DNA of 52,487 nucleotides from Deltaproteobacteria bacterium (GCA_034670305.1 JAXMNT010000052.1:1-52487); one strand, 5' to 3'. Positions 1 to 52,487 are shown, counted from the stretch's first letter. The notes: generated by a model from the letters alone, not told the origin. Made by a program: numbers and translations.

Positions 1-632
1 GCGCCCCGAGGATGCCAAGAGCCGGCACCTGGTTACTCCGGGTCGGATGGAGAAAGCGCGGGAGGATCCCCATCGACGACGTCCCCGGCCCTCGACGCTG
101 ACCACGCTTCAAGCGCAGCCACTTCTCGACCACGCCGAGCCCAGTCCTGGCGCTGCGCCTCAGCACAGAGCCGGGCAACGAACGGCGCCGCTTCGAACAC
201 GGCAGTTCAAAGCGGTGCAGCAGCATGCTGCATTGGCCAAGAAGCACCCTCGCCCCGCCGCGCGCCCGGTCGGCCGGCTGGAACACCTTCGCGCCGGAAC
301 CCCGCCTCCCTATTGGCTACACCAAGAGGTGGAGGCCACTGGGCCCCCACACGTGACGCTGCCCATCGATGCATCTGCATGGCTACACCGAGTCTCCTCC
401 TCCTTCCGGCCCGCGACAGGTGACGCTTGGGCCACTGCATGGGCTCGTCGGCGGGGGCGGCGCGGGCTGTGATCGAGACCTTGGAGGCCGGCCCGCCACA
501 CGTGACGCGGCCCATCGATTGACCGATGGCAACACGCGACGTTGCCGATGGGACGCCCCACGGACCGCTGCCTGGCCGGACCGACCCCGGCGTTGCGCCG
601 AGCAACGCCGGCGAAGCTCAGCGCCTCCCTCT

Positions 633-2915
633 CTAGTTCAGGTAGCCGAGTTCGCGCAGCTGTTGCTGCAGCTCGTCGTCCATCTCGGCATCGCCACCGG
701 TCAGGCGCGTGCCAGCACGCTGTTCGGCCGCGAGCCAGTTGGAGCGGTCGCTCGCGCCCAGGAACTGCCCCTGCATGACGCGGAGGTAGCGGCCGGCGAT
801 GGGATGGTCGGCCACGCTGAGCTGGTTGAGCTCGCCGGGATCCGATTCGAGATCGAAGATGCTGTGCGTGAGGTTGCCGCGGACGAAGAACTTCCAGCGG
901 CCAGCGGTGACGACGCGACGCTCGTCCAGGAACTCACTCATCGCGAGCTCCGGGCCCACACGCGGGTGACCGTAGAGGAGCGGCACCAAGCTGCGCGCCG
1001 CGACGTTCGGCATGCCGTCGATGCCGGCGAGTTCGAGCACCGTCGGACCGAGGTCCATCGTGCTGACCGTTGTCGAGACGCGGCGCGCCGAGACGCCCGG
1101 CGCCCGCACGAGGAGCGGCACGTGGAGCAGCTCCTGGTAGATCGAGTGGCCGTGGCCCCACGAGCCGTGCTCGTGGAATTCTTCGCCGTGGTCCGAGACG
1201 AACACGAACACGGTGTTGTCCCAGATGCCGGCGTCCTTGAGACGCTGGATGAAGGTGCCCATGTGCCGGTCGTGCTGGGTGATCTCGCCATCGTGCAGCG
1301 CTTCGAGGCGGCGCACGTCGCTCGGCGAGAAGGTCACGGTGGGCGGGTTCTTCTTCGCATCCGCGAGCAGGTTGCCCGTCATGCGGTTGCGCACCTGTCC
1401 GTCGTAGTTCGGGCGGCTGTCGTACATCGAGACGAACTCGTCCTCGGGGTCGTACGGCACGTGCGGATCGATGGTGTGCACGTAGAGGAAGAACCGTTCG
1501 TCTTTGTGTTCGATCGCCCAGTCGGCGGCTTCGCCGAAGACGTTCTCGGCCTCGTTCGAGACGTTCTCTCGAATGTAGTTCCGGTAGCGGTCCCATCCCT
1601 GGTCGAACCCGAACCGGTCCGAGATGTAGCCGTTGGCGATGAACCCGCCGGTCGCGAACCCGTTCGAGTCGAAGTGTTCGCTGATCATCAGCGCGTCCTC
1701 GCTCAGCACGTGGGCCTGGGTGCGCGCGCCGTGGTCGATCGGATGAAGGCCGGTCAAAATCGCGCCGACGGCAGGCTTGGTCCAGTTCTCCGTGGACTGG
1801 CCGCGCTCGAAGACGACGCTCTCCGAGGCGAGCTGCTCGAGCACCGGCGTCTGCACGCGGCTGCGCGGGTTCCAGGTCTTGAGTTTGCTCGCGCGCAACG
1901 TGTCGACCAGCACGACGACGACGTTGCGGGCTTGTTCGATTTCGACTTCGGGCGAAGGCGCGCGTGCGATGCGGGGCGTGGCCCACGCGACGCGACCGGC
2001 GCCGCCTTCGGCTTCGAGCCGCACCTGGACGATCTTGCCCGCGTACGCGCTCAGGTCGACGCGCTGGTCCGCCCAGCTGCCGGTCAGGGTGTGCTCCAGC
2101 ACCGAAGTCGCGCTGCCGCCTTCGGGCGTGATGAACACCTTCGCCGTACCGCCGGCCGCACCTTCTTGGCCGACGCCGAACGCGAGCACGCCACCGGCCG
2201 GGACCTCGACGTACCAGCGGAACGCATGGGGCGCCGCGTAGCTGATGGCCTGCCGCTCCGCGCCACCGAGGGAGACGGTGGAGACGGTCGTGCCGTAGCT
2301 CGGCGCTTCGTAGTCGGCGCTGGGTGCGCCGGGGGTGATGCGGGCGCTCGCCACCTGGACGCTGACGTCTTCGCCGCCGATGCTCGTGACCCCACCGAAG
2401 GTGAGCAAGAGGTAGTTCTCCCCCCGCACGACCTGGTTGGCGGGCAGCACGAAGTCGACGTCCTGCCATTCTTCACCCTCGAAGAACACGGCTTGGATCT
2501 GCTCGTTGTTGATGTAGGGCGTCAGCGCGCGTGTGCCTTTGGGGCGCAACCGAACCCGCACCGTGCGCTCGCCCGGCTCGTCCACGTGGAAGTAGATGCG
2601 GCCGCGGCGGCCGGCGTTGGCGAAGGTCACGTCGCCGTCGGCGCCGCGCGATCCCCAGCCGCTCTCCCAGTCACCGACGGTGTACTTGGCCTGCGCCGGG
2701 GTGCCGAAGTCGATGAACAGACCGTGGTGGTCCACATCGGCCATGTGGGCGGTGGCGAGCAAGTCGAACTCGGTGACGAGTCCATCGGACCCTCCACCCG
2801 GGGTGTCTTGTGTGATCTCGACGTTTTCTTCGTCGTCGTCACATGCCACCACGAGCACGACGCTCGAAATCGCCGTCATCACCGCGCACGCCTGCCATAC
2901 CGATCGTCGGTTCAC
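633..2915 (-). CDS. Sulfatase-like hydrolase lipoprotein (alkaline phosphatase superfamily) with large N-terminal extension
   Basis: NVVVVLVDTLRA, NWTKPAVGAILTG, HTIDPHVPY and SDHGEEFHEHG motifs; lipobox LVVAC; GTG start at 2915 preceded by GGAGG. The ORF-track extension to 3665 is read-through of the repeat array. Confidence 0.85.
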   Translation of the reverse strand: MNRRSVWQACAVMTAISSVVLVVACDDDEENVEITQDTPGGGSDGLVTEFDLLATAHMADVDHHGLFIDFGTPAQAKYTVGDWESGWGSRGADGDVTFANAGRRGRIYFHVDEPGERTVRVRLRPKGTRALTPYINNEQIQAVFFEGEEWQDVDFVLPANQVVRGENYLLLTFGGVTSIGGEDVSVQVASARITPGAPSADYEAPSYGTTVSTVSLGGAERQAISYAAPHAFRWYVEVPAGGVLAFGVGQEGAAGGTAKVFITPEGGSATSVLEHTLTGSWADQRVDLSAYAGKIVQVRLEAEGGAGRVAWATPRIARAPSPEVEIEQARNVVVVLVDTLRASKLKTWNPRSRVQTPVLEQLASESVVFERGQSTENWTKPAVGAILTGLHPIDHGARTQAHVLSEDALMISEHFDSNGFATGGFIANGYISDRFGFDQGWDRYRNYIRENVSNEAENVFGEAADWAIEHKDERFFLYVHTIDPHVPYDPEDEFVSMYDSRPNYDGQVRNRMTGNLLADAKKNPPTVTFSPSDVRRLEALHDGEITQHDRHMGTFIQRLKDAGIWDNTVFVFVSDHGEEFHEHGSWGHGHSIYQELLHVPLLVRAPGVSARRVSTTVSTMDLGPTVLELAGIDGMPNVAARSLVPLLYGHPRVGPELAMSEFLDERRVVTAGRWKFFVRGNLTHSIFDLESDPGELNQLSVADHPIAGRYLRVMQGQFLGASDRSNWLAAEQRAGTRLTGGDAEMDDELQQQLRELGYLN

Positions 2916-3020
2916 TTCGCCCTCCAACAATGTTTCGCTGCGAACACACCCTTCGCCCAGGTGTGTTCCCCCCTCGGCTAGCACGGCCGGATCAACGGGG
3001 CCAAGAAACCGACAGGATCC

Positions 3021-3497
3021 GCCGGGAGCGGAAGCGGGAGCGGGAGCGGGAGCGGGAGCGGGAGCGGTAGCGGGAGCGGGAGCGGAAGCGGTAGCGGGAG
3101 CGGGAGCGGAAGCGGTCGCGGTAGCGGTAGCGGGAGCGGAAGCGGATTCGCTGGCAAGCCTATGGTCGCGGGCACGGGCACGGGCACGGGAACCGCATTC
3201 GGATTCGGATTCGGATTCGGATTCGGCATCGGCTTCGGCTTCGGCTTCGGCTTCGGCTTCGGCTTCGGGATCGGATTCGGCTTCGGGATCGGCTTCGGCT
3301 TCGGATTCGGCTTCGGGATCGGCTTCGGCTTCGGATTCGGCTTCGGCTTCGGATTCGGCTTCGGACACCGAGGGCAAGGGCAGGGGCAAGGGCAAGGGCA
3401 AGGAGAACGCATCCTCTCCTTCGGATTCGGATTCGGATTCGGCGTCGCCTTCGGGATCGGCTTCGTCGGATCGGACGGGCACGGGCACGGGCACGGC
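3021..3497. repeat. Intergenic hexamer array A: (GCGGGA/GCGGTA/GCGGAA)n, (GGGCAC)3, (TTCGGN)n, (GGGCAA)n, (TTCGGN)n, (GGGCAC)3
   Basis: Directly visible 6-nt periodic blocks between the divergent sulfatase and dctP genes. Confidence 0.95.
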
Positions 3498-3556
3498 CTT
3501 CCTCGTCGACCTGGCCACCTTCGGCCCTGGCTGCGCCCCGGTGCTACCCTGCCGAC

Positions 3557-4546
3557 GTGCGACGGCTCTTTCCCCTCTTGCTCGTGCTCTGCTCACCGAT
3601 GGTGGCGGCGCCAGCGCCCACCGGTGCCCAGTCCGCCATCGAGCTGCGCATCGCCACCGTCGCACCCGATGGCACCCCCTGGATGCAGGGGTTCCGTGCG
3701 ATGGATCGCGAACTGCGCGACCGGACGAACGGCCAGCTCGGACTCCGGCTCTACCCGGGCGGCAGCCAGGGCCAGGAACGCGACTACATCGACAAGATGG
3801 CGACCGGTCAGCTGGACGGCGCGGCCCTGACCGCCACCGGGCTCTCGCAGATCGTGCGCCCAGTGCTCGTGCTGGGACTGCCGGGCATCTTCAACGAGTA
3901 CGCGCCGCTCGACCGGGCCCGTCGGAGAATGGACGGACGGTTCCGCCAGCTCTTCGACCGCCAGGGCTACACGCTCATCGGCTGGGGGGACGCGGGCAAG
4001 GGCCGCCTGTTCTCGACCCGGCGCATCGAACGTCCTTCGGATCTTCGCGCGGCCCGGCCGTGGGCGCCCCGTTCGGACGCGATCTTCAGCGAGTTCCTCG
4101 CCGTCGTGGGCGCGACCCCGCGCCGCCTCGGCATTCCCGAAGTCCTGCCCGCGCTCCAGACCCGCTCCGTCGACACCGTGCCCGCTTCGGCGCTCGCGGT
4201 CGTCGCGCTGCAGTGGCACCAGAGCCTCCGGTTCTACTCGCGCGACAGCTCGGGGATCCTCGTCGGGGCGACCATCCTCCGCAAAGAGAAACACGACGCG
4301 CTCTCCGAAACGCATCGCACGATTCTGCGCGAGGTGTCCGAGCGTGGACACCGACTCGCGGCCCGCGCCATCCGCCGGGAAGACACCCGCGCGCTGCGGG
4401 CCATCGAACGCCGCATGACCGCGGTCGACACCACGAACCACGAGCGCGAGTGGTTGGACGCCGCGCTCCAGACCCGCGACCGACTCATCGGCAGGATCTT
4501 CCCCCGCGCCCTCTACGAAGCCGTCCGCCGCGCCGCGGCCGATTAG
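3557..4546 (+). CDS. dctP: TRAP transporter substrate-binding protein (DctP/TatP-like)
   Basis: Signal peptide followed by IATVAPDGTPW; LYPGGSQG.E and IGWGDAG motifs; 329 aa. Confidence 0.85.
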   Translation: MRRLFPLLLVLCSPMVAAPAPTGAQSAIELRIATVAPDGTPWMQGFRAMDRELRDRTNGQLGLRLYPGGSQGQERDYIDKMATGQLDGAALTATGLSQIVRPVLVLGLPGIFNEYAPLDRARRRMDGRFRQLFDRQGYTLIGWGDAGKGRLFSTRRIERPSDLRAARPWAPRSDAIFSEFLAVVGATPRRLGIPEVLPALQTRSVDTVPASALAVVALQWHQSLRFYSRDSSGILVGATILRKEKHDALSETHRTILREVSERGHRLAARAIRREDTRALRAIERRMTAVDTTNHEREWLDAALQTRDRLIGRIFPRALYEAVRRAAAD

Positions 4547-5034
4547 ACCGCGAGCATCGCTTTGGTGAGGTTGAGCGGTGAGCCGAACGACCAGACCTTC
4601 TCGCGGGTGACGATGTGGATCGACACTTCTCCCTGCGAGCCCTCGGTCCGGATGACGAGCGACGAGAACGACTTGGGGTCGGAGGGGTCGTACGCATCGT
4701 CGGCCCCGATCGCGACGCCGTCTTCGAAGAGGGCCGCGGCTTCCGGCGGGAACTCCGCGGTGTCCACGCCTTCGATCACGGCCCAGGAATCGAATGGCAC
4801 GCCGGTGCCGAGCGACGCGTCCTGGCTCAGGAAGATCACATCGTAGGGCGCCTCGACGTGGTCGCTCATGCCGAGGTGTTCGACGCACTCGAAGAAACAC
4901 GCCCACTGCTCGGCGGTCTCCTCCAGCGCATCGGCGTAGGCCTCGAGCACGTCTTCGATGTCGTCCCAGCTGGGGGTGGCGTGCAGGCGCTTGGCGAGTT
5001 TTTGGAAGGCGGTACGGATCCGGGTAGCGAACAT
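4543..5034 (-). CDS. Hypothetical acidic protein (~163 aa)
   Basis: Coding-like composition from MFATRIR; GGGGAG upstream; 4-nt convergent overlap with the dctP stop. Confidence 0.6.
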   Translation of the reverse strand: MFATRIRTAFQKLAKRLHATPSWDDIEDVLEAYADALEETAEQWACFFECVEHLGMSDHVEAPYDVIFLSQDASLGTGVPFDSWAVIEGVDTAEFPPEAAALFEDGVAIGADDAYDPSDPKSFSSLVIRTEGSQGEVSIHIVTREKVWSFGSPLNLTKAMLAV

Positions 5035-5282
5035 CCGCGGATGCTCCCCTGCGCTTCCCCTGCGCGCAATGCACCAGTCCGGATTGTCCGGAAGAACTCC
5101 GATTACTGGGTCAGAACGCAGGTGAACCGGCTCGACCCCGAGGAGCGCCGTCCAAAGGCTCCGCGATCCGGCCCCGCAACGCGACCGGCCACGTGCCTGG
5201 ACCGGCTCGGAACGGGCGCGGATCCAACCGGCCCGGCGCCAAGAAACTCGACGATCGGGGTTCGCGGCGCGATAACCCATGC

Positions 5283-7190
5283 ATGCCCCTCTTGCCCCAC
5301 GACGATGTTCCGGGACTCGAGCCCCTCCCCGGGCGCTACCTCCGCGCCGCCCGCCTGACGGTGTCGAAAGGAGCGGTGCGGCTTCATGCGATCGCGTGGG
5401 AAGGCGCGGCCGAGCGGGTCCTCACGTTCGACCTCGACGCCGAGGGCACACCTCGGTTCGCGCAGGCCGGCACGGCAGCGCCGGCGGTGGTTGCGCTCGA
5501 CGAACAGGGCCGAGCCACCAGCGAACAGGCCGAATCCGAAGCCCGCGTGGAAGGTGCGTGCGTCCGGGTCTCTCACGAGGCGGGGGTGGCCTCGGTCACC
5601 CTCCACCCGGCCGGCGCCCCACCGGTGCTGGTCTGGCGCGCCCGGGGCTGCGCCGCCGCACCGGCGATCGCCGCGGGCAAGACCGCGCAAGGCGAGGGCC
5701 ACTGGGTGGCGTGGCACCACGACGTGCGCGAAGACACCCTCGACCCCGACATCGCGAAGTGGATCGCCCTCCGGTTCGTGGCCGGAGGCCAGGTGTTCGA
5801 GGTCTCGGACCCGATGCGCGACCGCGATCGCGACCGCCACGGGGAAGAACAGTCGTTCGAGTTCCCCGCGGTGGTGGTCTCCGAGAGCGGCGCGGTGGCG
5901 ATCTTCGGTCGCGGCTCGCACGACTTCTGGCGCCAGGACGTCGGTGACGCCGGTTGGACCGAGCGGCGTTCGCTCAGCGGAGGCGGCTGGGGATCACGCG
6001 GCCGGCGCTGCACCGCGGCGCGTCTTGGCGACGCCGTGGTCTTTGCCAGACGGGAGAAGAAGGGCATCGAGATCGCCGTCGAACCGGTGGCCACCGGTGG
6101 CCCCCCCGACCTGACCGCCTGCGAGGCGGACCTCACCTCTCGACAAACGTTCCAGACGCCCCGGCTCGATCGGCGCCGGGATCCGGCCGCCGCGTTCGGT
6201 CGCGCGACCTTCTTCGGCGACATCCAGCAACACTCCGCGCACAGCGACGGGGTGGGCACCGCAGAGGAAGCCCACCTGCGGGCACGGCATCGATACGGAG
6301 ACGACTTCGTCGCGCTGACCGACCACGAGTCCTTTCTCGGCAAGCGAACCGGCCCCGGCGAGTGGGAGTACCTGCAGCGGGTCGCCGACGCGCACGACGA
6401 ACCGGGCGCATTCACAGCGCTGCTCGCCTACGAGTGGACCGGCAAACGGTACCCTGGTCCCGGACACAAGTGCGTGTACCTGCCGGAGCGCGGCACCGCG
6501 CTCGTCTCCCGGGACGACGTGCCGGAGGGCAAAGACCTCGTACAGAAGATCGCAGCGCTCGGTGGTGTCGCGTCTCCGCACCACATCGGCTGGACTGGAT
6601 GCGACGAAGCGGGACACGACCCGGCGGGCCAGCCGGTCTGGGAGATCTGTTCGTGCCACGGGTGCTACGAACATCCGGATCATCCGCTGGGCATGCGGGG
6701 CGAACACACCGACCAGCTCGCGAGCGCGATGCTCGAGAAGGGGCACCGGTTCGGCTTCACCGCGAGCAGCGACAGCCACGGCCTGCTCTGGCACCACGGC
6801 GAGAGCCGAAAGCGCGATCCCTACCGGACGGGATTGACCGCGGTGCAGGTCACCGAGCTGAACCGAGAGACCGTCTTGAACGCGCTCAAGACCCGCCGGT
6901 GTTACGCCACGAGCGGGGTGAAGATCCTGCTCGACATGCAGGTCGATGGCTGCCCGATGGGCAGTGAGCTCGCCGCCCGCGAGACCATCGAGGTGACCGG
7001 CCGGGTGGTCGGGGCGAGCGCCTTGGAACGCCTCGACCTCGTCACCGAAGCGGGCGTCGTCTTCAGCCAGGCGGTCGACGGCGACGAGGCTTCGCTCGCG
7101 CACGCGCTGCCGGCACCGCGCTACGTCTACCTGAGGGCCGTTCAGACGGACGGCGAGATGGCCTGGGCGAGCCCTGTGTTCATCGGCTGA
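5283..7190 (+). CDS. PHP-domain metallohydrolase (CehA/McbA / DUF3604-like)
   Basis: FFGDIQQHSAHSDG, DFVALTDH, AYEWT, GFTASSDSH and C-terminal AWASPVF motifs. Confidence 0.8.
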   Translation: MPLLPHDDVPGLEPLPGRYLRAARLTVSKGAVRLHAIAWEGAAERVLTFDLDAEGTPRFAQAGTAAPAVVALDEQGRATSEQAESEARVEGACVRVSHEAGVASVTLHPAGAPPVLVWRARGCAAAPAIAAGKTAQGEGHWVAWHHDVREDTLDPDIAKWIALRFVAGGQVFEVSDPMRDRDRDRHGEEQSFEFPAVVVSESGAVAIFGRGSHDFWRQDVGDAGWTERRSLSGGGWGSRGRRCTAARLGDAVVFARREKKGIEIAVEPVATGGPPDLTACEADLTSRQTFQTPRLDRRRDPAAAFGRATFFGDIQQHSAHSDGVGTAEEAHLRARHRYGDDFVALTDHESFLGKRTGPGEWEYLQRVADAHDEPGAFTALLAYEWTGKRYPGPGHKCVYLPERGTALVSRDDVPEGKDLVQKIAALGGVASPHHIGWTGCDEAGHDPAGQPVWEICSCHGCYEHPDHPLGMRGEHTDQLASAMLEKGHRFGFTASSDSHGLLWHHGESRKRDPYRTGLTAVQVTELNRETVLNALKTRRCYATSGVKILLDMQVDGCPMGSELAARETIEVTGRVVGASALERLDLVTEAGVVFSQAVDGDEASLAHALPAPRYVYLRAVQTDGEMAWASPVFIG

Positions 7191-7343
7191 CCCTCCGCGC
7201 CGCCGAACCTGTGCGTTTGTCCGGAGAATCTCAAAGCGCAAACCCGCACGATCGTTGGGAGTTTTCGGTCAACCGTTGACGCTTTCTCCGCCCTGTGGCA
7301 TCCCATCGCGCTCCCGAGCGCAGCCCGGGACGAGGAGCAGGAC

Positions 7344-7811
7344 ATGGCGACGAAGAAGACCGCGACCAAGAAGACGACGAAGTCGAAGGCCAAGGCCAAG
7401 CCCGAGGCGGCGCCCGAATTCGAGCCGCAGGCGCACCCGGACGCGAAGCTGTCCAAGAAACAGGTCCAGCAGCTCTACCAGAAACTTCTCTCGGAGCGCG
7501 CCCGCGTGATGCAGGGCCTCGGGGAACACCTCTCGGACGCGATCTCGAACGTGGATCCCCTGTCCGATGAGATGGACGTCGCGCAGCGGCACACCGAGCA
7601 GGCCTACCTGATGCGGTTCGCCGACAAGGAACGAAAGCTCCTCGTCCAGATCCAGAACGCGCTCGAGAAACTCGAAGAGGGAGAGTACGGCGTGTGCGAA
7701 GGCACCGGCGAGCCGATCGCCCTCAAGCGTCTCGAGCTCCGCCCGTGGACCCGCTACTCGGTCGAGTACAAAGAGCAGGTCGAGCGGGAGCGCAAACAGC
7801 ACCACCGCTGA
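7344..7811 (+). CDS. dksA: DksA/TraR family transcription factor
   Basis: DEMDVA coiled-coil tip; ALEKLEEGEYGVCEGTGEPIALKRLELRPWTRYS; AGGAG RBS. Confidence 0.9.
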   Translation: MATKKTATKKTTKSKAKAKPEAAPEFEPQAHPDAKLSKKQVQQLYQKLLSERARVMQGLGEHLSDAISNVDPLSDEMDVAQRHTEQAYLMRFADKERKLLVQIQNALEKLEEGEYGVCEGTGEPIALKRLELRPWTRYSVEYKEQVERERKQHHR

Positions 7812-7831
7812 GACTCGGCTGGGAACGAAGC

Positions 7832-7866
7832 AGAAGCCGACGCCCTCGAGTGGGACGTCGGCTTCT
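7832..7866 (+). terminator. Stem-loop after dksA (probable terminator, possibly bidirectional)
   Basis: AGAAGCCGACG (7832-7842) is a perfect inverted repeat of CGTCGGCTTCT (7856-7866), with an inner CCC/GGG pair, between convergent genes. Confidence 0.55.
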
Positions 7867-7914
7867 TCGATTCTGGCTTCCTGAGGTTCCCGCTCTGGGC
7901 AGCGCTGGGCGTGC

Positions 7915-8622
7915 TCAGCGGGTGGTGGTCACCGTGACGGTGCGGCTTCGTGGAGCCGGAGCGTTGGCCATCACGGTCGCAGAACGCGTCCGGCGGGCCG
8001 GCTGGGCGCGGACACGACGCCGCGGGGTCGTCACCACGACGGAGGGACGGCTCGGCTGCACGACCACGACCGGGGGCGGTGGCGCTTGCACCTGAACCCA
8101 CTGCGCTTGCACGAGCACGTAGCTCCCATCCGGCTGAAGCACCCAGCGGGCAGGCTGGTGCTGGTACCCGGACCGCTGCACCACCCACTGTCCCGGCTGC
8201 CAGACGTAGGCGTCGTTCTGCCAAGTGTACGAGCCTTCCACCCAGACGTGGTTGGCGGCAGGGGCACGAGGGCGGCGGATGCGCGGCGGAGCGGGAGGCG
8301 CCTGACGCGGTGCCCGTACGACGACTCGAGGGGCCGGGCGCTCGACCGATGCCTGCCGATGGCGCCGAGCCGGGCGGGACGTCTCGACCGTGCGGGTCTG
8401 CATGGTCTGCACCCGACGGGTCTGTCGGGTGGTCTCGACGGTGGTCGTCGTGCGGCCTGGGCGGGCTCGGGTGGTCCGGGTGGTCGTCCGGGTGGTGGTC
8501 ATCTGGGAGCGGGCCGGGCGGTTGGCTTCCACGGTGACGCTCGCGCGCTGTCCGTCGGCGGTGGAAGGGGCCATCGCTGGCATGGCGATGGCTGCAGCGA
8601 TCAACACGGAGAAGCGGTGCAT
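7915..8622 (-). CDS. Secreted YXWGXW/WXXGXW-repeat protein
   Basis: Signal peptide; HVWVEGSYTW, YVWQPGQW, QPARW repeats; Thr/Arg/Pro-rich flanks. Confidence 0.75.
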   Translation of the reverse strand: MHRFSVLIAAAIAMPAMAPSTADGQRASVTVEANRPARSQMTTTRTTTRTTRARPGRTTTTVETTRQTRRVQTMQTRTVETSRPARRHRQASVERPAPRVVVRAPRQAPPAPPRIRRPRAPAANHVWVEGSYTWQNDAYVWQPGQWVVQRSGYQHQPARWVLQPDGSYVLVQAQWVQVQAPPPPVVVVQPSRPSVVVTTPRRRVRAQPARRTRSATVMANAPAPRSRTVTVTTTR

Positions 8623-8764
8623 GGGGGATCCGATCCTATGAGCCGTGGAAGAGAGGACGCGGCTGGCTCGGAGCGCGCTCAGCCCCAGTGTGCGTCCGGT
8701 CGCCCCAGGTGTCGCTGCCTCCTTACAAACCTTATCCGTCCCGACCCCGTGCTATGACCGGTCC

Positions 8765-10096
8765 ATGAGTCTGGACCTCGTTCTTCGCGGCGGCATGGTC
8801 GCCCTCCCCTGGGGACTCGAACGCACGGACGTCGGTGTCTCCGACGGTCGCATCGTTTCGATCGGCACGGTCACCGAGCCGGCGGCACGCGAAGTCGACT
8901 GCCGACACCTGCATGTGCTCCCCGGTCTCATCGACACCCAGGTGCACTTCCGAGAACCCGGACTCGAACACAAAGAAGACCTCGCGACCGGCACCGCCGG
9001 GGCCGCGCTCGGTGGCGTCACGGCGATCTTCGAGATGCCGAACACGAACCCCAACACCGACACGGCCGAACGGCTCGCCGACAAGGTTCGGCGCGGGCGC
9101 GAGAAGGCCCACGTCGACTTCGCGTTCTTCGTGGGTGCGACCACCGGCAACGCCGACACCCTCGGACGCCTCGAGCGGTTGCCGGGCTGCGCGGGCGTGA
9201 AGATCTTCATGGGCAGTTCGACCGGAACGCTCCTCGTGGCGGAGGACGACGCGATCGAAGCGGTGCTGCGCAACGGCCACCGGCGGGTCGCGGTGCACTG
9301 CGAAGACGAGAAGCGGCTGATCGAACGGCGGAGCCTCGCGGCGGTTGGCGAGCCGAAGACGCACCCGGTGTGGCGGGACGACGTCACCGCGATCCGAGCG
9401 ACCGAGCGGCTCCTCGCGCTCGCCCACCGCACCGGCAGGCCGGTGCATGTGTTGCACGTGACCACGGAAGAAGAAGCCGCGCGGCTCGCGACAGAGAAAC
9501 GCGTCGCCACGATGGAGGTCACACCGCAACACCTGCTGCTCAGCGGACCAGAGTGTTACGAACGCCTCGGCACCCGCGCGCAGATGAACCCACCCATCCG
9601 AGAGAAGCGCCATACGGACGCGCTCTGGCGCGCGGTGCGCGCGGGGGTCGTGGATGTGATCGGATCCGACCACGCGCCGCACACGAACGAAGAGAAGGAC
9701 CGGGTCTACCCCGCCAGCCCGTCCGGTTTGCCTGGGGTCCAGACCACGGTGCCGCTGATGCTCGACGCGGTGCACCGCGGCCTGATGCCGCTGATGCGGC
9801 TCGTGGATCTTCTCGCGCATGGACCGCAGCGCATCTACGGCCTCAGCCGCAAGGGCCGCATCGCGACCGGCTGGGACGCCGACTTCACGCTGGTCGATCT
9901 GGCCGCGGAACGCACGATCGAAGCCTCGTGGATCGCCAGCCGTTGCGGGTGGACGCCCTTCGACGGCACCCGGGTGACCGGCTGGCCGGTGCGGACCATC
10001 GTCCGAGGCCAAGACGCGATGATCGATGGAGCCCTGCAGAAGATCGCGGCCGAGCCGGTCCGCTTCTACGGGACCCGAGACGAGGAAGCCGCGTGA
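8765..10096 (+). CDS. pyrC: Dihydroorotase
   Basis: PGLIDTQVHFREPG, FEMPNT, VHCED, QMNPPIR and GSDHAPH motifs. Confidence 0.9.
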   Translation: MSLDLVLRGGMVALPWGLERTDVGVSDGRIVSIGTVTEPAAREVDCRHLHVLPGLIDTQVHFREPGLEHKEDLATGTAGAALGGVTAIFEMPNTNPNTDTAERLADKVRRGREKAHVDFAFFVGATTGNADTLGRLERLPGCAGVKIFMGSSTGTLLVAEDDAIEAVLRNGHRRVAVHCEDEKRLIERRSLAAVGEPKTHPVWRDDVTAIRATERLLALAHRTGRPVHVLHVTTEEEAARLATEKRVATMEVTPQHLLLSGPECYERLGTRAQMNPPIREKRHTDALWRAVRAGVVDVIGSDHAPHTNEEKDRVYPASPSGLPGVQTTVPLMLDAVHRGLMPLMRLVDLLAHGPQRIYGLSRKGRIATGWDADFTLVDLAAERTIEASWIASRCGWTPFDGTRVTGWPVRTIVRGQDAMIDGALQKIAAEPVRFYGTRDEEAA

Positions 10097-10632
10097 CGGA
10101 CGCGGCCGCCGCCGAACAAGACAGCGTGGCGTTTCGCGCGCTCCGGATCGCCGTGATGACCGTTTCGGACACGCGCACCGAAGCGACGGACGAGTCGGGT
10201 GCGATCCTCGTCGAGCGCGCCCGCGCCGCCGGCCACGAAGTCGTCGCGAAGGTGATCGTCGCCGACGAACAAGCCGTGATCGAAGCGCAGCTCCGGTCGT
10301 GGATCGCGGATCCAGGCGTCGAGGTCGTGCTCTCGACCGGCGGCACCGGGGTCACTGGACGCGACGTGACGCCCGAAGCCTTCGAAGCCGTCTACGAGAA
10401 ATCGATCCCTGGCTTCGGAGAGCTCTTCCGGTGGCAGAGCTACCAGTCGATCGGCACCTCCACCATCCAGTCCCGGGCCACCGCTGGGGTCGCAGGCGGA
10501 ACCTACCTCTTCGCGCTTCCCGGATCTCGTGGCGCCGTGCGCGACGCGTGGGACGGCATCCTCCGGGACCAGCTCGACATCCGCCACAAGCCTTGCAACT
10601 TCGCGGAGCTCATCGAGAGACTTCGGGAGTGA
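10093..10632 (+). CDS. moaB: Molybdenum cofactor biosynthesis protein B
   Basis: TVSDTRT, TGGTGVTGRDVTPEA, STIQSRA, LPGS, HKPCNF; GTGA overlap with the pyrC stop. Confidence 0.92.
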   Translation: MTDAAAAEQDSVAFRALRIAVMTVSDTRTEATDESGAILVERARAAGHEVVAKVIVADEQAVIEAQLRSWIADPGVEVVLSTGGTGVTGRDVTPEAFEAVYEKSIPGFGELFRWQSYQSIGTSTIQSRATAGVAGGTYLFALPGSRGAVRDAWDGILRDQLDIRHKPCNFAELIERLRE

Positions 10633-11432
10633 CGTTCTTCAAACTCGGGATCCTCGGCTGCCCGGTGCAGCACTCCCGCTCCCCCGCGATGCAACACGCG
10701 GCCCTGGCGGCGGCGGGACTCGAGGGCCGCTACGAGAAGATCGAGGTCGCGCCCGCGGACCTCCCACGCGTGGTCGCATCGCTCGAGGCCAACGGGTTCA
10801 CCGGCGTGAACGTGACGCTCCCGCACAAACAAGCGGTGCTGCCACTGCTCGACGAAGTGGACGCCGTCGCGCGCGAGATCGGCGCCGTGAACACCGTCTG
10901 CGTTCGAGAGGGGCGGCTCTTCGGCACCAACACCGACGCCGAAGGGTTGGTCCGTTCGATCCGGGCGGCCGGCGTCGAGTTGCAAGGGGTGCGGGTCCTG
11001 GTGCTCGGAGCGGGCGGCGCGGCGCGGGCGGCGACCACGGGTCTGCACCAGGCGGGCGCTCTCGTGCGCGCGAGCGCCCGACGGATCGAAGCCGCCCGCG
11101 CGCTCCCGCACGCCGAAGCGGTGGCGTGGAACGACCAAGACGCGTGGGCGGACACCGAGCTGCTCGTGCAGGCCACGAGCGCCACGATGGGCCACGGTGC
11201 GGACGCATTCGTCGATGGACTGCCGCTCGATCGGCTCTCTGCAGACGCCGCGGTGGTCGACCTCGTCTACACCCCGCTCGACACCGCGCTGCTGCGCGCG
11301 GCGCGGACGCGCGGAGTGCGCACCATCGATGGGCTCGGCATGCTGGTACACCAAGGCGCGCTCGCGTTTGAACACTGGACCGGGCACGTCGGCGACATCG
11401 ACGCCATGCGTGACGCGCTCACGGGCGAGTAG
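10629..11432 (+). CDS. aroE: Shikimate dehydrogenase
   Basis: HSRSP, NVTLPHK, IGAVNT, NTD, GAGGAARA, DLVY, DGLGMLVHQG; GTGA overlap with moaB. Confidence 0.92.
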   Translation: MTFFKLGILGCPVQHSRSPAMQHAALAAAGLEGRYEKIEVAPADLPRVVASLEANGFTGVNVTLPHKQAVLPLLDEVDAVAREIGAVNTVCVREGRLFGTNTDAEGLVRSIRAAGVELQGVRVLVLGAGGAARAATTGLHQAGALVRASARRIEAARALPHAEAVAWNDQDAWADTELLVQATSATMGHGADAFVDGLPLDRLSADAAVVDLVYTPLDTALLRAARTRGVRTIDGLGMLVHQGALAFEHWTGHVGDIDAMRDALTGE

Positions 11433-11478
11433 CGTTCAGCGGACGGTTGCAACGAGACGATTGCAGGGACCGAAGCGA

Positions 11479-12318
11479 CTAGATGTCGATCTGATCGTTC
11501 TCTTTGGCCACGAACGCGCCTTCCCACGTCTCCGCCGCCTGCTCCGCAACCGAGTCCATGAAGTCGTCCTCGTGGTAGGGGTCGTGGTGGAAGATCGCGA
11601 GGCGCTTCACGTTGGCTTCTTTGCAGAGGCGGATGCCTTCTTGCCAGGTCGAGTGACCCCAGCCCACATGCTTCGAGAACTCTTCGTCGGTGTACGTGCT
11701 GTCGTAGACGACGAGGTCCGCGTCCTTGATCAGCGCGAGGATCCGCTCGTCCCGCTGGCCGGGCACGTGCTCGGTGTCGGTCACGTAGCAGAACGCTTTG
11801 CCGTGGGCTTCGAGCCGGTAGCCCGTGGCACCGTCCGGGTGCTGCAGCGGTCCGGTCTTCACGACGAGTGGATCGAGCCCGTCGAGTTCGAGGGTGTCGC
11901 CGGCTCGGAAGTCGGTGAACCCCATCTCGGCCTTGAGCGCCGAGAGCGGCACCGGGAAGGTCGGTCGCGCCATCTGGCCGGCCAGCACCCGCTCCACGCC
12001 GCCAGCGTCGATGAGGTGTCCAGCCAGGATGTTGAACTTGTGGTCGGCCACATACGCGGGAGTGAAGAACGGGAACCCGTTGATGTGGTCCCAGTGCGTA
12101 TGGGTCAGGAGGATGTTCGCCTCCCGCACGCCCTGTTTCAGGAACGCTTGGCCCAAATTCCGAATTCCGGTGCCAGCGTCCAAAATCAGACGCTTGCCAT
12201 CGACACAGACTTCCAGGCAACTCGTGTTGCCGCCGTACCGAACGTGGTTGGGCGACGGGCACGCAATCGATCCCCGGACGCCCCAGAAGCGGACCCAGAA
12301 CTCCATGTGTGACGCCAT
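11479..12318 (-). CDS. MBL-fold metallo-hydrolase (ElaC/phosphodiesterase-like)
   Basis: FWGVRGSI, YGGNTSC, DAGTG, THTHWDHING, WGHS, FHHDP; start may be ATG at 12306. Confidence 0.88.
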   Translation of the reverse strand: MASHMEFWVRFWGVRGSIACPSPNHVRYGGNTSCLEVCVDGKRLILDAGTGIRNLGQAFLKQGVREANILLTHTHWDHINGFPFFTPAYVADHKFNILAGHLIDAGGVERVLAGQMARPTFPVPLSALKAEMGFTDFRAGDTLELDGLDPLVVKTGPLQHPDGATGYRLEAHGKAFCYVTDTEHVPGQRDERILALIKDADLVVYDSTYTDEEFSKHVGWGHSTWQEGIRLCKEANVKRLAIFHHDPYHEDDFMDSVAEQAAETWEGAFVAKENDQIDI

Positions 12319-12439
12319 GCTACCCGAACCCCCAGAGATCGGAAGAGAAACTGGGCAATGAGTTCAGACAGGCCCAAAGCATGCACGGGTGTACAGGTAG
12401 GGGCAGCCGGACGAATCGGGGCGGGGTAGGATGCCTGCG

Positions 12440-12955
12440 GTGCCTTTTCAACTTCGTTTCACCCGCCGATTCTCGATGGCCCATCGGCTGATCGCAGGAC
12501 CGAGCACGAAATGCGCAACGCCCCACGGACACAACGAGTTCGTGGTCGTACACCTCGCACCCAGAGACTCCGCTCGCCTCGACGGCGGCGCAAACATGGT
12601 GGTCGAGTTCGGCCGGGCGAAGAAGCGGTGGCATGCGTTCGTGGACGACCACCTCGACCACGCGTTGCAGCTGAGCCACGTCGATCCGTTGCTCGAGCTC
12701 TCCGGAACGCACTTCCCCGGATGGCGGATCGTGGTGACGCCAGGCGACCCGACCACCGAGTTGATGGCGGCGCTCTTGATGTCGAAGTGCCAGGCCATCC
12801 TCGACGCGGAGCAGGTACCGCTGACGTGTGTGCGGATCGAACTCGAAGAGACCCCGACCAACTCGGTCGTGTTCGAGGGCGACCCCCAGACGGTCATTCC
12901 GTCGGGCACCCCCCTCTCGCCCTGGTGGACGCGAGGCGACCCATCGACCCGCTGA
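12440..12955 (+). CDS. queD: 6-carboxytetrahydropterin synthase (QueD/PTPS family)
   Basis: AHRL, CxxxHGH (CATPHGHN), LDH, PTTE and EETPTN motifs; GTG 12440 preferred because TAGGAT lies 7 nt upstream; ATG 12431 is the alternative. Confidence 0.8.
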   Translation: MPFQLRFTRRFSMAHRLIAGPSTKCATPHGHNEFVVVHLAPRDSARLDGGANMVVEFGRAKKRWHAFVDDHLDHALQLSHVDPLLELSGTHFPGWRIVVTPGDPTTELMAALLMSKCQAILDAEQVPLTCVRIELEETPTNSVVFEGDPQTVIPSGTPLSPWWTRGDPSTR

Positions 12956-12963
12956 CCAAGGCG

Positions 12964-14790
12964 GTGTGTTGCCTGCTCGCTCTGGTGCTCGGCTGCGGCG
13001 GCGCCGAGCCGAACGACTCCGAGGGCGGCGGTCCACCCGCGCGGCACCGGGAGCCCGAAGCGCCCACCGCGCCCGCGTCACCGGACGAACCGCTGCCCGC
13101 CACCATCGTGTTGCGGTGCGCGTCCCACGACGACTGCGCGCTCGTGCCCGGCCCGTGCGGTCCGTTCGCCGTACTCGCCGCCGATGCGGAGGAGATCCGC
13201 AGACGCAGGGCCGCGCGCGCAGACGACGAACCACAGGCGCAGGTCGAATGCGCAGAGCCGATCGTGGACCCAGCCGCCATCTGCCTGCGCGGCCGGTGCG
13301 AGGCGCTTCCGGAACGATCGTACTGTCGAGACGCGACCGACTGCCGCGCGCTGCCTGGCCCCTGTGGCGGACCCACCCTCGCGAACCGGTGGAGCGAGTC
13401 CGCCGTGCGGGCAGAGATCGAACTGCGTGCCCGGGTGGTGAACTGCGCGACGACGAGTTGGCCACCGGCGGCGCTCACCTGCGAGGATCACATCTGTGGT
13501 CTGCAGCCGCTGGAGGACGTGGATCTCCGGCAGCCCTGTCGGCGCGACGCACAGTGCACGACCGTGCACGACGAGTGCGCAGGAGATCTGGTCGTCGCAC
13601 AGACCAGGCGCACCCAAGCGGAAGAGCGACTCGCGGCCCGCGCGGCCGAACTGGGGCCGGACCGTTGCGTGGCGCCGACACGTCCGCCGGTCCCGCTCTG
13701 CTCGTTCGGCAGCTGCGTGCCCGCGCCCGAACCCGAACCGGTTCCGACCGAGTTGATCGAGGTCGAGCGGGCCGACTCGGGGTGGCGGTTCACGCGCGGC
13801 GACGAAGTGATCGATGCCCCCGATCTTCCGAATGGCGACACCGTGGAGGTCACCGTCACGTCACTCGAGACGAACGGCGACGTGCCGCTCGTGTACCTGC
13901 GCGACCCGTCCTCCGACAGCGCGTCGTTCTTCGTCCTGCGGAGCGGCCGCCTCGAGGGGGTGCACCGCGCCGGCACCTGGACGGGCATCCCGTTGCCGGC
14001 GGGCGGCGGCCGTTCGGTGTCGTTCCGGCTGCTGGATCTCGACGGCGACGGCATTCGAGAACTCGTCGCGTACCTCCGGATCAACGAAGGCGACACCCCC
14101 GCCGTGCACACGAGCCGTACGGTCTACGCGTGGACCGGGGAGACGTTCGCGCCGGTCGAGCGGCGCGACGCGCCCACGAGCGCGCGCCCCTGGACCCGAT
14201 CGACGTCCCTCGAGATGGAGATCCGCCAGAGGTTGCACGCGGACGAGATCTGGCTCGACCCACCCACCTCCGTATTCGCGCGGCGCGCCGACCCGGGGGC
14301 GATCGTCACGACGGGCGTGGGGCTGCACGGAGGCGGGGAGCTCTTCGTTGGACGCGACTTCGTCGCCTACGTGCAAGCACGCCGCGGCACCGAGTGGAGC
14401 CTGCACCTCATCTCGACACGGGAGACCGAACGTGCGGTCGAACTGCAGGACTTCGTCGAGATCGGTTCGAGGTTTCGCGGCGACTGGCCCCCCGGCATCG
14501 ACGCCGACTGCCGCCTCATGTTGGGGGCACGCAACGCGGTGCGCTCGCACGAGGGCCGCACCAACCTCGAACGGGCGCTCGTCGCCTCTTGGCAACCGCG
14601 GGCCGGCATGATCTTGGCACGGCTCGTCCGGTGGAGTGCACAGGGGCGACTCGAGCCGCTTGGGGAACCGCTCCCGGTCGCCCGATGCTCGGGCCCGACC
14701 CAGGACCTGGTCCCGGTGCTCGGAGACGCGCTGGCCGCGCGGCGAACCCGGGTTCCAACGGGCTACATCACCCGTTGGGGCGGGCCGTAG
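12964..14790 (+). CDS. Hypothetical Cys-rich lipoprotein
   Basis: Lipobox LVLGC; three CxxxxxC...GxCG...C...C repeats; one LDLDGDGIREL Ca-binding-like motif; start uncertain. Confidence 0.6.
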   Translation: MCCLLALVLGCGGAEPNDSEGGGPPARHREPEAPTAPASPDEPLPATIVLRCASHDDCALVPGPCGPFAVLAADAEEIRRRRAARADDEPQAQVECAEPIVDPAAICLRGRCEALPERSYCRDATDCRALPGPCGGPTLANRWSESAVRAEIELRARVVNCATTSWPPAALTCEDHICGLQPLEDVDLRQPCRRDAQCTTVHDECAGDLVVAQTRRTQAEERLAARAAELGPDRCVAPTRPPVPLCSFGSCVPAPEPEPVPTELIEVERADSGWRFTRGDEVIDAPDLPNGDTVEVTVTSLETNGDVPLVYLRDPSSDSASFFVLRSGRLEGVHRAGTWTGIPLPAGGGRSVSFRLLDLDGDGIRELVAYLRINEGDTPAVHTSRTVYAWTGETFAPVERRDAPTSARPWTRSTSLEMEIRQRLHADEIWLDPPTSVFARRADPGAIVTTGVGLHGGGELFVGRDFVAYVQARRGTEWSLHLISTRETERAVELQDFVEIGSRFRGDWPPGIDADCRLMLGARNAVRSHEGRTNLERALVASWQPRAGMILARLVRWSAQGRLEPLGEPLPVARCSGPTQDLVPVLGDALAARRTRVPTGYITRWGGP

Positions 14791-14871
14791 CAGTCGCAGG
14801 TTCTGGCCATCGCCCGCGCAGGCCCAACCGGCCCGAGTTCATTCAAGCCTTCGTGCATTCGCAGCGTCGGC

Positions 14872-15822
14872 TCAGTCGCAGCCGATTTGATCGCGGCTGG
14901 CGACGACCTCGTCGACCAAGATGCGGTGCGTCCGCTCGGTGACGGGATCGGCGAACACCGCGCCCACTCGGATGCTGTCCGCGCGCGCCAAGAACTCGAT
15001 GTCGTCTCCGCGCGCCGCCCGGACGCCGTTGATGAAGAGCTCCGCGCGTCCGGACTCCGCGCCTCCGGAGTAGCGCGCGTGGATCTCGACGCAGGTCCAC
15101 TCGTCGATCGGGAATGCGAACGTGGAATCCCAACCGGTGTCGCCCGCGAAGCCGTGTGCATGGATGTTCGAGTACCCGGTTCCGTCGACGTAGACTGGGA
15201 ACGAGATCGACGGCCCCGTCAGGTCCATGATCTCCACCGCGCTCGTGGCATCGATGTCCACCCGCACGTACATGCGCAGCCAGTGGTCGCGCTCGGACGG
15301 GTCGTCGAAGACCCGCGCGGAGAGCGCCACAGGGCGTTCGAGCCCGTCCATGGGTCGAATCTCGGCCGCGCCAGCGCCTCGATACGTCCCCATCGTCACC
15401 CGTTCGATCGTGTCGCTGTCGAGTGTCCATGCGTCGAGCCCGTCTTCGAACCCGTCGCAGAACACCACGTCGGGGTTCACGGCCAGCAGATCGCACGCCG
15501 TGTCTCGGGCGGCGGGCGGTGCATCCGTCCCCGTGTCCGCAGGCCCCACATCGACCCCCGGCACGTCCAAGTCGCCCGGTGCATCCACCGGAGCATCCGC
15601 ACGCGGCGCGTCCACCGGCGGCGCATCGACGCTCGGCGCATCGACGCTCGGCGCGTCGCGGTTCGCATCGGTCACGCCGCCGTCCACCCCGTCACGCACA
15701 CAGATCTCCGCGACGCAGGTGTAGCCCTCGATGCAGGGGCAACTCCGCCCTTCCAGATCGAGGTCCGGCACACTGCACGCCGCAGCCGCCAATACGCCGA
15801 GCGCAAGAAAGCGAAATCCCAT
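14872..15822 (-). CDS. Myxobacterial-type lipoprotein (Cys motif, DAP repeats, C-terminal lectin/LamG-like domain)
   Basis: Lipobox AAAC; CPCIEGYTC; DAPxV linker repeats; FCDGFE and WTCVE motifs; TGATG coupling to the kinase. Confidence 0.7.
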   Translation of the reverse strand: MGFRFLALGVLAAAACSVPDLDLEGRSCPCIEGYTCVAEICVRDGVDGGVTDANRDAPSVDAPSVDAPPVDAPRADAPVDAPGDLDVPGVDVGPADTGTDAPPAARDTACDLLAVNPDVVFCDGFEDGLDAWTLDSDTIERVTMGTYRGAGAAEIRPMDGLERPVALSARVFDDPSERDHWLRMYVRVDIDATSAVEIMDLTGPSISFPVYVDGTGYSNIHAHGFAGDTGWDSTFAFPIDEWTCVEIHARYSGGAESGRAELFINGVRAARGDDIEFLARADSIRVGAVFADPVTERTHRILVDEVVASRDQIGCD

Positions 15823-17405
15823 CAGTTGAACCGCCGGAACGGGCTGTCCATCGAAGTGTCGGCCATGCCCATGGGCGCAGCCGATTCGTGCATTCGCGGA
15901 GTGCGCATCATGACGGAGTGTCGCATCGAACGGGGCGGTGGCGCACCCGTCTCGGTCGTGGGGTCCGAAGTCGTCTCCGCTTCGACCTCCGCCAGCGCCG
16001 GCAGCGCGAGCTCCCAGCGGCCGTCTTGGTCCGGCACGAAGGCACGGGTCACCGACTCGTGCCCATCCAGCGTGAGGGTGAACGACGACTCGACGTCCGA
16101 ACGCGGCACGTCGAGTTCGAATGGGGTCACCCCGCGCCGCACCCCGTCGATGGCGACCTGTGCGCCGGCCGGGTTCGATCGAATGCGCACCGACGCCGTC
16201 TCTGGCACCACCGGTTCACTGGCTGCGACGGGCGGCGGCTCGGGCTCCGCACCCTGGAAGGCCAACACCGCGCCGATCCCGCCACCAACCAGGAGCACGG
16301 CCGCCACCCACAACGACTTGCGCCGCCTGCGCGCCGGCAGGGCAAGCGCGGAGGTGTGGCTCAGCTGGCTGACGCCCACCGTCGGGAGCTCCACCGAACT
16401 GTCGACGTCGGCACCTGGCAGCTGGGTGATCTCGGAGCCTGCGACCACGCGGCGCAGAAGGTCTTGTTTCTGCTCGATGCGATCGGGGAACAGACCCGAC
16501 ATCAGTCCGGCCAGCGCTTCGTCCGGCACCTCGTGGAACGACGCGTCCCGCATCGCCTCGAGCAGCGCGCGCCGCATCTCCGCGGCGGTCTGGTAGCGAT
16601 CCTCGGGCTGCCGCTGGAGCGCGCGGTCGCACACCGCGGCGATGCCGGCCGGACAGTGGGGCGCAACCTTCGCCAGCGACGGGATCGACTGCTCGGTGAT
16701 CGCCTTCATCGTGAGCAAGCTGTTCTCGCGCGCGAACAACCGCCGGGCGGAGACCATCTCGAAGAGCACGATGCCGAGCGAGAACACGTCCGACCGCCGA
16801 TCGAGCGGGGCGGCCAAGCACTGCTCGGGCGACATGTACGCGAACTTGCCTTTGAGCGTGCCGGCCTCGGTGTCCGTCTTGCGTTCCGCGAACTTCGCGA
16901 TGCCGAAGTCGAGCAACTTCACCGCGCCCGCATAGGTCACGAACACGTTGCTCGGGGACACGTCCCGATGCACCAGGCCGAGTGGTTCGCCGGCCGCATC
17001 GGTCAGTTCGTGCGCCGCGTGCAGCCCCGCACAGCTCTGCGCGACGATGTGGGCAGCGAGCGCCGCCGGCACCATCTCGTGTTTGCTGAGCGAACGCCGC
17101 AAGAGACTCAGGACGCTCTCGCCTTCGAGGTACTCCATCACCATGAAGAGCTCGTCGTCGGACTCGCCCAGTTCTTGTACATGCACGACGTTCGGGTGCT
17201 GGATCCGCGCGACCACCCGGGCTTCGTCCAGGAACATGCTGCGGAGCTCGGCGTTGCGCACGAGGTGCGGAAGGATCCGCTTGATCACCACCGGCCGCTC
17301 GAACCCGCTGGGCCCAAACAACTTTCCGAGCAAGATCTCCGCCATGCCCCCGGACGCGAGGTGGCCGACCACGTGGTAGCGACCGATCTGGGTGGGTTCG
17401 TCCAC
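15822..17405 (-). CDS. Membrane Ser/Thr protein kinase with PEGA domain
   Basis: GGMAEI, VIKRI, HRDVSPSN, DFGIAK, YMSPEQ, DVFSLG; TM helix; IRSNPAGAQVAIDG...GVTP PEGA-like segment. Confidence 0.92.
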   Translation of the reverse strand: MDEPTQIGRYHVVGHLASGGMAEILLGKLFGPSGFERPVVIKRILPHLVRNAELRSMFLDEARVVARIQHPNVVHVQELGESDDELFMVMEYLEGESVLSLLRRSLSKHEMVPAALAAHIVAQSCAGLHAAHELTDAAGEPLGLVHRDVSPSNVFVTYAGAVKLLDFGIAKFAERKTDTEAGTLKGKFAYMSPEQCLAAPLDRRSDVFSLGIVLFEMVSARRLFARENSLLTMKAITEQSIPSLAKVAPHCPAGIAAVCDRALQRQPEDRYQTAAEMRRALLEAMRDASFHEVPDEALAGLMSGLFPDRIEQKQDLLRRVVAGSEITQLPGADVDSSVELPTVGVSQLSHTSALALPARRRRKSLWVAAVLLVGGGIGAVLAFQGAEPEPPPVAASEPVVPETASVRIRSNPAGAQVAIDGVRRGVTPFELDVPRSDVESSFTLTLDGHESVTRAFVPDQDGRWELALPALAEVEAETTSDPTTETGAPPPRSMRHSVMMRTPRMHESAAPMGMADTSMDSPFRRFN

Positions 17406-17414
17406 TCGGGGTCC

Positions 17415-17424
17415 AGTGTACACT
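17415..17424. promoter_or_regulatory. Palindromic AGTGTACACT giving a TACACT -10 element on both strands
   Basis: Perfect 10-bp palindrome in the 26-bp gap between the divergent kinase (GTG 17405) and TPR (ATG 17432) genes. Confidence 0.55.
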
Positions 17425-17431
17425 CGCGACC

Positions 17432-18184
17432 ATGTTCAGGCGCGTGGTCACGGTGGTTCTCTGCGGGTTCGCTCTGGGCGGCAGCCCTCTGGCGCACGCC
17501 CAGTCGGAAACCGAGCCGAACGTCGAAGAAGCGCGCAACCTCGAGCGCGCGGTGATGCTCTTCGAGGAGAGCGAACAGCTCTACAACGCAGGCGAATTCG
17601 CGCAGGCCGCGGTCATGTTGCGCCGGGCCTACGCGCTCCACCCCGATGCGACCTTGCTGTTCAACCTCGCACGGGCGCTCGAGGGCATGGGCGACCTGGA
17701 CGGCGCGATCGAGACCTACGGGCGCTACCTCGCGGAAGCCGAGGGAATCCGCGACCGTGGCGCCGTCGAAGCCCGACTCGAGACCTTGCGCGCTCAGCGC
17801 GAGGCGCTCGCCCAGCGGCCCGCAGATCCGGTCCAGGAGATCGAGCCGGACCCCGAGGAGCCCGAGCCCGAGCGCGGCGGGTCCTCGCCTCTGCCGTGGA
17901 TCGTCGCTGGCACCGGCGTGGCCGCGGCCGTGGCGGGCGTGGTGCTCGGACTTCGGAGCCAGAGCCTCTCCGACGACGCGGCCGCGGAACCGGTGATGAC
18001 CGAGGCCGTCGAACTGCACGATCGCGCGCAGCGCTTTGCCACCGTCGGGAACATCCTGATGATCGCCGGCGGGGTGATCGCGGCCGGCGGCCTGCTCTGG
18101 GGCGTGCTCACGCTGGGCTCCGACGATTCCGAGACCGAAGCGGCGATCGTCCCCGGCGGCGTGCTCGTGCGCGGCCGGTTCTGA
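17432..18184 (+). CDS. Tetratricopeptide-repeat exported/membrane protein
   Basis: Signal peptide; TPR-like AYALHPDATLLFNLARALEGMG; C-terminal hydrophobic helices and terminal GRF. Confidence 0.8.
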   Translation: MFRRVVTVVLCGFALGGSPLAHAQSETEPNVEEARNLERAVMLFEESEQLYNAGEFAQAAVMLRRAYALHPDATLLFNLARALEGMGDLDGAIETYGRYLAEAEGIRDRGAVEARLETLRAQREALAQRPADPVQEIEPDPEEPEPERGGSSPLPWIVAGTGVAAAVAGVVLGLRSQSLSDDAAAEPVMTEAVELHDRAQRFATVGNILMIAGGVIAAGGLLWGVLTLGSDDSETEAAIVPGGVLVRGRF

Positions 18185-18207
18185 CCGGACCGGTGTACCC
18201 TCCGGAC

Positions 18208-19308
18208 ATGGCTCTCGTGGGTTCTTCGTGGTTGCGCACCCTCGCCTCTTCCGGCGTGCTGGCTGCCACTCTCGTGTTCGGTTGCGGCGGCGACGACCCG
18301 GTCGACCCCGCCACGCTGAGCGTGCTCGAGGCAGGCCCATTCGAGGTCGGCTTCCGCTCGTGGGAACACACCTACGACGCGCCGGGCGGCTACGGCCCCC
18401 GGACGATCCTCTTGAACGTCTGGTTCCCGTCGGACGAGGTCGGCACGTTGACGCCCACGTACGAACGCATCTTTCGGGACGACGACGTGTGGCGGGACGT
18501 CGACCCCCGGCCGCCCGTGCACGACGCCGGCTACCCGGTGCACGTCTACTCGCATGGACACCTGGGCTTCGGCGGAAGCAGCGCCGACCTGATGCGCTAC
18601 TACGCGTCGCATGGCTGGGTGTGCATCGCCCCGGACCATCTGGGCAACACCCTCTTCGGCGCGCTCGATCCGCGGCCGGCGTCCATCTACTTCACCCGAG
18701 CGACCGATGTCAGCGCGGCCCTCGACGCGCTCGAAGCGCTCCCCGACGAAGACCCGCTCTCGCGCGCGGTGACCGAGCGGGTCGTACTCAGCGGACACTC
18801 CTTCGGGGTGCACACCACGTGGGCCATCGCGGGCGCCGAGTTCGACAACGCGCGCGCGCGCTGCGACGCCGGCGACTTGCCATCGGGGGAGTGCACCGAG
18901 GCGGAGATCGAAGCGATGGAAGCGGGGCTGCGCGACAACCGCGTCGCGGCCGTGATCCCGATGGCGGGTTCGATCGACCGCGGCTGGTTCGGGCCGACCG
19001 GACACAACTCGGTGTCGGTCCCTATCCTGTCGCTGAGCGGCACCGCCGATCCCGTCGGCGCCGACACGCAGTTCGCCGAGACCTCGGAGTTGCGCATGAC
19101 CTGGGTGCAGGTGACCGGCGGGTGCCACCAGGCCTTCGCGATCGGCGGGTGCGATACGATCTCGGACGAGGACGCATTCCACATCGTCAACAGCTACGCG
19201 TTCGCGTTTGGACGTCACCATGTCCTCGGCGATGTGTTGCCCGAAGAGCTGGGTGTGCTCGACGGCTCGGTGGGGGTGTCGGATTTGGCCACCTTCATGC
19301 GCCACTGA
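18208..19308 (+). CDS. Alpha/beta hydrolase lipoprotein (dienelactone hydrolase / PAF-acetylhydrolase-like)
   Basis: Lipobox VFGC; YSHG, APDH, GHSFG nucleophile elbow; GTAD and CH for the rest of the triad. Confidence 0.82.
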   Translation: MALVGSSWLRTLASSGVLAATLVFGCGGDDPVDPATLSVLEAGPFEVGFRSWEHTYDAPGGYGPRTILLNVWFPSDEVGTLTPTYERIFRDDDVWRDVDPRPPVHDAGYPVHVYSHGHLGFGGSSADLMRYYASHGWVCIAPDHLGNTLFGALDPRPASIYFTRATDVSAALDALEALPDEDPLSRAVTERVVLSGHSFGVHTTWAIAGAEFDNARARCDAGDLPSGECTEAEIEAMEAGLRDNRVAAVIPMAGSIDRGWFGPTGHNSVSVPILSLSGTADPVGADTQFAETSELRMTWVQVTGGCHQAFAIGGCDTISDEDAFHIVNSYAFAFGRHHVLGDVLPEELGVLDGSVGVSDLATFMRH

Positions 19309-19396
19309 CTGTGGTCTGTTCTCGAGCGAGGGAACGGCTGCGACCGCGGAACGGCGCGGACATTTTTGAGATGGGCTCTGGTAGGCTCCGCTCTCC

Positions 19397-20302
19397 ATGA
19401 GTGGGATGGAGTGCCAGAGTTGTGGTGCACGACTCGAGATCGAACCGGGTCAACGCACCGGCAAATGCCTCTACTGCGGTTCGCCGCAGGTCGTCGAACG
19501 ACCGCCGAGCCACGATCGACCGAACCCGACCTTCGCGGTGGGCTTCGTGGTGGTGCCCGAGAAGGCGCTCGAGATCGCGCGCACCTGGGTGCGCCGACCG
19601 CTCTTCGCACCGCGAAGTTTCTTGAAGGCGAAGGTCGAGGAGATCCGCGGGATCTACCTCCCCACCTACCTCTACACCGCGGCGGTCCACACCCAGTACT
19701 CGGCGAGCATCGGCGAGAACTACCAAGAGACCCAGACCTACACGACGACCGACAGCAAAGGCCGCACGGTGACCCGGACCCGCACGGTGACGAAGACCGA
19801 GTGGCGTTCGTTGACCGGCACCCACGCGGTCTACATCTCGGACTACGTCGTGACCGCGTCGCGCGGGTTGCCGAACGCAGAGCTCGAGGCGATCGAGCCG
19901 TTCGATCTGCGCGCGCTCAAACGGTACAGCCCAAAGATCGTCAGCGGCTGGGTTGCAGAGGAGCCGTCGATCGCATCGCAAGAGTGCTACGGCATGGCCC
20001 GGCAGGAAGCGCAGCACGGCATCGGGAAGCAGCTCTCGAAGTTCATGCCCGGCGACACCCACCGCGGGCTGGAGTGGAACTCCCAGTTCCACGCCGAAGA
20101 CCTGGAGCTCACCCTGCTTCCGGTGTGGGTGCTGCCGGTCCGCTACCGGGACGACAAACCGCCGGTTCGGCTGCTCGTGAACGGGCAGACCGGGAAGATC
20201 TACGGCAAGGCGCCGGTGTCGTGGGTGAAGGTGACCGTGATGATCTTGATCGTCATCGCACTCATCGTCGCGGTGGTCCTGCTCGTGCGGGAGTACGCAT
20301 GA
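19397..20302 (+). CDS. Zn-ribbon membrane-anchored protein (YdjG-like), paralogue 1
   Basis: CQSCGA...CLYCGS; GIYLP, IEPFDL, LLPVW, VNGQTGKIYG..P; C-terminal TM helix. Confidence 0.78.
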   Translation: MSGMECQSCGARLEIEPGQRTGKCLYCGSPQVVERPPSHDRPNPTFAVGFVVVPEKALEIARTWVRRPLFAPRSFLKAKVEEIRGIYLPTYLYTAAVHTQYSASIGENYQETQTYTTTDSKGRTVTRTRTVTKTEWRSLTGTHAVYISDYVVTASRGLPNAELEAIEPFDLRALKRYSPKIVSGWVAEEPSIASQECYGMARQEAQHGIGKQLSKFMPGDTHRGLEWNSQFHAEDLELTLLPVWVLPVRYRDDKPPVRLLVNGQTGKIYGKAPVSWVKVTVMILIVIALIVAVVLLVREYA

Positions 20303-20315
20303 AGGTGCATCTCTG

Positions 20316-21329
20316 ATGGGCTGGGGACATCAGCCACCGACCGAAGGACACGCCGCGCACGGTGCGGGCGGCGTGCCGCACTGCACGCGTTGTTCGACAC
20401 CGCTCGAGCCAGAGGACCTGCGCTGCGCCGTCTGCGCGCTGCCCGTCCCGGCCCGCGAGACCAGCGCCTCCAAGAGCATCGCGAAGATTCTGCGCTGCGA
20501 AGGCTGCGGCGCCGCGCTGACCTACGACGTTCGGGTGCAGGCTCCGAAGTGCGCGTTCTGCGGGTCGGTCGCACACCTCGAAGAGAGCGAGGACCCGCTC
20601 GAAGAAGCCGAAGCGTACTTGCCGTTCCGGGTCGCTCCCGAACAAGCGCACGAAGCCCTGCGTGGTTGGCTGCGCACCCTCGGTTGGTTCCGCCCTGGGG
20701 ACCTCGCGTCGACCGCGTCCATCGACAGCCTCAAGCCGCTCTGGTGGGTGGGCTGGACGTTCGACGTGGAAGCGCTCGTGAGCTGGACGGCGGACTCCAA
20801 CGCAGGCGCTGGGCGCTCGGCCTGGGCGCCCCACTCCGGACAGTCGCCGATCTCTCTTCGCGGGGTGCTCGTCAGCGCGTCCCGCGGACTCACCGAACCC
20901 GAGACGTCGCAGCTCGCGCCCTACTTCGATCTCTCGACCGGCGTGCCCCAGCCGCACGAGATGCCCGGCGCCACCATCGAACGCTTCGACGTGCAGCGTT
21001 CGTCGGCGCGGAAGATCGTCGCCAACGGTGTGCGCGCAGCGTCCAAGGCGGAAGCGAGCAAGTGGGTGCCGGGCAGCCGCCTGCGCAAACTGAGCGTCGC
21101 GGTGTTGCCGAAGCGGCTCATCACCCGTCGCTACGCGTTCCCGACCTACGTGCTCGCGTACCGCTACCGCAAGAAGCTCTACCGCGCGGTGGTCAACGGG
21201 CAGAACGCGAGCTGCACCTTCGGCCAGGCGCCGTGGTCGATCGCGAAGATCCTTTTGGTCGTGCTCGGCTCGGCGGCACTGATTGCGCTGATCGTGTTGA
21301 TCGTCATGTACGGGGGCGACTGCTGCTAG
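20316..21329 (+). CDS. Double Zn-ribbon membrane-anchored protein, paralogue 2
   Basis: CTRC..CAVC and CEGC..CAFC; LPFRV, VNGQN...GQAP; C-terminal TM helix. Confidence 0.75.
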   Translation: MGWGHQPPTEGHAAHGAGGVPHCTRCSTPLEPEDLRCAVCALPVPARETSASKSIAKILRCEGCGAALTYDVRVQAPKCAFCGSVAHLEESEDPLEEAEAYLPFRVAPEQAHEALRGWLRTLGWFRPGDLASTASIDSLKPLWWVGWTFDVEALVSWTADSNAGAGRSAWAPHSGQSPISLRGVLVSASRGLTEPETSQLAPYFDLSTGVPQPHEMPGATIERFDVQRSSARKIVANGVRAASKAEASKWVPGSRLRKLSVAVLPKRLITRRYAFPTYVLAYRYRKKLYRAVVNGQNASCTFGQAPWSIAKILLVVLGSAALIALIVLIVMYGGDCC

Positions 21330-21390
21330 CGCCGGCAGGATCCGAAGGAGAAGCCCGTGTCCCGGCCAGGGTTTCTAGCCGGAAGCCCCT

Positions 21391-21572
21391 GCCGACGGCC
21401 GAAGCCGCTCCCGAAGCCGAAGCCGAAGCCGAAGCCGAAGCCGAAGCCGAAGCCGATCCCGACGCCGACGCCGACGCCGAAGCCGACGCCGACGCCGACG
21501 CCGAAGCCGACGCCGACGCCGACGCCGAAGCCGACGCCGAAGCCGACGCCGATCCCGAGGCCGAAGCCCGAC
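21391..21572. repeat. Intergenic hexamer array B (GCCGAA/GCCGAC)n
   Basis: About 30 hexamer units between convergent genes; reverse complement of the TTCGGC/GTCGGC units of arrays A, C and D. Confidence 0.95.
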
Positions 21573-21653
21573 GTCGCATCCCGCAATTAGATGCGGGGCG
21601 CGGTGGACCATTCCACCGCGCCCCGACTTTGGAGGGAGAGAGGAACGAAGGAA

Positions 21654-23048
21654 CTAGATCGGGAAGTGCCAGAGGCGGGCGGTGTTCATGGCGAAGCGGG
21701 GGAAGTGGGCTTCGGTGGGGGCGAGGAAGGACTGGCGGTTGCGCCAGTCGCGGATCCAGCTGCGGCGGACGCGGCGCCATTCGGTCGGGCGCACGTGCTC
21801 GGTCTCGGGCACGACGAGCGAGCCGACGAAGTCGCCGTCTTCGTAGACGCGGTCGATCGACCGCTTCACGTCGGCGAGGTCGGCCGCGGAGATCACGCCG
21901 TTGCTGGTGGCGCGGTAGAACTGCACGGTCACGCGGACGGGGAAGCGGGGGTCGCGCACCAGGTTTTGGCCGCCCATCTCGGAGAACGGCCCGAGGTCTG
22001 CGCCGTGGCCGAGCACCGCGTGCTCCACGTCCGAGCCGCCACCACCGCCAGCGCTGCGTCGTGCGCTGGTGGGCGCCATCGCTTCACTCTGGAGCATGGG
22101 CATGTCCATCTCGAAGCGGTTCACGTTCCGGTGCCGCAGCGGGACCTGGACGATCATCATCATGTCCGCGCCCTCGTCGAGTGCGCCGTGGTCTTGGCCG
22201 GTGGCGCCACCCGTCTGGATGCGCTGTTCGACCGCGCTGCGCCGCTCCGCCGTGAACACGGTGCGCTGGCCAGCGTTGTTGAAGTAGAGCTGCTGACCCC
22301 AGCCTTGAAAGCTCTGGTCGCCGTCGTGGTTCTCGATGATGGTCGCGCTCATGCCCTGCCGCGTGACGAGCAAGGTCATGACCGCGGGCGAGTCGGGCGC
22401 CGACTGGTAGTTGTAGATCACCGGGTTGAACTCGCTGCGCCCCTGCGCCTGAAGCGGCACGAAGACGTGCTGCGCGCTCACCAGGTAGTGGCTGTCGCGC
22501 GGGGCGGTGAAGTCGCCGTCGCCGAGCAGAGAGCCGGGGTCCGAGAGGTACGCGCGCAGGTTGCCGAGCACTTCGGTGAGCGGCACGGCGTGCAGTTCGT
22601 TCTGGGACCCGGGCCGGTGGTTGCCCACCCGGAGCCAGAGTTTGTTCGCACGCACGTCCGCGGTTCGATCCGAGAAGTTCGGGTGGCGGATCACCGGAAG
22701 CAGATGGGTCTGCACCCGCCCGTTGGGCAGCGTCTGGCGAACCTGCAAGGTCAGATCACTGATGTTGGGTCCCACCGACGAGCCCTGGAACCGGCCGGTG
22801 TCTTCCCACATGACGTTCACGACGTTGAGCCCGAGCGCCTGGGCTTGCTGTTGCAGCGATCGGTTCTGCGGCATCGCGACCACCTGCTGAATGGTCTGCG
22901 CGAACGTCGGTGTGGGTCGCACGCCCCACGCCTGCGCCGATGCGACCGACTGGCCGAGAATGGTCAGAGCGGCGGCGAGCACGAGGGCTCGGCGGCGGGT
23001 GGTGCCTGCGGAGGCGATCGATTCCAGGGTGCGCATGGGATTCTCCAT
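21654..23048 (-). CDS. Secreted conserved hypothetical protein (WEDTGR...GPNISDLTL motif)
   Basis: RRR plus hydrophobic signal ending ASA-QA; globular ~400-aa body; start at 23048 or 23036. Confidence 0.75.
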   Translation of the reverse strand: MENPMRTLESIASAGTTRRRALVLAAALTILGQSVASAQAWGVRPTPTFAQTIQQVVAMPQNRSLQQQAQALGLNVVNVMWEDTGRFQGSSVGPNISDLTLQVRQTLPNGRVQTHLLPVIRHPNFSDRTADVRANKLWLRVGNHRPGSQNELHAVPLTEVLGNLRAYLSDPGSLLGDGDFTAPRDSHYLVSAQHVFVPLQAQGRSEFNPVIYNYQSAPDSPAVMTLLVTRQGMSATIIENHDGDQSFQGWGQQLYFNNAGQRTVFTAERRSAVEQRIQTGGATGQDHGALDEGADMMMIVQVPLRHRNVNRFEMDMPMLQSEAMAPTSARRSAGGGGGSDVEHAVLGHGADLGPFSEMGGQNLVRDPRFPVRVTVQFYRATSNGVISAADLADVKRSIDRVYEDGDFVGSLVVPETEHVRPTEWRRVRRSWIRDWRNRQSFLAPTEAHFPRFAMNTARLWHFPI

Positions 23049-23229
23049 CGGGGTGCTCGGGCGCCGCGGAAGTGCGGGTCTGGATGTCGACGCCCGAACG
23101 CCTCGAAGGGTCTGGCGTTCTGAGAAGAAAAAAACGTTGCCAAGGATGTCGTCGGGCGGCGGTCTGAGCGCCTCGGCTCGGCTCGGCGACTTTCGCGCAC
23201 GGCGGCCCAAGCCATGGCAGAATGCGGCC

Positions 23230-24297
23230 ATGCTTCGTCCGAACGGACCCTCGTTTCTCCTCAGCTCCGTCTTTCTCCTGGCCTGTGTGGGCCAGCCGCT
23301 CGACGGCGACGTGTCGCAGCGGGAGGACGCCATCATCTACGGAGAGGACGACCGCCTCGACGTCATCGACCACCCCGATGCGCTGCTCCAGGACATCGCA
23401 GTGCGGAGTGTCGGCGGTCTCATCGACCGGCGGCTCGTCGACCCGAGCGGCACCATTCGCACCGCCACCGCGTCGCAGCGGATCGAAGCCACGTTCGGCG
23501 TGCCCTACTGTGAGGACGAGCCCTTCCGCGATCAGCCCGCGCCGATGGACTGCTCGGGCGTCTTGATCGACGAGGACCTCTTCCTGACCGCGGCGCACTG
23601 CGTGCCGACCCAAGACTTCTGCGACGACCTGTCTGTGGTGCTTGGCTACCGAATCCAAGCGGGCGGCGACCCACGCCCGCTCACCCCCGAAGACGTCTAC
23701 GACTGCGCGTCGATCGAGGTCGTGAGCTACCTGCGCGACTACGCCATCATCAAACTCGATCGCCCCGTGTCCGGAGACCACGCACCTGCGCTCGTTCGCC
23801 AGGGACCGGATCCGGTCCGGCCGGGCGATCTGTTGTCCATCATCGGCCATCCGAGCGGCACCCCGATGAAGATCGACGACGGCACGACGGCCGGCGCCTC
23901 GTACGACCCGGGCATCGAGAGTTTCTTGTTCCGCGGAGACGTGGTCGCGGGCAGCAGCGGCTCGCCGGTGTTCAACCGCGCCGGCGAAGTGCTTGGCGTC
24001 GTCAGTCGCGGCCAAGAGGAACCGTTCCGCGTCACCTCGACATGCGTCGAGGTGCAGCGCGAAGCCGCCGGCGAACCCGGCACCGAGATCGCCGGCTACA
24101 TCTACCGCGCGATGCACGACCTCTGCGCGGCAGGCCGCGGCTCACGCACGCTCTGCGCGGACTCGGATGCGTGGTGTGAAGGCGAATGCGGCGGCGGCGG
24201 CTGTTCGATCGGCGCGCATGGTTCGTCGAGTGGCTGGGCACTGGTCGGCGCGATGCTGGGCATCGGGCTCATGCGACGCCGCCGGTCCCGTCGTTGA
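23230..24297 (+). CDS. Trypsin-like serine protease, lipoprotein with MYXO-CTERM-like tail
   Basis: TAAHC (His), DYAIIKL (Asp), GSSGSPV (Ser); lipobox LLAC; C-terminal GGGC...hydrophobic...RRRR. Confidence 0.88.
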   Translation: MLRPNGPSFLLSSVFLLACVGQPLDGDVSQREDAIIYGEDDRLDVIDHPDALLQDIAVRSVGGLIDRRLVDPSGTIRTATASQRIEATFGVPYCEDEPFRDQPAPMDCSGVLIDEDLFLTAAHCVPTQDFCDDLSVVLGYRIQAGGDPRPLTPEDVYDCASIEVVSYLRDYAIIKLDRPVSGDHAPALVRQGPDPVRPGDLLSIIGHPSGTPMKIDDGTTAGASYDPGIESFLFRGDVVAGSSGSPVFNRAGEVLGVVSRGQEEPFRVTSTCVEVQREAAGEPGTEIAGYIYRAMHDLCAAGRGSRTLCADSDAWCEGECGGGGCSIGAHGSSSGWALVGAMLGIGLMRRRRSRR

Positions 24298-24323
24298 CGC
24301 CTGCGTACTTCGTGTCGAACGCC

Positions 24324-24701
24324 ATGCGTGTGTCCAACAGAGTGCTGCGTCGAACGGTGCTGCATCGAGCGGTGCTCGTCTTGATCGCGGGGGCGGTCGC
24401 CTGCGGCGGTGCGCCGACCCTGCTCGAGTTCCACCGGACCGCGCTCGAAGGCCAGGCGCAAGGCGCCCTCGACTGCGAGTTCTACGAAGTCGCGGACGCC
24501 ACCCCCGAGGACTTCCCCTCGGTCGCCGGCGATCCCCAGGCCCGCCGCTACCTCGTGACGGGATGCGAACGCGAAGCGGCGTTCGTCTGTTTCTCACTCG
24601 CCCACGGACACGGCACCGAAGCCCCCGAGTGCCGCCCGCTCAACCGAGGCGACGGACACGCCGGCGGCGGCGTCTACATCGGCCAACACCGCGTGCGCTG
24701 A
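24324..24701 (+). CDS. Small hypothetical lipoprotein
   Basis: Basic N-terminus plus lipobox AVAC; four further Cys residues. Confidence 0.65.
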
Positions 24702-24740
24702 CAGTCGCTGCAAAGCGACCTCGTCCCCATGCGCGTGCAC

Positions 24741-24941
24741 ATCGGCATCGGCATCGGCCTCGGCTTCGGCATCGGCATCTGCTTCGGCTTCGGGATCGGC
24801 TTCGGCTTCGGCTTCGGCTTCGGCGTCGGCGTCGGCTTCGGCGTCGGCGTCGGCTTCGGCGTCGGATTCGGATTCGGCTTCGGCTTCGGATTCGGCGTCG
24901 GCTTCGGCTTCGCTCGGTCGGGCACGGGCACGGGCACGGGG
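24741..24941. repeat. Intergenic hexamer array C (NTCGGC)n ending in (GGGCAC)3GGGG
   Basis: Direct observation; lies between convergent genes. Confidence 0.95.
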
Positions 24942-24977
24942 TTACACAGCCTCCGCGTCCGCGTCCGGACGCTTCCT

Positions 24978-26399
24978 TCAGAGCCGGCCCATCAACGCCG
25001 CCAACCGGCCGGACGCTTCTTCGCGGTGCGCGAGGTAGAGCGGGCTCGACAGAATCGACTGGTGAAAGTTCCCGGGCTCGCCGACCGGCTTGCCGCCCAC
25101 CCACATCGCGTCGATCGCGCCGTCGACATCGCCCAGGACGAGCGCCGTCAGGGGCTGGGTCGAAGGCCAGAACGCGGGATGGTGCAGATCCCACGCGACG
25201 AGGTTTGCCAGTGCGCCCCGCTCGAGCGCGCCGGCGCGAACCTTCGGATGCAGGGCGCCCGCGCCCGACCACACCCGGTCGAGCAGCCCGCGCGGATCCG
25301 AGACCGACCCGCCCGCATTCCAGCGTTCGGTGCGGTCGAGCCAGACCGACTCTGCGGACGCCTCTCCCGCGAGAAACGATTCGTAGACGTCGGAGTAGCT
25401 GGTCCCGAGCGTCCGGGTGCCCGACGCGAACCGGAGCTCTTTCCGCAAGCTCATGGAGTCGTTGCTCGCGGCGCAGTCGGTGGCGACCGTCCATCGCACC
25501 CCCGACTTCTCCCACTCGTCGAGCCGCGCGACGAAACCGAAGATGAGCTGTCCGTACGGACAGCAGACGAGTGTGTGACGGGGCGCGAGCGCGCGCATCT
25601 CCGCCCGGTCGACATACAGTGCGTGGGCGAACACGCAGCGCGCGCGCTCGAGCACACCCAACGACTCGAGGTACCCGACCGGCGTGCGTTGGGACCGGGT
25701 GCGGGCGCGTGCAACCTCTTCGACCGACTGGGCCAAGTGCGCGTGCACGGGGACGCCCAGGGTCTCGGATGCCTCGAGCACCCGCGACCAGAGCTCCGGA
25801 GAGACCGTGTCGGTCGCATGCGGTCCGAGCGCAGCGTGGATCGTATCGAGTCCCGCGGCGTCGAGGTCGTGCGTCGTCTGCAACGCACCGTCCGCGCCGC
25901 CCGCACGTTGTTCAGAGCTTCCGGAAGCGGCTGAGAAGAGTGCGCCGGGCCCAGAGAGATCCTGAAGCGTCGGCGCGACCACGGCCGACAGCCCGGTGTC
26001 GGCGATCCCGGCGGCGAGCGCGTCCCCGAAGAAGTAGTGGTCCCACACCAGACCCACACCCGAGAGCAGGCTCTCCCAGCTGCCGATGCGGGCGAACGCG
26101 CGCACGTCCTCGGGGGTGAGCGACGCTTCGACCCGGTAGAAGAGATCCTCGACGACGTTGCCGCCGGTCGACGCGCCGAGTGCTCCACGAAGCGCATGGA
26201 GCGCCACGTGGGTGTGCGCGTTCACGAAGGCCGGAGACACCAGGTGATGGGGTAGGTGCTCGGTGGTCTGTCCGTCGTCGGGCGGCGCGCCTTCGCCGAC
26301 CTCCTGGATGAACGCGCCCTCGAATGTCACGTAGCCGGGCGCCACGCGCATGGACGCGCCCGTGCCGAACACCACGGTGTCGGACGAGATGCGTGTCAC
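24978..26399 (-). CDS. Amidohydrolase (MTA/SAH deaminase-like family)
   Basis: [53 protein letters not shown] overlap with the yqgE-like stop. Confidence 0.85.
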
Positions 26400-27031
26400 G
26401 CCGTCGCGAAGCGGGCGAGGCCGAGCCAGGGCTTCGGCAGACCGAGGGCGGTACAGGTCGCGTCGCTCCACCGGCGCTCCGCCGGCGTCTCGAAGACGAG
26501 CCGCGGGTCGGCGGGCATGCGCATCCACGAGCCCTGTTCGATCTGCTGGTCGAGGGCGCCGGGGTCCCAGGTCACGTGACCGAGCAACAAGAGCGAACGC
26601 CCCCCCGCCGCCACCAAGTCCGCCATCGCGAGCGGCGCCGCGGTCACGCCGATCTCAGGCGTGAGCAAGCAGCTGTCTTCCGGCTCGGGCACGCCCTCGG
26701 TGTCAAAAAGCAGCCACCCGACGTCGGGGCGGGTGCGCCCACCGCGGAACGCATGCGGCTCGGTCCGCTTGCCCGCCCGCCGTTTCACGAATCCACTTCC
26801 GACCAGCGACATCGCCGCCACGGTTGGATGCGGTTCATCGACCGTCGACGTGTGCACGCCGAGCCCTTCAAGCGCTTCGAGGAGCGGGCAGGCGCTTCGG
26901 CGGTTGATCACGAACCCGAGGCTGCCCTCGTCCCCATGGACCGCAACGAGGATGAGCGCTTCCCGGAACTCGGACGGCAGATCGCTCTGGACGTCGGTCG
27001 CAACGATCATGAAACCGTCTTCGGGGAGCAC
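26396..27031 (-). CDS. YqgE/AlgH family protein (divergent)
   Basis: FREALILVAVH...GSLGFVINR, GHVTWDPGALDQQIEQGSW, LVF...ERRW; start 27031 or 27010. Confidence 0.78.
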   Translation of the reverse strand: MLPEDGFMIVATDVQSDLPSEFREALILVAVHGDEGSLGFVINRRSACPLLEALEGLGVHTSTVDEPHPTVAAMSLVGSGFVKRRAGKRTEPHAFRGGRTRPDVGWLLFDTEGVPEPEDSCLLTPEIGVTAAPLAMADLVAAGGRSLLLLGHVTWDPGALDQQIEQGSWMRMPADPRLVFETPAERRWSDATCTALGLPKPWLGLARFATA

Positions 27032-27195
27032 GGGTTAACTCTGCCATGCCCGATCACGCCAAGCGAGAACGATCCTCGGTGGTTCTGTTTCCGGTGCGGC
27101 CACTCTTGACACCGACGCGATCGATGGTTGCGCGTGCCCAGGTACACCAGCAACACCAGCAACACCGGCGACATCAGCAACACGGGCGGGCGACA

Positions 27196-27238
27196 ACGAA
27201 AAACGGAAACGGAAGTCGCCTTCCGTTTCCGTTCTCGT
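27196..27238 (-). terminator. Rho-independent terminator of the IgGFc-binding gene
   Basis: 14-bp perfect stem AACGGAAACGGAAG/CTTCCGTTTCCGTT with GCGA tetraloop, followed by a T-run on the minus strand. Confidence 0.8.
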
Positions 27239-27262
27239 ATTCATCTCACAGAAGGTGCAGCG

Positions 27263-29179
27263 TCAGATGAGCAGGATCTCTTCAAGGTTGAGTCCGGCCG
27301 GGTACGCGTAGCTCGTGAACTGCCCCATGCCGTAGACGATGACGCCGAAGGGATCGGTCGCGAGCATCTGGTGGGTGCCACCTTCGAGCGGCACGATGCC
27401 GACTTCGCGATCGCCGGTCGTCTGCCAGGCGGGGCTGATGCTCGAACCATCGAGTTGGATCTCCTGGCCCGGCGTGCGCACGACGAGCAAGTACGACTGG
27501 CCTTCCGTGCTCGCGTTGTAGCTGGACGGAGTCACGAACGTGTAGTCCGAGCGGAACTGCTCACGGGGCGGCAACACGACCATCGCCGGATCGCCACGAT
27601 CGGCGGGCGGGTCGCTGGCGTTCTGCCCGACCAGGAACTGCGTGACCATGATGGCCTGCGTGCCGTTGACGGTGAACGGGCTCGTGGCGTCGAAGACGGC
27701 CGACTGGCCCTGCGAGAGCATGAGGTTGCTGGTGCCACCCTGGGGCGGATCCACGGTGACCATCGTGCCATCGAATGCGGCCGTGACACGCACCACGTTG
27801 CGGTTGGAAGGACCGGGGTCGCCCATCGGTCCGGAGACGAAGTTGCGGCCCCAGGTCTCGAGCGGCGGCAACTGGTTCTCGAGGTGGTCGCAGGCGAACC
27901 GGTCGTACGGGACGAACGCGCAGTCGTGTCCACCGTAGACCGCGATCGGGTTGTTCGAGGTGACGCGGGAGCCGGTCAGGTCGAACTCTGTCTCGTTGCA
28001 GTAGCGCAGCTCGTTGCTCGTCGGCGATGCCGGGTCCACTCGGTAACCCGGTCGACCGGACGCACACCGGGGCGGCACTGCGGCCGCCACCACGACGACC
28101 TCGCCGCGCTGAATGGTGAAGTTCAAGACCCCGCCGCGGCTGACCGCCGGGAAGCGGCCATCGCTCGCACCCGCGATGTTGGAGTTCGCCACCACCGTCA
28201 CCGTGGTGGGCTCCGGCGTGACGCCGATGATCGCGATGTAGCTCGGGGACGCCGTCTGGATCTCCTGCATGCCGGTGAAGATGTCGTCCACGACCTGGGT
28301 CACCGAGAGCGACGGGAACGAGCTGCCGATGTAGTTGCCGGTGAAGGTGTGGGCCGGCAGGAGCAGCGAGGCGTCGTTCGTGAACGAGAACGTGCCGCCG
28401 ACGTCGTAGTCGAAGGGGTTGAACTCGGTCAGCGTGACCGGACGGTCGCTCACGACGCGGTATGCCGCGTTCGGGACCGCCGGGCTCTGCCAGTTCGGCG
28501 GAGGCGGCGGGTCGAAGGGCGAGGGCGCCATGCCGGGTTCGAACGCCGAGCCGAGCGCCTCGTTCCACGGCAGCGTGATCTGCTGCAGTCCGCCGGGCGG
28601 CACGGTGACCGACATGATCATCGAAGCGCCCTGGAACACGCGCACGTTGGCGGGGCTCGTCGGGTCCGGGTTGGCGGCGACGAGCCGGTAGTCGAAGGTG
28701 TCGCGGTCCAGCGCGCCGTTGGGAAGCGGCGTCGCCCAGTACTCGCAGCCGATGTTGGAGAGGCTGGACTCTGCGGCGCCACAGTCGTCGCCGCAGTACC
28801 CGCTCGAGGTGCAGGTCGAACCGTTCTCGTCGCAGTTGCGGCCGGTCACGAATCCAGAACCATCCGAAGCGCACACCATAGAGACGTTGCCTTCGCAGCG
28901 GCGCTGCCCGGCGGTGCACGCCACGCAGCCCGCGGCTGGGTCACACGCACCGGTGCACATCATCTCGTTGATGTGCGTCATGCCGTCGTCGGCGCATTGG
29001 TAGTAGGTGGCGCCATCGCACGCGAACGCGCCCGGCACACACGCGCCCGGAGGCCCGGTGTCCACCATGCCGGCGTCGTCGCCCCCAGGACCCGTGTCCC
29101 GATTCGGACGTCGATCGTCGTCACCACACCCGATGAGCAACGCGCCCATCGCACAACACACAAGCAAAGTTCCCCGCAT
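27263..29179 (-). CDS. IgGFc-binding-domain lipoprotein
   Basis: Lipobox LIGC; Cys-rich N-terminus; GCEYWA, NDASLLLP, DHLENQLPPLETWG, GDPAM, SYAYPAG motifs. Confidence 0.85.
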   Translation of the reverse strand: MRGTLLVCCAMGALLIGCGDDDRRPNRDTGPGGDDAGMVDTGPPGACVPGAFACDGATYYQCADDGMTHINEMMCTGACDPAAGCVACTAGQRRCEGNVSMVCASDGSGFVTGRNCDENGSTCTSSGYCGDDCGAAESSLSNIGCEYWATPLPNGALDRDTFDYRLVAANPDPTSPANVRVFQGASMIMSVTVPPGGLQQITLPWNEALGSAFEPGMAPSPFDPPPPPNWQSPAVPNAAYRVVSDRPVTLTEFNPFDYDVGGTFSFTNDASLLLPAHTFTGNYIGSSFPSLSVTQVVDDIFTGMQEIQTASPSYIAIIGVTPEPTTVTVVANSNIAGASDGRFPAVSRGGVLNFTIQRGEVVVVAAAVPPRCASGRPGYRVDPASPTSNELRYCNETEFDLTGSRVTSNNPIAVYGGHDCAFVPYDRFACDHLENQLPPLETWGRNFVSGPMGDPGPSNRNVVRVTAAFDGTMVTVDPPQGGTSNLMLSQGQSAVFDATSPFTVNGTQAIMVTQFLVGQNASDPPADRGDPAMVVLPPREQFRSDYTFVTPSSYNASTEGQSYLLVVRTPGQEIQLDGSSISPAWQTTGDREVGIVPLEGGTHQMLATDPFGVIVYGMGQFTSYAYPAGLNLEEILLI

Positions 29180-29460
29180 GGGGCCTCCCAATCCGGTGCA
29201 GGGCACCACCGCCACCCCGCCTACCACGGCGGAAGCTAGTGGATCCCGCCCGCCAGTGCCAACCCCCGACCCAAGTCGGAGAGACTCACTCGGTGGGAGG
29301 AAGCACAACGAGTGACGACCCTCACGAAACCCGCCGCCCGCGCCCCGTGGACCCCAAACGTGCGTTGCGCCACACAGACCCTCCCTCTATCGTCGCGCCG
29401 CTCGGGCACGGCGACTGCGCGCCCGCGCCTGTGGGTCCAAGCGACCGAGAAAGGTGCCCG

Positions 29461-30954
29461 ATGACTGCGACTGGGTTTGGCTCGAAAGGTCTCGAAGTCC
29501 ACACGCCGCTGCTGTTCGAGCAGGGCGCGCCTGGCCGTACCGGCGTCTCGCTTGCGAAGCGGGATGTGCCCGAGGTCGACGCCACCAAGGTCCTCGGCAA
29601 ACTCGCCCGAAAGACCCCGGCGCCGCTGCCGGAGGTGTCCGAACCCGAAGCCTTCCGCCACTACGTGCGGCTGAGCCAGCAGAACTTCGCCATCGATCTG
29701 GGCATGTACCCACTCGGGTCGTGCACGATGAAGTACAACCCCAAGGTCAACGAGTGGGCGGCTCGGCTCCCGGGCTTCGCCAACCTCCATCCGCTCGCAC
29801 CCACCCAGCAGATCCAGGGTGCGCTCGAGTTGATGTACCGGCTGGAACGTGGTCTCGCCGAGATCTGCGGCATGGACCACGTCTCGCTTCACCCCGCGGC
29901 GGGCGCGCAGGGCGAGTACACCGGGCTCATGATGATCCGCGCCTTCCACCAGGCGCAGGGACGCAACCCGAAGAAGGTGCTCATCCCGCACACCGCACAC
30001 GGAACGAACCCCGCGTCGTGCGCGCTCAACGGCCTGAAGGCCGTGCCCTTCCCCGCTGGCGACGACGGCCGGGTGCACCCCGAGACCCTCGCGGAGTTCA
30101 TCGACGACGACGTCGCGGCGATCATGATCACGAACCCGAACACCGTCGGGCTCTTCGAGAGCGAACTCGCGACCATCGCCGAGATGGTCCACGCCAAAGG
30201 CGGGCTCGTGTACGGCGACGGCGCAAACCTCAATGCGCTCATGGGCTGGGCGCGCCCCGGCGACCTCGGCATCGACGTGATGCAGTTCAACCTGCACAAG
30301 ACCTTCACCACGCCGCACGGCGGCGGCGGTCCCGGATGTGGACCGGTCGGGTACAAGGCCAAGCTCGATCCGTACGCGCCGGTTCCCGTGGTCGCCAAGT
30401 TGGAAGACGGTTCGTTCCAACTGGACTACGACCGCCCGGAGTCGATCGGTCGCCTGCGGTCCTTCCACGGCAACTTCGGCATGATGGTGCGGGCCTACGC
30501 GTACATCCGGGAGATGGGCGCCGAGGGTCTCAAGAGCGCCACCGAGCTCGCCGTGCTGAACGCGAACTACATGCTCGCACGCCTCGGTGAGCACTGGCAT
30601 GTGCCGTACCGCCAGACCTGCATGCACGAGCTCATCATCAGCGACAAGAACCTGCGCGAGACGCACGTGACGACGATGGACATCGCCAAGCGGCTCATCG
30701 ACTACGGCTTTCACGCGCCGACCGTCTACTTCCCGCTGGTCGTCAAAGGCGCGATGTTGATCGAGCCGACCGAGACCGAGAGCAAAGCTACGCTCGACCA
30801 GTTCTGCGACGCGATGGAAGCGATTCGGAACGAAGCGCACACCGACCCGGACAAGGTCCTCGGTGCACCGCACCACACGCGCCTGCGCCGGCTGGACGAG
30901 ACCCGCGCCGCCCGCACCCCCGTCTTGCGCTGGACCGAACCAGCCGCGTCCTAG
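29461..30954 (+). CDS. gcvPB: Glycine dehydrogenase (aminomethyl-transferring) subunit 2
   Basis: YPLGSCTMKYNPK, PAAGAQGE, AHGTNPAS, NLHKTFTTPHGGGGPG (PLP Lys), IEPTETESK. Confidence 0.95.
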   Translation: MTATGFGSKGLEVHTPLLFEQGAPGRTGVSLAKRDVPEVDATKVLGKLARKTPAPLPEVSEPEAFRHYVRLSQQNFAIDLGMYPLGSCTMKYNPKVNEWAARLPGFANLHPLAPTQQIQGALELMYRLERGLAEICGMDHVSLHPAAGAQGEYTGLMMIRAFHQAQGRNPKKVLIPHTAHGTNPASCALNGLKAVPFPAGDDGRVHPETLAEFIDDDVAAIMITNPNTVGLFESELATIAEMVHAKGGLVYGDGANLNALMGWARPGDLGIDVMQFNLHKTFTTPHGGGGPGCGPVGYKAKLDPYAPVPVVAKLEDGSFQLDYDRPESIGRLRSFHGNFGMMVRAYAYIREMGAEGLKSATELAVLNANYMLARLGEHWHVPYRQTCMHELIISDKNLRETHVTTMDIAKRLIDYGFHAPTVYFPLVVKGAMLIEPTETESKATLDQFCDAMEAIRNEAHTDPDKVLGAPHHTRLRRLDETRAARTPVLRWTEPAAS

Positions 30955-30963
30955 GGCCGCTCC

Positions 30964-31926
30964 TCAGAACTGCTGGCTGATCCAGAGCGCGGCCGGCAAG
31001 GTCGCGGCGCTCAGCAACGTCGAGACGACGATGGTCTGCGTCACCCGCTCGACGTTCTCGCGACTCACTCCGCCGCGGTTTTGCGCACCGCCCTCGAACT
31101 CCTTCACGATCGCGAACGTGGTGATCGCGGCGGGCATGCACGACAGCAGGAAGAACACTTGCGCGTCCAGATGGGCGAGCCAGCCCTGCCGCACCGCCAA
31201 CCAACACGCGGCGCCCGTCCACGCTGGCAGGAGCACGAGCTTCGCCACGACGTGCGCCCAAGTCGAGAACGTCGCGCGCCGAATCGCCGAACGGTTGGCG
31301 TGCAAGTACAGACCGAGCACGAAGAGCGCCACCGGTGCCGCCGACTGGCCCACCGGCTCGGTGACGCCATGGAGGACCGAGCGCACGTCGTCCGGGGCGA
31401 GCCGACCCAGAAAACCGAGCACGGGTGCCCAGAGCAGCGGCTGGCGAACCGCGCGTTGAAGCGGGGAGGCGTTCGCGCCCCCGCCGCTCCACCGCAAGAG
31501 CAGGTAGGGGCCACAGATCATCGAACCGGTCACGTAGAGCGCGACCGCGAGCGAGCCGACACCGAGCGCTTCGGGCCCGACGAACTGCGCCAGGAATGGA
31601 AGCCCGAGGTACGCGACGTTGCCGAACGAGGTGACGAGCGCGATGGTGCCCGCGTCGCGGGACACACCGAGCACGCGCGCACCGAGCCGCACGCACAGGA
31701 GCGACAACACAAGACAGACGGGGACCACTGCCCAGAACGCGGGACCCGCGTCGAGTTCGAAGCGCTGGTCCACGATCCCGGCAAAGACGAGCGCCGGAAA
31801 CGCGAAGTAGAGCGCGTACCGGTTGAGGTGGTGCACCGCGGCTTCGGTGGAGTCGAAGAGCCGCACGATCCCCGCGCCCGCGCCCAGCAGCACCGGCGCG
31901 ATCAGCACGAGGATGCGAACCAACAT
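30964..31926 (-). CDS. AEC (auxin efflux carrier) family transporter
   Basis: About 10 TM helices; YFAFPALVF, FGNVAYLGLP, QPLLWA, KLVLLP, MPAA motifs. Confidence 0.85.
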   Translation of the reverse strand: MLVRILVLIAPVLLGAGAGIVRLFDSTEAAVHHLNRYALYFAFPALVFAGIVDQRFELDAGPAFWAVVPVCLVLSLLCVRLGARVLGVSRDAGTIALVTSFGNVAYLGLPFLAQFVGPEALGVGSLAVALYVTGSMICGPYLLLRWSGGGANASPLQRAVRQPLLWAPVLGFLGRLAPDDVRSVLHGVTEPVGQSAAPVALFVLGLYLHANRSAIRRATFSTWAHVVAKLVLLPAWTGAACWLAVRQGWLAHLDAQVFFLLSCMPAAITTFAIVKEFEGGAQNRGGVSRENVERVTQTIVVSTLLSAATLPAALWISQQF

Positions 31927-31941
31927 CGAGGTCTCGCAGGC

Positions 31942-33288
31942 TCAGCGAAGCGTGTCGATGACGAGGGGCAGCTGCGGCTGCGCGCGACCGATGCGGAAGG
32001 CGGACTCCACGCGGCGCACGGCGTCTTTCGTGTCCTGTCCGGCGTGCACGAAGAGCGTCGCGATGCGGTCGCCCTTTTTGACCTTGGTGCCCGGTTTGGC
32101 GTCGAGCTGGATGCCGACCGCCGGATCGACCGGCTGGTCGGCACGCGTTCGGCCGGCACCGAGCGCGACGCCCGCCCACCCGATCGCGAGTGCATCGATG
32201 CCCACCACCGTGCCGCTCTTCTTCGCGCGGATGTACCGGCGCTTCTTGGCGAGCGGAAGCAGGCGCGGATCTTCCGCAACCTTCGGGTCCCCGCCCTGCG
32301 CACGCACGATCTGCGCGAACTTCTTCACGCCGCTGCGATCGTCCACGGCGCGCTGCATGAGCTTGCGACCCTCCGCGGTGGTCTTGGCTTTGCCACCGAG
32401 ACGCAACATCTCCGCGCCGAGCGCGAAGGTGCACTCGACGAGGTCTTCCGGACCACGGCCATGAAGCACGTCGATGGCTTCGCGGGTCTCGATCGCGTTG
32501 CCCACCGCAACACCGAGCGGCGCTTCCATACGAGTGAGCAGCACGGTCACCTTCTTGCCGGCCAACTTGCCGACCCGGATGATCGAACGGGCGAGTTCAC
32601 GGGCCTGTTCCGGCGTCTTCATGAACGCCCCATTGCCAACCTTGATGTCCATCACGAGGGCGTCGATGCCTTCGGCGAGTTTCTTCGAGAGGATGCTCGC
32701 GGTGATGAGCGGGATGGACTCGATGGTGCCGGTCACGTCCCGGAGCGCGTAGAGACGACGGTCCGCGGGTGCGAGTTGCTCGGTCTGGCCGAAAAGCGCG
32801 CAGCCGATCTTCTCGAGCTGCCTCGCGAACCGTTTGGTGCTCAAGTCGCACCGGAAGCCTTCGATGGCCTCGAGTTTGTCGACGGTGCCACCGGTGTGTG
32901 CCAGTCCGCGGCCGGCGACCATCGGCACCGGGACACCGCAGGCTGCGACCAGCGGCGCCAGGCAGAGGCTCACCTTGTCGCCCACGCCACCGGTCGAGTG
33001 TTTGTCGACCTTGATGCCGGGGATGTGGTCGAGGTCCATCACCGTGCCGCTGTCGCGCATGGACAGGGTGAGGGTGGCGGTCTCCGCGGGTTTCATGCCC
33101 TGGAAGTAGATCGCCATCGCCATGGCGCTCATCTGATAGTCCGCGACCGACCCCTCCACGAAGCCGTTCACGAAACGCTCGATCTCGGCGTTCGTCAGGG
33201 TGAGGCCGTCGCGCTTTTTGGCGATCAGCTCGGGAACGCTCAGTGCGGGGGCGGAGTTCGACTTCTTCTTAGACTTCTTGGCGGCCAT
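31942..33288 (-). CDS. deoA: Thymidine/pyrimidine-nucleoside phosphorylase
   Basis: KKRDG, DKHSTGGVGDK, GRGLAHTGGTVDKLE, LYALRDVT, SILSKKLAEG. Confidence 0.93.
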   Translation of the reverse strand: MAAKKSKKKSNSAPALSVPELIAKKRDGLTLTNAEIERFVNGFVEGSVADYQMSAMAMAIYFQGMKPAETATLTLSMRDSGTVMDLDHIPGIKVDKHSTGGVGDKVSLCLAPLVAACGVPVPMVAGRGLAHTGGTVDKLEAIEGFRCDLSTKRFARQLEKIGCALFGQTEQLAPADRRLYALRDVTGTIESIPLITASILSKKLAEGIDALVMDIKVGNGAFMKTPEQARELARSIIRVGKLAGKKVTVLLTRMEAPLGVAVGNAIETREAIDVLHGRGPEDLVECTFALGAEMLRLGGKAKTTAEGRKLMQRAVDDRSGVKKFAQIVRAQGGDPKVAEDPRLLPLAKKRRYIRAKKSGTVVGIDALAIGWAGVALGAGRTRADQPVDPAVGIQLDAKPGTKVKKGDRIATLFVHAGQDTKDAVRRVESAFRIGRAQPQLPLVIDTLR

Positions 33289-33367
33289 CGGGCCCTTCTA
33301 CCACCTGCAGGCCCGACCGCACCCCGCGGTGATTGATGCCCAGGCATGTGCCTGCTAGGCCCCCGCC

Positions 33368-34693
33368 ATGCCGCCCCGCCCCCAGAGCGCACAATCCCCG
33401 TCCTTGGGCGACGGAACCAGGTGGGGCACGCTCGGTGCGTCTGTCCTCGGGCTGCTGCTCGTGGTGGCCGCGACTTCCTGCGGCGGGCGCCAGAACCCCC
33501 GACCCGGCCCGTGTATGTCGGACCGCGAGTGCAACGGGGACCGCATCTGCCACGAGGGCCGCTGCCGGTTCGTCGACGAAGTGCGGGCCAGCTTGAATGT
33601 AGACGCCGGACCGACCGAAGCCGACGCCGAACCCCCGGAGGTCGACGCCGGACCGCCCACCCCGGTCCGCGTCGAACGCCCCATGTTCATGGCTGGGCCG
33701 CTGCATCACGGCCGCTCGGACCGGACCGGCCCCGCGAGTTCGCCGACCGAACGCTGGGCACACCGCACGCGGGCACGCATCTTCGCGTCGCCGGTCGTGG
33801 CGGACGACGGCTCGATCTACGTGGGTTCCCTCGATCGCACCTTCGCCGCGCTCAGTCCCGACGGCACCCTGCAATGGCGCTATGCCGCCGCCGACAAGAT
33901 CTACTCGACCGCCGCGGTCGGCCCGGACGGCACGGTCTACTTCGGAAGCGACGACGGCCACCTCACCGCGCTGACGCCGACGGGCCAACTCCTTTGGCGA
34001 CTGGATCTCGACGATCAGGTCGACGCCAGTCCGGTGGTCGGGGACGACGGCACGATCTACGCGGCCGCCGGTGGCGTCTACGCGATCGCGCCTGGCGGAA
34101 CGGTGCGGTGGCACGTGCCGACCGCGTCGCACATTCGGTCCTCCCCCGCGGTGCACCCCGCCGGCCTCGTCATCGTCGGCACGCCCGAAGGCACCGTGCT
34201 CGCGGTCCGCACCAACGGCGAAGTGGCCTGGCGCACGCCGGCCGGCGCAAGCATCGACGGGGGTGCCTCCATCGCGCCCGATGGAACGATCTACATCGGC
34301 ACCGACCGCGGCCATGTGCTCGCGCTCGATGGATCCGGCCAAGAACGATGGCGCTTCGAGACGGGCGACGACGTCCGGGCGACACCGGCGATCGCCGGCG
34401 ATGGCACCATCGTCGTCGGCTCCTACGACCGACACGTCTACGCGATCGCACCCGACGGAACCCAGCGCTGGCGCGTCGAGACCCGAGGTCGAATCCGAGC
34501 CGGCGCGCGCATCGACCGCGAAGGCCGAATCTACATCGGCTCCCAGGACGACACGCTCTACGCGATCTCGCCCGAAGGCGAAGTCCTCTGGCGCCACGAC
34601 CTCGGCCAAGACGTGGACTCGACGGTCGCGATCGGCGAAGACGGCACCTTGTACGTCGGCTCCGACGACGGCCGCCTGCACGCGCTGCGCTAG
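33368..34693 (+). CDS. PQQ-like beta-propeller lipoprotein (BamB-like repeats)
   Basis: Lipobox ATSC; small Cys module; about eight SP.V..DG.IYVGS.D..LYA...G...W repeats. Confidence 0.85.
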
Positions 34694-34730
34694 CAGTCGC
34701 CGGAAGCGACTGCGCCCGTGCCCGGCTGGG

Positions 34731-34953
34731 CGTCGGCGTCGGCCTCGGCTTCGGCTTCGGCGTCGGCTTCGGCCTCGGCTTCGGCTTCGGCTTCGGCTTC
34801 GGCTTCGGCATCGGCCACGGCCTCGGCTTCGGCGTCGGCTTCGGCCTCGGCCTCGGCTTCGGCTTCGGCTTCCGCTTCCGCTTCCGCTTCCGCTTCCGCA
34901 TCCGCTTCCGCGACCGCTTCCGCTTCCGCTTCCGCTTCCGCGGCCGCTTCCGC
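34731..34953. repeat. Intergenic hexamer array D (NTCGGC)n then (TTCCGC)n
   Basis: Direct observation; between convergent propeller gene and rnr; preceded by hairpin GCAGTCGC-CGGAA-GCGACTGC. Confidence 0.95.
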
Positions 34954-34961
34954 GTGCGCGG

Positions 34962-37409
34962 CTACTTCTTGCGGCGGCGGCGGCGGGGCGTGCTCTCACC
35001 GCCCTTGGATGCGTCTTTGCTCGGCCGGGTGCGGCGCGGGGTCGACTCGTCTGCGCCGCGCTTGTCGGAATCGCCTTTGCGCTTGCCGCCACCGCGCTGG
35101 CCGCCGTCGCGCTTGCCGCCGTCGCGCTTGCCGTCGCGCTTGCCGTCGCGCTTCTTGCCACTGCCGCGCTTGCCGCCGCCGTGTTTGCTGCTGCCCTCGC
35201 GTTTGCCGGGCGAGCGCGGGCGACCGCGTCCTCGGCTTCGGTTCTCGCGTTCTTCGTCGCTCGCGAGCTCCGCGTCGATGGGAAGGGCGATGAGATCCCG
35301 CTTGGCCAAATCGACGTCTTCGAGACGCACCGTCATCCGGTCACCGAGCGAGTAGATCTGGCCGCCGCGCAAACCGATGAGCCGGATGCCGAGCTCGTCG
35401 AGTTCGTAATAGTCGTCCAGACGGTCGAGGGGGACGAGCGCGTCGACGAAGGGCTCGTCGAACCGAACGTAGAACCCGTACGTGTCCACGCCGCTGATCG
35501 AACACTCGAACTCTTCGCCGATTCGGTCGCGCATGATGATGCATCGGTAGAGCGCGACCACGTCGCGCTCGACCACCATCGCGCGTCGTTCGAGCCGGCT
35601 CGACTCCGCTGCGGCCTTCCGCAGTTTCGGCACCAGCGTAGCCACGTCGAACGATTCGCCGCGGATCAGCTTTCGCACGATCCGGTGAACCATCATGTCC
35701 GGGTAGCGCCGGATCGGGGAGGTGAAGTGCAGGTAGTCCTTCGCCGCCAAACCGAAATGGCCGATCTCGGAGTTCACGTCGTACGAGGCTTGCTGCATCG
35801 CGCGCAGCAAGAGGTACTGCAAGACCGGCGCGTCGTCGGAGCCTTCGATGGACTTGAGGAACTTCGAGAGCTGCTTCGGGTCGCGGGCGGCGTCCAGATC
35901 CAGGTCGTGTCCGAGCGCGGTCGCCAGCTGGGCAAACCGCCCCACCTTCTTCTCATCCGGCTTCGGGTGGATCCGGAACACGCCAGGCACCGAGCGCCGC
36001 TTGATCTCGCCGGCCACGACTTCGTTGGCGAGCAACATCATCTCTTCGACCAACCGGTACGCTTCGCGCACGCCTGGGTCTTTCCGGCTGCGCACGATGT
36101 CGACCGGCTCGTCGTTCTCGTCGAGTTTCACCCGCGCTTCGGGCAGGTCGAAGTCGAGCGAACCACGCCGCATGCGCTTGCGCCGCAGGATGCGGGACAG
36201 ATCGAGGAGCGCTTGGAGCCCCGGAACACGCTTCTCGGCTTGGGGTTGTGGGTCCCCTTCGTCGGTGAGCTTCAACGCGCGCGCGACGCCCTCGTACGTC
36301 AGGCCGCCATGGCAGCGCATGACGCCCTCGAACATCTCCACCTTCTCGATCTTGCCGCCCTTCGACAACAAGACTTCCACGCCCATGCACAGCCGATCCT
36401 TGTTCGCCACGAGCGACGCGAGGTGCGTCGAGAGTTCGGGCGGCAACATCGGAATGGCCCGGTCCGGCAGATAGATGCTGCACCCTCGTTCGAGTGCGGC
36501 CCGGTCGATGGCGGTGTGCTCGCGCACGTAGTGGGAGACGTCCGCGATCGCGATGATCACGCGGAACCCATCCTTGGTGCGCTCACAGAAGAGCGCGTCG
36601 TCGTGGTCCCGTGCGTCGGCGGGGTCGATGGTGACCAGGTCCACATCGCGCAGGTCTCGGCGACCCTTGATCTCGGCGGGCAACACCCGGTCCGAGAACG
36701 CGGCGGCTTCCGCTTTCACGACCTCGTCGAACTCCTCGAGCACGTTCTCGCGGATCTTGATCTTCAAGACTTCGACCGCGGTCAGCCCGCGCACGCCGAG
36801 CTCGTCGATGACCTTGGCGCTCGCCAGATCGTCGGGCCCCTGCGGGAAGTGTTCGATCATCGCGACGACGGTGAGATCGTCGTCTGTGCGTTTGGGCGGC
36901 TTCTCCGCCAACAGCACCGGCGAACGCAATCTCGGGTCGTCCGGGATCAACACCGTCTGTTTGCCGCGGCGTTCAAGCCGGCCGGTGAACCGGCGCGGGC
37001 GTCGCTCGAGCACCGCGACCACTTCGCCGTCCCGTCCCTTCGAGGAGACCTGTGCGGCCACCTCGACTCGGTCTCCGTGCATCGCCGCGCCGATGTGGGG
37101 GCGCGGAATGAACACGTCGGGTCCACCGTCTTCGGCGGCCAGAAAGGCGAAGCCCCGAAGTGGGACGAAGCCGAGCACGCCGACGACGGTGCCTTGCGCC
37201 GCGGTGGGCACGGTGCGGTGTTTCTTGGACCGGAACCGCTGTCCGGGCATCTCGGTCACCAGACCGAGGGAGACAAGCTCATCGAGCGTGTCGAGCATTT
37301 CGGATCGCCTGCCCTTGTCGATGCCGACTCGGGTGCAGATCTCTGCAACATGAAGCGCGCGCGGGGCCCGCTCTCGGAGGGCGCCCATCACGGACTCTCG
37401 TTCAATCAC
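34962..37409 (-). CDS. rnr: Ribonuclease R
   Basis: Cold-shock domains; TIDPADARDHDDA; LVEEMMLLANE; HFGLA..YLHFTSPIRRYPD; S1 domain; K/R-rich tail. Confidence 0.93.
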   Translation of the reverse strand: MIERESVMGALRERAPRALHVAEICTRVGIDKGRRSEMLDTLDELVSLGLVTEMPGQRFRSKKHRTVPTAAQGTVVGVLGFVPLRGFAFLAAEDGGPDVFIPRPHIGAAMHGDRVEVAAQVSSKGRDGEVVAVLERRPRRFTGRLERRGKQTVLIPDDPRLRSPVLLAEKPPKRTDDDLTVVAMIEHFPQGPDDLASAKVIDELGVRGLTAVEVLKIKIRENVLEEFDEVVKAEAAAFSDRVLPAEIKGRRDLRDVDLVTIDPADARDHDDALFCERTKDGFRVIIAIADVSHYVREHTAIDRAALERGCSIYLPDRAIPMLPPELSTHLASLVANKDRLCMGVEVLLSKGGKIEKVEMFEGVMRCHGGLTYEGVARALKLTDEGDPQPQAEKRVPGLQALLDLSRILRRKRMRRGSLDFDLPEARVKLDENDEPVDIVRSRKDPGVREAYRLVEEMMLLANEVVAGEIKRRSVPGVFRIHPKPDEKKVGRFAQLATALGHDLDLDAARDPKQLSKFLKSIEGSDDAPVLQYLLLRAMQQASYDVNSEIGHFGLAAKDYLHFTSPIRRYPDMMVHRIVRKLIRGESFDVATLVPKLRKAAAESSRLERRAMVVERDVVALYRCIIMRDRIGEEFECSISGVDTYGFYVRFDEPFVDALVPLDRLDDYYELDELGIRLIGLRGGQIYSLGDRMTVRLEDVDLAKRDLIALPIDAELASDEERENRSRGRGRPRSPGKREGSSKHGGGKRGSGKKRDGKRDGKRDGGKRDGGQRGGGKRKGDSDKRGADESTPRRTRPSKDASKGGESTPRRRRRKK

Positions 37410-37678
37410 TTCTATTTTCCTTGCGCCTACGCAGGCGCCGCTTTTAATTCTGGGTGCGCCTGACTCGGCGCGAGTTGCACCAATGGCGGTGCGGGAGGGT
37501 TTCTGAGGAGGCGGGAGGGTTGCCCTGCAGGCCCACTTCAGAGGGGTGCGGCTCTACCATCAGGTTGGACGGGAGCTCCGCTGTTGGGAAGGTTGTAACC
37601 ACCGAGCGCCCCCGCGTCCAGCCGAGCGCTCAACTTCACGGCCCTCACCACGGCCCACCAACGTGGCAGGATGGGCCG

Positions 37679-38365
37679 ATGCGACTCGTTTCCGCCGCCC
37701 TTGGTGTCCTCGTGGGGTGCGGCGCCAGCGCCGCTCCGCTCTGCCCCGAGCCGGTCGCGCCGCCGCCCGACCCAGCCACTGCGGGGCCCCAGGCTGGGGC
37801 CGAACCGGCCGAGCCCGAACCGTGGGCCATCCGGGGAGAGTGCAACCTCGCCGGCGTCCCCGAGTCGATGCGACAGACGCTGACCGACGAAGAGTCCGAT
37901 GCACTGATCGCGCGGATGCACGAATGGCTCGAGAGCGACTGGCATGGCTTCGCGATCCCGGAGCAGACCGGCATGCTGTTCGCCAAGTCGGAAGACGACA
38001 TCGGCGCCGACCCACCCTACCCGCGCTCGTTCCTCGCCCAGGGTGTGCACGCCTGCAGCCTCGAGGGCGAGTGGCTCCTCGCGGGCATCAAGCAGGCCTT
38101 CCGCCGACACGGCGCCCCCGAGAGCCGAAACGCACCGATCGCCTGTGCCCACAACGTGTGCTGCTACACCGCCCTCGGGGAGTACGACAGCGCCGGCGGC
38201 ATCGTCTTCGCACGCAGCCCAAACGGTTGGCAGGTCCGCGCCGCGTACCAAGCAGCGGACAACGGGACCCTGATGCAAGAGACGATCGACGGGTCCTACC
38301 GGGTGGTGCGTGGACACCTCGAGCGGCTGGCCGAAGAGACCTGCGCCGGCGAACCGGCACCCTGA
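37679..38365 (+). CDS. Hypothetical lipoprotein
   Basis: MRLVSAALGVLVGC lipobox; coding-like composition. Confidence 0.65.
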   Translation: MRLVSAALGVLVGCGASAAPLCPEPVAPPPDPATAGPQAGAEPAEPEPWAIRGECNLAGVPESMRQTLTDEESDALIARMHEWLESDWHGFAIPEQTGMLFAKSEDDIGADPPYPRSFLAQGVHACSLEGEWLLAGIKQAFRRHGAPESRNAPIACAHNVCCYTALGEYDSAGGIVFARSPNGWQVRAAYQAADNGTLMQETIDGSYRVVRGHLERLAEETCAGEPAP

Positions 38366-38417
38366 CCCCAAGCCGTGTGCCAATGAAGAAGTGCATCCAT
38401 CCGCCGTCTCAGCCATC

Positions 38418-38789
38418 ATGGATCTCATGCAGCGACTTCTCCTCCCCGCGCTGGCGCTCGTCTTCGGACTCGCGTCGGGATGCAGCAACGGCGCCGACAA
38501 GGGCTTCTACGAGCTTTGCAGCGACGGAGAATGCATGGGCGGCACCTCGTGCGACACCATCGCGTGGGAGCGTGGCCGGGACGGAGCGATGTGCACCGCC
38601 GACTGCGAATCGGACGCCGACTGCCCGTTCGGCGGGGCCTGCTTCGGCCTCGTGGGCGACCCGGTGGACCAGAAGGTGTGCTTCGCGCGCTGTGACGTCG
38701 ACCGGGATTGCGCAGGTGGCGGGGGCTACGTGTGCGCCGATGCGGAGCTCGAAGGTTCGGTCGTCGCGGGCATCTGTCTTCCACTGTGA
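38418..38789 (+). CDS. Cys-rich lipoprotein, paralogue 1
   Basis: Lipobox ASGC; CTADCESDADC motif; start 38418 or 38427. Confidence 0.72.
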   Translation: MDLMQRLLLPALALVFGLASGCSNGADKGFYELCSDGECMGGTSCDTIAWERGRDGAMCTADCESDADCPFGGACFGLVGDPVDQKVCFARCDVDRDCAGGGGYVCADAELEGSVVAGICLPL

Positions 38790-39130
38790 GCGGGGCGCTG
38801 GTTCGGGCCTCGTTCGCCGTCCTTCTCCTTTGGGGGTGCGCGAACACGCCCCTCTACGCGCCGTGTGACGACGGCAGCGAGTGCGAAGATCCGAGCGACG
38901 GGTGCTACGCGCTGCTCTTCGATCGCAGCGACGGCACCCAGGGCAGCGGCAACGTCTGCTCCCGTCGGTGCGTCACCGACAGCGATTGCCCCGGTGGTCT
39001 CTGCCTCGCTCTGCGCGGTGATCCAAGCGAGACCTTCCTGTGCTTCGAGACCTGCGCGGCCGACCGGTGCTTCGATCCGCATGCGTGTACGCCGCTCGAC
39101 GGAGCCATGGGCAGCGTCTGCCTCCCGTGA
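38786..39130 (+). CDS. Cys-rich lipoprotein, paralogue 2
   Basis: GTGA overlap; lipobox LWGC; CSRRCVTDSDC; same terminal CLP as the upstream gene. Confidence 0.72.
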   Translation: MSGALVRASFAVLLLWGCANTPLYAPCDDGSECEDPSDGCYALLFDRSDGTQGSGNVCSRRCVTDSDCPGGLCLALRGDPSETFLCFETCAADRCFDPHACTPLDGAMGSVCLP

Positions 39131-39148
39131 CCTCCGCGCCGCGCGCGC

Positions 39149-39910
39149 TCAGGCGCCTGGCGGCGCCGCCGTGGCGCGGCGCGCACGGGTCGCGACCGCG
39201 TGCCGCGTGATCTCTTCCGCCTCGACCGCATGATCCGCGTCCACGAGCCCGACGACGACCTCGAGTTCGTTTCCGATCGCGCGCACTTCGGGGTCGCGCC
39301 GGTGCAGACACCACGGGGACAGGAGCAGCGCGCGTCGAATGGCGCGTTTGAGTTCCGGAACCGGTACGACGTCCGGCAACTCGATGCGGAACGTGTGGAG
39401 GTGCGCGTGCTCCACCCGGGTCGAACGGTGCACGACCGAGCGGGTCAGCTTCGAGTAGGGCACGAGGGCCACCGTTCCGTCTGAGGTCTCCACCATCAGA
39501 AGCCGCCATCCGATCTCTGCGATCCGCCCTTCGACCCGGCTCCTCGTGAGTTCGACCTCCACCCGATCGCCGACCCGGAACGCGCCGCCCGAGCGAAGGA
39601 GCAACCCGTCGGCCACGTCGCGGAGTGCGCCCCAGGCGGAGCCGACCACGATGCCGAGCAGCACGAGTGGGACCAGCCACCGGGCCTGTTCGTCCTGCAG
39701 GAGCCACTGCAGCACGAACCCGATGTACAAGAGCATCGCGAGTGCGCCGCCGAGTGGGAGCCACGCACTGACCCGCGCTTCGGTCGTGCGGCTCATCGGC
39801 AAGAGCCGGACCCCCGCACCCACCAGCCGAACCGACCAGGCGAGCAGCACCGCGCCGAGGACAGCCACGAAGACCGTGGCGACTCGGATGAGCCATTCCT
39901 CGACGGTCAC
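39149..39910 (-). CDS. MscS-family mechanosensitive channel-like protein
   Basis: Three TM helices then ALRDVADGLLL...FRVGDRVEV...EGRIAEIGWR...VPYSKL; GTGA overlap with the upstream giant gene. Confidence 0.8.
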   Translation of the reverse strand: MTVEEWLIRVATVFVAVLGAVLLAWSVRLVGAGVRLLPMSRTTEARVSAWLPLGGALAMLLYIGFVLQWLLQDEQARWLVPLVLLGIVVGSAWGALRDVADGLLLRSGGAFRVGDRVEVELTRSRVEGRIAEIGWRLLMVETSDGTVALVPYSKLTRSVVHRSTRVEHAHLHTFRIELPDVVPVPELKRAIRRALLLSPWCLHRRDPEVRAIGNELEVVVGLVDADHAVEAEEITRHAVATRARRATAAPPGA

Positions 39911-42900
39911 AACAGACCCCGCGAACGGAAGTGCGCGACGACCCGGTGTCGCAGGAACGGGTTGAGGGTCGCGCCACGCGAAGGGTGGGAGACCACGAGG
40001 CCGGCGGCACGCAGGGAGCGCACCATCCCGTCCACCACCCGCGCCGGCCGACCCATCACCCGCCGCAAACGCTCGGGCGATGCTTCTTTGTGGATCACGA
40101 GTTGAAGCAACAGCGTTTTGGCGTCCCCGTCGAGCGCGTCGAGTGCGCCCCAGTCGAGCGTGGAAGGCCTCCGGATGGACAGCCCACCGTCTTCTCGGAC
40201 CTGTTCGATGTAGGCGAGCCAACCCCGGAGCGCGCCCGCGATGTTGCCGCCGGTGGCGTCGAAGTGCGCGGAGAAGAGGCGCGCCAGATCCCATTCACCG
40301 AGGCTGGTCTCCGCGTCCTCGCCGAGCTGAAAGGTGAACCCCGTGGAGCGGTGGCGGCGCAAGGTGGCGTGGCGCAGCTCCTCGGCCGAGAACGGATCGC
40401 AGCTCAACACGCTGCTCGCGCTCGCGCTCAGCGCGGTGATTCGATCCAGAAGCTCGAACGCATGTTCGTTGACGCTGACGATGAACCGGAGACGGCGGCC
40501 ATGCTGCTCGACCAGTTCCAGCAACCGGTCGATCACGTCGAGGCCGCCTTCGCGGCGCTCCCACCACAACTCGAGGTCGTCGATGACGACCAACGAACCA
40601 TCCACGAGCCGCGGAAAGAGTTCCTGAGACGAACCCCAGCGCGAGTCGTGACTCAGCGCGCGTTCGAACTCCGCCACCGACACCGAACCGCCCTCGGGCG
40701 ACGGGACCCACACGAGCGCCGGTGGACTGAGCGCGGCGGCGAGTTGCTGCACCGTGGAGGTCTTGCCGGAGCCGGGGTCGCCGACGACGAGCACCAGACC
40801 GCGGTCGGGCACCGCGACTTGGTCGGCGGCGCGCGGCACCCGGAACGGACCACCGGGTGCGCCCCGGCCGAGAAAGAGCTGCTGATAGAACGACGGCAGC
40901 GCTTCGACGACGCTCGGATCAGGGGTCGCCGCCCGCACGAGATCCCGCAACTCGGACTGCGCCGCGGCGCGCTGAGAGACCGAGCGCATCTTCATCGCGA
41001 CGAGCAGGCCGTGCGAGCGCCGGTAGAGCAGCCCGCCCATCAAGCGATGAAGTCCGTCTCGAAGACCGCCGCCCTCGGTGGACTTCGCGCGCCCGATCGA
41101 CTTCTGCATGCGGCCGCTCGCCGCGGTGCGCAGGCTCTCCAGGTCGTACGCGTTGGCCACCGAGGCCAGCGCGGCCATGCCTTCGCGGTTGGCGCGCCGC
41201 AGGCGATCCCGCGCGTCGGTGAGCGCGTTCAGACGTTCTTCCACGACCGCGCGCGCCCGCTCGATGCTCGACTGCAGTGCGTCGTTGTCGGCCTCGCGAT
41301 CGACGCGCTGCTGGAACGCGATCATGTGGCTGAGTTCTTCGAGCGTGGTGCGGGTCTCGTCGCTGACGGCGTGGGCGTGGGTGGTGGCTTCTTCCACCCG
41401 AGAGAGCAGCTCGCGACGGGCGGCCACTTCCACGCCCCGGCGAAGCAGGGTCTCGACTTCTTCGAGTTCGCCGGATCGGCCGAGGTGAAGCAACGCCTCG
41501 TCCGTGCAGGTCGTCAGCCGCTCGGGCAGCTCGTCGGTCGCGTCGGTGATCGATACCGAGAGTTCGTCCAGGTCGGCGCGCGGATCCCAGGAGGCCCGAA
41601 GCGCGCCCACCCCGAACTGTTCGATCGACGCACCTTCCGAGGCGACGCGCTCAAGGGACTCCTGCAGGCGCTCGCTCGCCGCGAACATGTCTCCGACGAC
41701 GTCCTGTTCGAGCGAACGCTGCAGCCGGGAGGCCGCGGTGCGGATCTCGTGCGTCACCGACGCCAACTCGGCACCAAGCGCCGCGCGTTCCGAGAGCAGC
41801 CCGGCCCGTTTCGACCAGTCGGCGAGGGGCGCGTCGAACGCTGCGATCGTGACCTGCCGTTTGCGCGGGATCTTTCGGGACCTGGCCACCTCCTCGACGT
41901 CGAGTCGATCGAGGGTCTCGGAGAACTCGGTCGTCACCCGCCGCGCGTCCCGGAACGCCACCGTCTGGGCGCGGCTGCGACGGGCGCGCAGGTCGCTGCG
42001 AAGCTGTTCGAACTCGTCGCGCGCCGACTCGATGGTGCCCGCGAGTTCTTCGCTCTCGATCGTCGCGAGGGTGCGGCCGAACCGAGACAAGGTCCGTCCG
42101 GTCTCGAGCAGCGCTTGATGGTGGTGCGCGAGTGCGGCGCCGAGGGCCGGCAGGATGGCCGCCCGCACGAACTCTTCGTGGCCCCATCGTTCGAGCACAT
42201 CCATCGGCAACCGGAACTTCACCGGGCCGCGCGAGAACATGCCGCCGCGCTTTCGCCGTTTGACGCGACGCAGCTCGGGGCTGTCTTCGGGCAGCGGTTC
42301 GAGTTCCTCGCGTCGTCGGGCCACGACCACACTCGCGCGGTGTTCGACGAGCCCCGATGGGTCGAGCACTTCGGCAGCGAGCTCCAGTGCCACCCGCTGC
42401 ACCTCGCCGAGCCGCTCCGACGACTCCGCGAGCAGCGACTTCGCCTCTCGCAACCAGTCCGCGACCGCTTCGAGCCGCGCGTCGTGTGCGTCGCCGTCTT
42501 CCGCGGCGTCTCCGAGCGAGACCCGCGGCACGTGCAACGAGGCGATGAGCGATGTCGTGAGCTCGGTGTCGTAGAAGCGGGACGCGGCCCCCTCGAAGAA
42601 CCGGTTCATCGACGCACGCACCCGGGCATCGAACGCCGTCACGAGCTCCGCGAGCGCGGGATGGTCGGGCAGACGCAGTTCCACTGGCGCGTCGCCCTCG
42701 GCGTCCGCTCCGGCCATCGACGGCGGCGGAATGGAACCTGCGCCGTGCGACCCACGCAGACTGCGCTCGAAGAGCGACTGCGGGCGGAACGCGATCACGT
42801 GTCCTTCGATCGACTCGAGGCCAGCGTACGCGCTCAGGGTTCGCGCATCGAGCGCGTCCGGCATCGGCACGAGCACGAGCGCCGACCCGCGCGATTCCTC

Positions 42901-44964
42901 TTCGATCACATCCTGAAAACGAAGCGCCGTGGCTGGCACATGACGGACCTGCACATCCGCCACGAGCCGAGCCTGGCTCACGTACTCGCGCGCTTCGACC
43001 GCCAGGAGATCGTCGCTCGCCGGATCGGTGGTCAAGAGGAACACCCGCATCGGGTGGCGGCGCCAGGTGTCGCTGCGCGAGAGCAGGCGCGCCATCGTGA
43101 CCGCGAACGGCAGGTTGCCGAGTTCGTCGTACCACCAGATGTCGATCGGCGCGCTCGCGTCCAGCTGCGTGCCGGCGCGGTGCACGAGCAACCCATGGTC
43201 CGTGTCGCCGAGCTCCGCCGCGAGTCGCGCGAATCCCTCGCCATCGCCGCGCGCGAACGACCACGGGATCATGACCGTGTTCGGCCGCACGCCACCGAGA
43301 CCGGCGTGCCGCGCCATCGCCGCGATCGTGGGATGGGGCGCATCGGCGAACACGTGTTCGACGAAGAGTCCCGGCGGCGGCTCCTCGCTGTCGTCTTCGC
43401 TGGCTCCCTCAGGCACGGCCCCCGAACCCCGTCCGGGCGACGCGCCTCCCTCCGCGCGCCCGTCGGGATCGTCGCTGTGGATGCGCACATCCGTCGCGAC
43501 GCCCACGTTGCCGATGAGCGCGACGACGAGGTCGGTCAACGCGGGGCTCCGCTCCCCCGACACCTGAGAGAAGGCGAGGATGTTCGGCTTCCAGTTGCGA
43601 AGCTGCGTGCCGACCGTGGCCAAACGCCGCAAGCCCGTGCGCACCAACGACGACCACACCCCCTCCCACGCATCGCCCGAGTCGAGGGTGAGCCGACGCC
43701 GGGAGAGGTAGCCGAACAGCAGCAACATGACGACCATGGCGCCGCCCATGGCGAGGGGATCCAGCTCGAGCATGAGCACGAGGCAGGTGACGGCGCCCAC
43801 GACGCCGATCCACTTCGGGATTCGGAAGCTCGGGCGGAAGTCCGGGCTGACGTAGCTTTCGATCGCGCAGCTGAGGTTGATGAACCCGTAGAGCGCCAAG
43901 AAGACCATCGAGACGACGCGCGCGATGGCGTCGAGTTCGCCGATGAGCACGCCCGCTTCGCCCACGAGGCACGCCAGGATCAGCGCGCGGCGCGGTTCGT
44001 TCGTCAGGCCAGTGCCCTTGGCGAAGAACCGCGGCGTCACACGGTCCCCCGACATCGACTGCAGGATGCGCGGTGCACCGAGGATGCTGCCGAGCGCCGA
44101 GGAGAGTGTCGCGCCCCAGATCCCGAGCACCACGAGCACTTCCCACTTGGCCACGTGCAGGAACAACTCCCCGTCGGAGCGAAGCGCCGAAACCGGCACG
44201 CGGTACGCGAGGTAGATCGTCAACCCGAGGTAGACGAGCAAGCCGGTGGAGATCGCGGCGATGGTGCCGATCGGGATCGCGCGTTTGGGATCCTTCAGAT
44301 CGCCCGACATGTTCACGCCAGCCGTGAAGCCAGTCACCGCGGGGAAAAAGATGCCAAAGAGCACCGCAAGCGACTCGCCCGATGCGGGCGGCTCGAGGTG
44401 CACCTCCAGCGGCGCCTCCGTGTCGCCGAGCGCGATCGACACGATCGAGAGGATGATCGCGACGAGGACGAAGTACTGCGCCTTGATCGCGAGCGACGTG
44501 CTGATGAACGTGATGATCGTCAGCAGCAGGACGGTCGCCGAGCCACACACCCGGATCCAGAAGAGCCGTTTCTCGGCGGTCGAGAGATCGACGGCGTCCA
44601 CATGCGGCGCGATGTACGCGAGAAAACTCTCCGAGAACCCGATCACATACAGGCTGATCGAGAAAGAAAGGCCCACGAAGAGTGCGAGACCGATGGTTCC
44701 GCCGAGCGGGAGGCCAAGGCTTCGAGAGAGCACGTAGTACGGGCCGCCCGCGCCGACCCGTTTGTCGGTGGCGATCGATGAGATGCTCAGACCGGTCGTG
44801 ATCGACACGACGTGGGAGACCAACACGATGCCGATGGCGGCGTAGAGCCCTGCTTCGCCGACCACCTTGGGCAGGCGCAGGTACATGATGACGCCCAAGA
44901 TCGTGAGCACCGAGGGGGTGAACACCCCACCGAACGCCCCGAATTTCTTCGCCGCCGCCGCCAC
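39907..44964 (-). CDS. SLC12/cation-chloride-cotransporter-like permease fused to a C-terminal P-loop NTPase (1685 aa)
   Basis: FGAFGGVFTPSVLTILGVIMYLRL, GGPYYVLSRSLG, FFPAVTGFTAGVNMSGDLKDP, RNWKPNIL, IDIWW; Walker A GDPGSGKTS and Walker B LVVIDD. Confidence 0.88.
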   Translation of the reverse strand: MAAAAKKFGAFGGVFTPSVLTILGVIMYLRLPKVVGEAGLYAAIGIVLVSHVVSITTGLSISSIATDKRVGAGGPYYVLSRSLGLPLGGTIGLALFVGLSFSISLYVIGFSESFLAYIAPHVDAVDLSTAEKRLFWIRVCGSATVLLLTIITFISTSLAIKAQYFVLVAIILSIVSIALGDTEAPLEVHLEPPASGESLAVLFGIFFPAVTGFTAGVNMSGDLKDPKRAIPIGTIAAISTGLLVYLGLTIYLAYRVPVSALRSDGELFLHVAKWEVLVVLGIWGATLSSALGSILGAPRILQSMSGDRVTPRFFAKGTGLTNEPRRALILACLVGEAGVLIGELDAIARVVSMVFLALYGFINLSCAIESYVSPDFRPSFRIPKWIGVVGAVTCLVLMLELDPLAMGGAMVVMLLLFGYLSRRRLTLDSGDAWEGVWSSLVRTGLRRLATVGTQLRNWKPNILAFSQVSGERSPALTDLVVALIGNVGVATDVRIHSDDPDGRAEGGASPGRGSGAVPEGASEDDSEEPPPGLFVEHVFADAPHPTIAAMARHAGLGGVRPNTVMIPWSFARGDGEGFARLAAELGDTDHGLLVHRAGTQLDASAPIDIWWYDELGNLPFAVTMARLLSRSDTWRRHPMRVFLLTTDPASDDLLAVEAREYVSQARLVADVQVRHVPATALRFQDVIEEESRGSALVLVPMPDALDARTLSAYAGLESIEGHVIAFRPQSLFERSLRGSHGAGSIPPPSMAGADAEGDAPVELRLPDHPALAELVTAFDARVRASMNRFFEGAASRFYDTELTTSLIASLHVPRVSLGDAAEDGDAHDARLEAVADWLREAKSLLAESSERLGEVQRVALELAAEVLDPSGLVEHRASVVVARRREELEPLPEDSPELRRVKRRKRGGMFSRGPVKFRLPMDVLERWGHEEFVRAAILPALGAALAHHHQALLETGRTLSRFGRTLATIESEELAGTIESARDEFEQLRSDLRARRSRAQTVAFRDARRVTTEFSETLDRLDVEEVARSRKIPRKRQVTIAAFDAPLADWSKRAGLLSERAALGAELASVTHEIRTAASRLQRSLEQDVVGDMFAASERLQESLERVASEGASIEQFGVGALRASWDPRADLDELSVSITDATDELPERLTTCTDEALLHLGRSGELEEVETLLRRGVEVAARRELLSRVEEATTHAHAVSDETRTTLEELSHMIAFQQRVDREADNDALQSSIERARAVVEERLNALTDARDRLRRANREGMAALASVANAYDLESLRTAASGRMQKSIGRAKSTEGGGLRDGLHRLMGGLLYRRSHGLLVAMKMRSVSQRAAAQSELRDLVRAATPDPSVVEALPSFYQQLFLGRGAPGGPFRVPRAADQVAVPDRGLVLVVGDPGSGKTSTVQQLAAALSPPALVWVPSPEGGSVSVAEFERALSHDSRWGSSQELFPRLVDGSLVVIDDLELWWERREGGLDVIDRLLELVEQHGRRLRFIVSVNEHAFELLDRITALSASASSVLSCDPFSAEELRHATLRRHRSTGFTFQLGEDAETSLGEWDLARLFSAHFDATGGNIAGALRGWLAYIEQVREDGGLSIRRPSTLDWGALDALDGDAKTLLLQLVIHKEASPERLRRVMGRPARVVDGMVRSLRAAGLVVSHPSRGATLNPFLRHRVVAHFRSRGLL

Positions 44965-45057
44965 GGCGCGAGGTTACCCCACTATGGCGGGCCGCATGGG
45001 GGAGGTTTCGCGGCGCCCGGTAGTGACAAACGAGCCGCGGACCGGTACCTCAAGAGC

Positions 45058-45867
45058 ATGCTTCGAACCACTTCGCTCTCGCTTGGCACGCTCCTTCTCC
45101 TCTTGGCGTGCGGCGGCGACGACGACGCGACCATCGATGCCGGGGGCGACGTGGGCGGGGGCGAAGACGCAGGGCTGGACAGTGCCCCGGCCGAGGACGT
45201 GCCCGTGGCGGCCTGTGATCTCGACGACGTCGTCACGTTCCTCACGTCCGATGGCGTGCAGCTCGAGGCGTTCGCGCAGCTCGCCGGCCCCGACGCCCCA
45301 GCCGTGGTGCTCTTCCACATGGTCCCGCCGGGCAACAACCGCTCGAACTACAGCGCCGCGTTCCGGAACGAGCTCTTCTCGAACGGCTGGTCGGTGCTCA
45401 ACGTCGATCGACGCGGCGCGGGCGGTTCCGACGGAGTGGCGCGGGAAGCCTACGAAGGACCGGGCGGCGCGCTCGACGTCGCCGCGGCCACCGAGTTCCT
45501 GCGAGGTACCGGCTGCGTGGACATGACGAAGCTCGCGATCATCGGCGCGAGCAACGGCACCACCAGCGTGCTCGACGGCATCGTGGCCGGCGGCATCGAA
45601 CCGGCCACCGTCGTCTTTCTCTCCGGGGGCAGCTACACGGTGAACCAGAACCCAATCGACAGCGCCGCGCTGGCGACCGTGCCGGTGCTCTTTGCGTGGT
45701 CCGATGGCGACACGCCTTCAGCTACTTGGAACGTCGCGGTCCGCGACGGCCGTCCCGGCGAGTGGTTGTTCAACAACCGCGCGGGGGATGCCCACGGCAC
45801 GATGCTGCTGGCCGACGACGACGCGCGGGGCGCGGTGATCGCCTGGCTTGGGGCGTCTCTCCGGTAG
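45058..45867 (+). CDS. Alpha/beta hydrolase lipoprotein
   Basis: Lipobox LLAC; D.RGAG.S, IGASNG elbow, C-terminal AHGT. Confidence 0.78.
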   Translation: MLRTTSLSLGTLLLLLACGGDDDATIDAGGDVGGGEDAGLDSAPAEDVPVAACDLDDVVTFLTSDGVQLEAFAQLAGPDAPAVVLFHMVPPGNNRSNYSAAFRNELFSNGWSVLNVDRRGAGGSDGVAREAYEGPGGALDVAAATEFLRGTGCVDMTKLAIIGASNGTTSVLDGIVAGGIEPATVVFLSGGSYTVNQNPIDSAALATVPVLFAWSDGDTPSATWNVAVRDGRPGEWLFNNRAGDAHGTMLLADDDARGAVIAWLGASLR

Positions 45868-45911
45868 CGGGTTCCGCGTGTCACGGCGACCGAAGCTGCT
45901 AGCGTCACCGA

Positions 45912-47216
45912 ATGAGTTACCAGCTTGTGTTGACCGCGGTGTTCATCGTGCTCAACGGATTCTTCGTCGCGGCGGAGTTCGCGCTGGTCAAGACCCGGCC
46001 GAGTCGGGTCAAGGCGCTCGCCGCCCAAGGCGACCCACGCGCCAAGCGCCTGCTCGTGATGACGGAGGAACTCGACCTCTACCTGTCCGCCTGCCAGCTC
46101 GGCATCACCATCGCCAGCCTGGTGCTCGGCTACCTCGCCGAGCCGGCGTTCGCCGAGCTGATCTCCAACGGCGCGGTGGCGCTCGGTCTGGCCGTGCCCG
46201 AGAGCACCGTCCTGCACATCGTGGCGTTCGGTGCTGCGCTCGTCATCGTCACCATCCTCCACATGGTGCTCGGCGAACAGGCACCGAAGATCTGGGCCAT
46301 TCACAGCGCCGAAAAGGCCGCGCTCCGGTTCTCCCTCATCCTCCGCATCTTCACGATGGTGCTTCGGCCGCTCATCGTGGTCGTCAACAGCATGTCGAAC
46401 GGGCTGCTCCGCATCTCGGGCGTCGAGGGCGGACACGGATCGGGCGAACACGACGCCCGCGAGCTGAAAGCGATCATCGGCGCCGCAGCCATGGCGGGGA
46501 ACATCTCGACGCGGCAGCGTCTGTTCGCCGAGAACATCATCGACCTGGTCGAGCTGGAGGTCCGCCACATCATGCTGCCGCGGACCCAGGTGGCGTACCT
46601 GGACTCCAACGATCCCGTGGCCAAGAGCCTCGCGCGCATTCGGGCCGAAGGTCATTCCCGCTGGCCGCTCGCCAACGGTGACCTCGACGACGTGGTCGGC
46701 ATCGTGCTCGCGCGCGACGTGCTCGAGCAGCTCATCGACGAGCTGCCACTCGACCTGGAACAGATCTCCCGGCCGCCTCACTTCGTGCCCGACACCCAGC
46801 CGCTCGCGCGCTTCATCGTGGAGAGTCAGCAGACCGGTCATCAAGGCGCGCTGGTGGTCGACGAACACGGCACCGTGGTCGGCATGGCCTTTCTCGAGGA
46901 CGCGCTGGAGGAGATCGTCGGACCTTTGCACGACGAACGCGACGCGATCGAGTCCATCGTCGACCAAGGCGACGAAGGCGTGATCGAGATGCGCGGCTCC
47001 CTCGATCTGCCCGAAGCCAGCCACCTGCTCGGCGTCGAGTTCGGCGACGCGCACGACACGATCGGCGGCGTCTTGATCGCCAAGCTCGGCCGCCTGCCGC
47101 GCAAGGGGGACGTCGTCACACTGGAAGGCTACGACGCACTCGTCGTCCGAACCGGCCGCGGCCGAAGCATCCAGACCGTCCGCTTCACGCCGACCCAGAC
47201 CGAAGACGAAGACTGA
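45912..47216 (+). CDS. CNNM/CBS/CorC-HlyC (hemolysin-family) transporter-associated protein
   Basis: NGFFVAAEFALV, QLGIT, LGEQAPK, IMLPRT, HSRWP, VVDEHG, EDALEEIVG, TIGG. Confidence 0.9.
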   Translation: MSYQLVLTAVFIVLNGFFVAAEFALVKTRPSRVKALAAQGDPRAKRLLVMTEELDLYLSACQLGITIASLVLGYLAEPAFAELISNGAVALGLAVPESTVLHIVAFGAALVIVTILHMVLGEQAPKIWAIHSAEKAALRFSLILRIFTMVLRPLIVVVNSMSNGLLRISGVEGGHGSGEHDARELKAIIGAAAMAGNISTRQRLFAENIIDLVELEVRHIMLPRTQVAYLDSNDPVAKSLARIRAEGHSRWPLANGDLDDVVGIVLARDVLEQLIDELPLDLEQISRPPHFVPDTQPLARFIVESQQTGHQGALVVDEHGTVVGMAFLEDALEEIVGPLHDERDAIESIVDQGDEGVIEMRGSLDLPEASHLLGVEFGDAHDTIGGVLIAKLGRLPRKGDVVTLEGYDALVVRTGRGRSIQTVRFTPTQTEDED

Positions 47217-47224
47217 GTCTGGAG

Positions 47225-47318
47225 GCCGAAGCCGAAGCCGAAGCCGAAGCCGAAGCCGAAGCCCAGGCCGACGCAGAAGCCGACGCCGAAGCCGAGGCCG
47301 AACCCGAGTCCGATCCCG
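47225..47318. repeat. Intergenic hexamer array E (GCCGAA)n
   Basis: Direct observation; between convergent genes. Confidence 0.9.
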
Positions 47319-47330
47319 GCCCTGGATGAG

Positions 47331-47360
47331 AAAAAAGAGCGCGCCCTTTCGGACGCGCCC
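47331..47360 (-). terminator. Rho-independent terminator
   Basis: Minus strand GGGCGCGTCC-GAAA-GGGCGCGCTC followed by TTTTTT, 25 nt downstream of the stop at 47386. Confidence 0.85.
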
Positions 47361-47385
47361 CGTTCTCGAGAACAGCTGCTCCGGC

Positions 47386-48591
47386 CTACTCGGCTGAGGC
47401 GCTGACGCTTCCGCTGACCATCACCGACGCTTCGATCGTGATCTGCACGTTGGCCGCGGCAGCCACCTGGGCATCGACCGCTTCCACGAGGCAGACCGAC
47501 GCCTGCAGGCTCGTGTCGAGCGCCGCCGACGTGGCGCCGCCAAGGCCCGATGCCAGATCGACGCCGGCCTCCACGAGGATGGCCGCCTTCTCCGCCGCCG
47601 AGAGGAGCGACGGAAGGTTGGCTTCGAGCGTCGCGATCAAGTCCGCGACGTCGCCTTCGCCGCTGAACGAGACGACGATCTCCGGCTCGGTGCACTCGGC
47701 GTCGATGCTGACGTCCGAATCGCAGCTGGCCTGACATTCCACGTTGGCGTCGACTTCGAGTTCGCCGCCTTCGCAGCGCGGCGCGACGAAGTCCACGTCG
47801 CAGGAGCCGCTGCACTGTCCCATGCAGCTGCCTTCGATGTCCGCGCGACAGCTGCCTTCGCAGGAGCCCATGCACTGGCCGGTGCACTCGCCCTCGATCG
47901 AACCATCGCACATGCCGCGACAGGTGCCGGTGCACTCGCCCATGCAGTTGCCCATCTCGTCGGTGGCGGTGCATTCCCCCTCGCACTGCCCCATGCAGGT
48001 CCCGGTGCAGGACGCTTCGACCATGGCGGTGCACTGACCGCTGCAGCTGCCGGTGCACGAGCCCGAACACTCGACGCTGCCCATCGCGGTACAGCTGCCG
48101 CTGCACATGCCGCTGCAGGAGCCGCTGAGCATGCCGCCTTCGCAACGCGGCGGGGTGGCCGTGACGTCGAAGTCGGCGTCGCACGACGCGACACAGTCGA
48201 CGTAGGCGTCGACGTCGATGGTGCAGATGGGCGGGATGATCTGTACCTCGATCGTGACGGCGGCGTCCGAGAGCACGGCCGTGATCTCATCCGAGGCGTT
48301 GGTGCAGGCCGCCGTGACGTCGGCACCGGTGGCGCCGCCGAGGTCGGTGGAGATGCGGTTGCAGGTGTCGAGGACCTGGTCGTTCAGATCCGCCGCGGCG
48401 ACGCTGAAGCGGCCGGTCGCGTCGAAGAGGTTGTCGATGCGGGCGTCGCCGTAAAGGCTCGACACCGGACCTGTGAAGTCGTGGGGACAGGTGACGTCGT
48501 CTGTGGTCACACAACCGCCGAGTGCGGTCGCGGCAACGAGAGCGGAGATCACCGACTTCGTTCGGTTTCTCTGAGAATTCAAGATGCGCAT
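47386..48591 (-). CDS. Lipoprotein with periodic CxxxC repeat domain
   Basis: GGAGG RBS; lipobox LGGC; six blocks of C-x-G-x repeats. Confidence 0.8.
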   Translation of the reverse strand: MRILNSQRNRTKSVISALVAATALGGCVTTDDVTCPHDFTGPVSSLYGDARIDNLFDATGRFSVAAADLNDQVLDTCNRISTDLGGATGADVTAACTNASDEITAVLSDAAVTIEVQIIPPICTIDVDAYVDCVASCDADFDVTATPPRCEGGMLSGSCSGMCSGSCTAMGSVECSGSCTGSCSGQCTAMVEASCTGTCMGQCEGECTATDEMGNCMGECTGTCRGMCDGSIEGECTGQCMGSCEGSCRADIEGSCMGQCSGSCDVDFVAPRCEGGELEVDANVECQASCDSDVSIDAECTEPEIVVSFSGEGDVADLIATLEANLPSLLSAAEKAAILVEAGVDLASGLGGATSAALDTSLQASVCLVEAVDAQVAAAANVQITIEASVMVSGSVSASAE

Positions 48592-48788
48592 GGTTCCTCC
48601 TAGGAAAAGCGACACCGCGGACCCTTGCAAAGCACGGGCCGACGGACGGACCGATGTAATCCACCCCTTGGACGCACTCAACCCGCGATTGAGTCACCGC
48701 ATCCGGGAGATGTCCTCCAGCACCCGCTCCCGTCGCCGCTGTCATGGCGCGTTGCCCGAATCGAGGGGCGACACTATATCCCGGTCGC

Positions 48789-49712
48789 GTGCCTGACCTG
48801 CTCGATCACAACTTCCTGTTCGTCGTCGGCAAGGGCGGCGTCGGCAAGACCACCGTCTCTGCCGCCGCTGGGTTGGCCGCGGCCCGCAAAGGCAAGCGCG
48901 TCCTCATCGCCATGGCCAACGCGACCGAGCGGCTCAGCCAGCTCCTCGGCGTGGACCCGATCGGCGACCAGGTCGTCCAGGTCGCACCGAACCTCGACGC
49001 CGTGAACATGTCGCCCAAAGCCGCCCTCGAGGAGTACGGCATGATGATCTTGAAGGTGAGGAGCCTCTACAAGGCCATCTTCGAGAACCGTTTCGTCGAA
49101 GCGTTCCTGCGCGGCACCCCAGGCATCGAAGCCTGGGCGATGCTCGGCAAAGCGTACTTTCACGCCGCCGGCCATGGCCCGGGCAGCAAGGGCGCCTACG
49201 ACCTCGTCCTGCTCGACGCGCCCGCGACCGGACACGGGCTCGACATGATTCGGGTGCCGCACGTCATCCTCGATGTGGCGCCGCCTGGGCTGCTGCGTCG
49301 CGAGGCCGAACGCGCCCTCTCGCTCTTCCAGGATCCGAAACGGGCGGGTGCGCTGCTCGTCACGCTGGCCGAGGACATGCCGGTCAACGAATCGATCGAA
49401 CTGCACACAGCGCTCGTGCAGGACCTCAAGATCCACGTCCCCGAGATCGTGGTGAACCAGCTGCTTCCGAAACTCTTCGCGGACGACACGCGCGAAACGA
49501 TCGCGGGCATCGAAGCCACGCTCGCGGACGACTCCCCGCTGCAGACCCTGGCCCGGGCGGGTCGACTCCGGACGATGCGCGAAGCCACCCAGGCGGACAG
49601 CTTGAAGACCCTGTCCGCGGCCCTCGACGTCCCGCGCCGGAACCTGCCGCGCCTGTTCGATCCCGAGTTCGGTCGCGCGGCGATCGAATCGCTCAGCCAC
49701 GCGTTCGGCTGA
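48789..49712 (+). CDS. ArsA/Get3-like ATPase
   Basis: GKGGVGKTT, PGIE, LDAPATGH, VTLAEDMPVNE, VVNQ. Confidence 0.85.
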   Translation: MPDLLDHNFLFVVGKGGVGKTTVSAAAGLAAARKGKRVLIAMANATERLSQLLGVDPIGDQVVQVAPNLDAVNMSPKAALEEYGMMILKVRSLYKAIFENRFVEAFLRGTPGIEAWAMLGKAYFHAAGHGPGSKGAYDLVLLDAPATGHGLDMIRVPHVILDVAPPGLLRREAERALSLFQDPKRAGALLVTLAEDMPVNESIELHTALVQDLKIHVPEIVVNQLLPKLFADDTRETIAGIEATLADDSPLQTLARAGRLRTMREATQADSLKTLSAALDVPRRNLPRLFDPEFGRAAIESLSHAFG

Positions 49713-49730
49713 CCAGGGTCGAGGCGAACC

Positions 49731-50813
49731 ATGCAGCCCCGACGACTCCCCGATCTCGCCGCTTGGTTGCCCACCTTCGACGCGGTGGCCGACGCCACCC
49801 TGGGCAAGATCAAGCGCCCCCTGCCCGATCTGGTGCGGGAGGTCTCGAAGTCCTACACGACCGAGCGGGGATCGATCGCGACGGCCTCGAGCCGAGACGC
49901 GCTGCAGGCCAGATTCCGGTTCTTTCTCGGAAGAGACGTCGCCAAAGCCCTCGGCCCACTCGACGAGCTCGCGCGGACCGAGGGGCTGCCCGGCACCGAT
50001 GCCCCGTGGCGCATCCTCGACCTCGGCGCGGGCCTCGGCACCACGAGCCTCGGCGCGGCATTCGTCGCGGGTCCAGACGCGCACTTGAAGATCGACGCCG
50101 TCGACCTCGACGCGGTCGCGTTGCGGGGCTTCGAAGCGCTCGCCGCCCGCGCATCGGAGTTGGGGCTCGCCCGGATGGACGTTCGAACCCACACGCTCGA
50201 TCTGCGCCGTGCACCGGAGGGCCCGTACGACCTCATCTTGGTCGGACTCGCGCTGAACGAAGTGACCCGACACGACACCCTGCTCGAGTCCTGGAAAGCG
50301 CGTCTGCGCCCTGGCGGCAGCGTCGTGATCCTCGAGCCCGCGCTGCGCGAGGTCACCCAGCAACTGATGGCGCTTCGCGACGACGCCGTCTCGAGTGGCT
50401 GGACCGTGTTCTCTCCCTGTACCCACGCAGCGCCTTGCCCGATGCGCCAGAGCCCGCGCGACTGGTGCCACGAAGAGATCCGGATGGACCTGCCGAAATC
50501 ACTGGGGGCGACTGCGCGCGCCGCCGGGCTGCGCGACCACCGACTCACCTTCGCCGCGCTGGTGCTCCGACGGGACGGCAAGCAGCTCGCGGACCGTTCT
50601 TGGGCGCGGGTCGTGAGCGCGCCGCTCGTGAGCAAAGGCAAACGCGAACTGGTGCTCTGTGACCACGCCGGTCTGGCGAAGACGCGGCGGCTGGATCGAC
50701 ATCGAAGCGACGCCAACGCGCCGTGGTCCGAGGCGGCCCGAGGCGATCTCCTGAAGCTGCCGACGTCGACCTCCCGCATCGAAGCGGACACGGAAGTCGT
50801 CGTCCCCACATGA
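49731..50813 (+). CDS. Rsm22/METTL17-like SAM-dependent methyltransferase
   Basis: ILDLGAGLGT, VILEPAL, SPCTHAAPCPM...DWCH. Confidence 0.8.
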   Translation: MQPRRLPDLAAWLPTFDAVADATLGKIKRPLPDLVREVSKSYTTERGSIATASSRDALQARFRFFLGRDVAKALGPLDELARTEGLPGTDAPWRILDLGAGLGTTSLGAAFVAGPDAHLKIDAVDLDAVALRGFEALAARASELGLARMDVRTHTLDLRRAPEGPYDLILVGLALNEVTRHDTLLESWKARLRPGGSVVILEPALREVTQQLMALRDDAVSSGWTVFSPCTHAAPCPMRQSPRDWCHEEIRMDLPKSLGATARAAGLRDHRLTFAALVLRRDGKQLADRSWARVVSAPLVSKGKRELVLCDHAGLAKTRRLDRHRSDANAPWSEAARGDLLKLPTSTSRIEADTEVVVPT

Positions 50814-50850
50814 CGTGCAAAACCATGCGCCGCGGGCTAGCGTCGGCCCC

Positions 50851-51585
50851 GTGACGGCTCCCTCCCCGAACCTCGCCCGCCCGAAGATCCCGAGCGCGTG
50901 GCACGCGCTGGCCGCGCTCACGGCCCTGAGCTTCGCGGTGACGGTGTTCCTCGTCGGCACCGCGCCGGTGGAAGAGCAGATGGGCATCGTCCAGAAGATC
51001 TTCTACTTCCACGTGCCGAGCGCGTATTGCATGTATGTCGGGTACACCTTCGCCGCCGTCGGCGGACTGATGTACCTCTTCAAGCGCACCGACGGGTGGG
51101 ACGCGATCTCGCTCGCCGGCGCAGAAATCGGCACCCTGTTCTGTCTGATCGTGTTGGTCACGGGGCCGCTCTGGGGACGCAAAGCGTGGGGCGTCTACTG
51201 GGTGTGGGATCCGCGCCTGACCAGCACGCTGCTCACCGGCATGATCTACCTCTCTTTCCTGGGGCTGCGCATGGGCCGCGCCGGCGACGTCGAGAAACGG
51301 TTCGCCGCGGTGCTCGCGATGATCGGTTTTCCGATGCTCTTCCTCGTGAAGTACAGCGTGCGGCGGTGGAGTGGACAGCACCCGATGGTCATCAGCGGCA
51401 ACGGCGGCGGCATCTCCTCGGACATGTATCCGGCGCTCGCTGCGAGCTTCGTCGCGTTCACGTTCCTCATCGCGTGGTTGCTCTGGACACGGATCCGCAT
51501 CGAGCGACAGCGACAAAAGATCTGGTCCCTCGAGCTCGATCTGGCGCGCGAAGGATTTCCTGAATCGGAAGAAGGCTACGAATGA
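50851..51585 (+). CDS. ccmC: Cytochrome c biogenesis heme exporter/chaperone CcmC
   Basis: IFYFHVPSA, WWD-type GPLWGRKAWGVYWVWDPRLT, QHP; start 50851 (alternative 50815). Confidence 0.88.
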   Translation: MTAPSPNLARPKIPSAWHALAALTALSFAVTVFLVGTAPVEEQMGIVQKIFYFHVPSAYCMYVGYTFAAVGGLMYLFKRTDGWDAISLAGAEIGTLFCLIVLVTGPLWGRKAWGVYWVWDPRLTSTLLTGMIYLSFLGLRMGRAGDVEKRFAAVLAMIGFPMLFLVKYSVRRWSGQHPMVISGNGGGISSDMYPALAASFVAFTFLIAWLLWTRIRIERQRQKIWSLELDLAREGFPESEEGYE

Positions 51586-51947
51586 CCCGTTCCCTCGTGT
51601 CTCGTGCGAGCGCGTTGCTCGGACTCTCGCTCCTTGCTGCGTTCGTCGCGATCGCGCTCACCGTCTCGACGGCGGAGGCGCAAGAGAACGAGCCCGGCGA
51701 CCGGTCCGCCGCCTTCCGTTCGGTGACCGGACCAGACGCGGAGCAGGTGCCCGGCGGCACCCTCTTGTTGATTGCGTATGGCGCGGTCTGGGTGTTGATG
51801 GCTGGCTACCTCTGGCGGCTCGGCGGCATGCACCGAGACAACGAGAGCGACATCGACCATCTGCGGAAGAGTTTCGCGCGTGGGGCCGCCTCGCACGGGG
51901 CGGGCGCACATGGGGCGGACGCACCTGGGGCGGGCGAAGAAGCGTAG
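51582..51947 (+). CDS. ccmD: CcmD-family protein with N-terminal extension
   Basis: ATGA overlap with ccmC; LLIAYGAVWVLMAGYLWRL TM followed by a charged helix. Confidence 0.65.
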   Translation: MTRSLVSRASALLGLSLLAAFVAIALTVSTAEAQENEPGDRSAAFRSVTGPDAEQVPGGTLLLIAYGAVWVLMAGYLWRLGGMHRDNESDIDHLRKSFARGAASHGAGAHGADAPGAGEEA

Positions 51948-51950
51948 CCC

Positions 51951-52079
51951 ATGCCTTCGGTCGAACACCTTCTGTACATCCCAGGGATCTTGATCCTCGG
52001 GCTGGCGTTCGGATTTCGCCTTGGCGCGAAGGCCGCTCGAGCCGAACTCGAACGACGCCGCAAAGAACGCTCGCGCTAA
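51951..52079 (+). CDS. Small single-TM protein, 42 aa (absent from the ORF track)
   Basis: MPSVEHLLYIPGILILGLAFGFRLGAKAARAELERRRKERSR*, starting 3 nt after the ccmD stop. Confidence 0.7.
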   Translation: MPSVEHLLYIPGILILGLAFGFRLGAKAARAELERRRKERSR

Positions 52080-52154
52080 GCATCCGCCTCAACCGGCCCG
52101 CAAGCGACTGGAAACATGTGGCGCGCCTCGCTGCGCTGCCTTACCGATGATCCC

Positions 52155-52367
52155 ATGCGCGGAACCATTCGAAAACTCGGGCTCGAAGGCGGCCTTTGGG
52201 CCCTCATCACGGACGACGGGAAAACCGTCGAGCTCATCGACCCACCGTCCGGGCTTCGGCAGGACGGCATGAAGGTCGAAGTCGAGGCCGACGCCCAGGC
52301 CAGACCCGAGGTCAGCATCGGCATGGTCGGCGACGCGGTCACCGTGAAAGACTGGAAGAAGATCTAG
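52155..52367 (+). CDS. Small hypothetical beta-rich protein (70 aa)
   Basis: MRGTIRKLGLEGGLWALITDDG...SIGMVG; coding-like codon use. Confidence 0.65.
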   Translation: MRGTIRKLGLEGGLWALITDDGKTVELIDPPSGLRQDGMKVEVEADAQARPEVSIGMVGDAVTVKDWKKI

Positions 52368-52442
52368 CAGGTTGCTGAAGAACGCCCGCAGGGCGTTCTC
52401 GCAGCCTGCCCCTTGCCCCTGCCCTTGCCTTTGCCCTTGCCC
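52367..52442. repeat. Imperfect palindrome followed by array F (TTGCCC)n
   Basis: GCAGGTTGC/GCAGCCTGC outer stem and AGAACGCCC/GGGCGTTCT inner stem, then CCCTTG-type units. Confidence 0.75.
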
Positions 52443-52447
52443 GCGGA

Positions 52448-52487
52448 TCAGCGGTCAGATCGCTTGATCAGCGCGACGAGCATCGCG
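52448..52487 (-). CDS. Probable 3' end of a gene running off the window (...AMLVALIKRSDR*)
   Basis: Open frame ending in TGA at 52448-52450; too short to identify. Confidence 0.35.
   Translation of the reverse strand, partial: AMLVALIKRSDR

Follow-up and report, generated by a model that had tools for sequence, protein, structure and literature searches.

How cell volume or turgor sensing is signalled to salt transporters is a long-standing question, and to our knowledge bacterial homologues of the cation-chloride cotransporters (CCCs) are almost unstudied. The question is raised anew by a contig from a Deltaproteobacteria bacterium (GCA_034670305.1, JAXMNT010000052.1:1-52487; the whole stretch of 52,487 nucleotides is hereafter called the window), in which a CCC is fused to an ATPase and is encoded directly upstream of an MscS-like gene. 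Do these two genes constitute one system and, if so, which of its parts form the conserved unit?

The fusion gene (39907..44964, minus strand) is one open frame of 1685 aa with a GC3 of 0.86. In the encoded protein, a complete SLC12/CCC cotransporter is followed by two four-helix bundles and then by an AAA+ ATPase of the ORC/Cdc6-/STAND-like type, which includes a lid and a winged helix. The initial annotation of the window had placed the domains in this order, recognised the Walker motifs, proposed a winged helix, and noted the overlap between the stop codon and the start of the MscS-like gene, and all of these anatomical statements proved to be correct. The stretch 39000-45100 is found on a single contig in each of three public runs, with zero differences and zero joints; these runs are possibly the source of the present DNA and therefore do not lend independent support to the integrity of the fusion. 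In a protein search, 35 of the 38 matching relatives were proteins of 1637-1740 aa containing PF00324, and fusion-size ORFs (1630-1810 aa) were present at 63 of the 80 fetched loci. The C-terminal module occurs in 184 species genomes belonging to Myxococcota, Bacteroidota, Calditrichota, and other phyla, and a family profile recovered 1123 representative clusters at E<=1e-30. The concern that the fusion might be an assembly artefact, or confined to a single genome, is thereby removed. A description of a CCC-AAA+ fusion with an MscS partner was absent from the literature searched, so that the architecture can still be regarded as not already characterised.

The head of the fusion (aa 1-445; 43630..44964, minus strand) is a CCC/SLC12 transmembrane domain with 12 predicted TM helices, identified by its matches to PF00324, TIGR00930, and KCC/NKCC1 chains; a hydropathy scan gave 12 hydrophobic segments. 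Pfam AA_permease (PF00324) matched residues 14-420 with an E value of 8e-43, and the NCBIfam model for K-Cl cotransporters (TIGR00930) matched with E 2.6e-111 and 373 bits, a score below the curated cut-off of 953 bits that was set for full-length eukaryotic proteins. Human KCC4 could be aligned with residues 3-182 and 198-676 (E 1.9e-74), and the similarity hence extends from the TM domain through the SLC12 C-terminal domain (CTD). Over the same two domains, KCC, NKCC1, and NCC chains gave E values from 1e-53 to 1e-74 (NKCC1, ~1e-65). The cytoplasmic CTD (aa ~446-745, with an approximate end; 42730..43629, minus strand) was delimited by alignment with the CTDs of KCC4 and KCC2, which covers residues 450-676 with a weak further stretch at 678-703. 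Pfam SLC12 (PF03522) matched the window protein weakly (E 0.053) and was precomputed for 9 of the 38 relatives.

Several positions bear on which ions the head may carry. Its TM8 motif, ATLSSAL, is that of human NKCC1, with A285, S288, and S289 aligning with NKCC1 A610, S613, and S614, and this segment scored better with NKCC1 than with the KCCs. The same three residues were matched to A535, S538, and S539 in the zebrafish DrNKCC1 numbering, by which the available part of a review assigns roles to the CCC ion-site positions (PMC9784483). Among 22 full-length relatives, the residues taken to line the K+/Cl- sites (G24-V25-I26, Y106, P208, T211, G212, and Y359) are invariant, and the Asn of the K+ site is replaced by Thr21, which is invariant in the fusion family. 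These other residues presumably correspond to DrNKCC1 sites, as matched by eye and recall rather than by direct alignment with DrNKCC1, and the assignment of positions to the K+ site is partly our assumption as well. The head is complete as a cation-chloride cotransporter and is probably coupled to Na+, with a predicted NKCC-type Na+ site, the ion specificity being deduced from sequence.

The remainder of the protein is an extension of ~930 aa. AlphaFold predicted that its first part (aa ~746-1340; 40945..42729, minus strand) folds into two long four-helix bundles in tandem that carry small beta inserts. Long helices make up the model of residues 745-1345 (pLDDT 86.1, pTM 0.81), whose structural matches were generic helical bundles only. 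The AAA+ base and lid (aa ~1341-1600; 40165..40944, minus strand) and the winged-helix domain (aa ~1601-1685; 39910..40164, minus strand) follow. The model of residues 1300-1685 (pLDDT 92.7) resolves into a base of the AAA+ type, a lid, and a winged helix resembling that of MarR. Its best structural match is Cdc6/Orc1 (2qby_A; Z 13.7, 270 residues aligned); the archaeal ATPases 2fna and 2qen, clamp loaders, RuvB, and TnsC are among the further best matches, and STAND proteins were matched as well. Matches to the AAA+ fold had Z scores of 11-13.7 over 200-280 residues, with a Foldseek E value of 5.6e-9. The class of the NTPase, which had been left to a structure-based comparison, can accordingly be given from Foldseek and the structure matches as ORC/Cdc6-/STAND-like AAA+.

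The module shares its base-lid-winged-helix layout, a Walker B of the hhhhDDL-W type, and a conserved winged-helix His with ORC/Cdc6, archaeal PF01637-type ATPases (2fna, 2qen), and STAND NTPases (AAA_16, NACHT, NB-ARC), and we liken this His to the 'MHD' histidine of STAND proteins. Compared with these curated families, the window protein scores below every Pfam cut-off except that of PF00004 (22.2 bits, cut-off 21.2), and of 63 members of the family, 45 matched AAA_16, 14 nSTAND3, and 12 BrxC_BrxD. Unlike ORC and STAND proteins, the module is tethered to a transporter via the two bundles, and it is found outside a DNA-replication context. C-terminal sensor repeats (TPR, WD40, LRR) are absent, the fusion ending with the winged helix, and for this reason the module is not filed as a canonical STAND protein.

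Translation confirmed the Walker A motif GDPGSGKT (aa 1395-1402; 40759..40782, minus strand) and the Walker B region LVVIDDLE (aa 1458-1465; 40570..40593, minus strand), which is followed by LWWE; a FxVxR..E motif lies upstream of the P-loop. The Walker A GK[ST] is intact in 60 of the 63 members, and the remaining three lack its lysine. Five residues of the Walker B region (D1463, E1465, W1467, W1468, and E1469) are each conserved in 63/63 members, while the first acidic position, 1462, is D in 33/63 and H in 30/63. Conservation extends to R1537 (63/63) and H1538 (62/63) in the lid, to N1499 (47/63), and, in a winged-helix tally that covered H1625 and K1626, to H1625 (60/63). By eye rather than by tally, no conserved arginine finger was seen between beta4 and beta5 of the AAA+ alignment. 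The module may hydrolyse ATP; given the lysine losses, the His at 1462, the arginine finger not seen by eye, and the worn-looking ATPase motifs of the antiporter type described below, some members may not cycle as ATPases.

A fold of this kind could also serve to bind DNA. Tethered to the membrane, the protein would then regulate transcription or anchor the chromosome, and in doing so report ion status. The top structural match is indeed a DNA-bound Cdc6/Orc1, MarR-type DNA-binding domains superpose on model residues 304-385 (Z ~11, rmsd 1.9-2.5), and weak Pfam matches to TrmB and MarR_2 were found. However, the winged helices of STAND and AAA+ modules are often packed on the nucleotide site rather than bound to DNA, and a conserved operator-like repeat or target gene was not found beside the loci. 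We therefore consider a role in DNA binding highly improbable.

The gene directly downstream (39149..39910, minus strand) encodes an MscS-family protein of 253 aa with three TM helices, a beta domain, and an alpha/beta domain (PF00924, E 3.7e-9, 37 bits, cut-off 20.2). PF00924 matches 70 of the 71 partner orthologues, and the partner family profile aligns to residues 28-238 of E. coli MscS with E 1e-14. The junction reads ...CTG TTG TGA, the partner's GTG start overlapping the fusion's TGA stop as GTGA (39907..39910, minus strand). The same 4-nt overlap (offset -3) was inferred in 41 of the 71 adjacent pairs, or in 42 of 73 by another start rule. The partner shares TM1-TM3, the beta domain, and the alpha/beta domain with the MscS family (E. 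coli MscS, YnaI, MscK) and keeps the position of MscS G121, but it is minimal (232-292 aa) and is encoded behind an AAA+-winged-helix module gene. In addition, its TM3a consensus is bulky-hydrophobic rather than Gly/Ala-rich, although the window partner keeps some Gly, and by our own position count E. coli Q112 and N117 have W and D as their counterparts. In view of the bulky TM3a and the two replacements, the partner may not be a conventional channel.

At 71 of the 77 evaluable loci, which carry at least five phylum labels, the next gene downstream on the same strand is MscS-like. At two loci the partner is 1.3-2.3 kb away, and at four (L037, L038, L052, and L074) the fetched DNA is without one. 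The linkage suggested for the window is thus conserved across phyla. No other neighbour is conserved among the 80 loci, the best cluster covering 12/80. Within the family to which this genome belongs, a CCC-type orthologue is present in 4 of 80 genomes, this genome included, and such patchy occurrence fits an accessory function.

Patchiness of this sort within a family, together with the STAND-like features of the NTPase, would also be compatible with anti-phage abortive infection, in which the NTPase senses infection and opens the transporter and channel as ion-flux effectors, leading to collapse of the cell. The available part of a preprint (10.64898/2026.03.01.708804) reports Tmn, a transmembrane P-loop NTPase that defends via Mg2+ export. 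Against such a role, PADLOC-DB v2 matched only 30-45 residues around the P-loop (mad8, E 1e-5; TRIP13, BrxF, and IetA, E ~1e-3) without any full-length model, and the MscS-family partner had no match in that database. The cassette's neighbours in the window are housekeeping genes (RNase R, thymidine phosphorylase, glycine dehydrogenase, CorC), and no defence-island or mobile-element neighbour is common to the 80 loci. Moreover, a sensor repeat domain is missing behind the winged helix, and the ion sites of the transporter show the strict conservation expected of a functional cotransporter. A defence function is on these grounds quite improbable.

The extent of the conserved unit became clear from proteins with other heads. 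The same ~930-aa module is found behind a Na_H_Exchanger head (PF00999), with an hhalign probability of 99.9 and E 7e-37 over 912 columns, an alignment that includes the bundle region, and the AAA+-winged-helix core alone occurs in proteins without any transporter head. In all 21 antiporter-type and headless loci examined, an MscS-like gene is directly downstream. The antiporter-type cassette differs from the CCC type in its CPA Na+/H+-exchanger head and in its partner, which is larger and of a separate lineage. The present genome holds all three cassette types (CCC, antiporter, and headless), each with its own partner. In a quick, unrooted tree, the partners of each type formed their own group (100 for CCC, 98 for CPA, and 99 for headless); this tree did not set the three lineages together apart from the eight further MscS paralogues of the genome, and these fell with the partners of the headless type (support 88). 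Distances of module and partner co-vary (r 0.93, 0/999 permutations), which shows co-inheritance only. The conserved unit is therefore the membrane-anchored AAA+-winged-helix module with its own MscS-like partner, and the transporter head is exchangeable. Of the unit proposed in the initial annotation, the pairing of CCC fusion and MscS-like gene is upheld and its extent has to be redrawn, as at least one other head can take the place of the CCC.

Could the two genes simply be co-expressed and otherwise independent, with the CCC importing salt, the MscS-like protein acting as an ordinary emergency valve, and the AAA+ domain regulating only its own transporter through ATP/ADP sensing or oligomerisation? 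Since uptake and release of solutes belong to one physiology, co-expression alone could explain the linkage, and co-varying distances are expected for any two linked genes. Furthermore, animal CCC CTDs respond to nucleotides without a channel partner, those of KCC1 and NKCC1 binding ATP/ADP according to the available part of PMC8280820. To that extent nucleotide control of CCCs has precedent, and to regard CCCs as unconnected to nucleotides is too strong. However, module and partner stay paired where another head, or none, precedes the module, and headless versions, which have no transporter to regulate, still keep their partner. Each cassette type also retains its own partner lineage in spite of the eight other MscS paralogues in the genome, and the frequent 4-nt overlap suggests matched production. 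Independent action is, in our judgement, unlikely.

Matched production would likewise suit a chaperone and its client, and the AAA+ module might, instead of signalling as a switch, help to assemble, insert, or quality-control the MscS-like oligomer or the transporter. Remodelling or loading of other complexes is a task of many AAA+ proteins, and the structural neighbours of the module include clamp loaders, TnsC, MuB, and NSF-D2. Yet the module contains only one AAA+ domain, joined to a winged helix, and its AAA_16/STAND-type hhhhDDLE-WW signature is typical of switches and initiators, not of unfoldases. In the antiporter type, the ATPase consensus reads GxDGVGKA and VVVDGLHW, motifs that look degenerate, which also speaks against an assembly factor. 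We regard this alternative as improbable.

The reading preferred here, a nucleotide-switch module that works with a dedicated MscS-type partner and controls the fused transporter, seems to us to stand an even chance of being correct. In this proposal, the fusion and its partner would be made from one message by translational coupling, and the MscS-like oligomer would report membrane tension or turgor. The AAA+-winged-helix module would act as a nucleotide-dependent switch that associates with this oligomer, and the helical bundles would carry the state of the switch to the CTD of the transporter, so that salt uptake by the CCC and solute release by the channel could be coordinated under osmotic or ionic stress. 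Module and partner are thus envisaged to touch, the signal to run from partner to transporter, and the two gene products to form a physical complex linked to membrane tension. More tentatively, and with somewhat less confidence than doubt, the family might represent a previously unrecognised modular device for mechano- and osmo-regulation, i.e., a membrane-anchored AAA+-winged-helix switch docked on its own MscS-family oligomer and controlling interchangeable heads via rigid bundles. What kinases do for the volume control of CCCs in animals would then be done in prokaryotes by this device, whose tension sensor would be encoded beside it.

Animal CCCs (NKCC1, NCC, KCC1-4; SLC12, TC 2.A.30) have a 12-TM APC-fold and an SLC12 CTD that align with fusion residues 3-676, and they are controlled by WNK-SPAK/OSR1 phosphorylation. 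Nothing similar to that control was seen in the fusion, which begins ~7 residues before TM1 and so lacks the N-terminal regulatory tail; it further differs in the K+-site replacement of Asn by Thr21, in the 930-aa AAA+ extension, and in the MscS partner. MaCCC of Methanosarcina acetivorans is a further CCC from a prokaryote, and it too has an SLC12 C-terminal domain, of which Warmuth et al. reportedly obtained a crystal structure in 2009. As cited, that work concerns the isolated domain, and the available part of the source mentions no AAA+ extension or MscS pairing. The regulated K+ efflux system KefC/KefB, with KefF/KefG as its ancillary subunit, likewise combines a secondary cation transporter, a cytoplasmic regulatory domain fused to it, and a partner encoded alongside. 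In contrast to KefC, the regulator of the fusion is the AAA+-winged-helix module and its partner is an MscS-family membrane protein; a KTN/RCK (TrkA_N) domain was not among the Pfam matches of the fusion at E <= 0.1.

Taken as a family, these loci suggest that ion transport is regulated in a manner not yet described, with a compact genetic unit that would hard-wire a cotransporter and a nucleotide switch to a relative of tension-sensitive channels. Reuse of switch and partner with other heads would allow the coupling to be dissected by domain swaps, and structural biology would gain a full-length bacterial CCC with a built-in regulator. One carrier, Paraliomyxa miuraensis SMH-27-4 (locus L029), is a cultured organism.

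The gene at positions 39907-44964 (-) of the window is a single open frame of 1685 aa, and was taken as a real gene because of its codon-position GC pattern (GC3 0.86 in a window of 68% GC). It encodes a CCC/SLC12 transporter, helical bundles, an AAA+ ATPase, and a winged helix (hereafter the fusion); the ~930-aa tail behind the transporter, i.e., two bundles plus the AAA+-winged-helix core, is referred to as the module. The fusion ends in ...CTG TTG TGA, and the GTG start of the gene directly 3' of it, a 253-aa MscS-family gene at 39149-39910 (-) (hereafter the partner), shares the stop as GTGA, in agreement with the initial annotation of one 1685-aa ORF whose stop overlaps an MscS-like start. 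Positions 39000-45100 are spanned by one contig in each of three public runs with zero differences and zero joints, but these runs are possibly the source of the window DNA and hence lend the region no independent support. A promoter scan returned no sigma-70-like site, which is uninformative for this GC-rich host.

In the transporter part, AA_permease (Pfam) covers fusion residues 14-420 (E 8e-43), and TIGR00930 (NCBIfam, K-Cl cotransporter) matches the fusion at E 2.6e-111. Among sequences of solved structures, human KCC4 aligned to residues 3-182 and 198-676 (E 1.9e-74, with a weak extra stretch at 678-703), followed by KCC1-3 (E 1e-71 to 1e-73), NKCC1 (~1e-65), and NCC (~1e-53). The fusion is judged to contain a complete CCC, despite an E of 0.053 for the Pfam SLC12 model by itself, since the structure-chain alignment continues through the SLC12 C-terminal domain; the transmembrane and cytosolic SLC12 domains proposed at first reading are both recovered in this way. 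Twelve hydrophobic segments are predicted in the transporter part, and an N-terminal cytoplasmic tail is lacking.

According to the accessible passages of PMC9784483, the Na+ site of NKCC1 is formed by two TM1 carbonyls together with an Ala and two Ser of TM8, and its Cl- sites by the TM1 GVM stretch and by the TM6 GIL stretch plus the TM10 Tyr. The TM8 segment of the fusion, GIWGATLSSALGS, is the counterpart of human NKCC1 GIFSATLSSALAS, in place of which KCCs carry STCGAGLQS, and it scores better against NKCC1 (E 2.6e-10) and NCC than against the KCCs (~2e-5). Y106, P208, and T211, which we take to be K+-site positions, are invariant in 22 full-length relatives, as is Thr21, which occupies the place of the K+-site Asn. 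A285, S288, and S289 (TM8) are the sole site residues that were aligned, to human NKCC1; the Cl--site counterparts are presumably G24-V25-I26, G212, and Y359, by our own matching to the zebrafish numbers in the accessible part of PMC9784483. All of these residues are likewise invariant in the 22 relatives. Given the invariance of the matched ion-site positions and the NKCC-like TM8, the transporter part is predicted to cotransport Cl- with Na+, and K+ may or may not take part.

At the other end of the protein, Walker A (GDPGSGKT, aa 1395-1402) and the Walker B region (LVVIDDLE, aa 1458-1465), both encoded on the minus strand, lie where they had been placed initially. The model of aa 1300-1685 (pLDDT 92.7) has RuvB, ORC/Cdc6, and the archaeal ATPase SSO1545 as its Foldseek leaders, and an all-against-representatives structure search put Cdc6/Orc1 (2qby_A) on top (Z 13.7, 270 residues aligned), followed at Z 11-13 by TnsC, clamp loaders, MuB, PABY2304, NLRP2, and Avs proteins. 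MarR-type winged helices superpose on model residues 304-385 at Z ~11, which bears out the suspected winged-helix tail; that this domain serves to bind DNA is regarded as extremely unlikely. Across 63 members, Pfam assigned AAA_16 (45/63), AAA_22 (41/63), nSTAND3 (14/63), and BrxC_BrxD (12/63); GK[ST] is kept in 60/63, the Walker B region reads [D33/H30]-D63-L62-E63 followed by an invariant WWE, the lid residues R1537 and H1538 are kept in 63/63 and 62/63, respectively, and H1625 of the winged helix in 60/63. Judged by the model, the C-terminal part has the three-domain core known from switches of the initiator or STAND type. Canonical STAND proteins typically carry a sensor repeat, and as none follows the winged helix, the fusion is not filed as a canonical STAND protein.

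Between transporter and ATPase, aa ~746-1340 were modeled by AlphaFold from 63 sequences (pLDDT 86, pTM 0.81) as two tandem bundles with helices of 40-70 residues and a small two-stranded insert in each, consistent with the helical stretch described there earlier. For this region, Foldseek against the PDB gave zero matches at E<=0.001 and the ESM Atlas zero usable ones; VIA-align retrieved generic four-helix bundles alone, with a designed bundle on top (Z 14.6) and, at Z 9-11, talin rods and the ligand domains of sensor kinases and chemoreceptors, a level within the noise range of helical proteins. The middle region is regarded as a rigid element for spacing or transmission, outside known families.

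The fusion is conserved widely. Of 38 proteins returned by a protein search with residues 1250-1685, 35 (the window's own included) are 1637-1740 aa long and carry PF00324, and the remaining three are truncated calls. Candidate stand-alone forms of the C-terminal part were rejected: P0040 is a truncated gene call that starts inside the C-terminal domain, P0023 (locus L021) is probably a frameshift with its N-terminal part upstream in another frame, and P0014 is cut by a contig end. Scanning a single genome per species for the motif [DH]D[LA]E[LM]WWE yielded 190 stretches, 184 of them confirmed relatives, so that the fusion is not unique to one genome, as had been considered. The best 80 of the 184 were fetched as loci; their taxon labels are Bacteroidota (37), Myxococcota or 'delta' (30), Calditrichota (4), Melioribacteraceae (1), Latescibacterota (1), and vague (7), and Paraliomyxa miuraensis SMH-27-4 is the cultured strain among them. 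By tblastn, the CCC N-terminus lies upstream in 72/80 loci, the other eight being contig-cut, and an uninterrupted ORF of 1630-1810 aa is present in 63/80; the remaining 17 are contig-cut, interrupted, or (locus L013) lengthened by an upstream open frame. When 1.84 billion representative proteins were scored with a profile of the C-terminal module, 3782 matched at E<=1e-3, of which 2901 reach E<=1e-10 and 1123 reach E<=1e-30. Per 50-aa bin, the TM domain is the most conserved part (0.5-0.9) and the helical middle the least (0.3-0.4), with values climbing back to 0.45-0.57 in the ATPase.

The partner scored 37 bits against PF00924 (MscS beta domain; cut-off 20.2), which was found in 70/71 partner orthologues, and the partner-family profile aligned to residues 28-238 of E. 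coli MscS (E 1e-14). From this alignment, the partner is classed as a minimal yet complete MscS-family protein. By position count on the alignment, a near-invariant Trp and Asp (W94 and D99, numbered on a translation from 39913, one codon ahead of the GTG) occupy the positions of Q112 and N117 in MscS; the position of G121 is preserved, and the consensus TM3a is bulky rather than Gly/Ala-rich. Given the bulky TM3a and the W/D pair, the partner pore may differ from that of MscS.

Linkage of fusion and partner across phyla, which the initial annotation had put forward for survey, proved conserved. The partner is directly downstream on the same strand in 71/77 evaluable loci by an HMM whose seed sequences were those downstream ORFs, the independent checks being PF00924 in the orthologues and tblastn with the window's partner, which matched in 69/80 loci and directly downstream in 66; in the three loci outside the 77, a contig end precludes judging linkage. 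The partner is displaced 1.3-2.3 kb further on in L035 and L064, and none was found in the fetched DNA of L037, L038, L052, and L074. Among the 71 adjacent pairs, 41 have an inferred partner start 3 nt before the fusion stop, the arrangement of the window. Pairwise distances of module and partner are correlated (r 0.93, 58 loci, 0 of 999 permutations), which shows that the two are inherited as a unit and nothing beyond that. Co-expressed genes with independent functions would be another reading of such a pairing, and an unlikely one.

Some Bacteroidales loci vary this arrangement. In L035, a 760-aa ORF (8031-10313, +) lies between the fusion gene and the partner 2.3 kb downstream. In L053, an MscS-like partner is represented by its C-terminal half (2-361, +) at the locus edge, ~2.5 kb upstream of the fusion, and the downstream side of the locus is contig-cut; L053 is related to the partnerless L037, L052, and L074. 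Several other loci contain a second, more distant MscS-family gene on the opposite strand (partner-HMM E-values of 1e-9 to 1e-18; part of an eight-locus flank cluster), either directly after the partner (L020:7559-8404, L032:7681-8241, L036:4336-5181, L045:8861-9703, and L069:8860-9711, all -) or ~3 kb further downstream (L054:5133-5981, -).

The earlier picture of a two-gene CCC and MscS unit was right as to linkage and too narrow as to the unit. A module-profile search of 80 genomes of the window organism's family gave a strong tier (E<=1e-114, ORFs of 1644-1703 aa) in four genomes, the window's among them, and a weaker tier (E ~1e-21 to 1e-25) in 39 others, mostly with ORFs of ~1530 aa. The weaker-tier locus L083 encodes a protein with Na_H_Exchanger at residues 38-430 and the module tail behind it, and the next gene downstream is MscS-like; the relatives of this protein form at least 172 clusters, nearly all ~1500 aa with PF00999, and are publicly named cation:proton antiporter or KefB. 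Profile-profile comparison of the CCC and antiporter types aligned 912 columns (probability 99.9, E 7e-37), starting just past the C-terminal domain of the CCC and reaching the end, and therefore the entire ~930-aa module is common to both. Headless proteins (873-1199 aa) share the AAA+-winged-helix part alone (hhalign E 4e-15, 298 columns). Ahead of it come an N-terminus resembling a signal peptide, a region that is acidic or coiled, and 3-5 TM helices. An MscS-like gene is directly downstream on the same strand in 21/21 antiporter-type or headless loci examined, heads having been assigned by Pfam in four antiporter-type and three headless loci and by ORF length and listed relatives in the others.

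The window's genome contains all three cassettes, each with its own partner, plus eight other MscS paralogues. Besides the window's contig (C52), contig C14 carries an antiporter cassette (L111:5971-12009, -; a 2013-aa frame with Na_H_Exchanger at 542-925 and the module at E 5e-17) with its MscS-like gene directly downstream (L111:4628-6250, -; E 1.5e-19), and contig C12 a headless one (L085:4413-8009, -; 1199 aa, 3 TM helices, core at hhalign E 4e-15) with a long, non-cytoplasmic-looking N-terminal region and its MscS-like gene directly downstream (L085:3591-4409, -). In a quick, unrooted tree, partners form one group per cassette type (support 100, 98, and 99); the tree does not unite the three groups to the exclusion of the ordinary MscS paralogues.

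Since a membrane anchor, the AAA+-winged-helix switch, and a cognate MscS-like protein are the sole elements common to all cassettes, the switch may cooperate with the MscS-like oligomer, probably in direct contact, to control the fused transporter as output, a reading held with evenly balanced confidence; the channel could also be a second output. In the CCC type, salt uptake would be linked to turgor or to the tension of the membrane, and the state would be set by binding of ATP/ADP. Control of CCCs by nucleotides has a precedent in animals, where the C-terminal domains of KCC1 and NKCC1 bind ATP/ADP in a USP-like fold that resembles a transporter subunit for osmoregulation in a halophile, as stated in the accessible part of PMC8280820. 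Against control by switch and partner stand the four loci without a partner, the patchy spread (4/80 genomes of the family), Walker positions that appear variable or degenerate, most of all among antiporter-type proteins, and the seemingly atypical pore helix of the partner. An assembly or chaperone role is considered improbable. Abortive-infection defence is rated very improbable: PADLOC matches are only of P-loop length, the window neighbors are housekeeping genes, flank clustering of the 80 loci revealed zero common defence context, and the ion-site positions are strictly conserved. The same flanks hold no further conserved neighbors, the largest cluster being clade-specific (12/80).

The domains of fusion and partner belong to known families, and their system-level arrangement appears undescribed: full-text literature searches returned nothing on a CCC-AAA+ fusion or its MscS pairing, and in them no prior characterization of the architecture was found. 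In the literature passages at hand, prokaryotic CCCs are reportedly represented solely by the structure of an isolated C-terminal domain from 2009, and the available table of a Myxococcus transporter census lists no CCC. Relatives of the fusion are publicly named 'amino acid transporter', 'amino acid permease', or 'hypothetical protein'.

Elsewhere in the window, three overlapping candidate ORFs between RNase R and the partner (37454-38362, 38310-38786, and 38708-39127, +) have zero Pfam matches. Divergent from the fusion and two genes away, 45912-47213 (+) encodes a CNNM/CorC-type protein with CNNM, CBS, and CorC_HlyC domains and is another ion-homeostasis gene, which is not a conserved neighbor in other loci. 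Lastly, 27266-29386 (-) encodes a 707-aa protein that matches IgGFc_binding (PF17517, E 1.3e-68), a domain family whose name is more familiar from mucin-like proteins of animals.
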